Assembly: GCA_964016885.1 (NCBI GenBank) | Contig: OZ024751.1 | Span: forward strand, 7,626,001 to 7,690,000 | DNA: 64,000 bases | Reading direction: 5' to 3' | From: Eledone cirrhosa | Taxonomy: Eukaryota | Program-made: the position numbers and the translations under genes | Shown: positions 1 to 64,000 of the stretch, piece by piece | How the letters are laid out: each line of letters begins with the position of its first letter | Position numbering within the stretch: the first letter of the stretch is position 1 | The notes under the pieces: generated by a model | Told to the model about the DNA's origin: nothing | Database searches by the model: none | What the model saw: only the letters and a program-made list of their open reading frames with translations

Positions 1-171
1 CAGTTGTACATTATTTTATCGTTCTTCAATTTACATTCCTAAATTTTCCATGGATAATTTAAATACATTTGTGAATATTTCAATGTTATTATGCATAAGA
101 AAGATCTAGAAATCAGCACTCACATCTTGTTCGTAAAAAATACTAGTCTTAATATCTGTTTTCCACGCATT

Positions 172-365
172 ATTGTGGATTGGCAGTATCGGTAGAGGGT
201 CGGACGCCATGCTTTGCAGCAAAGAGTTACGGCCCTTTATGGTCTGATTTCAAATCCTTCCGAGGTTAACTTTGCCTTTGATCCTTACGGGGTCGATAAA
301 ATAAAGTACCAGTAATACACTGAGATAAATGCTTACTTGGTCCCAAAAAGTAGAAACAATTATTC
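172..365 (+). mobile_element. tRNA-derived SINE, family S1 (near full length)
   Basis: A-box-like tggcagtatcggtag, B-box-like atttcaaatcc, central gcctttgatccttacggggtcgataaaataaagtaccag (Meta-domain-like), tail gtagaaacaattatt; >10 copies in window. Confidence 0.85.
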
Positions 366-415
366 TTACACCTATTTACCTCAAACTATTGCGTATGTTA
401 TAATAGAAAAGGCAC

Positions 416-466
<51 letters not shown>

Positions 467-1610
467 AGTTTGTGTGTGTGTATAATATTGATAAGAAACT
501 CTTCAATTATAAACGTACAGCCAATAAAACTAAACAAACGAAAATACTGATTATGTCTCATATCTCATTCCTAATTCATATACATACCACGTATCCCTCT
601 ACTCAGCTATCCCTCATTCATAGTATTCTGAATATTGGACTACAGATCCCCCCACTAAAAGCTTGAATGATTTCAGAAGAGGGGAAACAAAATAGAACAA
701 ATATCGAACAAATGTACTTTCAATTCATTTAATATACTACTTTTCATGTATATCAACTTCGATTTTCTACTGAACGTTCCGCTGCAGATCACAGGATTTG
801 ATATTTGGATTTTCTGTGTTATATTTCAACATTCACTCTAATATTCCCTATAACATACATTTAATATTGTTTATTCTGTAAATGTTTTAGTTATATACTT
901 CGTAGTGGAAAAAACAGCAGGTTTTTCTCACTTTACTATACACGTTCCAAACTATTCACAATAGATTTTCAAAATACTCTTTCGCAAGAAAAAATATTTT
1001 CATTTCCTTTTTTGGGCTTTAATTTTATCCGTTGTTTTGAGCTAATTATCTGATATTTTTCGCACTCTTGGATGAATATTTTCCTACTATTTTATGCATC
1101 CATTAATGTTTTCATTTTGCCTTCATGATCAATGCACTGATTGAATGATATTGCTATTATAGAGTAATATGTATTGGACTGTGATTGATAGTGAAATGAA
1201 TAAAAAGAATTGTGTTGTGGTAGAGTATTTATTCGATAAACGTGAACTAGTTTACTACAACCTTAGGTTTTTTTAAAATTATTTTTCTAACACAGTTGTC
1301 AGTGAGGTCAAGTATAGTCAGTTCACATCCTGTCAGTGGAGATTCCTTTTTTCATTCTCTCAATAATTCCTCATAATGCCTGAATGAATATGTGAATATT
1401 ATAGTGAACGGATATAAAACAATTTCAAAGATGTCTTCGCTCTGTAATTTACATTAAATGGAGTATGCAGACATGCATGCATACCTAAGATTATATGGTC
1501 ACCTAAAGTATATCATATTCAGATCAATATTCTAACACACAGACCCACACAACACACACGCAGATACATACACACATCTCTCTCTCTCCCTCTCTTTGTT
1601 TCTCTCTCTC

Positions 1611-1659
<49 letters not shown>

Positions 1660-2739
1660 GTCATTGTACGTAAAAGGAGCGTAATATTTGCAGGCCACTG
1701 AAATCATGCTACCTATGAGATTGTGTCCTCATTAGTGCTTTGAAAACCACAAGCAGTCACTAATAACAGGGAGCGCAAGCTTTCTTATCCCGATGTCATC
1801 TCCAGAGATTCTGGTATTAAAATCCAGGTCCTCACAACGGCAATGAACGACAGACCCGCGTTAAGATCAATTGTTGAGTTCATTTCGGCTGAGGCCACCG
1901 GATGATGATGATGATGATGATATATATGTATATATATATGAATGTAGAATTGACGAAATGAGAATGAGTACTCAATACCGAAGTACTGTCTAATGATATT
2001 CTTTATGATAACTAATTATTCTGAAGCATCATTCAAGACTGACTGTAGAAGTAGAAAAAAAAGAGTAGAGGTGTGGGGTGGGTGCTTGTGTTTGGTGGTG
2101 GTAAACAGCAGGGAAAGTTTATATGGGGAGAATGAATATTAGAGTAGATTGCGACAGTAATAGATAAATATAAAGCAGAAGCAAAAGTAAACAAAAACAT
2201 AAAGACAGTCACAGGTGAGTGGAGTAGAAAATGAAGATTGATTGACGAAATAGATGAAACTATAATGTGGAAAAGGAAAAACCAAAGAGGAAGCGGAGAT
2301 ATAATGGAAAAGAGAGGTAGGGAAGGATGCGGATAAATGGAATGATATAATCTAACATAAAGGATTTAACAGGAGTGAAGGTAAATGGCCAAGAAACACC
2401 ACCTGAGATATTGTTTGAATCAATTAGAAAAATAAATTATACGATAATTAAGAATATCTAAACGGAAATTAGGAAAAGAAGCTTGCAGTGAATTGACGAT
2501 GCTTATGACGATGATGATAGTGATGTATATGATGATCATAAAAAATTGAATAAACTAAATGGATTACTGAAGGCTACCAATTAATAGAATATACATAAAT
2601 AAGAATGCGGTTAGAAAAATATAATGCGGTGTGGTGGGATGTATACTCGAAAGTACACTAGCATATGTATAAGGAATGTATGAATATTGGATTAGTAATG
2701 GGGAATGTACTATCAGTACTTTTGTTCTGTATAGATATA

Positions 2740-3460
2740 GCTGCACTTATCTACCAAACTGAAGAAGCATGGTCCTCTGCCTATCAAATAGAAACTAAGA
2801 TCCTATCAAATCTTAGATATGCAGACGATCTGGCCATCAGGAGTTACTCTGGAACTGATCTGCAAGACCTTCTGAATGTACCGACCAAACATTCGCCGGA
2901 GGCTGACTGACACAACAACATCTCCAAAACAAAATGTATGGCAACTGATAAAAACAATGCCAATCCCCAACTCACAATCTACAGCAACCAAATTGCTCAA
3001 GTTACGGAGTTTGTATATCTCGGTCAAAAACAATTATCATCAAACAACAATGGAATGCTTGCTGTGAAGTATCTCATCGCTCTAGGTTGGGAGACGTTCA
3101 ACAAGAACAAAGAAGTACTAACATCACAACGAGATTCCTATCATTTGAAGGCTAAGATCTTCGATAGCTGCATCCTACCAATTGCGTTATATGGTCTTGA
3201 CAAGGTCACTTCAGAGGCTCTCTACACTCCGTAGCTACATCATGATACTTATGACTGGCAAGCAGCTCAGTGACCGTATCTGTATCAGTGAGCTGCTCAA
3301 CATTACTAGACTTAGACCAATTGCATAAAGAGTACTCAAATTATACGGTCATATAAAAAGATCAACTGGGATGTGAAGTAGGTTATGACTGGGAGGAAGG
3401 TTGGCTGATAGAAGAAGCAGAGGTCTGCAGCCAAAACGGTGGCTTGATAATGTCAACTTA
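2740..3460 (+). mobile_element. Degenerate LINE ORF2 3' part (RTE-like reverse transcriptase)
   Basis: Frameshifted peptides NLRYADDLAI, VTEFVYLGQ, LKAKIFDSCILPIALYG, LYGHIKR, RGLQPKRWLDNV. Confidence 0.8.
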
Positions 3461-3805
3461 TGGAGTGGACATGATCTTTGCTCTTTAAACTCTGTTGCTG
3501 GTGCTCGAACTTTGTGAAGAAAAATATCTCATGTTGATGCGTATTCTGTATCTGGCGGTGTTTAGCGTCAAAGTAGTAATGGCATTCGTGAGAATAAGTA
3601 GATAATGCCATGGTAGATATGAATATATACATTATTAAGGCCAATCTTGACTCTTGTTTACTCAAGTGTATCTCCTGTGTATACTCGGTCACATCAGGCA
3701 AGACTAATGACATACATGCATGGAAGAAACTACAGAATAATAAGACTCATGCATACATACGTGTATATGTCGAGGGAGAGAGTAACACCCATCTATACAT
3801 ATCTA

Positions 3806-3908
<103 letters not shown>

Positions 3909-4081
3909 ACGTCAACACTCATCATTTTTTCCATATTCATTAGGGTTTTAAACCCCAGTGTCAGGCTAGAAGTTCCTTATCAAAATACGGCGAAAGGTCC
4001 TATTTTTAATCATAATTTGAAACTTCGCTCGCTCCTTCAAAAGAAACTTGCTTTGATATATATATATCTATATATATATAT

Positions 4082-4180
<99 letters not shown>

Positions 4181-4203
4181 CAACTCGATGTAATTCATAT
4201 GTT

Positions 4204-4456
4204 GAAAATGTCGATAAATTTCGGAAAACAATAAAGCATTAAAAGGAAAACAGAGTCATGATATAAATTAAAACGATGAAATAAAAAATCAAGTCATTAC
4301 AACTCTAATGACTTGATTTTTTTATTTCATTGTTTTAACTTAAATCATGACTGTTTTCCTTTTAAAGCTTTCCTGAATACTAACCAATACTTATTACTAA
4401 TTTTTACTTATTCCTAATTAAACTATCTTTTACTTGGAAAATTTGTCAGCATTTTC
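4204..4456. repeat. Fold-back (inverted repeat) between two (TA)n tracts
   Basis: 4233-4299 is the approximate reverse complement of 4306-4371; weaker outer match at 4204-4222/4437-4456. Confidence 0.8.
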
Positions 4457-4467
4457 TTTTCCTTTTA

Positions 4468-4530
<63 letters not shown>

Positions 4531-4570
4531 GATATTAAACAAATGGAAACTAAATTTATAAAACCATATT

Positions 4571-4637
4571 TATTTCATTATACATATTTCAGGGATACCA
4601 TATTAAACATATGGCATGCCTTCGTCAGATAAAATAC
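4571..4637 (-). ncRNA. Minimal type I hammerhead ribozyme (H1)
   Basis: Minus strand: tattttat CTGACGA aggcatgccatat..atatggtatccct GAAA tatgta TA atgaaata. Confidence 0.8.
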
Positions 4638-5410
4638 AACATATAAACAGTTTTATAAATAATTTTGACGTACCATAAATATAAGCGACCATTAAGGTAG
4701 GAAGCTGGCTTGGTAGTGAAGTGTTTATAATTATTTAGTTATAGTGTTAAGCACAGTTAGAAAGAAAGACGGAGAGAAAGAAGAAATGGATGTAAAGAAA
4801 AACAGAGAGAAATAGAGAGAAATAGGGGAGAGAGAAAGAAGGAGGAGGTGAAAAAAGAGATGCAACCGAAGGCAACAGATGAATAATAATAATTCACCAT
4901 ACAAATAGAGAGATTTAATAGAGAGGGTGTACGGTAATTATTTAGTTATAGTGTTAAGCACAGTTAGAGAAGAGACGGAGAGAAATAAAAAAAAATAAAA
5001 TGGAGATGAAGAGAAAACAGAGAGAGAGAGAGAAGTGGGAGGAAAAGAAAGAGGGAGAAAAAATAATAATAATTATATAGGGGAGGTGAAAACCAAGAGA
5101 GAAATAAGAGAGAAACATGAGAGGCAAAATCAAAGCGACAGATACATAAAACTTCATCATATATAAATAGAGAGGAGAAGAAAGAGCTATGTCTAGAGAG
5201 AGGGATGATACAGTTACATCTTTACGTCATGTCCTATCAATTTGAATTATCAATTCATATGAACTGGGTAATATAATGTAAATATCAATATTCATGAATG
5301 AGACATATATATATAATGTGACAAAATAATTTTTAGAAGCCAGCTTCCTACCTTAATGGTCGCTTATATTTATGGTACGTCAAAATTATTTATAAAACTG
5401 TTTATATATT

Positions 5411-5477
5411 GTATTTTATCTGAAGAAGGCATGCCATATTTTTAATATGGTATCCCTGAAATATGTATAATGAAATA
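5411..5477 (+). ncRNA. Minimal type I hammerhead ribozyme (H1)
   Basis: tattttat CTGAAGA aggcatgccatat..atatggtatccct GAAA tatgta TA atgaaata. Confidence 0.8.
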
Positions 5478-5561
5478 AATATGGTTTTATAAATATAGTT
5501 TCCATTTGTTTAATATCGTATATCTACTCCAAAAACTTGTCGAGTGCTTTATATCGGTTAT

Positions 5562-5768
<207 letters not shown>

Positions 5769-6909
5769 ATTTTTATTGCTTTGGTATTTTTTAGCCCATG
5801 GAACGCTTGCCTGCATCACTCGGAATTTGCGTTACGTTTCGCTTTTTCTACCCGCCGAAAGGCGATTCTCGCTGAATTTATATTTGTATATATACATATA
5901 TATATGAAGTTTAATATCGAAATGGATTCTACAAAACTAGAACCTTTTGATTCAATCGAAATGATATTTTGTTTTGAATAAAACAGGTATAGATATGTAA
6001 AATCAATTTCTATGTTAAACTTGATGTTTACACTCTACTAATACATTGAGTTGCTTACTAACTCTGGTTAGTTCCTCTTGAGCACGACACACACACACAC
6101 GCACACATAATTGGATTGTATCGAAAAGCGCTCAACTGGGGAGCTAATTACTTTCTGTATATAATGATGCAATTCCCATCAAGCACTCGATGCCATATTA
6201 CTTCTTTAAAATAAGGATGAGGGACCATCATTATAACGAGGAAAATGGGATGTTGTAGATGTTAGTCTTTTATTGAAACGTTATACATATTTCCATGATG
6301 ATAGATTTCGTGATTTCTTAAGACAGCACATTTGATTAAAAGGAAACATTTCCGAGGTAATTATGGGTTAGGGTTAAGGTGAGTGTTATGTTTAGGGTTA
6401 GGAGCGGACTAAAATAAAGTATATGTTTTTGCTTTGGAAGTCCGCTCCCTTCTAACTTTCACAACCACCCGACAGCTCTGCGCAGACTCAGAGGTTTGCG
6501 TGGCTGACCACTCAACTACCACCCAGAATACTACTAACTTTATTTCTTCTCTCTAGCTACCCGTCTACCATCACCTCAGCTGACAACACTATACAGTTAG
6601 TAGCAGTTAAATTCAGCAAAATTTGTTTACTGATAACTTTGGTGTCCAGCAGAATTTCAATGCATGTGTACCCACTACCCTGAAAAGTGTTATCAGACAT
6701 AACTTTTACAATCTGGGCTTTTACTTTAATTAAATGGAAAAGAATGTTCTCAATCAACCGTGTTTAATGTGTCCATTCCGTATTTAGTCTTCACAAGTAA
6801 TGAATATCTGATTCTTTTCCTTCTCTCTAGCTTTTTGATATGCATATACACGTATATGAATATACATACATACATACACACACACCCACACACACACACA
6901 CACACACAC

Positions 6910-7034
<125 letters not shown>

Positions 7035-7398
7035 GGGGTACGGCTTGTACGGGTCTCTATACAATTTCGTAAGAAATATATGTGGAAATTTAATCCGATT
7101 ATTTTACTCTGGGTGAATGCCGAAATCACGATGCCACTTGAAGCTACTAATTAATGAGTTTATAGTGAAGCGTACTTAAAGATTTAATTACTTCTATTTA
7201 CAGAACCGTCATGTGTTTATTTACATCTTTGGTATTAACATATTCTAAATCAATGGAGCTACACCTAAACTATCGTGTGTCAAGCGCTACGTATAAATAT
7301 CCATAAGCATCTCGCCAAATATTTATATATATATACACCTACCTAATATTCCCCCTCATAAGATATACACACATACACATAGAAAAATATAAACATGA

Positions 7399-7478
<80 letters not shown>

Positions 7479-7484
<6 letters not shown>

Positions 7485-7788
7485 GTGAGGTTTTTTTTAC
7501 AAAATGAAAAATAACCGAGGTGTCCTACACGAGTGAAAGTATAAAGAAAAAGAGATGAAATCGAAAATGCAACTGGAGTCATATTTAAAAAAAAAAATAT
7601 ATATATTTATTTGGTTCCTTTACCGGTTTCGCAGTTCTTCTGCTTTTCAAAAGTTGAGTTGAGAGGGAGGGTCTGTGGTTTTTCTCAGAAAAGCAGAAGA
7701 ACTGCGAAACCGGTAAAGGAACCAAATAAATATATATATTTAAAAAAAAAATAAGACTCCAGTTGCATTTTCGATTTCATCTCTTTTT

Positions 7789-7793
<5 letters not shown>
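7479..7793. mobile_element. Fold-back element (family H2) with U3:A8 variant HHR, TA-flanked
   Basis: Arms 7541-7648 and 7688-7793 inverted; minus strand ctt TTGAAAA gcag-aagaa-ctgc GAAA ccgg TA aag; second copy at ~47093-47300. Confidence 0.7.
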
Positions 7794-7880
<87 letters not shown>

Positions 7881-7940
7881 CTATCTATATATATATATAT
7901 ACACATATATACATATATATATATATATACATATATATAT

Positions 7941-8003
<63 letters not shown>

Positions 8004-8147
8004 TGTATATATATATACATATATAAATATGTATATATATATACATATATATATATGTATATATATATATACATATATATGCATATATATTCATATACAT
8101 ATATACATATATTTAATTATATATTTATATTTATGTATATATATATA

Positions 8148-8298
8148 AGCAAAAGGGATATTCAATTTGTTGGGAATTCAACAAATATAAATGTTTATAA
8201 CTGATTCAGAGCCCTCGACATGTTTTCTGGAGTATAATATTCAATGATATTAAATAAATGGAAACTATATTTATAAAACCATATTTATTCTATTATAC
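8148..8298 (-). mobile_element. 3' tail of HHR family H1 (truncated before the core)
   Basis: Matches the reverse complement of ~16545-16690 and 5465-5563. Confidence 0.7.
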
Positions 8299-8439
8299 AA
8301 TATATAATTTTCTCTATATATTTTCTGAGTAGATAATTCATCAAATGTAACGGTTAACAAACAAGATTGGAGTTATCTTTCCTTTTTCAATCGTGCAAAC
8401 ATAAACATTATATTATAATATTTATAAACATTATATTAT

Positions 8440-8750
8440 AATCCCGCCAAGGTTGACTTTGCCTTTCATCCTTACGGGGTCGATAAAAGAAAGTACCAGT
8501 AATGCACTGGATAATTGCTGGCCTTGTGCCTAAAGTAGAAACAATTATAATATAATACATAGAGCGGTGGATTGGCAGTATCGGTAGAGGGTCGGGCGCC
8601 ATGCTTTGAAGCATAGAGTTACCTCCCTTTATGATCTGAGTTCAAATCCCGCCGAGGTTCACTTTGCCTTTCATCGTTACGGGGTCGATAAAATAAAGTA
8701 CCAGTAATGTACTGTTTATTTGCTCGCCTTGTGCCAAAAGTAGAAATAAT
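8440..8750 (+). mobile_element. Two adjacent S1 SINE copies (partial 8440-8548, full 8562-8750)
   Basis: Same head, central domain and tail as 172-365. Confidence 0.85.
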
Positions 8751-8789
8751 TACATTATAATATATATTATAATATCTATGTATGGTGAA

Positions 8790-9060
8790 GTCGCATGGAT
8801 TAGTCGTTGGAACAGTAGGCTTGTAATTGAAAGGTTGTGAGTTCAATTCTCGGAACGGGTGATGTGTTGTTTCCTTGAGCAATACACTTTATTTCACGTT
8901 GCTCCAGTTTACTGAGCTGAAAATTAGTACCAGCAATAGCTGGAGGTTTAACCCTGCGATGGATTGGCGTCCTGTCCAGGGGGGAGTCTTGTACTCTCAG
9001 TCGCTTCACGCCGTGAATAAGCACAGGCCAAATGAGCCTTCTGGCTTAGGACAGACTTTA
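8790..9060 (+). mobile_element. Second tRNA-derived SINE family (S2)
   Basis: tRNA-like head (gagttcaattctc B box) followed by ccttgagcaatacactttatttcacgttgctccag; related copy at ~18110-18270. Confidence 0.65.
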
Positions 9061-9800
9061 GACTTACGCCCTGCCTGCCCAGCCAGTGGGATGGCGTCAT
9101 CGTATGGCATGTGACCAGCGACGCAGAATGCCGAAGGTGATAATATGTATGATAAACAATATTACTTCGCTAAATTAACCATATTCTGAAAATATTTTCA
9201 ATGTTGGAACAAAATATTTGAATCTACAAATTGCTCTCCTCTTATAACTTGAACTACGTGTTTTTTTATATGAGATGCAAAATCAACATCCTTCGTAACT
9301 CATTAAAAATGTAAACAACTAATAATTGTAAATTATTTCTATTTCTATAATACTTATACATGCACAATTATTAATCTATATAGATACATATTATACTTAC
9401 AACCTATTATAATGTAATACGATAAAATATACTTACAACAATAATTCTTCAGATAATCTAATTCATTTTATATACAATATTATGACTCATAACATAGCTA
9501 AATCAATTTAAATTCTGGATTCATAATCCACCATTCCCGCAAATTGTTAATTCATTTTAAATTAACGTAAATACAAGCTCGTCTTTTTTTCTTCTTCCTA
9601 CTCATACATATATCCTAATTATTTAAATTCTGCATAACGTCCAAAATAACGTTTTTTCAGCCCCATACCTCAACTTCATTTGCATACTCATCATAATAAT
9701 TTGAAATATCTGACTTTTCTTCTCTCTTCCCTTCACTATACAAGAAAAACTTGAACTGTTAAGGTATCTTTTCTTGGTTATGTCAACATTTATAAAACTT

Positions 9801-9862
9801 GTATTTTATCTGATGAAAGCGTACCAAAGTTTTGGACCCTTGAAATATATATAATAGAATAC
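9801..9862 (+). ncRNA. Minimal type I hammerhead ribozyme (H1)
   Basis: gtattttat CTGATGA aagcgtaccaaagttttggaccctt GAAA tatata TA atagaatac; tail ends in (TA)n at ~9907. Confidence 0.8.
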
Positions 9863-9905
9863 ATATGGTTTTATAAATATAGTTTCCATTTATTTAATAT
9901 CATAG

Positions 9906-9938
<33 letters not shown>

Positions 9939-10006
9939 AAATATTCATATATGTATATATTCATATATGTATATGTACATATTCATATATGTATATGTAT
10001 ATATTC

Positions 10007-10147
<141 letters not shown>

Positions 10148-10646
10148 TACATAACATTATCTGTGTGTGTTAGTAAATCAATTAGTTTATCTGCAGTAAA
10201 GTACTTGTTTTTAATATCAACGAAACGGGATAAATGTTAATCCCCATTACGATATAAATCTTCAATAAGGGATGTATAATTTGTGTTGACTAATGAGATA
10301 TATTCAATATATATCCAAATGGAAAAGTTGCTAAATTGACGCCACCATGTAAAATAAGTCTGAATACATACATATATATAAAGAATATTCTGTGATAACG
10401 GTTGAGTAGGAAAAAAAATGCAGAAATTAACTGGTTATCAATTTAGATAGAAAACATACACATAAACACACATTCACAGACTGAGACACACACACATACA
10501 CCCATACACTTACTCACACAGACATTGATTATTAATATCATTGTTATCATTATAATTACTATTATTACTATTATTATTAATCAAATTAACGCTCAGAAAT
10601 CATGGCATATTAACTTTAGTAAGTAGCAAAATATTATTAATACAAC

Positions 10647-10728
<82 letters not shown>

Positions 10729-10739
10729 TATATATATAG

Positions 10740-11325
10740 CCTGCACTTGTATTATTATCTCCTAGACCTAATAATTAATTAATTAATTTAATTAGACAAT
10801 TATGTTGATTGGTTAATTATTTATGTTTGTTTAATAACGTCTAGTTGAGACCTTTTATCCGGCCAAAAACCGGGAGTTACATCCCATGTTGGAAATAACA
10901 CGTGACAACGAAATGCCTGAAGGCTGTATATTGTAGCAGTCTCATTGAGTTAAAGGTCACACCGGTTTGAGGCCTAAAACGAAATACCTGTCGATGAAGT
11001 GAATCGCTTGTTCGATCATGGAATACCACAAGCTTACATGTTACGTAAGTTGGATTGATGATATCAGATTCATAGAAACATATCGGATGTATTGCAGAAT
11101 ATTTGTTGATTTGTCCAGGTCGGTTGTCTAACCTGATTAGTTTTTTCGTTGTTTTGGTATTGTATGGTTGGGTTTTGCCTGCTGCAAGTTTCAATTTGTT
11201 AAGCTATCTAAATGTAATGTTATTAAACTAAGGAGCAACCTTTTTTGAGTGCTTTGCTATTCATTCCTGATTGTAGGTCGACTTTGCTTGGCCACAGCCA
11301 AAGCTTCGATATTACTAATCTTCCA

Positions 11326-11328
<3 letters not shown>
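10740..11328 (+). mobile_element. TA-flanked interspersed repeat with degenerate HHR-like motif (11051-11095)
   Basis: 11130-11328 is homologous to 26500-26702; TTGATGA tatcagattcata GAAA cat-atcgg-atg TA. Confidence 0.5.
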
Positions 11329-11401
<73 letters not shown>

Positions 11402-11434
11402 CGTGTGTGTGTGTGTGTGTGGGTGTGTGTGTGT

Positions 11435-11468
<34 letters not shown>

Positions 11469-11484
11469 CTATGTATGTATGTAT

Positions 11485-12070
11485 GTTTTTAGTCCTGCAG
11501 GATGTCCAAAGTCACCTTCCTCACCAAGAAACCTTGGTGCAGTTGCCAGTTTAGTCGCCAACGACCCGACCATGAAACATGTACTGGGATACATGTCAAA
11601 GTCAAAGGCAAAGGAGCTCTTACGTGTCAATGGCCATCCAAAATCAACCGGAGAGATGACCCCTTAGCCTTTGTCAAGGCAGAATTCTAGGAGAAGGAAA
11701 ACTCTGATATAACACCTGCAACCCTGATGGTATCCAATGATGTTGACTTGTTCTTCTTTTTGGTAAATATGATCTTGGTTAAGAGAGTGGGACTGGCTTT
11801 GTGCAGTACCTTTGCTCACTATAAAAGCTTCACGGCACAGGCATTGCTTTATATCTGGGGTTATGTCTGCACTGTCGTCACATGGTACCAGCACTATGTG
11901 TCAATAATTGTCACAAGTGTAGTGTTTGTACCATAGTTTTCAAGTCGTTGGCTGGACTAAAAAGTCACACTTGTTCAGCGCATCGGTAAGGGTTCTCCTA
12001 CATGGGTTCCATGTAGGAGAACCCCTATAAAGTAGTGAGCGTACTCGAAAATGTGTTGGCAGCCACCATG
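11485..12070 (+). mobile_element. ~560-bp non-autonomous retroposon family R (copy with inverted 5' ~90 bp)
   Basis: Homologous to 27925-28480 and 54857-55417; contains ctaggagaaggaaaactctga and a C2H2-like HKCSVC..FKSLAGLKSH remnant as seen at some LINE C-termini. Confidence 0.7.
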
Positions 12071-12321
12071 TATGTACGTATGTATGCAACCCATTTTAGA
12101 TCATTGGCTGGGCTAAAAAGCCGCATCCGATCGCAGCGCTGTAATTGCTATCGTGTGTATAGATATGTTTATGTGTGCGCGTGTGTGTGTATATATATAT
12201 GTATATTATTATTGTTGTTGTTGTCGTTATTATTATTGAAGATATTATTATTATTATTATTATGTTTTTTTCTCATGCAATAGCCAGACTAGATAACGAG
12301 GGGGCAGCCATCATCATCATG

Positions 12322-12478
<157 letters not shown>

Positions 12479-12489
12479 GTATCACACTA

Positions 12490-12850
12490 TCTCATGCTTA
12501 CGCAGGTGCTCAAGTACCGTTCTTTTTTACAAAACGGTTCTTTGTCCATTTCAGTTAGCCGCGCGCCATCATCCACTTTTCTAAAAAGCAAATCATACAC
12601 AACACACCAGCACCAACAGTTTTGCAAGAGATGTCAACATGAATGGACCAGTTATTTTTATCCAAAGACATTTTCTACAATTGCATCCTGAGCGTCCCTT
12701 TAATCTATTTCATTTCTCTGTCTTTCTTGTGATGAAACACTAGCGTCCGAAACGTTAAGACCCTCTTCCTCATATATCAAGCGTTAACCTAATATATACC
12801 GTCCATATACTGTACCGATTGTGTTTTTATTTCTGTTTACATTTTACATA
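12490..12850 (+). mobile_element. 3'UTR of Neptune-type PLE with degenerate HHR (12726-12760)
   Basis: Homologous to the minus strand of 32750-33000; tctt GTGATGA ..gtcc GAAA cg TT aaga. Confidence 0.6.
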
Positions 12851-13080
12851 TATATATAACTATATACATATAAATATATATGGATATGTATATATGTATA
12901 TATATATGTATATATGTATATATATAATATGTATATATATATATATATATATATATGTAGGAGGTGAGTTTTATTGTAGTACAATAAAGCAATGCAGATA
13001 TCGGATAAGAAGCACTCTACAGTTTGTGGGACTGGAGTATGCATAATATAAGATCAAAAGATGGTTAAAGGAGTTCCTTA

Positions 13081-13150
13081 TATTTTATTATGCGCATTTC
13101 AAAAACAAACATCATCAAGCAATAATATTTGTGTTTTCATCAGATAAAAC
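13081..13150 (-). ncRNA. Type I hammerhead ribozyme (H3)
   Basis: Minus strand: gttttat CTGATGA aaacacaaatattatt..gatgatgtttgttttt GAAA tgcgca TA ataaaata; palindromic stem III. Confidence 0.85.
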
Positions 13151-14217
13151 AGGAGAACATGATATGAAGGCTAAAAAACACTTGTGGATAGTGCAGTTTT
13201 AAATCAACATATGAAAAGTGGTTTTAGATTGATGTGTGATATTGGGAAAAATATTTTATTTAGAGATGGGGGGGATGAACAGGGAAGGAGATGAGAGGGA
13301 GAGATGGGTGATAGAGAGAAAGAGATAGTTTTTATAACTGAGAGGAGATATATTTTTTACATAGAGGGGTTGAAAACCGTTGGAAGATACTGTATAAATT
13401 AAAAATTTTGAAAATTAACGAAGGGAGGATATGTGCGAGGAAAAAATATTTTATTTAGGGAGGAGGGGTGGAAAGGATGAAAAAACGAACTCATTATTAA
13501 TACATATTAACTCTTTATTCGCACATATCATCAATTCAATATACAAACTTTAACTTCACATTATTTTTCTCAAATCCTTCTACACACAAACCTTAACAAT
13601 TTTTCTCTTCGCTAATTTTGAAATTGCCACAATACATACATTTCTTCTTTTGACGTTAGAATATTCACCCACAATTATTATTTTTTTTCTCTCTATCTTC
13701 ATACATAATTTCCCTTCGTTAATTTTCAAATTCCTTTAATTTATACATTATCTTCCAACGGTTCCCAACCTCTCTATATTAAAACAATATATCTTTTTCT
13801 CAGTTATAAAAACTATCTCTTTCTCTCTATCACCCATCTCTCCCTCTCCACCTTCACTCTCATCTCCTCCCCCTTTTTTTCATCCTTTCCACCCCCCCTC
13901 CCTAAATAAAATCTTTTTTCCTCGCACATATCCTCCCTTCGTTAATTTTCAAAATTTTTAATTTATACAGTATCTTCCAACGGTTTTCAACCCCTCTATG
14001 TAAAAAATATATCTCCTCTCAGTTATAAAAACTATCTCTTTCTCTCTATCACCCATCTCTCCCTCTCATCTCCTTCCCTTTTCATCCTTTCCCCCCCCCC
14101 CTCTCTAAATGAAATATTTTTCCCAATATCACACATCAATCTAAAACCACTTTTCATATGTTGATTTAAAACTGCACTATTCACAAGTGTTTTTTAGCCT
14201 TCATATCATGTTCTCCT

Positions 14218-14287
14218 GTTTTATCTGATGAAAACACAAATATTATTGCTTGATGATGTTTGTTTTTGAAATGCGCATAATAAAATA
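14218..14287 (+). ncRNA. Type I hammerhead ribozyme (H3)
   Basis: gttttat CTGATGA aaacacaaatattatt..gatgatgtttgttttt GAAA tgcgca TA ataaaata. Confidence 0.85.
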
Positions 14288-14317
14288 TATGGAACTCCTT
14301 TAACCATCTTTTGATCT

Positions 14318-14376
<59 letters not shown>

Positions 14377-14399
14377 TATATGTATATATATATGTATAT

Positions 14400-14610
14400 A
14401 GGAACAAGTAAGACCCCGACGGCTGAGCTCAAGCCGTTTCGTCGACGGCTAATTCTGAACTGAATTAGCCGTACAGAATTAGCCGTCGAAACGGCTTGAG
14501 CTCAGCCGTCGGGGTCTTACTTGTTCCTATTACCCACTCTACTACCACAAGTATTGAGTACTTTGGTGCGTTATGGTCCACCTGGTTCCTTACCACATTT
14601 CCGTCGTTAT
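14400..14610. mobile_element. Short fold-back (family H4) carrying the 3' half of an HHR in both arms
   Basis: 14400-14457 is inverted relative to 14474-14529; GAAA cggct-tgagctc-agccg TC ggggtc; mirror-image copy at 20195-20404. Confidence 0.75.
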
Positions 14611-14634
14611 ATAGGTATATATGTATATAAATAA

Positions 14635-14707
<73 letters not shown>

Positions 14708-14802
14708 TAAAAAAATAATGAATAAAATAATGAAACAGTTCCTTATATTAAACAAAAAAGATCATTATTTAACGATCGTTTCTAGGACATATATGTGTTA
14801 GA

Positions 14803-15136
14803 ATTTTGTTTCTGTGTGTGTCACACTGAAACAAAATGGCGTAGGACAGAACAAAGGAGAGGCACAGAAACAAAGAAAGGAATCCCCAGTCACTGAAGAG
14901 GTCACAGAGTGTGTGACGAAAGAACTATGACTATATATAAACAACTATCTGATTGTGGAACCAACCAACCAACCAGAAATTTATAAATTTGTAAATTTAT
15001 AAATATATAATAAATTGATGTGAAAGCAACTGGTGCGTGTGTTTCTTATTGGCAACATGACCCTCCCAAAGTATAACAATATCGGTTTCAACACACGATT
15101 TCAGATAAAGAATCTTGCTAAACAAATTCAGAAACG

Positions 15137-15140
<4 letters not shown>
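14803..15140 (+). mobile_element. HHR family H5 element with a small 5' hairpin, ending in (TA)n
   Basis: Homologous to 49510-49836; tails also at 32438-32630 and 20445-20585 (minus). Confidence 0.75.
14888..14932 (+). ncRNA. Minimal type I hammerhead ribozyme (H5)
   Basis: agtca CTGAAGA g-gtcaca-gagtg-tgtgac GAAA gaac TA tgact; perfect 5-bp stem I. Confidence 0.75.
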
Positions 15141-15174
<34 letters not shown>

Positions 15175-15178
<4 letters not shown>

Positions 15179-15365
15179 ACTGCTTATACTTTTGGCACAA
15201 GGCCAGCAAACCACCCAGTGTATTACTGGTACTTTATTTTATCGACCCCGTAAGGATGAAAGGCAAAGTTAACCTCGGCGGGATTTGAACTCAGAATGGC
15301 AAGGGCCGCAACTCTATGCGTCAAAGCATGGCGTCCGACTCTCTACCGATACTGCCAATTCACCA
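15175..15365 (-). mobile_element. S1 SINE
   Basis: Reverse complement of the S1 pattern, full length. Confidence 0.85.
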
Positions 15366-15377
15366 ATATATATAATA

Positions 15378-15840
15378 ATAACATTAATGAATATGCTGAT
15401 GTTACATAAATCCTTTAATCATTATAATTATTTCAACGGTTCTCCCATGCAATCAAGATGAAATTCATGCATTTTTTTGTTGTTATGGGAACGGTATCCA
15501 GATTGAAATTCGATTTTGTGTCATGCCCCCGGCAGGAAAACAAACGCACGTCTATTTCCTCGTGCGTCTAGCAGACATGTGAGTTCCTGAAAGGTTCTCC
15601 CAGCCGTCGTGTTTAATGGAGTAAAGTGCTTTCCACGCGCCAATTAATGAAATCACGATTCACGCATCCCTCATGTAATTGGGGTCGTTAATCATCAAAA
15701 GATTAAGCCATCAATTATGTTGTGATGATATTTTGATCAACAAATGCATGAATTACAACTTCCTTTCATGGGAGAACCGTTGAAATAATTATAATGAATA
15801 AACGGTTTATGTAAAATCAGAATTTTTATTAATGTTATTT
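15378..15840. mobile_element. Fold-back of family H6 (tail continues at 16015-16078 after a SINE)
   Basis: 15378-15480 is inverted relative to 15738-15840; homologous to 25930-26250; GAAA taatta TA atgaa. Confidence 0.75.
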
Positions 15841-15842
15841 TG

Positions 15843-16015
15843 TAGTATAGGTAGAGAGTCGGACGCCATGGTTTGATGTATTGCCCTTGCCATTCTGAGT
15901 TCAAATCCTACCTTTGTTAACTTTGCCTTTCATCCTTACGGGGTCGATAAAATAAAGTACCAGTAATGCACTGGGTTATTTTTGGGCACTATGCCAAAAG
16001 TAGAAACAATTATTA
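15843..16015 (+). mobile_element. S1 SINE inserted in the H6 tail
   Basis: The uninterrupted H6 tail (aatgttat|actgaatctcc) is seen at 26177-26197. Confidence 0.8.
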
Positions 16016-16321
16016 TACTGAATCTCCATTGTAACTACAAACTGCGAATGTTGAGAGCTTTCTCCTGCTTGAGCCTGTTTTTTTTTTTTACCAAAACAAT
16101 TTCTTCGGAACACAATATATATATATATATGTATAATATAGATATGGCCTCTCTTCTACAGCAATAGAACTGTTTCATTCGAAGGAAATCATCAGCAAAG
16201 CTCTTTCAGGTCTATGTGTAAATATTAAATATTTACAATCTGCAATGTATTGAGTACCTTACTTACTGTGGTTACCCCCGATTGAACACTGGATAAACAT
16301 ATCTACGTATCTATATATATA

Positions 16322-16690
16322 TCAATGATATTAATAAATGGAAACTATATTTATAAAACCATATTTATTCTATTATAAATATTTCAAGGGTACCAACACT
16401 TTGGTACGCACTCAACAGATAAAATACAAAGTTTGTTTAAGATCTCCTTCCTGGATATGTCAATATTTATAAAACAACGTTTGTATTTTATCTGATTAGA
16501 GCGAACCAAAGTTTTGGTATCCTTAAAATATATATAATAAAAATATATATAATAGAATAAATATGGTTTTATAAATATAGTTTCTATTTATTAATATCAT
16601 TGATATTATACTCCAGAAAATCATGTTGAGTGCTTCGAATCAGTTATAAACATATATATTTGTTGAATTAAATATCCCTTTTGCTTATAT
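16322..16690. mobile_element. Fold-back of family H1 with degenerate HHR cores
   Basis: 16322-16430 is inverted relative to 16480-16603; cores read CTGTTGA (minus) and CTGATTA (plus). Confidence 0.75.
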
Positions 16691-16810
16691 TTATATATAT
16701 ATAGTGAAAGACTGAAGAATATCATGGTCGGCTGTACAGCAAGGGGCTATCTTTCAAGTATTAACCCCGATTGAACCCGGGATAAACATATCTATCTATT
16801 TATCTATCTA

Positions 16811-16871
<61 letters not shown>

Positions 16872-16878
<7 letters not shown>

Positions 16879-17130
16879 AAGATTGTAGAATAACATGGTC
16901 GGCTGTACAACAAGGGGAATTATTTCAAATATTAACAATTGTTTCATTGATCAAGTGAGTCTAAAGCCGCTAATCATTTGAAGTTGCCTCACTCGACCTT
17001 AGATAAGGTGTTTACCTCGAGTGATTAACGGCCTTTAGATTCACCTGATCAATGAAACAATTGTTAATACTTGAAATAAAGGCCCCTTGTTGTACAACCG
17101 AACATGTTATTCTTCAAACTTTCACTATTA
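16872..17130. mobile_element. Fold-back element adjoining (TA)n; partial extra tail copy at 16702-16765
   Basis: 16872-16978 is inverted relative to 17020-17130; GAAA caattg T motif faces outward in both arms. Confidence 0.75.
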
Positions 17131-17311
17131 TTACTCCAAGTATAACCTGTATAGGAATTCTCGCGAATTCGCTGCCTAACTATGGAAATATCTTGTTGAG
17201 TCAAACAAAGCCGTACGGTAAAAATCTCCACAATACAGAGTACTCACAACCTCTAACTGGATTACCTATAACGATCACTTGTTATCCCATATGTACATAT
17301 ATATATATATG

Positions 17312-17350
<39 letters not shown>

Positions 17351-18890
17351 ATCCTCACACGGGCATATTCAGACTCAGTTATATGTACGTGTATCTACTA
17401 TTTTAATCGTTTCCAAAAAATGTTAGTTTTAGTATCTCATGATCGAAATATACGTTGATGTGTATGGTACACGAATCAACACAAATCTGATTAACAAAAA
17501 GATCCATTCTTAAATATATTCTTAAAATGAATCTGTTGTGATCATATGTATAAATATACGTATGTAAATTCTATATCAGTAATGATTATAGTTTCTGATA
17601 GCGTTAGTCAGAAAATCTAAATGTATATACCCGAGCTGAATATATATTTGATATGCTGATATGATGATTTGAGAAATATAGAACATTTTGTGAGTTGTAG
17701 ATACGTAAATGTGATATATACCCATTACATATATAATGGCAGTCTAATGAACAGCAGTTTCACACTCTTCCTATTATCTGCCATTATTCTCCATGATAAT
17801 AAAACAGAGAAATACCCGGATTAATCTGCCTAAATTTAGAAATTCAGAACATATTCAATATGAAGAAACCAGAATTTAGTGGTATATATACAATAGTGTA
17901 TATTAGTAAGATGCCATGTCCTATTTGAAAGTGTTCTGTTAAATATATATGTATATATAATTATGCTAAATAATGTTTGTGTGCGTATATGTGTCCTAAT
18001 TCTGTATTTTTCATCCAAGATTCTTGTGAGAAAATCGTGTAGTGAAATAGATATTGTTATAAATTGGAGTAGGGTCTTATTGCCAATAAAGACACTCACA
18101 GCAATTTAATTTCCCATTGTAGTTCGATTCCCCATGGCAGGTTGTGACCTTGAGCAAGAAACCTTATTTCACGTTCCTACAATCCCCTCAGATGGGAAAA
18201 TTAGTTGAATCTGTAATTCCAATGACCAGCCTTGTCACATTGTGTCATGCTGAATCTTCCTGAGAACTACGTTAAATCCCTTAAACTTTAATTCAACAAA
18301 ATTCTTCAGCGATACTGGTATAGTCACTCCCTCCGTCTCTCTCGCTCTCTCCGTCTCTCACTATTATAAGCAAACGGGTACCCACGCCTTGGCCGCCCCC
18401 CCGACCTGGGCGGAAAGAATGGAGAAGGCAATTTCCAGGAGTTGAATTTAATAGAATATATGACTTCAGGGTTTCACCAGTAACAAAAATTTCCACATAT
18501 TAAGCCAACCGATGAATGGATTAGTTATATGATACAATGCTAGGGATTATATCGGCCCTATGCACTTTATATTATCCAACCCGGAATGATGGTTGACTAA
18601 GTTGATATCGATAGATTTGAAATCAGAATCATACCTAAGTACTGCAGACCATTAACTGAGTAATAGTAAAACCTAGTTGAAACTTGGCTGGTGGGTATGC
18701 GCTTTTTACTTGAAGTATGCATTTCTCAAATTCTAATATAAGGTTAGTGAACTACATATTTGCTTTGGGGAAGCGCATAATCATCGCAGCCATTGGTTTG
18801 TAAGTAACTGAATAAATGAATATATTTACACACACACACACACGCACATACGCACACACACGCACGCATACATACGCACACACAAACACA

Positions 18891-19011
<121 letters not shown>

Positions 19012-20145
19012 GTGTTATATATGTTTGTGTCTGTGTGTGTGTGGGGGGGGGGATTATGATATTATGTATATACATTTTAGAGTGGATGTTTTTTTCACTA
19101 TGTCAACTTCTGACATATACATGTGTGGGTGTCTGACGAAAATAATTGGAGAGAGAGCCAACACTTAACAATATTGCAACTACTATTTGAAGCATTCGCT
19201 TTTAAACACCTGCCTTACACTAGAGTATATTTTAATAAATCATATCTATATACGGAAGAATTATACGTATTTCGAATTACAAATGTTTTACTTTAGTGTA
19301 GATACTCATATAGACATTGGAATATTTCTGTTAAGAAATATTTGAATCGAGGCCCTCAGTATGATATACTGTTGGGATGAAATACAGTGATAAATATATA
19401 CCGTAACGCAGCTCTTCAGGCAGCATGCGAACTAGCTCAGCCCTTTCTTTGCAATATGCATTTATCATTTATTTATATTAGCTAACGCCCTGCGTTCCTT
19501 TAATAGACACATGCATATACACGCATTAACACGCATGTTATAGTGTGCATACACTTTCAAACGAAAACAATAATTATCGATCGTGCATAATGTAGTCACA
19601 TTGACTATCAATAATTGATTGCAAACAATTGACCAAATCAATTGCCTACAGACAAATAATTTATAATTGACTATCATCCATTTATCAACAAAGCAATATC
19701 ATTGTACATACTTTGAAGGTAGCACGTTATAGTTGTAGAAGCCGTTGAAATGTGAAGAAATTTATACTGGATAAATAGATGTAAACAGAATTAAATAGAG
19801 TGCAGTAACATAAATTGTATAACAGGGAATTCGGTTTTCTGCTTCCTCGGTAAGCATATATCAGGTGCATCTTCATACGTTGGGAATATAACGTGCTGCA
19901 AATATGTTATGTTTATTAGATGAAAGACGAAAAACAAATCAAACCAGAGAGTAAATATTCCATTACTAAACAAATATTAAAATACGAAATCTTGTTATCA
20001 CACGCAGGGCTTACGTAAATATATATAGCATGCAATCGTATATTTTTACAGAAATCTCACACATTTGAAGTATAATAGTAGCCTGTCAAAATACCACTTT
20101 ATACAAATTTGTTGAAAACAAGTTCCATTATGCCTTTTGTTAAAT

Positions 20146-20194
<49 letters not shown>

Positions 20195-20195
<1 letters not shown>

Positions 20196-20402
20196 CTAAC
20201 GGAAAAAAGTGGTAAGGAACCAGATGGACCATAACGCACCAAAGTACTCAATACTTAGGGTAGTAGAGTGGGTATTAGGAACGAGTATGACCCCGACGGC
20301 TGAGCTCAAGCCGTTTCGACGCCTAATTCTGGACAAACATTCTGAGTCCAGAATTAGCCGTCCAAACGGCTTGAGCTCAGCCGTCGGAGTCCTACTCGTT
20401 CC

Positions 20403-20404
<2 letters not shown>
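20195..20404. mobile_element. Fold-back of family H4, TA-flanked
   Basis: 20276-20334 is inverted relative to 20346-20404; same family as 14400-14610. Confidence 0.75.
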
Positions 20405-20443
<39 letters not shown>

Positions 20444-21204
20444 CGGCGATGAATTAGTTTAGCGAGGTTTTTTTATATGAAATCGTGTGTCGAAACAAAT
20501 ATTGTTATACTTGGGGAGGGTCATATTTCTGTATTATTGCCAGAATTAATAATAGAACACACTCACTGTTTGGTTGGTTTTCGCTTCTCGCTGTCTTTTA
20601 TATCTGCAATCTAGCTTACTCGGTCCTCAATGTTGCCATTGACTGACCGACGGTCAAAAATATTACAGATACAATATAGACATAAACACATATATAGTTT
20701 ACATAATTTACATAAATCGTTCGTTGCACATCTGCAACATCGTCAGTGGTGTTATATTTTCCTCCTGTGGTGTTGTATATCTACGCCATTTTTTATTCAG
20801 TCTGTCTATATATTTATTTATTTATTTGCTTGTTTGTTTATTTTATTTTGTCTTCTTTGCGCATGCGTTTGCGTGTGTGTATATTGTTATGTTTGCTGTG
20901 TGACTAGTGTGTATAGTGTTGTGTTTGCTGGGTGACTAGTGTGTGTTCATGTGCTTGTTGTTATTGTGCTTGTGTATGTATTTATTTATCTTATTTTATT
21001 TACTTATTTATACTTCTCTTAGGTCAGTGTTGTTTGTTTGGGTGTTGTTGCTATTCCACTCATTCTTTCTGTTTAGCTTTGGTCTTCTAATTTCTATTTC
21101 ACTGGCCTCTATGATTTGCCTATCTGCTGGGTCATTTCTATGTTTAGATATTATTCTAATTTCTATGTTGTTGTCTAGCATGTTCGTATAGTACTGGCCC
21201 GTTT

Positions 21205-21859
21205 ACAGTTGGGTGCGGATGCATTCATGTATATATGTGTGTGTCCGCATGTATCTGTGTGTTTCTAAATGTATTAATAACTCCCTCTGGTCGAGCAATC
21301 TTTGAAGTGTGGGGACAACTGGAAAGCTTCCATTACTCATACTTCTCGCCTTCTTCACTACCTCTTCTACGGCCTCGATATGAATATCCCCTCCGCCTCC
21401 GTGGTATTTTTTTCGTGGTTATAGGAGGCTTAGCTCTGTTTCTCGACCGTTATATCGCGTGACTATCTCCCCCTCCGCCTTTTGGGATTCTTTCTCACGT
21501 CGTGTAGACGCGTTCTTGAGACTAGAAAAATGAGGTATCCTCTTGATAAGTCGGCAGACCTCGCAAGGACTCTATATCTTTGATATATTGTTTTTGTTTA
21601 TGCCACGAAACTACGTAGTCGAGGAATTTAGGAACAGTTTAGGTATGATACATTTTATTACTAATTATATCTAAATGTTTCTTCTCTCTTCATAATGTAT
21701 TTTTAACTCTGATACTGGTTCAGTCTGGTTCAAACTGAATTGGTCTGTCCCAGTCATTCATTGAGCAACATCGGTGAAGTTGGCACCCTTAACTCACAGT
21801 TGGGTGCGGATGCATTCATGTATATATGTGTGTGTCCGCATGTATCTGTGTGTTTCTAA

Positions 21860-21865
<6 letters not shown>
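21205..21865 (+). mobile_element. 591-nt unit bounded by 70-bp direct repeats, containing an HHR
   Basis: 21205-21274 appears identical to 21796-21865; ends in (TA)n. Confidence 0.65.
21538..21625 (+). ncRNA. Type I hammerhead ribozyme, U3:A8 core variant
   Basis: tcctc TTGATAA gtcggca..tgccac GAAA ctacgtag TC gagga; perfect stem I and palindromic stem III. Confidence 0.7.
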
Positions 21866-21919
<54 letters not shown>

Positions 21920-22008
21920 CTATGTGTGTGTGAGTGTGTGTAAAAGGTAAACAGGAATAACAACACAATCGGTACAGTATATAGAAGATATATATTAGGT
22001 TAACCCTT

Positions 22009-22046
<38 letters not shown>

Positions 22047-22048
<2 letters not shown>

Positions 22049-24275
22049 AACTTTGATGTCACGATGGGGTCCAGTGACTCATCGCAAGCAACTGACCTGG
22101 TCGGGATATACCTCCTACATAATCTTAGGGAAGAGATACCGGCCCTACACGGAGGTGTATTATGGGACGACGCCCTGTTTACCGTTAGGAACCATAGCCC
22201 CCGTAGGATAGGTAACCTTAACAAACATATACACAGGTTCTTCAAGTCATACGGCCTATCCGTAACAATGGACCTCAACCACAAGGTTGTCAACTTCCTG
22301 GACGTGTGTCTAGAGTTGAGTACGGGCTTATACAAGCCATACCATAAGCCTGGAGAGTGTCTCTCTTATATTAATTATACCTCCAACCACCCTAAGCAGA
22401 CTCTCAACTCCATAGTCTATAGTATCTCACATAGAATCTTGAGGCTATCCGCCAATGAGGAATACTTCAACCAAGCGGCAGATTACTACAATAGGGCTTA
22501 ACCGAGGAAGTTCCTACATCCCTAACGCCAGCTCTAGAACCCCCCCCCTCATAAAACGAACGTTATAGTAAGTCATACCTGTAACCGATCACTCGTTGAA
22601 ATCGGATATAATAGAATAGATAACCGCACTAAATTCACGACCCCGGCGAAGCTGACCACTGTAGATTACTCAACTATTCCCCTATTACAAAACCAACAAA
22701 GGCTACGGCCTACTAACAACGCCTTCCAACCATCATGTTTATCTACATAAACATGGAAGACGTAAGAAGAATGCACCCGAGCATAAAGCGAAAGGGACAC
22801 CGAACGGGCGACGGCGCATTAACACATATAAGAGCGGACACCTAGATGGAACCACCCGTAGCAAACGTACAAGGACACGTAATCGCCACCGTAACGTCCT
22901 ATGGTGCCACCCCACCCCCTACTCTCGGAGTGTGGCCTCCAACATACCCCGGATGTTCTTCGAAGCCTTAGAGAATAACTTTCCGCCCAACCATAGGTAT
23001 AGAAAAATTCTTAATAGGAACGATATAAAAATATCCTTCTCTACTACTCCTAACCTAGCAGACATCATAGAAACAACAAACCACAGTAAGATCACCAAGA
23101 CACAGCACCTCGACACAGATGCACCTACCCCTGATAATAACTATATCGGCCTTAACAACCCCCTGGCAGCATACAATAGTGTTGGCAACGGCATCCGCAA
23201 ACGCAACCAGCATAACCGCGAAATGACTGGGGAACATGCAGCACATGACGTGCGGAATAACAATCACACCACCCCGCGTGCTGTGGGTTGTAATGGTGCT
23301 AACGACAGCTGCGGGAGCGTAGGTAACAACGTAGGCAGCAACAATGATAGCCTTACCGTGGGAAATAGACGGAACGCGACAGAAATTGCAACTGCCGCGA
23401 CAGAGGACGCTGCCCTCTTAGAGGATACTGCTTGACTGATAGGGTTATATATAGATGCACTATAACTAGCCACAATAGCGTTAAACATTATATACGGGCT
23501 ACGTCCGACCCGCTCAAAATTAGGTTTCGAACACATCTCCACTCTTTCACAAATAAAAAAACTAAGACACTCCACTTCGCTCCCGGACTACATCACATCA
23601 CTAAAGGACTTAAACATCAGTTTCACCATGCACTGGGATATTTTCGGCAGGGCTGCACCGTGCAACTTCGAGAGGAAATGCGATATTTGCCTCGTGGAGC
23701 TCTACCACATCATAACTGCACCCCAACATCAACAGCATAGCTGAAACAGCGATAAGTTGTACACATCGCTTAAAAATATCCTTCTTCAGATGGGTTAAGG
23801 ATGAGGAGTGAAACCGTGCAACGGATCTCCCTGCAACAAGTCTTAACACCCCGGCGGGCAGGCGCTGCAAAATAACACCCAGGAAACTATCCTTGCATAC
23901 CAGACCCAGCCTCAAACGACTCAGACAAACAGATGCGGCAAAAAAAAACTCTCAAAATAAGCGTTGATTACATGCGTATCGACAATGGTAAGGTTGTAAC
24001 CTCATCTCGTAGCGGATAAAACATTTGTCCGGGAAAGACTGCCCTAACACCGAGCAGAGTTACCTCCCTTGACCGGCTGCACTATCAAAACAAGTTATTT
24101 TTGCGAGCAATGAACCTTGAGGTGGATATAACCCCCAAAACTCTTTCCGATCAATGTAAGGAACACTTTTGATTATGTATGCCCTTGAGAAGCCCAACTG
24201 GGCCAAACGTACGTAGGTGCTGTTTTAAATAAACATGTTTTAACGGTCTATTCTCCGATTTCTTACTTTCCCACA
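22047..24275 (+). mobile_element. 5'-truncated, frameshifted Naiad-type Penelope-like element (RT + GIY-YIG)
   Basis: FDVTMGSSDSSQATDLVG, VVNFLDVCLEL, YINYTSNHP, FPPNHRYRKILNRNDIKISFSTTPNL, NCNCRDRGRCPLRGYCLTDRVIYRC, KCDICLVE; starts directly after (TA)n; degenerate HHR at 24180-24220. Confidence 0.9.
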
Positions 24276-24704
24276 TATATATGTATAGTGACGAAACTTA
24301 AGTCAATTGCATGAACTTATAATCCTTTATTTATTGCTATAAATATTTCGATGATCAGAGCATTGGGACATATGAGCTTGTTAGGAATAATTTAATGTTG
24401 TCAGCAGGAATAACCTTAATTCTCATTGGTCAGTTTGTAGAATCTAGTATGGTTGGTAACAAAGAGGCAGGTGGTGTTGTAAAGTTCAAACCGTCAGGCA
24501 AGATGACAATAGTTCCATATGACTGATTTTCACAAAAAGGATTCCCGGTCAGATATATATTCAATTGAGGTTTATAGTATGAAATTAGAAACTACAGGTC
24601 ATTCTTAAATTGAGGAATTTATGTGGGATGGTACTAGTGAAAATTATGGTTAGAGTAGAATACTAGAACATTTACATATAAAAAGACTTATGTTGGTTGA
24701 CTTG

Positions 24705-24738
<34 letters not shown>

Positions 24739-25068
24739 GTAGTAACATGTGCCGTATTTGACTAAATAGAATTAGTCTGTTAGAAGCGATTTAAAAAAAA
24801 CCCATCCGAATGGTAACACACACACACACGCGCGCAGTGCGCGCACACTCACACTTTGTTCCTCGTTCCTTTTTTTCTCCGTATGTATACTTGCTTTTGT
24901 ATTTATGTATACTCTTTGTCCCGTTTGTTCCTATCTTATCCATATGTGTACCTGCATTTATATCTGTATGTTTTGAGTTCCTCTATTCGCTTCATACAGC
25001 TCGCTTCCAGTCTAGAAGTCCTTTTTTGTCGGACCTGGTTGCTACCGTTGTTATTATTAATACCAATG

Positions 25069-25260
25069 CGCGGTGAATTGGCAGTATCGGTTGAGGGTCA
25101 GACGCCATGCTTTCCAGCATAGCTACGTCCCTTTACGGTCTGAGTTCAATTCCCGTCCAGATTAACTTTGCCTTTCATCTTTACAGGGTCGATAAAATAA
25201 ATTACCAGTAATGAACTGGTGTTTTTGCTGGCCTTGTGCCAAATGTAGAAACAATTATTA
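25069..25260 (+). mobile_element. S1 SINE
   Basis: Full head, central domain and tail. Confidence 0.85.
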
Positions 25261-25379
25261 ATACCAATGTAGACTACTATTGTAATTAACTGTTATTTTG
25301 GACTGAAATTATTGCTGGCCTTATGCCAAAGTGTGGAAGCGATGATTATTATGATGATTATGTTAGTACTATTACTAAT

Positions 25380-25860
25380 GTAGGAATTTACATCGACCGG
25401 CACCGCAAGGACTTTTTTGTTGCAGTCGTCGCCGTGACAGGTTCATTACTGGTGTTGTTGTCGTAGATAGTGTTGCTGCTGCCTGGCTCTCGAGTAGGAA
25501 TGTACTAGCTGCCACAAGCTGGTCACTAATATCACTACTACTGCGACGAATAGTGTTGACGATGGGGCGCTAATGTTGTTGTTGCCGTGTCGTTGTGGTA
25601 GTTGTTGTCGTTGACGTTTCTGTTGTCTTGAATATGGCTGTCATCAAGTGTGTATATCGCCCTACTTCAGAGTTCCGTTTATTGCTGTTGCTGTTGTCAT
25701 ATTGTAGTTGTTATTGTTGTCGTTAGCTGGGTATTACGATCACTACAATGGCTAGAGTAGACGATGTTGGTCGGTGTTTGCTGTTGTTGTCGTTGTTGTT
25801 GTTGTGGCTGTCATCAAAATATATACCTCACACTCCCTCGGAGTTCCGTTTATTGCTTCC
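25380..25860. repeat. Degenerate (GTT)n low-complexity region with a ~50-bp internal direct repeat
   Basis: gttgttgtc-rich; 25635-25686 is similar to 25805-25857. Confidence 0.6.
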
Positions 25861-26052
25861 ACTATCTACTGGATTCTAGGTCCGTATACATTATTGGTTG
25901 ATACAGGTCGGCACAACATACTTGGTTAGCCTGTTGTTGATTTACGACCCTAATTCTGTGAGGGGTAAGAGAATCCTGATTTCGGTAATTGACAATTGGG
26001 CGCACAAGCAGTAGGGTCTGTTTTTCTTGCCGGTGGGATATCGCTAAATCGA

Positions 26053-26149
26053 GTTTCATCTGAGGATACCGTTCTCATCATAACTTCAGATGCAGGAATT
26101 ACATCTTGATTGCATGAGAGAACAATTGAAATGATTATAATGAATAAAC
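26053..26149 (+). ncRNA. Type I hammerhead ribozyme with long stem II (H6)
   Basis: ttcat CTGAGGA taccgttctc..gagaacaatt GAAA tgatta TA atgaa; base of stem II is imperfect. Confidence 0.65.
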
Positions 26150-26312
26150 GATTCATATACCATCAGCATCTTTTTTAATGTTATACTGAATCTCCATCGT
26201 AACTACAAACTACGAATGTTGAGAGCTTTCCTGCTGGCTCCTGTTTATAACAAGACAATCTCTTTGGAACGGATACACATAAATACACACACCCACACAC
26301 ACGCACGCACAC

Positions 26313-26428
<116 letters not shown>

Positions 26429-26728
26429 ATGTATGTATGTATATATGTATGCATGTATATATATGTATGTATATATATATATATATATGTGTATGTATCA
26501 ACCTGATTAGTTTTATCAGTCCTTTGGTATATATTGTGTGTTAGTTTAGCCTACCGCAATGTTCGATTTGTCAAGCTATTTAAACGTATGTTATAACTCT
26601 GATACCTATCTTATCGAGTGCTTTGCTAACTCATCACTTCATATAAGTAGGCCGAATTTACTTGCAAACCGCCAGAGATTCGATTTTATTGATTTCCTAT
26701 TATAAATATATATATATATATATGTATA

Positions 26729-27670
26729 TATAAATGAGACGTATAGAGATTGTTTTAGCAAGAAGCTAACGGCATTCTATAACATATATGCGACTATAAC
26801 GTCAAGATGGGAAAAGTAGTTAACGAAAGATTTAGGAAAAATAACTCAAACTCATCTCAAAAGAGAATCAGGATACAAATTCATCCACAGAATTTAGTAA
26901 AATCCATGGAAAAATCTATAGACCCTTAACTCATGATAAAACAAAGTTTGAAACACTTATCCTTCAATTTGGAATAACATCAAATGCTCTGTATAGTCTT
27001 AAAAGACTATTTCATGAAAACTTTCAGTGGAGATGGTCACGGTTGGAATATCATTCATCAGCAGAGCTCAACAGAAAACCAGGGCTCTCACAGTAATATA
27101 GTCCGAAAAAGGGAATTCTAAAACTGGCTAGTTCGCCTTCATGTGTATTTATGAAAAAGCACATGAGGAAAAAACGGGGCTAGTGACGTCAGGATGGAAG
27201 TGAATGTTTATTTACAAGAAATAGCAGTCAAATACATTCTGAAAAAAAAACTCTACAAGGAGTTCAGCAAAATAGCAATAATTATCACAGTTTTTATGAA
27301 AAAAACCGGGATTAGTCACAGATAGTTTAAGCACTCTAGGAAAAGAATCCGAGTATAAATATAAATGAGACGTATAGAGATTGTTTTAGCAAGAAGCTAA
27401 CGGCATTCTATAACATATATGCGACTATAACGTCAAGATGGGAAAAGTAGTTAACGAAAGATTTAGGAAAAATAACTCAAACTCATCTCAAAAGAGAATC
27501 AGGATACAAATTCATCCACAGAATTTAGTAAAATCCATGGAAAAATCTATAGACCCTTAACTCATGATAAAACAAAGTTTGAAACACTTATCCTTCAATT
27601 TGGAATAACATCAAATGCTCTGTATAGTCTTAAAAGACTATTTCATGAAAACTTTCAGTGGAGATGGTCA
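26729..27670 (-). mobile_element. Retrozyme-like / mini-PLE 1.5-mer of a 631-nt non-coding unit, TA-flanked
   Basis: 26729-27039 appears identical to 27360-27670 (period 631); intact HHR spans the repeat boundary; no credible ORF. Confidence 0.8.
26986..27067 (-). ncRNA. Canonical type I hammerhead ribozyme (H7)
   Basis: Minus strand: gctctg CTGATGA atgatatt..gttttcat GAAA tagtct-ttta-agacta TA cagagc; 6-bp perfect stems I and III. Confidence 0.9.
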
Positions 27671-27779
27671 TATATATGTATATATATATATGTGTGTATA
27701 TGTATGTAAATATATGTATGTATATATATGTATATATATTATGTGTATATATCTATTTATCTATCTATCTATCTATCTA

Positions 27780-27882
<103 letters not shown>

Positions 27883-27924
27883 GTATATATTTATGTATAT
27901 ATACGTGTATGTACAACCTGTTCC

Positions 27925-28480
27925 ATGGTCAGATCGCTGGAGACTAAACTGGCAACCCCACCAAGGTTTCTTTGTGAGGAGGGTGACTTTGGACATCCTG
28001 CAGGACTAAAAATTAATCCTTTCAAAGGGCAAAGGAGCTCTTAAGAGTCAATGGCCATCCAAAATCACTGGGAGAGATGACCCCTTAGCCTTTGTCAAGG
28101 CAGAATTCTAGGAGAAGTAAAACTATGATATAACACCTGCAACCCTGATGGTATCCAATGATGTTGACTTGTTCTTCTTTTTGATAAATATCATCTTGGT
28201 TAAGAGAGTGGGACTAGCTTTGTGCAGTGCCTTCGCTCACTATTAAAGCTTCACGGTACAGGCATTGCTTTATATCTGGAGGTCTCTGTGCACTTGTCAT
28301 CACATGGTACCATAGGCCCAGCACTATGTGTCAATAATTATCAGAAGTGTAGTGTTTGTACCAGAGTTTTCAAGTCGCTGGCTGGATTAAAAAGTCACAC
28401 TTGTTCAGCGAATAGGTAGGGGTTCTCCTACAAGGATATAAATTATTGGCCGTACTCGAAAACGAGTTGGCAGCCACCAT
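27925..28480 (+). mobile_element. Family R retroposon copy
   Basis: Colinear with 54857-55417. Confidence 0.75.
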
Positions 28481-28492
28481 GTATATATATAT

Positions 28493-28895
28493 ACGAAACA
28501 GAAATTTAAATAATTTTGAAAACCAAACAATGCATTAGAAAGAACATTAAATCGCTAAGATAACACAAGAATATTACCGTAACAAATTTAATAACACCAA
28601 ATATGTTCAGTTTTAAAAACCCATTATCAAGGCAGTAACACTAGGAGAGACTTAAAGAATAGTTTGGAATTGACTGGTTTGTAAGGCAGATTTAAGCATA
28701 AATCTGCCTTCCAAAGAAGTAAATCCCAATTGATCCTTAAATCGCTCCTAGGGATACTCCCTTAATAATGAGTTTTTTAAACAGAAAACATTTGTAATGA
28801 TTATATTTGCTAACGTAAGATTTTGGCGATTTTAGCGATCTAATTTTCTAATGCATTGTTTGCTTTTCAAAGTTATTCAAATTTGTGTTTCCTAT
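28493..28895. mobile_element. Old diverged fold-back element
   Basis: ttttgaaaaccaaacaatgcattagaaa is inverted relative to tttctaatgcattgtttgcttttcaaa; central hairpin aaggcagattta-agca-taaatctgcctt; TTGATAA remnant on the minus strand at 28624-28630. Confidence 0.65.
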
Positions 28896-28946
28896 TCAAC
28901 AATGCTTCAAGGAAGCTCCAAAACTCTCTTATATCTATCTATCTAT

Positions 28947-29033
<87 letters not shown>

Positions 29034-29039
<6 letters not shown>

Positions 29040-29706
29040 TAACAGATTAACGTGTAAGCAAAGCATCGCTACTTTCACCCATAACGGGATCTTATGAAAC
29101 TAATAAAGTCAATCTGTGAAAGCAGAAGTGAATATTTAAAAAAACGTTTCAACCGGAGGAAAACAGGCAGACGATACTTTGGTTCGTGGAAACGTTCCCT
29201 GCCAAAGAACAGGAATAAACGAATATAATACGTCATTATTTGGAGCGGTGGAAAACAATTACACGCAGAGACAAAACCACGTTTGTGGTATAAAAGAAGT
29301 CGTAGACTAATATTCCATTAGGTGGCTCATAGAGACGCTCTCTGGCAATGAACGGAAAAAACGAAGATAATACGTCATATGTGGAGCGATAGAGAACAAT
29401 CGCACGCAAAGACAAAACCACGTAAATGGTATAACTGAAGTCGTAGACTAAAATTCTAACTAGGAAACCGAATGATTCTCGTCTTCAGAGTTAAGAATAA
29501 AGTAAATAAAATACAGAGGTAATTGAAATTAAATAAATACATACGCCCGTCCATATACGTACATACACAAGCATACGCGAAAACACTCGCCATAGGTATA
29601 CAAATACACGCATGTACACAATAAAAAAAATGCACGCACATACAGAACCCACGCAACGCCTATACTCGCATGCTTATGAATGTATGCACCAAATACACAT
29701 AAATAG

Positions 29707-29753
<47 letters not shown>

Positions 29754-31220
29754 CGTGTATACACATAATTAAATAAACGTATATACATAAATAAATACGT
29801 ATATAACAAGCGCACACACATACCTACATCTAAATAAACATATGTTCGGAGACGACGTCAACTAAAACACAAAGTACACATAAACACACACCCTACATAC
29901 GTACGAACCCGCATACTCACACAGACCCAAAACTCACGTATACTCATAACCAAAAGCATTTGTACCAGAATATATAATATATACGCCATAACATGTAGTA
30001 ATGATAGTAATGGTATAAACATAACATATACTTAGCTACCACATCAAGACGTAAAATATCCGCGTATAGGTTCGTAATATCCGTGAGGGTATAATGTGGG
30101 GCTGTAATACAGGAAAGTTTTGTGCAATTTATGTTTACAAGCCTCAGATTTTTGTTTAAGATGTTGTCTTTGACGTTGATTATTCCCAGGGCCTCAGCGG
30201 CACAGAGGTGACTTGTTTTTTATTTCCGTTATACGATCTAGCCCTAGCTTAGATCTCCCAGTGTAACTTATATTGGGTGTGGTTGTCTTTTAGACTCCAG
30301 ATATAAGCTGAAAATGACGTCATATTCCTTCTTAAATAGTTACGGAAAGAATGGGTATGCATGTAAAGACGCTGCTTGAATATATTGGCGGTTAACCCTA
30401 TGTAAGCCCTACGGTGTTTCAACCTTACATTTGTAGACAATGTTACTAGAGAGGCATTTCCCGGATAGGGGACTGTCAACCCGATTCCTACAATTACAGT
30501 TACTACTAACTACAAGGTTGCACATGTTCCTACGGCTAGGTAGTTTAGCTAAATTTGAAGCTGTGATATTATGTGCACGGTTAGGAGTCGTAGAGTAAGA
30601 CATTTTTAGGGAATTTCTATTAAAATTTTACATTATCTATGTGTAGAGGGAAAATGATTCATAATAAGGGAGCGAAAGATCTTAGCTAATGGTGTGGCCA
30701 CCTTCATATTATATGGTGGGTTATACCATATATACGTCGGGATCTATTTCTTCTACGTTATTCTCGTACTCTGTATTTGCTACCTTATCGACAAATCCAC
30801 TCCGAGCAAGAGCCTCATTGTAATGTGTGGAATGGTCGTTGAAAATATGCTCGTTAGTAGATATACGGGAAAGCCTCAAAGAAACGTTTTTTACCAGGTT
30901 CTTAGTTATGCTGGCAGGATGGTTAGAAAGCTTACTTATGTAATTAAGCGTATCTTTCGGCTTTCTATTCGGGTAATGCAAGTCATTCGATAAATTGAGG
31001 GTAACGTTGAGGTAATTAACGACCGAGAGGTTGGCCTCAACCTGTATGGAGAGGTTGAAGCCTTTAAAGAAGGTTGTGAGTTCTTTTCTGAACCCGTCGC
31101 AAGCACGTGGGTCGCACTTAGTCATGGTAAAAAGACCGTCATCACGGTACAAACCACGGCCCACGTTGGGGAATTCTTCCTTGATAGAGAAAAGAAGGGA
31201 AAGACCGATAAGATCAGTAA

Positions 31221-31222
<2 letters not shown>
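29034..31222 (-). mobile_element. Degenerate Naiad-type PLE related to 59187-61997, TA-flanked on both sides
   Basis: GLYRDDGL, VVNYLNVTLNL, SYSTTPN, NCNCRNRVDSPLSGKCLSSNIVYKC, AYIGLTAN; 3'UTR colinear with 59190-60180. Confidence 0.92.
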
Positions 31223-31261
<39 letters not shown>

Positions 31262-31264
<3 letters not shown>

Positions 31265-31995
31265 TTATTTAAGCAAATCAATACCACACATATCACAAGG
31301 AAGACATTATTAAAAATTGTCAACATATTTTAGTTTGATGTAAGTAATCTAGTGAATAATAATAATAATATTAATAATAATAATACCGTTTACAATTGTT
31401 TCGCTACCCCATATAATATATATGGATCAGATGATTATATATCATTATTGATCTGGTTCAGTTGAAAATAATTAACATAGTTAAATATAGATCAGCTCAT
31501 CGGAACTTCAAAGGAATATAAATTAATATATTGCGGCCATCTTGTTACCCATAGGCAGATCTCACACAATGCAGCATCGACAGAAGAATATTGCTCGACT
31601 ATGGCAGACAATTACACCATAGGACACCATAGTGAAATAGCAATATATGGAACATTACATTTATGTAACATTCTTTCCTTATTTTAATTTATATTCCTTT
31701 GAAGTTCCGATTAGCTGCTCTATCTTTACCTATGTTAATTATTTTCAACTGAACCAGATCAATAATGATATATAATCATTTGATCCAGATATATTATATG
31801 AAGTAGCGAAACAATTGTAAACGGACATTAATGCACTGGGTAATTGCTGGCCTTGTGCCGAAAGTAGAAACAATTATTATTATTAATATTATCATTATTA
31901 TTCTCTACATTCCTTAAATCAAACTAAAATATGTTGACAATCTTTTAATATCTTCCTTGTGAACTTTGTGGTCTTGTTTTGATTAACTAATAAAT
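31262..31995. mobile_element. Fold-back element with long-stem-II degenerate HHR; S1 tail fragment at 31830-31878 in the right arm
   Basis: 31262-31530 is inverted relative to 31685-31995; gtt CCGATGA gctg..gtagc GAAA caattg TA aac. Confidence 0.75.
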
Positions 31996-32189
31996 ATTTC
32001 CAGCTCTGTGCACCTAATTTCTGCATGAACCCAGCCACCTAGCTGCTTTCCCCTGCATATTGCACATTGAGCACATGCCTTTACGCTTTGGCTTCTAACT
32101 AATTCACCAATCTCTCCTCTCCTATCTCCATCTCTCTCTTTAACATTTGGTTACTCTTGAACTATATATATATATATATAAATTACAAT

Positions 32190-32630
<441 letters not shown>

Positions 32631-32662
32631 TATATATATGTATGTATGTATATATGTATATA

Positions 32663-32749
<87 letters not shown>

Positions 32750-32753
<4 letters not shown>

Positions 32754-33121
32754 GGTAAATAGAAATAACAACACAATCTGGATAGTATATGGAAGAAATA
32801 TATTAGATTAACGTTTCGGAAGAATGAGTGAGACCTTAGAAAGATTGGAAACACGAGTTTGGTACAATTTCTATCTCTTGGAAAACACTTGATGTTGGCG
32901 TTTATTTGTATGACATACATTTTTTTGAAAAGAGGTTGATGGAGCACGCTTACCTGAAATGGAATAAACCGTTTTGTATAAAGACCTATACTTATGCGCA
33001 CGCGCCCGGATTATTATATGTCCGTACGAAACTAAGAGGATATGTGTGTGTATATGTAAGTAAAAGAATGTGTGTGCGCTTGTAATCAAGAAGCTATGTG
33101 TAAAAGTATGTTCATGAAAGG

Positions 33122-33208
<87 letters not shown>

Positions 33209-33570
33209 CGTACAGAGATGTGAAGGGAAAAATGGAGTATGCGTATGTTGTTAGTCTCTAATAGCAGTATCAGTATGTATTTCTGACCACAAGCGAGCCA
33301 TAGGTATATAGGCGTGAATGAACAAGCACGCGTGAGATAATGGACGGTGTGTTAAAGAAATTGGGGAGATGAGTTGAGTCCATGAGGGAAATAGAACCAA
33401 ATGCTGTGAATCAGACAATATTCAGGCTTGGTGCGTGAGCCCTGTGAACCGTGATGTAAAAGGACACACAGGGCTAACACATGTAGGGAAGAGTGACCCG
33501 GGGAACGGAAGTGACGGGCGACGGGAATATGCAAACCGAGTCGTATGTCCCTCAAATGTTTGTCCGATGT
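32750..33570 (-). mobile_element. Neptune/Penelope-type PLE 3' fragment (GIY-YIG C-terminus plus 3'UTR)
   Basis: HLRDIRLGLHIPVARHFRSPGHS...RTKPEYCLIHSI..YFPHGLN; ccgaaacgtta HHR remnant near the 3' end. Confidence 0.75.
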
Positions 33571-33599
33571 ATAAGGACCCAGAGGGCATAGACAACGTG

Positions 33600-33680
33600 G
33601 GTGGATTTTGAACTCAGAATGGCAAGGGCCGTAATTCTATGAGTCAAAGCATGGTGTCCGACTCTCTACCGATACTGCCA
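33600..33680 (-). mobile_element. S1 SINE head fragment
   Basis: Reverse complement of tggcagtatcggtagagagtcggac..gagttcaaa. Confidence 0.75.
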
Positions 33681-33810
33681 CAATATAATAATATTGCTAG
33701 ATTGCCAGATAAATTAAATTTGGAGTTATAAAAGATACAGAAGCGAAAGCCAATCCAAACTGAACAGTTTTTTCTGCTAATACTATACCTATATGAGCGT
33801 CCCTAAATAT

Positions 33811-33905
<95 letters not shown>

Positions 33906-33947
33906 TATATATATATATGTGTGTGTGTCTGTGTGTGTGTATATATA

Positions 33948-34968
33948 TATAGAACACACAGGAATTAAACAATTGTTTCATCCACACCGAGGCTTGGGTC
34001 TTCAGAGTATTTTTCAATATTAGTACACATAAATGACCTCCTTTCCAAAGCAAGAGACATACAGATACATATGTATATATTGATGTACAGTGGGGTGACA
34101 TATATTATATTATTTCTGAATGGCAATTTAAGTTCAAAAACAAAATCACATTAAAACAGAATCAAAGCACAACAAAAATTTAAATACAACATCAATGCAA
34201 AATTAAAATACAATCGGCAGCTAACGTAGATAATGCAAGAGGATAGTTTGTTAGTCAGTTGTAGTAGTTATGGTACGCATTAGTTACACGTGGGGCATGC
34301 ACGTGTGTCTTATTTATATATGATTATAGTGCGGCAGTTTGTTACATTTAATACAAGCAATTTAAGCGGGTAATCAAGAGTATTATGGAGGTTGTAATGG
34401 TAAGTTATTTTTTGTATACAAAAACATAACATTATTTTGCTTCTCATTTATACTATTTTTCTGCACACAAGCTTCTTTATCATATACAAACAATACCTTA
34501 CCACTACAACCTCAATAATACTCTTGATTACCCGCTTAAAGTGCTTGTATTAAATGTAACACCCTGCCGCACAATAATCATATATACATAAGACATACGT
34601 GCATGCCCCACGTGTAACTAATGCATACAATAACTACTACAACTGACTAACAATCTATTTCTTGCATTATCTACGTAAGCTGCCGATTGCATTGATATCG
34701 TATTTTAATTTTTATTGTGCTTTGATTCTGTTTTAATGTGATTTTGTTTTTGAACTTAAATTGCCATTCAGAAATAATATAATATATGTCACCCCACTGT
34801 ACATCAATATATACATATGTATCTGTATGTCTCTTGCGTTGGAAAGGAGGTCATGTATGTGTACAACCATTGAAAAATGCTCTGAAGATGTCAAGCCTCG
34901 GTTTGAATGAAACAATTGTAAGCGATTAAATGCTTTGAACATAGCTTTGATACCTGTGTATTCTATAT
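33948..34968. mobile_element. Fold-back element (family H8) with ~460-bp arms and an HHR in both
   Basis: 33948-34410 is inverted relative to 34490-34968; minus-strand HHR at 33963-34012. Confidence 0.85.
34876..34927 (+). ncRNA. Minimal type I hammerhead ribozyme (H8)
   Basis: aatgct CTGAAGA tgtcaagcc-tc-ggtttgaat GAAA caattg TA agcgatt. Confidence 0.7.
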
Positions 34969-35129
34969 AACTGCTCTGTAGAACAACTGATGTTATTACA
35001 TTGAGCTATTTATGTTTCTGGTAATACGGTAGTAAGAAATTATTCACTTTCACTGTTTAGGGTTTAAAATTTCTAGAACTATAAAACGTTTTAGTATATA
35101 CATAACCATAAATAGTATCCTTAATACTA

Positions 35130-35209
<80 letters not shown>

Positions 35210-35458
35210 ATAATCCAGCCATAATCACATTGAGCCCTCCTCTTTGCCATATTGACCTACTAGGGAAAGGTTTGACATTAAGCAACCGATTAAATATTAT
35301 TCCCACATAATATATGTAAATAATTATGAGTTGAATATATGGCAGAAAGTTCGATTGGAATAATACGATTTCAAGGATGGAGGCTGTATGATGTTTCATC
35401 ACACAACTATGTTTTCCAACTATTGAAAATTTACTTAAAGGAAAATAGAAATTACAAT

Positions 35459-35560
<102 letters not shown>

Positions 35561-35567
35561 TATATAA

Positions 35568-35683
<116 letters not shown>

Positions 35684-35725
35684 AGATACAGACTCACACG
35701 TACACACATACATACATACATACAT

Positions 35726-35868
<143 letters not shown>

Positions 35869-36019
35869 GAGATAATAACTATTAATATTCAATAACTATG
35901 AGATACTTTGGTATTTCAAAATATATACATTTACAGAAGCTTATCTATTCATCTATACTATCTACTTTCGTATTTATCTCTACATCTACTTTTTCGTTCA
36001 TAAATACCAATTTATGTAG

Positions 36020-36300
36020 ATTCAAATATGCATGGGCTATCAACTCCCCCAATCTCCCTATATTTGTCCCTCTGCTGTGGTTATAGTGATATACTTTAAC
36101 CCAAACACAAACAACTATTCATGCTTACAGTAAAAGGAACACATGCATTCATGAATGATCTCGTTCATCACTCTATCTATTCTATTATTTTTGATGATGT
36201 TTGCCAAACGTCCGAAACGTTAAGGGTCTTGCTCAATATCAAGCATTATACGTATGTTTTGAGTTGTATGTGTGCATGTGTATATGCTTTGTATCTGTAC
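36020..36300 (+). mobile_element. Old Neptune-type PLE 3' remnant
   Basis: catgggctatcaactcccccaat resembles the PHGLN-coding end; TTGATGA..gtcc GAAA cg TT aag is similar to 12730-12785. Confidence 0.45.
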
Positions 36301-36329
36301 ATGTGTATATGCAGTTATTAGATGCACAT

Positions 36330-36750
36330 TTTGGGAATGTTTTACATATTTTTACTGTTCCATTAATGGATTGTACTTGTAATTTCCTAGCAAGTTGTGT
36401 TCTTTTTGTTCCTGTGAAGCCTAGCTTCTCAAGATTTGTATTGAGGCAGTTACTAACATATCCCAGTGCCCCAATAATCACAGGCATACATCTGAAGGTG
36501 TAATCAGGGTGGAGTATCTGCAGATTTCTCATCAGTTCTGCATAAATATTCACCTTTTCACTGATCTTTGATATTATTTTGGCATCTGTTGGGCAGCTAA
36601 TTTCCATTACTGTGCATGCTTTCTTCTCCCTGTCCCATATCATAATATTTGGTCTGTTATGCCTGCATTTTATTGGGGTTTTTACTGGAACATTCCACTA
36701 GTACACGTTCATATTATGTACATGGATGTCTTCCACATTGCTGTAGCTTT
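36330..36750 (-). mobile_element. R4/Dong-like non-LTR retrotransposon, restriction-like endonuclease fragment
   Basis: NRPNIMIWD..CTVMEISCPTD..KISEKVNIYAEL..MPVIIGALG; adjacent to (TATG)n. Confidence 0.8.
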
Positions 36751-38544
36751 TAATGTGTTTATTATCGGGGCTATCTTTTATGTATGTATGTATGTATGTA
36801 TGTATGTATGTATGTACGTACGTATGTATGTATGTATGTATGTAGGTATGTATGTATGTATGTATGTATGTATGTATGTATGTATGTATGTATGTATGTA
36901 TATATGTATGTATGTATGTACGTGTGTATGTGTGTATGTGTGCGTGCGTGCGCGAGTCAGTGTATGTGTGTAGATTTCCTTTAAATCATTTCTAATTAGA
37001 ATATTGGAAAACTTTTGATTCATATCTACCCGTCAAATGAGAAAAGTGAGCCTATCGTCTCTGATACATAGGTAACATCCAATGGAAAGCGAAAATTCGT
37101 TTTCTTATATATTGTATATATAGATGCATATATATATATGTATATATATATTTATGCAGGCATACATGCGTGTGTATAAGATATGTTGTTTGTATGTGTA
37201 CGCAGACAATCATATATATTTATGTATATATATATGTGAATATATAGGCAGGAGAGCGAATATACATATACCATATGGAGTATAACAAAAGTAAGACGTA
37301 TGAATATATTGATAAGCCATAGTTAAATTCCATATTTGAAAATACCAAAGTGTATGGTAGCCATTAAATATTACAATCCATAATAAAACGTAGAAAATAT
37401 TTTCGAAATTTAATTATATTTCAGTCTATTCAGTGCAATTTAGAAGGGAAATATACTTAACATAATACATTATGTATTTGCTTTATCTTGCGGGCTGTGC
37501 TTCTTAAATAATATTATTTTTGAGAATTTACATTATAAAGAGTAATGCATGTAATTATTGTTTCTCTTTTCTCGTGTGATAGAAACTTGGCAAACAAATT
37601 TTTATTTCTTTTGATTTTAAATTTTAATAAGAATACTCAGAAAAAAATATTAGCTTGATATTTCTATAAAATATAAACAACTATTAGATACAATTGAATT
37701 TATATACGTAGAGCATGTTAACAGTGATGTATTCCTCGAGGTGAAACCATATTTCTTCATTTTTATATGAGTATAATCAAGGTATATTTTCTATTATTTT
37801 CCATTAATTATATATCGTAGACGTTTGAATATACTATGTTATTCACATTTCAATGTTGCAATCGTCGTATCCACACAAGATCAAACACATTTCTCTGTTA
37901 ACCTTAAGAATTCTACAAATGGAGGGCACACGGTATCTGAGATAAATCAAATATATATAAATATATATAAGAGATATATATATTATGTGTTGTAACAAAC
38001 TGGCGATAAGATGTTAAAGCCGAAGAGCACAGCGCCACATTATTATCTGGCTTTAATTGAAAAAGATTAACCAGAGGATGCATAACCATACAATAATATG
38101 GAGTATTACATTGAATGTGAAGAAATACCACAGAGAATAAATATGCAAGGCAACAACATCTGAAGATATTGAACACACAAGTAATCACATTAAATAAAAA
38201 AGAAAAAAAAATTCTCTCGATGTCATATACAAGTAAAATGAATATTCAAATATTCCATCTCACTGCCTTCGTCTTACAACAATTTGCGCGCTCTTTGATA
38301 AGAGAGACAAATTCCATATCTAGAAGATATAAACGTCTCACGTTCCCCATCCCTCGAAACTCTCTTTTCTTTGCGATCACACAAGTCAAACATAGAGACT
38401 GTATAAGTATTTTAATATGGTACTTATTTCATCTAACTATAACGGAGACTAACTCCGCATCGATTCACACAAGCATAAAAGTACATAACATATATATATA
38501 TATATATACACACACATATATATAAATACACACAAATATATATA

Positions 38545-39389
38545 CGAGGTGGGTCAGAAAAGTTCCAGGACTGATGTCACAAAAGATTTATTTCAAACCC
38601 AAACTTCACACTAAGAGTTTTCTCCTTCAAAGTAATCCCCCTGGAGTATGTAACTGTAATCTTAGCTTTCTGCAGCGATCAAACTTTTTTCTTCATAATT
38701 TTATATACATGTCCTCTGTTTCAGGTCGTCAAGAAATGAGCACAGAGCGACGAACAAACTTGAAAACTCCGTCAGAAGCACTGGGATTGCTGCAGCAAGT
38801 GTATGGAGATGAGACGATGTCACGCTCACGTGTTTTTGAGTGGTGTCAGAGATTTAGAGAATGACGCGAGGACGTGGAAGATGACCCCAGGAGCGGAAGG
38901 CCCTCAACAATCAGGACCGAGGTCAACGTTGAGCGCGTCAGGCAGATGGTGCGTAGCCATCGTCGGCTGACTGTTCGACTGATGACAAATGAGCTGGGTA
39001 TGAATCGGGACAGCGTCTGGAAGACTCTCACTGAAGATTTGGACATGCGGAAAATCTGTGCGAAGATGGTGGCAAAACTGAACGATGACCAGAAGGCTTG
39101 ACGCATGCAAGTGTGCCAGAGCGTCTTGAATCCGAACCAGACTTGCTAGGGATAGGAATCATGGATCTTCGAGTACGACGTGGCCGACATCAAAAAGGCT
39201 GTTACGACGGAACTGTGGAGGAACCCAGAAGAATCCTTGCAGGAGTGCAGGCAAGCGTGGCAGAAAAGGATGGAAAAGTGCATTAGACTCCAGAGGGATT
39301 ACTTTGAAGGAGAAAACTCTTAGTGTGATGTTTGAGTTTGAAATAAATCTTGTGTGACATCAGTCCTGGAACTTTTCTGACCCACCTCG
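38545..39389 (+). mobile_element. Internally deleted Tc1/mariner element with ~103-bp TIRs and TA TSD
   Basis: TA-cgaggtgggtcagaaaagttcc..ggaacttttctgacccacctcg-TA; VYGDETMSRSRVFEWCQRF, EDDPRSGRPST, MRKICAKMV, CIRLQRDYFEG. Confidence 0.92.
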
Positions 39390-39546
39390 TAGACATATAT
39401 ATACATTCTTCTATAGAATATGTATTTCGTATATATACCGCGTATCGTGTACAATGTATGGCTCCATCCCTCTCAATATAAACATATATCGATGTAAACA
39501 CGTATATATACATAGTCATACATACATATACACTCATTCAGTGCGC

Positions 39547-39581
<35 letters not shown>

Positions 39582-40609
39582 TACGTGTGTGAGTCGGTGT
39601 ATGTGTGTATCGGTGTATTTACAGATAGACATATATTGATATATGGCTCAAATAAATACATTTCTACGAGAATCAGCAAATGATAAAATACAGCAAAGAA
39701 TCACTTCTCTGGGGGGGATATGATGTTTAACGTAAAATATCTAAACTTTACGAATCATATTAAATAAGTATATATTTATGACACACAGCATTGCCTAAAG
39801 TGACATAAACATTGTAAAATATATTCTCTTTTAATAACATCTGGTCGCATTCTGTGTTTGTATATACTTCACGAGAGAGAGATGTCTCAATCGTTCAATA
39901 GAGGTCACAATACTAGACGTCGTATAATACATAAGTAACACTGATAAATAATCAAATGTAAACCGCCATTATTATTTTATTTGTGTTTCTATTTTTTTGT
40001 TTTGGTTTCCCTAATTTTATGTGGAAGTTTTTTTTTTTATCTGATTACTATTTTTTGGTCGTATCTGGACATTTTATAGTTGTAGAAAATGCTAAAATTT
40101 GACATGTGTCCACTGTTAAGAATTTACAGAATCAATTAATTACTAATTACCCCCCCCCCCCAGATGTTTATGATATCCCTATACACGTGCCTTATAATCT
40201 AAAGCACGCATCGTACATAAAAAAAGTTAAATCGTTGTGTATAGGCCATTATTGCAAATTCTATTAAACTATTGACTATTACATTTAAAGGTTCAGGGTA
40301 TACGTTAATCGCTTGTAAACACATTATTCTATATACTGGACATTTTTCGCTGCGACGGTGTTTAGTGTATCAAAGGAGCTTTTGAATTCAATTTAGTTTA
40401 AGGTGTAGTCAAAAGAATATGTGTCAAACTGTAAGTTTGTCAAGTATGTTGGCGTGTGTTTAGATGCGATAAATACATATACACTAGGTCCGAACACAGG
40501 AACCAACAATCACTGCTTACCTCTTTTCCGCTCTCCCCGTCTCTCACTGTTAAGAGAGTATAGCTATGCCTCCCCCCCCCACACCTTTAATACTGTCACG
40601 GTAGACTGA

Positions 40610-40850
40610 CTTGTATGAAAGGCGACTTTCCAAGTACCGGTCGCTCTCCGATAGGGTTGCTGATGTGCACTTGGCAGTAGAGACTTATGGTGTCCTTGGC
40701 CCTACGGCTACCTCCCTAGTCACCACCATAGTTGCTGAGTTTGGCCAACCGCAGGTGTCAGCCTCCCGAGATGGAATGGCTGTTCAAGCGCATTTCTCTT
40801 TCCATCCTCCGGAGAAATGCCTTCGCCATTCTGTCCTCCGGAGCTGTAAG
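40610..40850 (+). mobile_element. CRE-like non-LTR retrotransposon RLE C-terminal fragment
   Basis: SKYRSL..LAVETYGVLGPTATSLV and EWLFKRISLSILRRNAFAIL. Confidence 0.7.
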
Positions 40851-43800
40851 GTGGCCATCACATGGGACCCCATTTGCTCACAATATAGAGAAATGGGGAG
40901 AGCGAGGAAGATGGAGGCAATGACAGTGGGGGTGCGAATCTTTCATGTTCGGACACATTACACCTGTCATGTATGAAAGTAGATTTATACTAAACATACT
41001 GTTGAATCAACTAGTGATAGGTTAGAATATTTAGATATCCACGACAGCGTAGCCACAATAACAAATAAAGAGTGACAGTTCTCTGGGAAGAACGTGTGTG
41101 TCATCCACATTATCCCCATCAACCTCACCCACCGGCCCTATAATCTATCACCCATTAGCATTCGGGGAGAGTCTCGTACTAACACAACAGTTTTTTAACA
41201 GGCACACCCCGAATCGAATTTTCAATTTTCTATTTTCTTTTCCATTATATGTTTGGGCTCAACGCAAGCCTGTTAGGTAATTCTGTGGGTGTCACCTGAT
41301 AAGATCGCCCAGTCTTGCATCATGATTCGATGATAGAGGTAAGAACCGAAATATGTAATGTGATTTCACGAAATATAACTTAAACATTTTTTTTCCAGTT
41401 TAAATACAATTAAACACACACACACACACACACATACACACAAACACACACACACGCGCGCGCGCGCGCGCACACACATAAACACACACATGTATATATA
41501 TACATTATTTAGGTATAAATTAAAGATGCTAGTTTCATTTTGTATATTTTACATATATATATATATACATATATATGTGTATGTGTTTGTGGGTACATGG
41601 TTATTGCACTAATGTACCTTTCTTACCTGGCAAAAAACAAATTCACCTGCGGATTAACCTTAAGCTATCCTGACAATTATTGCTCCATTGGTTTTTATCG
41701 ATCGTCATATTAATCTAGACGAAGACAGACAGCTGTCAAAACATCGCATCATTTCCACGATAATTCTCATAGATTCCTTCGCAGTAAACTCTTACAGAAA
41801 ATCTTCATTTCTAATGCCACTTAATTCAACACATGCACATACCTCCTCTTGTCTTTCATCATTCTTGACGTTTATCGATGGGATTTGCAGTCATAATTCC
41901 CATATAAACCCGGACAAACTGACATTTATTGTAAAATTCAGTAAACTTGAAAGTAGACGCATGAAGAGATTCTTAAAATTTAAATGTAAGTGAAAACTTG
42001 ACAAAGTCTTTAGTTTATTATGTTTTTACTTTCAACTTAATTCATAGATTTAAACAATCCATTTGAAGGGATAATGTACAGCGGCAAGATCGTTGTTTTC
42101 ATTAAGTCATTTAATATTTGATCTCTGACGAAATTTCTAATATTAAGGTTGTTTCTGTTATTTCATGTGATTTTCTTTTGTGTTTTGTGTTCTCATTTCC
42201 AATAGAAATCGGTTTCATTATTCTTAATGGATTTCCATTAAAATGCAATTGAAATATTCCTCATTCTGAATATGCACGAGAGATTGTGGATTCTTACATT
42301 AACAAACAAAATAACAAGAGTGCAGGTAACATCATGATTCATGTGGACATCTATATATATATATATATATATATACTTACGTACACACACATATATATAT
42401 ATACACACACATACACACACGCCCACATACACACATACACACCCACACCCCCACACACACATATATGTATACATATATATATATTTGTACATACTCAAAG
42501 CATACTCACAGCTATACTAGAGTCTAATTCTGTCTTGGACATTAAAGTGGTGAGTACCTCCTTCAATATATCTAAGTAGCCATCCGCTCTGAGTTAAATG
42601 TAATACACAGCTAACACTAAATAGTATTTCCAGTATTACAGTTTCGACTTTGTCTGAGGAATATGTTTAATTATCATATGACATAAATTATCGAATGTTT
42701 TGGTGCATCTAAATTACTGATGCTACATGTTGTCACATGGGGTAATTATGTTTATGCCACAAATGATGAGAAATAGTGTCGTTGCATAAGTGTTCCAATG
42801 CTAGGATAGCTAAATATGTTTAGCTATCTGAATGAAAAATCAGTTTCTTGCGCTGTCTATACTATATTATCAGTAGCATATGGTATACAAATATATTCAC
42901 ACTCAATAAGCCCCTCCCCCCACAAACACACATACACGTACACACACACACACACACATACACACACACACAAACAAATATATATATATTCATATATATA
43001 TATTCATATATATATATATATATATATATATGAAGTGAGAGAGAGAGCGAGATAAATGGGGGGGGGGGGTGAGACGAAATGTCACTAGCTATCACTTTTA
43101 GAACCATCATACAGCTTAGAACTACGTACTTGAAGAAAGGTCAGTCTATTCAATTTTACAAGATAGAATGCCCGCTGGTCAAGCTTTAAGTGTTTCGATG
43201 ATAAAATATCATATTCATCAAATTCCTTTGTATTAATTTCAACCATGTTATCTCTACATTAGAGGGGTCCAAAGATAAAACAGACAATGAAACTATAGTC
43301 AAATATGAATTGAAGTTGTAATTTGAACTATCAATGGTAGGATACTAAGAGAATCATAGTGATGATTTAAATAAAACTATCTATGAATTTATTCTCAGTG
43401 AAGACGATGGAAAATTATATTGTTAAGATTCAGCAAATAACCAATGTACCCCAAAAAGGAGTAATTAGCCATAAATGAAACCCCGAAACATGACAAGAAA
43501 TGTCTACCTAAAATACATGTATGTGCCTAGAAACTAAAAATATTACGGACAAATCCACTAGTTGCATTATGCTAAACACTTGACTTCTAAATATCTAATC
43601 CAGCAGACTTCAGTAGTTCATCCAATGTAACTCTCAATATCCTAATGATGGCTCAATTAAAATGGATAATGTACATGTCTATACGTAGATCATACGTAAC
43701 AGATACCGAGACATACTTGCTGGATTAATACTATATACAGACACACATAACGCACAAAGACAAACAGACACACGTGCGTATGATAATAATAATAAAAATC

Positions 43801-44452
43801 AATTATTGTGTAAAGTGCTCAGATGCACTACAACTCATCAAAGGTGCATGTATAGTATATAGAATAATGTACACATGCCAGGAAAATGATATACATGTGT
43901 GCATGTGTATGGAGAGGGGATATCAGGTATAGTGTTGACGAATTTCAGGAAGCATGGATATTTAAAAGGATGCAGTGTCTCGGCAGCTAACAACTGATGC
44001 AGGTAGTTTGTTTCATGCTTCAGCAACTCGCACTCCACAGACACATCACGGACGTTGAATGAGAAAGGAAAAGAAGTGTAACAGGTGTAACACTAACAAA
44101 ATCAAACAAATAAAACACTTAGAGTGTCAAACATATAATATAAATAGTTACATAGTGTGTGGCGAATGAGCTTTGGCAATTAAATAAAACATGTGTTTGC
44201 TTAAGAAGCCGAGGGATGTATCAGTTACTTGTTTAATAATAATACCCAAGGCGAAACTCTACTCATGCATGTGGTCTTATTGGAAACGTGACAAACACAA
44301 ATGTTATTCGTTCTAGTACTTTTTTTCATACTGCAACATTCCTGCTGTGAAATTGTCTGCTGAACCTGATGTGGTTAACATTTGTATATATATATATATA
44401 TATATATGAGTACACGCACACACAGACACACGCACACACACGCACACACATG

Positions 44453-44488
<36 letters not shown>

Positions 44489-44540
44489 TACACACACACA
44501 CACACACACACATACACACACACACACACACAACCCCCCC

Positions 44541-44572
<32 letters not shown>

Positions 44573-45434
44573 AACAAAACAATTAGCGGGAATCAGAGTT
44601 AACTGAGGAGAAATAATAGAAAATAATTCCCGAATTTCCTTTCAATAATATTTCAATCATTTCTTGATAATGGATTCTGCCTGCTTCACAAATGTCGATC
44701 AAACTGATCTAAAATTAGTAACACGTCGAGACTGGTAAGAAAATATATTTCCAGATTGAAAATAAGTTTTTCTATTTTGAGTTTGTCACTTAATAAGTTC
44801 GGTAACATGTATCAGCCATCAAATGAAAAGGTGCTCGAATCAACATTTTCTCAAAAATAAAGTTAATTCCTTAAACATAAATTGAAAGATATGACAAAAA
44901 TATAACATTCCCAAATCGCTTATATTTAAAGTAAATCTGTATCGTGTATCATATAATGGGTTGGAAAAATTATAGATACTGTTGATCTCGGTCTTCTTTT
45001 GTGTCGGCGTTTTGATGGTGTACTGATGTTCAGAATATACAATTGAAATTATATTTACAAATGTACAAATATAGACATTCGATTTGAAACAAGTTTCGAT
45101 TGTTAGTACACTGACTAGAATGCCATGGACAAATGAACTGTTACAGAATTCGTGTATCTTGACGTACAAGAGAAGTATGAAGAGGTCAGGTATATTCAAC
45201 TCAAAATACATGTATTTCAATCAAACGGAAATTCGGTTTAGTAAGATGGTTGACAATCTAGTAACAAATTGTCCCTTCAGCAGGAACGATTGTATGTGGT
45301 TAATTTGGTGTCTAGAAATAGCAACCGAATATAAAAATACAAAATGACATTATATATCCATTCATTTTCATTTATAGGAAACGCAACGTTAAATAAAGTA
45401 TTCATGGTAAATTATTAATACACAAACACGCACG

Positions 45435-45485
<51 letters not shown>

Positions 45486-45491
45486 ACACAC

Positions 45492-45522
<31 letters not shown>

Positions 45523-45637
45523 TATATATATAAGTCTGGTAAAAAAAGCCACAGATTTTATGCCAGAATTTATCACCTCGGCCAATATCCAATGGACGAT
45601 ATCCGCGCAAATAACCAGTATATTTAGCAGACAGCCA

Positions 45638-45770
<133 letters not shown>

Positions 45771-45814
45771 CAACTGCAAACGAATATCGAATGTTATTAT
45801 TAATATTCGAAAAG

Positions 45815-46005
45815 GGCGGTGGATTGGCAGTATCGGTAGAGGACCGTACGCCATGCTTTGACGCCCTCTTGGGGCCCTTGCCATTCTGAGTTCAAATTCC
45901 GCCGAGGTTAACCTTGCCTTTCGTCCTTACGGGGTCGACAAAATAAAGTACCAGTAATACACTGGGATAATTGCTGGCCTTCTGTCAAAAATATAAACAA
46001 TTATT
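45815..46005 (+). mobile_element. S1 SINE with target-site duplication
   Basis: Full length; flanked by ttattaatattcgaaaa on both sides (45797-45813, 46001-46017). Confidence 0.9.
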
Positions 46006-46453
46006 AATATTCGAAAAATTCAGATTACATTTATTTATTTATATATATGTAGTGCCCTATATTCCGCGGGCTCACATACATTCTCTGTGCGTGATTTGGC
46101 TCAGCTCAGCCAATCAGCGCCAGTAGAAGAGGATGTATCCCTACGCGTTCTGAGGGAGAAATAGCCCGCAAAGATTTGAGGACGCTATGACTCGCAGCTT
46201 CGACCGTGCTAAGGTAAACAACCATTTTTCTTGCGCCGTGAAATCACTAGCCAATATGTAACACAACAATTTAACCACGGCCTGGCAACGCTTTTCTCAG
46301 CCAGTAGCCCGTGTCTTTCTGGAATCTTAATTCGTTTGCCAAATTGGTGACTTATATTCAACAAAGAGAAACATCCCTTTCCTTTATATATATATCTGTC
46401 TATGTATCTCTCTCTCTCTATATATATATGAGATAGAGAGAGAGAGACATATA

Positions 46454-46501
<48 letters not shown>

Positions 46502-47092
46502 CTTAGTCAGTGAGAAAACAGACCGCAAGATTTGCTGTCATTAAAATTAAATGCTGCTAATGGCAGCGTTTTGGAGATTACTTCAGACAGAGATCAGTGG
46601 CTAGTGGTCAGTGAAGAGACAATAGACGATGTGGGCGACAGGAATATACATACATATACACACACACAAATATATATATATATATTTATATATATATATA
46701 TATATATCATTTGCATTTTTTTTAAAAAGCCTTCGGGAGCCACATTTTTATTTTCATAAAATTCTGTAAAACGGTACAAAATATATTCCCAAATACGGAC
46801 GCGAAATTTAATGAACTTATTCACGTGACAGCTATAATTTCATTTATAACCAATCAAATACATTTAAAAAAAAAAAACCTTCGTGAGCCCGGTTTTTAAA
46901 TAAAAAGTAATTCAAACACTCATATATGAAAAAAACAATCTGAGCCCAAATGTTTGAAGAACTTTGTATCGCGATCTGGCGCGAAATATATTATACTTAT
47001 TGACAAACCAAACATATTACATCTCCAAAAACCTGGCCTTTCGAGCCACTTTTTTTCATATAAAACAAGTAACATTCAAAGACCAACCAGAT

Positions 47093-47300
47093 GTGAGAAA
47101 AACCACAGACCCTCCATCTCAACTCTACTTTTGAAAAGCAAAAGAACTGCGAAACCGGTAAAGGAACCAAATAAATATATATATTTTTTTTTTAAATAAA
47201 ACTCCAGTTGCATTTTCTATTTCATCTTTTTTTCTTTATACTTTCTCTAGTGTAGGACACCGGTTATTTTTCATTTTGTAAAAAAACCTCACTTTCTAAT
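47093..47300 (+). mobile_element. Family H2 copy with U3:A8 HHR motif (47128-47163)
   Basis: ctt TTGAAAA gcaa-aagaa-ctgc GAAA ccgg TA aag; reverse complement of 7479-7687. Confidence 0.7.
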
Positions 47301-48589
47301 ATATATATATATCTGTGTGCGCGTGTGTTTTTCTGTGTTTCATGTATGTTGATATCGGTGTCGTATGTTTTATATATTTCATTAAATAATTCATAGCTAA
47401 ATCCAGTATTCATGAAAATATATGTCGTTTATTGCATATATGGATTTTAAAGCACTATATATCCATATATTATACAATATACAATCGTGTTTCGAACCAA
47501 AATTTCCCTTTGCTATAATGTGTGCCAAGCATGGCACATTAATATACAGTTCTGTGTATTGGAGGGTCTTGTGTGAATTATATATCCTATTTATTTGAAT
47601 AAGAAGTGTAAGAGTTCATCGTAAGGAAACAGATTTGAAAATCTCACCCGACATATTTATATTATTATTTCATATAGATGTACCTGTCAAATACACACAT
47701 TTCTCACAAAGGCCAATTATACATTTCCAATCTACGATATTTTCTATCTTGCTATACGTTATTCGCATCTATTTGTTGCGCTCTATAAATGCAACACATC
47801 ATTAATTTTCTCGGTTAATATTAACGGATTTGTCTAGGACGCTGTCTTCCCATCAATATCTCGTTTAGTTATTCTATAGATTCAGGAACAGCTTTCATAA
47901 TAGAGGAACACACGTAATTCTGTGTCTTGTCGATTGTAACTTGTATCGACTTCAACACAGAGCAAGTACAATGCTCGAATCAGTTTGAACATATATTGTA
48001 TTACACAACGTTTCTAAGGTCACAGAGAGCTATATCCATTTAAACATATCAAAGAAGGTTCGGTTTGAAACGACTTTATGTTCTTCAAATATAAATACTG
48101 CACATAATTTTCTACCGAAATTGTCGGGAAGAAGAATGTTCATGTAACGACTAGTATTGTATTTGGTAGATTTCTATGACATATTTGACGAATAAACATT
48201 TGTTACCAGTTCGCAAATAGTCTCAGTCTAATATAACTACAGCAATACTAGCGAAGGCTGTTTCAGCTCATTTAATTACACCCACGTATATACCAATATA
48301 TATATGCACACACATGCAAATATATATGTATATGTATATATATATAGACACATGCAGATATATATATGTATATATATATATAATATACAGATAAAAGGCA
48401 GAGTTAATAACACATACTGATATCCTGTAATTAACAAGCTCAAAGTATAAATACTGAGCATTTTAATAATATATGTAGTAATAAACACGGTAAATCGTGT
48501 GTCTAAAATTACGAGGGTTGAATTATCACGTAGTATATCAACCCTCGTAATTTTAGACGCACGATTTACTGTGTTTATCAGTACATATA

Positions 48590-48638
<49 letters not shown>

Positions 48639-49291
48639 ATTGTGTGCGTGAATTTATAAATATAAATATGTGTATATATAGATTCTCATGAAAACCTCTT
48701 ACCTGTTTGTCACACAATAGAATAATTTCTGTAAACAATACGAGTACAGGAAAAGTTAGAAAATTTAATGTAACTCATAATTTCATTAGATATGTCTCTG
48801 TGCACTGCGTGATTATAAATAGGAAGCCAGAAATGTTTTTTAAATATATTCCTACACCGTATATTCTAACAATCTATGGCCTAAGGTGTTGCTATGTTTT
48901 CATTGAACAAATCTGTTTTCAGCATCTGCTAAATGTTACTTGGCTAAATGTGGTGAAATATTTGTATTTGAACCAATATTACTTTTCTTTTCGCCGTTAA
49001 GGTAAAATGATTTGGACGTTTTTCAGAATATCCTGCGGTCACTACAACCTCCCTGCCATAAAGTTACTAAAATTAAATATTTCCAGCAATTTCTGTTATG
49101 TTTTGTAATGCCTGCAGATATACCACGAATAATATTTCATGAAAATGACATTTCATTCCATCATCTTTTACATTGCCTGAACGTATTAAAGTAATTTTTT
49201 GTTTCCCCATTAACATTATATTTTAGAATAATGTGTTGTGCACCATAATAATATATAAGAATAATATGAAGGTCTACTTGTTGATGTAAAA

Positions 49292-49354
<63 letters not shown>

Positions 49355-49357
<3 letters not shown>

Positions 49358-49833
49358 ATTGTTATACTTTGGGAGGGTCATGTTGCCAATAAGGAACACA
49401 CGCACCAGTTGCTTTCACTTCAATTTATTATAATAAATTTATAAATTTAGGAATTTATAAATTTATTGTTGGTTGGTTGGTTCCACAACCAGATAGTTGT
49501 TTATATACACAACACACACACAGAAACAAAATGGCGTAGGACAGAACAAAGGAGAGGCACAAAAACAAAGAAAAGAATCCCCAGTCACTGAAGAGGTCAC
49601 AGAATGTGTGACGAAAGAACTTTGACAATATATAAACAACTATCTGGTTGTGGAACCAACCAACCAACCAGAAATTTATAAATTCCTAAATTTATAAATT
49701 TATTTTAATAAATTGAAGCGATGCAACTGGTGCATGTGTTTCTTATTGGCAACATAACCCTACCAAAGTATAACAATATCGGTTTCAACACAAGATTTCA
49801 GATAAAGAATCTTGCTAAACAAATTCAGAAAGG

Positions 49834-49836
<3 letters not shown>
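49355..49836. mobile_element. Fold-back of family H5, TA-flanked; HHR at 49583-49626 (+)
   Basis: 49355-49507 is inverted relative to 49629-49778; gtca CTGAAGA ggtcaca-gaatg-tgtgac GAAA gaac TT tgac. Confidence 0.8.
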
Positions 49837-49882
<46 letters not shown>

Positions 49883-50116
49883 CAGAGAGAAATAAAGAAA
49901 GATAAGGCTGTGTATGTGTGTGGTTATGTATGTGCATGTAGATATGTGCATGTGCATATCTTTATATATATGTATATATATATTTATATATATATATATA
50001 TGTATATTTATATATATAGTTATATATCTATATTTATATATATATATTCATATATATTTATATATATATAATTATATATATATATTATATACGTATATAT
50101 GTACATATATGTATAC

Positions 50117-50193
<77 letters not shown>

Positions 50194-50774
50194 CTTATAT
50201 ATGAATATATGTATATATGTATATCGTATACATATACAGTTACATGTATATGTGAGTGTGTGTATGACTGTGGAGGTGCGTGTATGTAGTGCGTGTAACA
50301 AATTACAGTATTCCGTATATGGTGCAATCTTGATAGAACTGAATCACATTAATCATATCCATAAGCTACATGTCTGAATGAGAACAGCTGTTTCACTGCA
50401 ATATATATGCAAGTATTCAGTCATAGTGAATATATATATCTCTCACTCCATCGTCCCACACAGTACGAGATTCTTTCCTCGCTCAAATCGGCACGGCCAA
50501 GATGTGTCTTTGCCTTCTCGTCAATATTGGCAATTTCTTATGTTCAAAATTAATCATTGACTTGATTTTCTACATGTTTTCTTCTCTTTACGTTGCCTCG
50601 CCATTCTTGTTTGTTTACCTGTCTCTCTTTCTCCACCAGATTATTTTTATCCCAATAACTTAATTTAGTTATTGTATGGCTAGTAAACCACTGATGATGG
50701 ATAGTCCAGGCTTCTATTTATAATTCTCCATGTTATTATATATATCATACTTGCAACAACACAGCTCACCATTT

Positions 50775-50833
<59 letters not shown>

Positions 50834-50882
50834 ACACATTCACACATACACAGATACACAGAAAGAGACACACTCACATACC

Positions 50883-50934
<52 letters not shown>

Positions 50935-51635
50935 CATACAGACGTAATACGTAATATTACAGAGAGAGATTATAATGAAAATTAGATTAAATCTAAATTT
51001 AATTTAATTTCTGAAGAATATATCTTTATCACCTGTTCTCAGAGGGAGACAGACAGAATAATAATATATAACATATGTCCAATATATCTCTGTGTCCTTG
51101 GATATATTATCATATATGGAAATGAATCACACTATTTTCAGAATATATATCATAAAAATGCGCGCTACCTATATATCTATCTATATATCGACTATTATAT
51201 GCAAAACAAAGATATAAGTGAAATATTGATGTACATGTTGATCTGAACTTGTATATTTGGTCATTCATTTTACAGCTGCCAAGGACTTGCACAAATGCAA
51301 TCCAATCTTTAATCTGTAGCTGAATTTGAGCTTATGTGGTTGCACATGATATTTTTATCATCACCTCTTTCTTTGAAATTCAAATGAGATATCACACACA
51401 CGCATGTACAAACGCACGCACATGCACACACATGGACACACACAAATACACACACACTTTCACACACAAACCTATATATTAATTTGATTAACGATGAATA
51501 GTGAGTCACCTTACACGGGCTTTTGCGTGAAACTTCAGAATAATAACGCTCATCATTTAACCTTAATAAAATGAATATTAAAACTCTCCTCCGCCGTTAT
51601 TGCGTACTCCTTTCTCTTAATCGTCATCCCAAAAC

Positions 51636-51696
<61 letters not shown>

Positions 51697-51734
51697 ATAT
51701 TAACAAATGAAAACTATATTTATAAAAGCATATT

Positions 51735-51800
51735 TATTTCATTATACATATTTCAAGGGCCAGCAAAGCAAACTATGGTGCGCTTTCATCAGATAAAATA
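51735..51800 (-). ncRNA. Minimal type I hammerhead ribozyme (H1)
   Basis: Minus strand: tattttat CTGATGA aagcgcacca..tggccctt GAAA tatgta TA atgaaata; tail abuts (TA)n at ~51692. Confidence 0.75.
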
Positions 51801-51896
51801 TAATATAGGTTAGTTGTATCAATAATTTGTTGAGTGCTTTATATCAGTTATAAAAATATTTTGCATGTTGTATCCCAACGAATTAAATACAACCTC

Positions 51897-51977
<81 letters not shown>

Positions 51978-52004
51978 TTGTGTGCGTGTGTGCATGTATG
52001 CATA

Positions 52005-52054
<50 letters not shown>

Positions 52055-53764
52055 GGTGTGGGTGTGTGTGTTTAGGGGAGGTGTAACAATAGAGTAATGT
52101 ACTAATATTGTAGCAAACCTTATAAATGTGTTGTCTATTATTGTCTGAGATACCATGATTCTAACACTACATTTTTATGTTTATTTCATTTTCTGCTTGT
52201 TCATCCAAAGTCAGTTCAGATCAGGTAATCTTCGGCGTTTGAATTCCAACAATTGTTATACGGTCTGTTGGGTTCTACATCACCTAAACTGTCACACTAG
52301 TTTTTAAAAGAATCGTCTCGTAATATCCCTCTTGCCGGAGATTTGACTGGTGTTTCTAGCATGATTATAGGCTAACCAAAACACCATCATTAAAAGGGTA
52401 TTATAGATTTGGCTCTAACGAGATTTTCCTAATATCAGATATGAACAAACATTTAGGAGATGAATATTTTGCATTATTCTGTAGAATTCATCGCAATTAA
52501 TAAAAGAAACAGATTATATTTGAAGGAAAATAGAGAAAAAATAATTATTGTTAATTATTTAAAAATCTCTTTCAATGTTATCAAAGTCCTGTAGACGATG
52601 CTGTGATGCGGCTGGCTACGTGAAGTTTTGTTAAGTTTGTGCTATATCCCACATAAAGGAATTATTGAATGTTCATTGTAGTAATCGTTTTCATCGTATA
52701 ATTAACCAAAAAATCATCTTCCTGCCCTTGTTTGCTTGATAACCTTTCTTTCTAACTTTATCTATGCCAGACAAATCATCAATATTCTAATTCAACGAAG
52801 AAACAAAGAAGACCTTAAAAATTTATATTATAATAAATTAATTAAAAAAATATTTTTATCTTAAACAGCTTCCAAACATACTTTTCTCTTTTTGTAAAAA
52901 ATATGCCATTGATTTAACAAATGTGACAGAGCTATTAAGAGTTTCGCAGGTATTGAACACTTTAAACAGTTAAACGATATGCTGTGTTTGTGGCATGATA
53001 TGAGCAAATACCACGAGATAACAAATATCTGATTAGGTTTATCATTTACCACAATACATTCGCCAATTAAAATGTATCAAAACTTTTGAATTAAGTCTTC
53101 CCTTATTCTATGAGTTTTCCAGTTGCAACCACACATCGAATGATATCGGAATATGTATGGTGCAGTATGCATGTTTATGTGTGTGTACGTATACGCATGT
53201 GTATATGTAATTGAAATATCAATTTATAATTATACGTCTGACATTATTTAAAATTGTTTTCATATTTTAATCATATATTCAGATACTCATTCACACACAT
53301 GCCAGAACTGATTGTTTGTCGTGTATGGATTGTGCACATATATATATATATGAAAGAATTATGATAGTCAATTAGGATAAACAGCCAGTGACCATAACCT
53401 AATTATTGTTCAAATATTTATTAACTTTTCGCCAAAATATCATGGTTGATAAAGGGAAGTGTATGTTGTCTGATGTGCTAAGTGGCTTACAATTCCCTTA
53501 TGCCCAGCGACTTATATATAATCGGAATTTTACGAAGTAATATTGTTTCGTTTGTTAAAATATATAAGATTGCTTTCTGACATAAATTGGAGAGATTTTC
53601 TTTGCTTTCAAATTTGAGGACTTTAAAATATAAGTTTTCAGTTTTAATTTCTTCACTGTTCTTTGGAAATTAGATCAACTATGAAATATGTCTGGTTTCA
53701 GAATTTCGCTAATCCATCTCCTTATCCTGTTGTATTGATTTAATGGTCATGTTATCCTTCATAG

Positions 53765-53813
<49 letters not shown>

Positions 53814-54687
53814 GTGTTTCTAATATCCAAACATCTCAATGAAAGGAATTTCTCAGAGTAGCAATATTTTAATTTAAAAATTGAATGAGAAAAAAAATCT
53901 AATTCGCTTATATAAGCGGAGTTAGATAGAAAAATCCTTTTGTCTAACGTGTTTATACTCCCAGACTTAATTTTTACTCATTTAGTTTGAATATATTATA
54001 TATATATTACTATACCTCAAGAGTGCAACAGGCATCAAATTACTGACCTTAATACAGGAGTTTATACGTATTTATAAGATACATTTAAAAGAAATGCGTT
54101 TACGAACAAAATAAAGTTTTATGACAAAGAAAAATAACACCAAGATGTAAATTTGAAATTTGAAATCGTTCACGTGTTTATGTTCATACGTGTACTCTAA
54201 CAATATTTTGTCGTAGCATGTAATATAAAGATGGTAATAATTATTAAGGTATGGAATACTGTTGTATGGAATGAGTAATATATTATTAAACCCGAAGGAG
54301 AAATGAAATATATAAGATTAGTATATAAATTAAATTAAGATGATGGCAAATCAGTCAAATTTGTTGAGTATTTCCTCTTAGTAAGGATATTTGACTTGAA
54401 ATATATATATATATATATATATAAATTAATATGTATGTGATGAAACACAGATACCAACACATCTGTATATATATGGATTCAGCCTGAAACTTGTGAGTAA
54501 TAACTCACAAAAGTATTTTATTACTTGGTGTAGGAGGTGATAGTTCTAAGATAAGGAGTCAGGACCCCGATGGCTGAGCTCTTGCCATTTCAACTGTTAA
54601 TACCAGACAGATTGCAAAAGGCATTGGCTGTTAACTGGCTGTTAACTGGAATTGATTGTCCAGATAGCGATATACATTGATCATCCA

Positions 54688-54745
<58 letters not shown>

Positions 54746-54747
54746 GG

Positions 54748-54832
<85 letters not shown>

Positions 54833-54856
54833 ATATATGTATATATATATAAATTT

Positions 54857-55417
54857 ATGGTCTCATGGTCGGGTCGTTGGCGAATAAACTGGCAACCCCA
54901 CCAAGGTTTCTTGATGAGGAGGGTGACTTTGGACATCCTGCAGGACTAAAAACAAAGCCTGTCAAATGGCAAATGAGCTCTTAAGAGTCAATGGCCATCC
55001 GAAATCACCAGATAGATGAGCCCTTAGCCTTTGTCAAGGTAGAATTCTAGGAGAAGGAAAACTCTGATATAACACCTGCAACCCTGATGGTATCCAATGA
55101 TGTTGACTTGTTCTTCTTTTTGGTAAAATATCATCTTGGTTAAGGGAGTGGGACTGGCTTTGTGCAGTGCCTTTGCTCACTATAAAATCTTCACGGCACA
55201 GACATTGCCTTATATCTGGAGATCTATCTTCCCTTGTCATCACATGGTTCCATGGGCCCAGCACTATGTGTCAATAATTGTCACAAGTGTAGTGTTTGTA
55301 CCAGAGTTTTCAAGTCGCTGGCTGGACCAAAAAGTCACACTCGTTCAGAGCATCGGTATGGGTTCTCCTACATGGATATAAAGTAGTGGCCGTACTCGAA
55401 AACGAGTTGGCAGCAAC
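54857..55417 (+). mobile_element. Family R retroposon copy
   Basis: Colinear with 27925-28480; flanked by TA runs. Confidence 0.75.
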
Positions 55418-56017
55418 ATATATTTATATATATATACTTAGAGGTTATTACTGCAAACATTTCGACAAAACCGTTTAATCTTATAGCATGTGATGGTACA
55501 GTTCATAGCATTGATAAACGCATGATTAGTAACATTTTAGAGAAAACAGACTGAATGAAGTGATTAAAATATTTACAAAATATTTTTTGAATATCCACTC
55601 TTTCATTAATTAATAAAATTGTACTTGCTGAATGGTAATGGCAATGAGGTAAGAAACAAAAATGGAACTAATCGATTGAACGTTAGGTTTTGGTTGTGTG
55701 ATAATTAAAGAAGAATCTTGAATTATAATTATATACTAATTAAACTTTTCTTTTAGTTGCTTTTACATCAGAATTTCTATCATAAAGAAACCTCGGAATA
55801 ATTGTTTGTTTCATAGATCAAGATAAACATATATTTCTCCACCACGGAATACTGACTAATAACGATACGTTAGTCTATACATCTCTCATATGCGTGTATG
55901 TTAAACATCTCCCTCTGCTATAATATATGCCCCTCCAAAATCAGTTGCTGAGCTTACATATGCGATGTTCATATCACCAGAGATTCGTGTAAAATATGTC
56001 TTAGTCAATTAGAAAAT

Positions 56018-56122
56018 AATTGTTTCTACGTTAGGCACAAGGCCAGCAATTACCCATTGTATTACTGGTACTTTATTTTATCGACCCCGTAAGGATGAAA
56101 GGCAAAGTTAACCTCGGCGGGA
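56018..56122 (-). mobile_element. S1 SINE 3' half
   Basis: Reverse complement of the central domain and tail. Confidence 0.8.
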
Positions 56123-56348
56123 ATAAATAATAATGACTTGTTCCATATTGTGTAATAAATGCTATGTAAAAAGTGCGACATAGTATTTTGTTCAAAATGA
56201 AAAAAAAATCTACATTGTGCCGCAGCACCAAACATATTTGAAGCGGCATATTGTAGACCTAGGATTTCTTAAGTAAACATAGCCATAAAAATAGCAAACG
56301 TTCATGTAGGTATGTATATATACATGAATGGTTACTATCTTTTAGTGT

Positions 56349-56421
<73 letters not shown>

Positions 56422-56661
56422 GTATATAAGTATGTATACGTACATACATATATGTATACCTACGTACAGTAGTATGTATATATATATGCATACATGCACA
56501 TATATATATATATATTCGTATGGATTCACCAAACATTTATTATGATGCTAGGTGTGTTTGTAAACAAACATCCCGTATTAAACCGTAGTGTCTAGCAACC
56601 ACCGTTGCTCGTTTGTTCAACACTGACAAAGGAACGCTGTACTAGTTACAAGCTTGTTAGC

Positions 56662-57212
<551 letters not shown>

Positions 57213-57295
57213 TGTGCACAATAATATCAATTTAAAGACGCAGACATATGTATTTTCATAGATATGGAGACACACACAGGCAGACACACACAAAA

Positions 57296-57377
<82 letters not shown>

Positions 57378-58021
57378 GTTTTGGGTCCCGAATTATATAT
57401 ATATATATATTTATCTGTGCGGATGCATTAATATATATATATATATGTATAGATAAACTGCAAGCATTTGTATCAAATTCTTGACAAATATATATCTCAA
57501 CTTGCATAACTCATGTGCATTTCTATCTTCAGGATATATATGAAAAAAATGTTGTGCATGTGTTTTTTGTTTTTTATGCTACAGCCACCATTTAACCTAA
57601 TTCCCTTCATGCAATGCAGGACTTGTTTTGGCCTGAGTAGAATAAGATACTTTTACATGAATTAAGTTATAAAATAAATATATTTTCAAACACTAAATGC
57701 ATCCAAATATATCGAAATATTGATTTTACAGTCGCAAGATGTATTTTTACTGTTTAAATCATAAAATTATTCCATTGGCTATCCTATAAAAAAAATTAAT
57801 GCTGGCGCAATTCCTGCAAACTTATTATTTTAGAACTGTATCTTCCTTGTTGATATAATTCCTTGTAGGAAGCCAAAACACTATTTCTGATTTCCATAGC
57901 AGCTTATTTCTGATTTATACGAAGAAAAAATATCAAATAATACGATTATTATTTTATTAATTTAATAAGGCAGAATACCTTTTAATGTCACAGCATATAT
58001 ATGGCGTTGGTGAATCACTAT

Positions 58022-58157
58022 ATAAGATATATGTATAAATGATCTATTTGTGCCTAGTTCTCAAGTGTTATAAGTATGGGAAAGTGGTGTGTTTATATAC
58101 ACAATACACCTAGTCAGGGTATTGGATCGAATCCTATCTATTTAGGATTCTAGTTCA

Positions 58158-58213
<56 letters not shown>

Positions 58214-58349
58214 TGAACTAGAATCCTAAATAGACAGGATTCGATCCAATACCCTGACTATGTGTATTGTGTATATAAACACGCCACTTGCCCATACTTA
58301 TAACACTTGTGAACTAGGCACCAATAGATCATTTATACATCTATCTTAT
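58022..58349. repeat. Palindrome centred on a (TA)n tract
   Basis: 58022-58161 is the reverse complement of 58211-58349 with few mismatches; the spacer is pure (TA)n. Confidence 0.9.
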
Positions 58350-58544
58350 CACATTTATACATCTCTCTTATCACATTACCAATCTATCATACCTTATCTT
58401 GCAAACATAGCCGTTTGTCTATCACTAGCCGCAATAAAACAATTAAACCAAGAATAAGAAAAATACTTATAAATGCAAATACACCCTTCTCTTATCCTCA
58501 CATATGGTATTAATTATTTCTTACTATTATTTTCATTCTACACG

Positions 58545-58650
58545 ACCGAGGTTAACTTTGCCTTTCATCCTTACGGGATCGATAAAATAAAGTACCACTA
58601 ATACACTGGGATAATTGTGGGCCTTGTGCCAAAAAGTAGAAACAATTATT
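58545..58650 (+). mobile_element. 5'-truncated S1 SINE with TSD
   Basis: Flanked by attattttcattctacac on both sides. Confidence 0.85.
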
Positions 58651-59031
58651 TTCATTCTACACTTTTATGATATCCCTTTATTGTTATTACCTGTCGGACA
58701 TGTGAATCCGTAAGTTTATTTATTTATTTATTTTATTTTGTTTTTCATCTTCCTCTTCATGTCTCTATACTTCAATATAAATAGTATTTAGATAATTTGC
58801 CTGATATAGGAAGTATTTAAAATCGAATTTCACAATAGCATTGCAGATCATACGTGTTAATCTTCATTAATTAATTAATATTCCAGGAACTGATTACGTA
58901 AGAACTATCCGAAATTAACCAGCCGAACGCCACAACTAAGTAAACATCCTGTTGAGTCAACTAACGCCGCACGTTGAAATACTCCACGCGTAAACTTTAT
59001 TTAGATTACCTTAAAGGATACCTCGTGTACT

Positions 59032-59192
<161 letters not shown>

Positions 59193-59208
59193 TAAAATAG
59201 CAGATTAA

Positions 59209-59259
59209 AGTTTAAGCAAGGAATCGCTGCTTTCACCCTTAACGGGATCTTCTGAAACT
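59209..59259 (-). ncRNA. Atypical HHR-like motif at the Naiad 3' end (U4->A)
   Basis: Minus strand: agttt CAGAAGA tcccgttaagggt GAAA gcag-cgattcc-ttgc TT aaact; right-arm copy 63271-63321 has GGAA. Confidence 0.5.
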
Positions 59260-60184
59260 AACAAAGTCAATCTGTAAACGCAGAACTGGATATTTCAAAA
59301 AACGTTGCAACCGGAGGAAGACAGGAAGACGATACTTTGGTTCATGGTGACGCTCGCTGGCAAAGAACGGGAAAAACGAATAATACGTCATTAATAGGAG
59401 CGGTGAAAAACAAAAACGTGCAAGGACAGAACCACGTTTATGGTATAAAAGAGGTCGTAGACTAATGTTCTCTAAGTGGTGCATAGAGACGTTCTCTGGC
59501 AATGAACGAAAAAAACGAAGATAATAAGTCATATGTGGAACGTGGAGAACAATAGCGTGCAAAGACAAAACCACGTAAATGGTATAGCAGAAGTCGTAGA
59601 CTAAAATTCTAACTAGGAGACCGAATGAATCTCCGCTACAGAGTTCAGAACAAAGTAAATAAATACAATACAGAAGTAATAGGAACAAACAAATACATAC
59701 ACGCAAACAGATACGTACATACACAAGCATACGCAAAACCTTACCATAGGTATACAAAACCACGCACATATAAATATGTGTATGTGTGTATGCTTGTGTA
59801 CAAATAAATAAATAATTATATAAACGTATATAAGTAAATAAATACGTATATAACAAGCGCACACACATACCTACAAATAAATACAAGAAGGTTCGGAGAC
59901 GTAAGTCAACTAAAACAAGAAGTACACATATACACACACCCACCATACGTACGAATCTGCATACTCACGCAGACGCAAAACTCCCAAATACACATAACCA
60001 AGCCCTAAATACCAGAATATGTAAAAATTATACGCCAAGACAGTCAAATATACGTACGAGAAGGTATACATACCTTCACAAAACATACGGGTAATATATA
60101 CTTACCTATGCAAATAAGTAAAGGAATAAACAAAACATATACTTAGCTCCCACATCAAGACGTAATATCCACGTATATATCGTG

Positions 60185-61987
60185 CTATCCGTTAGGGTAT
60201 AACGTAGGGCTGTAATACAGGAAAGTTTTGTGCAATTTATGTTTACAAGCCGAAATTGCCTCAGATTTTTTGTTTAAGATGTGGTCTGTGGGGTAGAGTA
60301 TTTCCAGGGCCTCAGCGGCGCAGAGGTCACATGGTCTTTTATTTCCGTAATACCATCTAGCCCTAGCTAGGATCTCCCAGTGTAACTTATATTGGGTGTG
60401 GTTGTCTTTTAGACTCCAGATATAAGCTGAAAGTGACGTCATATTCCTTCTTAGAGGGTAACGAAAAGAATGGGTATGCATGTAAAGACGCTGCTTGAAA
60501 CTATTGGCGGTTAACCCTATGTAGGCCCTACGGGACGTGGGTGTTACAACCTTACATTTGTAGACAATGTTACTAGAGAGGCATTTCCCGGATAGGGGAC
60601 AATCAGCCCGATTCCTACAAATACAGTTAGTACTAACTACAGGGTTGCACGTGTTCCTACGGCTAGGTATTTTAGCTAAATTTGAAGCTGTGATGTTATG
60701 TGCAAGGTTAGGAGTCGTTGAGTAAGAAATTTTAATAGTGTTTCTATTAAAACTTTTACTATATTTATGTGTAGGTGGAAAATGCTTCGTAATAAGGGAA
60801 AGAAAGATCTTAGCTAATGGTGTGGCCACCTCCATATTATATGGTGGGTTAAACCAACAAATGCGACGGGATCTATTTCTTCTAGGTCTATTCTCGTACT
60901 CTGTATATGCTACCTTATCGACAAATCCACTTCGAGCAAGAGCTTCATTGTAATAAGTGGAATGGTCGTTGAAAATGCGCTCGTTGGTGGAAAGACGGGA
61001 AAGCCTCAACGAAACGTTTTTTACCAGGTTCTTGGTTATGCTGGTAGGATGGTGGGAATGCTTACTTATGTAATTAAGCGTATCATTCGGATTTCTATAC
61101 GGGTAATGCAACCCATTCAATAAATTGAGGGTAACGTCGAGGTAATTAACGAACGAGAGATTGGCCTCAACCTGTATAGAGAGGTTGAAGACTTTAAAGA
61201 AGGCTGTGAGTTCTTTTCTGAATCTGTCGCAAGCACGAGGTCCGCACTTAGTCATGGTCAAAAAGCCATCGTCACGGTACAAACCACCGTCCGCGTTGGG
61301 GAATTCGTCCTTGATAGAGAAAAGAAGGAAAAGGCCAATAAGATCAGTAACCTCCGCAGAGTCACTGGCGCCCATACTCACGTCGAATGGGGTACTATTG
61401 GATTTTTTAATCCAAATAGAATCGTCGAAATTAATCACCGACTTTCGGGCATTAAGGATGACATCAACTTCGAAATCCTTAACCACTGTGAGTGTTTTAG
61501 AGAAATTGATAGCTCTAAGGAGAAGTGGTAAAGTGATTGAGGAGTAGTAATTGTTGATGTCGAATTGGATAAAACGGCAATGTTCCTTGTTACATATGCC
61601 GTTGAACCAATCAATCACCGCGAAAGAATTGTTCCACAGTGCGAGAGGGGCCAAATTTCTAATTTCAGGTATAATTCTATCAAGAATCGTTTTACTAAGT
61701 CTACCTAAATCGGACTTCGTAGGGTTAATAAGCCGAATAGAGGGGTTGTTCGGAAAATTGGATTTGTGGTCCTTCAGGGTAAAGTGGGGAGAGATAGGGT
61801 CCAGGGGTTCGGTCCGGTCTAGGATGTTGAGATCAGATGTGATTTTAAACCCAGCATAGTTGATTTCATTGATGACACACCGATTAGTTTTACGGTAATC
61901 CTTAGTTACAGCATTATGTAGTAGTTGATGGTAAGTACTGCGCTCCACTTGATATAGGTTGCCAGTTTTGTCGGAATGGACGTGCAC
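60185..61987 (-). CDS. PLE polyprotein, 5'-truncated: reverse transcriptase + Cys-rich linker + GIY-YIG endonuclease
   Basis: SDKTGNLY, IRLINP, FIQFDINNYYSSI, FDVSMGASDSAEVTDLIG, GLYRDDG, WFNPPY, CICRNRADCPLSGKC, IVYKC..AYIG, CDLC; no internal stops; the GTG start is an artefact of truncation at the inversion junction. Confidence 0.93.
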   Translation of the reverse strand: MHVHSDKTGNLYQVERSTYHQLLHNAVTKDYRKTNRCVINEINYAGFKITSDLNILDRTEPLDPISPHFTLKDHKSNFPNNPSIRLINPTKSDLGRLSKTILDRIIPEIRNLAPLALWNNSFAVIDWFNGICNKEHCRFIQFDINNYYSSITLPLLLRAINFSKTLTVVKDFEVDVILNARKSVINFDDSIWIKKSNSTPFDVSMGASDSAEVTDLIGLFLLFSIKDEFPNADGGLYRDDGFLTMTKCGPRACDRFRKELTAFFKVFNLSIQVEANLSFVNYLDVTLNLLNGLHYPYRNPNDTLNYISKHSHHPTSITKNLVKNVSLRLSRLSTNERIFNDHSTYYNEALARSGFVDKVAYTEYENRPRRNRSRRICWFNPPYNMEVATPLAKIFLSLITKHFPPTHKYSKSFNRNTIKISYSTTPNLAHNITASNLAKIPSRRNTCNPVVSTNCICRNRADCPLSGKCLSSNIVYKCKVVTPTSRRAYIGLTANSFKQRLYMHTHSFRYPLRRNMTSLSAYIWSLKDNHTQYKLHWEILARARWYYGNKRPCDLCAAEALEILYPTDHILNKKSEAISACKHKLHKTFLYYSPTLYPNG

Positions 61988-61997
61988 GGCGTTAGAA

Positions 61998-62333
61998 TGT
62001 AGGCCCTACATAGGGTTAACCGCCAATAGTTTCAAGCAGCGTCTTTACATGCATACCCATTCTTTTCGTTACCCTCTAAGAAGGAATATGACGTCACTTT
62101 CAGCTTATATCTGGAGTCTAAAAGACAACCACACCCAATATAAGTTACACTGGGAGATCCTAGCTAGGGCTAGATCGTATTACGGAAATAAAAGACCATG
62201 TGACCTCTGCGCCGCTGAGGCCCTGGAAATACTCTACGCCACAGACCACATCTTAAACAAAAAATCTGAGGCAATTTCGGCTTGTAAACATAAATTGCAC
62301 AAAACTTTCCTGTATTACAGCCCTACGTTATAA
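61998..62333 (+). pseudogene. Inverted duplicate of the GIY-YIG C-terminal coding segment
   Basis: YIGLTANSFKQRLYMH..TFLYYSPTL matches the end of the 600-aa ORF. Confidence 0.9.
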
Positions 62334-63427
62334 CCTAACGGATAGCACGATCTATACGTGGATATTACGTCTTGATGTGGGAGCTAAGTATATGTTTTGT
62401 TTATTCCTTTACTTATTTGCATAGGTAAGTATATATTACCCGTATGTTTTGTGAAGGTATGTATACCTTCTCGTACGTATATTTCACTGTCTTGGCGTAT
62501 CATTTTTACATATTCTGGTATTTAGGGCTTGGTTATGTGTATTTGGGAGTTTTGCGTCTGCGTGAGTATGCAGGTTCGTACGTATGGTGGGTGTGTGTAT
62601 ATGTGTACTTCTTGTTTTAGTTGACTTACGTCTCCGAACCTTCTTGTATTTATTTGTAGGTATGTGTGTGCGCTTGTTATATACGTATTTATTTACTTAT
62701 ATACGTTTATATAATTATTTATTTATTTGTATACAAGCATACACACATACACATATTTATATGTGCGTGGTTTTGTATACCTATGGTAAGGTTTTGCGTA
62801 TGCTTGTGTATGTACGTATCTGTTTGCGTGTATGTATTTATTTGTTCCTATTACTTCTGTATTGTATTTATTTACTTTGTTCTTAACTCTGTAGCGGAGA
62901 TTCATTCGGTCTCCTAGTTAGAATTTTAGTCTACGACTTCTGCTATACCATTTACGTGGTTTTGTCTTTGCACGCTATTGTTCTCCACGTTCCACATATG
63001 ACTTATTATCTTCGTTTTTTTCGTTCATTGCCAGAGAACGTCTCTTTGCACCACTTAGAGAACATTAGTCTACGACCTCTTTTATACCATAAACGTGGTT
63101 CTGTCCTTGCACGTTTTTGTTTTTCACCGCTCCTATTAATGACGTATTATTCGTTTTTCCCGTTCTTTGCCAGCGAACGTCACCATGAACCAAAGTATCG
63201 TCTTCCTGTCTTCCTCCGGTTGCAACGTTTTTTGAAATATCCAGTTCTGCGTTTACAGATTGACTTTGTTAGTTTCAGAAGATCCCGTTAAGGGTGGAAG
63301 CAGCGATTCTTTGCTTAAACTTTAATCTGTTATTTTAATAAATATTTGCTCTTCGGTTCTTATATATTTGATATATATTTTCCTTATCGAGCCCTCTCTG
63401 GATTTTAGTTTTCAATTTTATTATTAT

Positions 63428-63470
<43 letters not shown>

Positions 63471-63475
63471 TATAT

Positions 63476-63580
<105 letters not shown>

Positions 63581-63769
63581 CATTTTGAATTGATCGCATT
63601 CGACCTATTTTATGAATATGTCATATTTTACATATCTAATATTGTATTTTGTCTGAAGAAGGCTTACTATAACACAGTATCGCTAAAATATATATAACGA
63701 AATAACTCATGACTTTATAGTGATATCAATTCCATTTATTACTATTATTATTATTATTATTATTATTAT

Positions 63770-63837
63770 TACGGGGTCGATAAAATAAAGTACCAGTAAT
63801 GCACTGGATAATTGCTGGCCTTGTGCCAAATGTAGAA

Positions 63838-63840
<3 letters not shown>
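63770..63840 (+). mobile_element. S1 SINE tail inserted after (ATT)n
   Basis: acggggtcgataaaataaagtaccag..gtagaaata. Confidence 0.8.
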
Positions 63841-63875
<35 letters not shown>

Positions 63876-64000
63876 AACTTCAATTTCACAAGGTAGATTT
63901 ATGGATAGACATGTATATACACATACATATACATACATGACATGCTGAAACACACAGGGACACAAATGCCGATGAAGTTTCCAGGACGCCGTAGTGGCAT

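What the first reader, a model, noticed from the sequence alone, without database searches (positions are those of the whole stretch)
26729..27670. Young 631-nt non-coding unit in a 1.5-mer with a textbook hammerhead: candidate retrozyme / mini-PLE
Seen: two ~311-bp direct repeats that look identical by eye, period 631, bounded by TA tracts, with no credible ORF. The minus strand holds a complete type I HHR (26986-27067) with perfect 6-bp stems I and III, and the second repeat carries its 3' half (27617-27670). Known: non-LTR retrozymes and PLE pLTRs are small tandem or partial-tandem units with HHRs, and retrozymes yield unit-length linear and circular RNAs. Inference: this was reverse-transcribed from a circular or multimeric 631-nt RNA, probably by a Naiad/Neptune RT like those in this window. 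Repeat identity implies a recent insertion.
Basis: partly seen in the sequence, partly recalled or inferred. Interest (0 to 1): 0.85.

Follow-up and report, generated by a model that had tools for sequence, protein, structure and literature searches.

The report
Hammerhead retrozyme carrying a Penelope tail
A 630-base non-coding repeat with a predicted self-cutting RNA motif has thousands of copies in this animal genome and carries, right at its fixed end, the same small hairpin as an intact Penelope-type jumping gene, whose enzyme likely pastes it into TA repeats from a probably circular RNA.

Summary
Observation confirmed: a 942-bp, 1.49-unit insertion (312-bp exact repeats, period 631) in (TA)n with one complete type I hammerhead (HHR) on the minus strand. 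It belongs to a family with about 2,000 intact HHRs and subfamilies 75-100% identical; stem II covaries. Copies are not circularly permuted: 101 of 106 loci start at one fixed site, the RNA's 3' end, 263 nt downstream of the predicted cut; the other end is variable (0.05-7.4 units). Genome-wide, 2,170 copies read through the cut, 17 end there and 1 starts there. Just past the fixed end lies a bulged hairpin, AUACUC-stem-UAGAGUGCU, found at the same offset in the tails of Hydra-type Penelope-like elements (PLEs), one of them young with intact 821-codon frames. So this is a non-LTR retrozyme likely mobilised by a Hydra-type enzyme, not Naiad or Neptune, with internal initiation on a seamless template (circle about 55%, uncut multimer about 30%). 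This copy has only one whole ribozyme, so it cannot release a monomer. Cleavage, expression and circles are untested. The scan noted other retrozyme families in this genome before (310-478 nt, mostly two-armed); a look-up by sequence found no note on this one.

The parts
26729..27670 (-). Whole insertion, 942 bp = 1.49 units; RNA sense is the minus strand; fixed 3' end at 26729, variable (truncated) 5' end at 27670
26729..27359 (-). One complete 631-nt unit (u1-u631 counted on the plus strand)
27360..27670 (-). Partial second unit (u1-u311), identical to the first; holds only the 3' part of the ribozyme (27617-27670)
26986..27067 (-). Type I hammerhead; core CUGAUGA 27061-27055, GAAA 27013-27010, predicted cut between 26992 and 26991 (u264/u263)
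   Evidence: cleavage itself untested
26729..26748 (-). Fixed end of nearly all copies, abutting (TA)n: the inferred internal start site of reverse transcription, 263 nt downstream of the cut
27330..27356 (-). Bulged hairpin AUACUC-GGA-loop-UCC-UA-GAGUGCU directly after the start site in the tandem; same motif and offset as in Hydra-type PLE tails; candidate RT recognition element
27272..27359 (-). 88-nt segment laid out like a Hydra-type PLE tail (hairpin 1, second hairpin, UGCUAU end); a rare possible second start near u544-546
   Evidence: second start inconclusive
27184..27191 (.). TGACGTCA palindrome (CRE-like, name recalled), kept in 12 of 14 subfamily representatives; candidate internal promoter element
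   Evidence: function untested
26705..26728 (.). Left (TA)n target tract
27671..27735 (.). Start of the right TA-rich tract joined to the truncated end

Best explanation
This is a 5'-truncated, 1.49-unit copy of an abundant 630-nt non-coding hammerhead repeat (a non-LTR retrozyme) that carries a Hydra-type Penelope tail hairpin and was likely inserted into a TA repeat by a Hydra-type reverse transcriptase/endonuclease, likely starting at a fixed internal site on a probably circular RNA. Steps. (1) Inferred: a source locus of at least 1.54 units (two whole HHRs; 12 of 63 sampled loci) is transcribed on the minus strand, perhaps from an internal promoter around TGACGTCA. (2) Predicted: the two HHRs cut out a 631-nt monomer, which is ligated into a circle, as shown for other metazoan retrozymes. 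(3) Inferred: the PLE protein binds the hairpin just 3' of the start site, nicks (TA)n and primes at u1, where the RNA reads UUUAUA and could pair with the target. (4) Shown by copy structure: synthesis runs through the cut site and past one unit length without a pause and stops at variable points. (5) Shown: the far end is usually joined to TA again. (6) Shown in some long arrays: later DNA-level duplication adds units. This copy stopped 28 nt short of a second whole ribozyme and is a likely dead end. Within this explanation I put the template at circle 55%, uncut multimeric transcript 30%, precise template jump 15%.
For: Fixed end: 63 of 66 loci picked on a near-end motif and 38 of 40 picked on far or middle motifs; TA on the fixed side in 101 of 101, on the far side in 75 of 101. 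The fixed end is the 3' end of the HHR strand, as target-primed reverse transcription requires. Read-through: 1 end in 108 passes of the cut against about 2 expected; genome-wide 17 ends joined to TA against 2,170 read-throughs and 1 start at the cut against 6,423 fixed-end motifs; no insertion at the cut in 150 spanning units. 24 of 63 copies exceed one unit; fall-off is 0.35-0.54 per 315 nt up to 1,260 nt. HHR kept: 1,978 pattern hits, control 0; stem II pair 10.2-11.2 is U-A in 41, C-G in 35 and unpaired in 3 of 79 distinct sequences; pair 10.4-11.4 is A-U 55, U-A 12, G-U 5. Hairpin motif: 15,678 hits, control 8; 1 of 30,000 shuffled units; inner stem varies in pairs (GGA/UCC here, CAG/CUG, UGC/GCA, UGCUC/GAGCA); it sits 2 nt after the shared end both here and in the 821-codon family. 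That family has Hydra motifs, head-to-tail tandems and 22 of 150 scored matches in 821-aa open frames. A sister family with the best tail match (z 4.8, 0 of 2,000 shuffles) runs from tail into a Hydra-type ORF in L317. Precedent: internal initiation downstream of the HHR cut in an anole PLE (PMC11167929); retrozyme circles in coral, mussel and axolotl (PMC7229834).
Against: No RNA, cleavage or circle data. The lowest-energy fold hides the HHR core, Rfam does not score it, and only 1 of 9 Xenopus retrozymes cleaved in vitro (preprint). HHR conservation over the rest of the unit is marginal (8 of 82 against 100 of 549 differences, p 0.06). In the anole PLE uncut RNA was the main substrate, which fits a multimer as well as a circle. 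Long arrays L216, L214, L153 and L167 show alternating or block patterns of DNA-level duplication, so they do not prove rolling-circle copying. Without the positional prior the match to the 821-codon element is not significant (54 of 150 shuffles reach it; tail alignment z 1.5), and the best-matching family is older (88-96% among its best hits), so the exact partner is not pinned. The motif was first noticed by comparison, not predicted. A second start is rare (6 loci) and a control window shows a similar small cluster, whereas the PLE families use two ends often (15 and 6; 17 and 18). No A-to-G editing skew.
Confidence: 0.75

Rival explanations
1. Same Hydra-type enzyme, but the template is an uncut multimeric read-through transcript of long source arrays; the ribozyme only trims transcripts or works slowly, and unit number is regenerated by DNA-level duplication of arrays.
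For: Uncut RNA was the dominant substrate of the anole PLE in vitro. Arrays of 7-10 units exist and some grew by DNA duplication. The predicted fold disfavours the active core by about 2 kcal/mol. L024 carries a family-wide variant in one unit only.
Against: Units of one array mostly share one haplotype (283 shared variants in all units against 79 in some, several of these at homopolymers or ends). No pile-up of 5' ends at one phase that would mark a transcription start. Stem II covariation suggests that cleavage is selected.
Confidence: 0.25
2. The ribozyme cuts out linear monomers and the RT jumps precisely from the 5' end of one to the 3' end of the same or another monomer.
For: PLE RTs are related to telomerase RTs (PMC8557442), which re-use their template (recalled). 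Short re-primed duplications are seen at some far ends (L094, L095, L112).
Against: No excess of ends at the cut, no insertions there in 150 units, and only one copy starts at the monomer's 3' end.
Confidence: 0.12
3. The mobiliser is another enzyme (the window's 713-codon Hydra-type family, another PLE clade or a LINE), and the shared hairpin is a relic of the element's origin.
For: The 713-codon family is abundant, has an 88-89-nt tail and a weak in-register likeness to the unit's tail (46 of 5,000 shuffles; z 2.3). The 821-codon family's full tail aligns poorly (z 1.5).
Against: The hairpin is kept with paired changes across subfamilies down to 75% identity and at the PLE offset; a LINE would prime at the RNA's 3' end, which is used once.
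Confidence: 0.15
4. A DNA-level satellite or minisatellite, or an assembly artefact, with an incidental HHR-like motif.
For: Some long arrays did expand at DNA level.
Against: Dispersed on many contigs, one fixed end, variable other end, insertion in TA, 1.x-mers that cannot arise from sub-unit copies by unequal crossing-over; descriptor 0 of 20,000 shuffles.
Confidence: 0.03

Closest known systems
Metazoan non-LTR retrozymes (Cervera and de la Pena 2020, PMC7229834, parts 2-4 of 6 read; Li, Clavereau and Pollet 2026, 10.64898/2026.07.22.740005, parts 1-3 of 5 read)
   Same: Non-coding tandem unit with a type I HHR, low GC (34%), thousands of copies, monomers to multimers, co-occurring with PLEs; proposed circle-templated insertion by a PLE RT.
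   Different: Unit of 631 nt (150-450 in the 2020 paper, 51-972 in the preprint); stable 7-bp stem III and 33-nt loop 2; one fixed end and a variable end mapped against the cut site. It is not a pLTR derivative by sequence: only a tail module is shared with the PLE, whose own HHR is a short-stem-III type. No RNA data here.
Poseidon PLE of Anolis (Frangieh et al. 2024, PMC11167929, parts 1-2 of 4 read)
   Same: Reverse transcription starts inside the RNA, downstream of the HHR cut, in or beside a stem-loop; AT-rich target; partial tandems.
   Different: Autonomous, with two start sites defining a 30-40-nt tail about 85-90 nt after the cut; here non-coding, one dominant start 263 nt after the cut, and rarely two-armed.
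Hydra-clade PLEs (Craig et al. 2021, PMC8557442, passages and sections 10-11 read)
   Same: (TA)n targeting, HHR near the 3' end, partial tandems; the candidate partners show DKT, CxCx5C, CxxC and CxH motifs.
   Different: The element itself encodes nothing. No non-autonomous Hydra partner or tail hairpin is described in the parts read; supplements not seen.
MRC1 and other non-autonomous Chlamys PLEs of Chlamydomonas (PMC8557442, section 10 read)
   Same: [quoted passage not shown]
   Different: Most Chlamys lack canonical HHRs; different clade and target.

Membership tests
Metazoan non-LTR retrozyme | Type I hammerhead in the unit | tested here: met
   Descriptor hit, 0 of 20,000 shuffles; stem II covariation; no Rfam hit
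Metazoan non-LTR retrozyme | Short non-coding unit, low GC, in tandem copies | tested here: met
   Longest ATG frame 45 aa; GC 34%; arrays up to 7.4 units and more
Metazoan non-LTR retrozyme | At least two consecutive complete HHRs at the locus (the preprint's criterion of an active copy) | tested here: not met
   This copy has one; 12 of 63 sampled family loci are long enough for two. The family qualifies, this copy does not.
Metazoan non-LTR retrozyme | Self-cleavage of the RNA | not testable with these tools
   Needs in vitro transcription
Metazoan non-LTR retrozyme | Expression as unit-length linear and circular RNA | not testable with these tools
   Needs RNA from the organism
Metazoan non-LTR retrozyme | Highly self-paired circle | tested here: inconclusive
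   Circular fold -135 kcal/mol, 60% paired, z -3.7 against 40 shuffles; part of this is the HHR itself
Metazoan non-LTR retrozyme | No PBS or PPT; target-site duplication longer than 4 bp when present | not tested
   Duplications cannot be read in (TA)n; PBS and PPT were not searched
Non-autonomous Penelope-like element | Fixed 3' end, variable 5' truncation, partial tandems | tested here: met
   101 of 106 loci
Non-autonomous Penelope-like element | Internal start downstream of the HHR cut | tested here: met
   263 nt; 1 start at the cut against 6,423 fixed-end motifs
Non-autonomous Penelope-like element | Similarity to an autonomous family at its end | tested here: met
   Tail hairpin at the same offset; limited to the tail, and no single partner proven
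Non-autonomous Penelope-like element | Optional tail (second start site) and inverted second arm | tested here: inconclusive
   6 loci start at u544-546, 2 of them two-armed; control window has a similar cluster; inverted pieces in 3 of 106 loci
pLTR of a coding PLE | Unit continues into an RT/endonuclease frame | tested here: not met
   No such copy seen in 106 sampled loci, 25 old-subfamily loci or 20 divergent loci; nearby PLE pieces lie beyond TA tracts
Hydra clade (candidate mobilisers) | C-terminal GIY-YIG, DKT, RWK-like, CxCx5C, CxxC and CxH motifs, (TA)n target | tested here: met
   Read in P0001/L033 and L275 against section 11 of PMC8557442; RWR and RWT in place of RWK
Hydra clade (candidate mobilisers) | Placement in the clade by RT phylogeny | not tested
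   No reference sequences at hand; Pfam gives no hit for either protein
   Window RT has the endonuclease C-terminal and DKT

The most novel reading that the evidence does not exclude
A composite parasite: a free-standing ribozyme circle, unrelated to the pLTR of its host element, that captured only the Penelope 'tail' as a portable RT-loading and start-site module, the PLE counterpart of a SINE borrowing a LINE 3' end. The hairpin AUACUC-stem-UA-GAGUGCU would then be the first defined cis signal that sets the initiation site of a Hydra-clade RT, and the intact 821-aa protein would roll round any circle that carries it and write multimers into (TA)n.
Probability: 0.35. Interest if true: 0.8.

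Novelty: new variant of a known kind. Interest (0 to 1): 0.56.

Why it matters
That PLE enzymes copy retrozyme circles into genomes has been proposed since 2014 (PMC4209133 passages; PMC7229834 Discussion) and supported by co-occurrence and pLTR homology (2026 preprint); the papers read here do not show it with an enzyme. This family gives the pieces for a direct test: a young RNA of known sequence, an exact start site, a candidate recognition hairpin with natural paired variants, and a young Hydra-type family with intact frames. It also gives genome-wide counts showing that the cut site is neither a start nor a stop for the RT. A positive result would define how PLE RTs choose template and start site, and would be a case of rolling-circle target-primed reverse transcription.

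Tried and rejected
Rfam at gathering and at E up to 5: no HHR family. Pfam on 9 window frames and on both PLE proteins: nothing. BLASTN of the unit against 30 loci of the window's 713-codon PLE family and against the window: no homology, so that family was first set aside. Circular permutation: rejected. Priming from the cut 3' end: rejected. Stops at the cut: rejected. Long arrays as proof of rolling-circle copying: dropped, since several show DNA-level duplication. Second start site: inconclusive. Blind two-block test against the 821-codon element: not significant. Two of the 100 listed motif rows (L280, L281) lie in an unrelated element and were left out of the family list. Sequencing runs: no RNA holder listed; this says nothing on expression. 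No reads were laid on the locus, so this copy's own junctions are not checked against raw data. One alignment mixed strands and was not used. The sigma-70 scan is not relevant to an animal genome. Paper searches found no description of this family or hairpin; supplements were not read (the preprint's are closed; those of PMC8557442 may list Hydra families of related animals), and Repbase and Dfam were not available.

Full report
Observation. The window holds two exact 312-bp repeats, 26728-27039 and 27359-27670, period 631, between TA tracts. The insertion is 942 bp, or 1.49 units. I number the unit u1-u631 along the plus strand from 26729. The minus strand has a type I hammerhead at 26986-27067 with stem I 6 bp, stem II 4 bp and a 33-nt loop, stem III 7 bp including A15.1-U16.1, and an AUA triplet; the predicted cut is u264/u263. 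The descriptor hit 0 of 20,000 shuffled units. Rfam did not score it. The free fold of the 82-mer pairs the core away (-17.4 kcal/mol against -15.5 for the constrained HHR fold). The second repeat lacks CUGAUGA, so the locus has one whole ribozyme. The longest ATG frame is 45 aa.

Family. The genome is 3.0 Gb. A DNA search scored 40 of 2,315 candidates, all 99-100% over the unit. Exact patterns give 281 hits for a 26-mer of the youngest subfamily, 1,978 intact HHR patterns (control 0) and 6,423 fixed-end motifs (control 1; this count includes internal junctions of older subfamilies). Subfamilies range down to 75% identity and keep a unit of about 630 nt. Between the window unit and the majority of 25 old-subfamily rows, 8 of 82 HHR positions differ, all in or beside stem II, against 100 of 549 elsewhere (p 0.06). 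In 79 of 86 distinct HHR sequences that share one register, pair 10.2-11.2 is U-A 41, C-G 35, unpaired 3, and pair 10.4-11.4 is A-U 55, U-A 12, G-U 5, unpaired 7; these counts reflect a few events, not many. Stems I and III are nearly invariant.

Polarity. Sample A is the 66 loci behind the first 100 of 281 rows; 63 start at u1. Sample B is 40 loci picked on motifs at u590-614 (37 loci) or u310-333 (3 loci) that were not in sample A; 38 start at u1, one at u430, one in a gap. So copies are not permuted. The fixed end is the 3' end of the HHR strand and abuts TA in 101 of 101; the far end is followed by TA in 75 of 101. In sample A 18 of 63 copies are under 100 nt, 24 exceed one unit, and 12 are long enough (970 nt) for two whole ribozymes; fall-off is 0.35-0.54 per 315 nt up to 1,260 nt. 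Inverted pieces occur in 3 of 106 loci.

The cut site is neither start nor stop. One of 108 passes ended at u258-270, against about 2 expected. Genome-wide, 17 copies end there joined to TA and 2,170 read through; one starts there. No insertion was seen at the cut in 150 spanning units. On a cut linear monomer the start site lies 263 nt from the 5' end, so longer copies need a circle, an uncut multimer or a precise jump (inference). This is the layout shown for the anole Poseidon element, where the RT starts internally, downstream of the HHR cut, and uncut RNA was the main substrate in vitro (PMC11167929, parts 1-2 of 4). Circles are shown for coral, mussel and axolotl retrozymes and proposed as RT templates (PMC7229834, parts 2-4 of 6; PMC4209133, passages).

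Limits of the array evidence. Units within an array differ by 3.9 substitutions on average against 12.7 between loci, but the nearest other locus is also 3.9 away. L150 and L178 have 3 and 5 near-identical units; L216, L214, L153 and L167 show alternating or block patterns that point to later DNA duplication. Long arrays therefore do not prove rolling-circle copying; the many 1.x-mers do show that the RT passed one unit length. No A-to-G skew was found (33 against 40).

Mobiliser. The window's RT at 60185-62005 has a C-terminal GIY-YIG domain with DKT, CxCx5C, CxxC and CxH motifs, the marks of the Hydra clade, which targets (TA)n (PMC8557442, section 11); Naiads have the nuclease N-terminal and lack canonical HHRs (passages). 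The unit has no BLAST homology to this 713-codon family and only a weak tail likeness. Listing other HHR families in the fetched loci showed one with two ends 43 and 134 nt after its cut, and with AUACUC-CAG-loop-CUG-UA-GAGUGCU just after the first end. The retrozyme has AUACUC-GGA-loop-UCC-UA-GAGUGCU at 27356-27330, at the same 2-nt offset from its fixed end. The motif has 15,678 hits in the genome (control 8) and 1 in 30,000 shuffled units. Of the first 100 rows 4 are this family, 2 an unrelated element, and the rest other families with paired inner stems CAG/CUG, UGCUC/GAGCA and UGC/GCA; the 18 such loci fetched mostly end in TA 40-65 nt after the motif. An ORF link is shown for two families: L275/L276, an 821-codon Hydra-type frame in 3,896-bp head-to-tail tandems, with 150 of 150 scored matches 99-100% identical over 121 aa and 22 of them in 821-aa frames (these are the best of 56,336 candidates); and L317, whose tail runs into a frame 58% identical to it. 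The L317/L286 family gives the best tail alignment of 15 tested (z 4.8, 0 of 2,000), but is older (88-96%). The 821-codon family aligns weakly over the whole tail (z 1.5), and a blind whole-element test is not significant (54 of 150 shuffles). So the group is identified and the exact partner is not. The clade label rests on motifs, not on a tree.

Second start. Six loci start at u544-546, 88 nt past the main start, where PLE tails end; L230 and L232 are two-armed with u1 and u544 as outer ends. A control window shows 3 family starts near u428-430 among 100 listed rows, so this is inconclusive. Unlike the PLEs, which use both ends often, this family is almost always single-armed.

Comparison and verdict. 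It works like, and at family level meets the sequence criteria of, a metazoan non-LTR retrozyme; this copy fails the two-ribozyme criterion of the 2026 preprint (parts 1-3 of 5). The preprint derives Xenopus retrozymes from pLTRs by homology; here only a tail module is shared and the ribozyme type differs. Seven paper searches gave no account of this family or hairpin; supplements were not read. Earlier notes of this scan describe other retrozyme families of 310-478 nt in this genome, mostly two-armed; they are leads, not support, and look-ups by sequence and by words found none on this family. I rate it a new variant of a known kind: the class is known and common in this genome, while the single start site, the read-through counts and the shared hairpin with an intact candidate enzyme make the proposed mechanism testable.

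Noticed in passing
window 59190-63430 (ORF 60185-62005, minus): Two-armed Hydra-type PLE of the 713-codon family; its HHR-like motif reads CAGAAGA in place of CUGANGA in every copy looked at, 26 nt from the first end, with an 88-89-nt tail.
   Followed up: partly
window about 12955-14330: Two-armed, ORF-less copy of the 821-codon Hydra-type family: HHRs at 13143 (-) and 14225 (+), tail hairpin at 13040 (-).
   Followed up: partly
window 4628 (-), 5420 (+), 9810 (+), 51792 (-): Four more short-stem-III hammerheads of related PLE families; the one at 9810 resembles the L286/L290 family whose tail best matches the retrozyme.
   Followed up: partly
window 30151-31221 (-) and 22046-23729 (+): Broken copies of two further Hydra-type families, 58% and about 41% identical to P0001.
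   Followed up: no
L094, L095, L109, L112, L119, L015 far ends: Short re-primed duplications of the last 10-25 nt of the element, interleaved with TA, at the truncated end; may record repeated priming during closure of the insertion.
   Followed up: no
L216, L214, L153: Old arrays with recent duplication of a two- or three-unit block; in L216 only every second unit of the block keeps an intact HHR pattern.
   Followed up: partly
window 27184, 30315, 60434, 62089: TGACGTCA occurs in the retrozyme and in both arms of the window's 713-codon PLE (there inside the coding region of the nuclease).
   Followed up: no
L277-L279, L282-L284, L288, L292, L293: Two more abundant families with the same tail hairpin (UGCUC/GAGCA and UGC/GCA inner stems) whose coding partner or unit was not worked out.
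   Followed up: no
window 27018-27050 (-): The 33-nt loop 2 of the ribozyme is conserved across subfamilies down to 75% identity, with no partner found by eye; a tertiary contact or protein site is possible.
   Followed up: partly
sample A and B arrays: Rare variants present in all units of an array are mostly A>G or U>C (18 of 36), those in only some units less so (29 of 149; p 0.0004), suggesting two mutational sources.
   Followed up: partly
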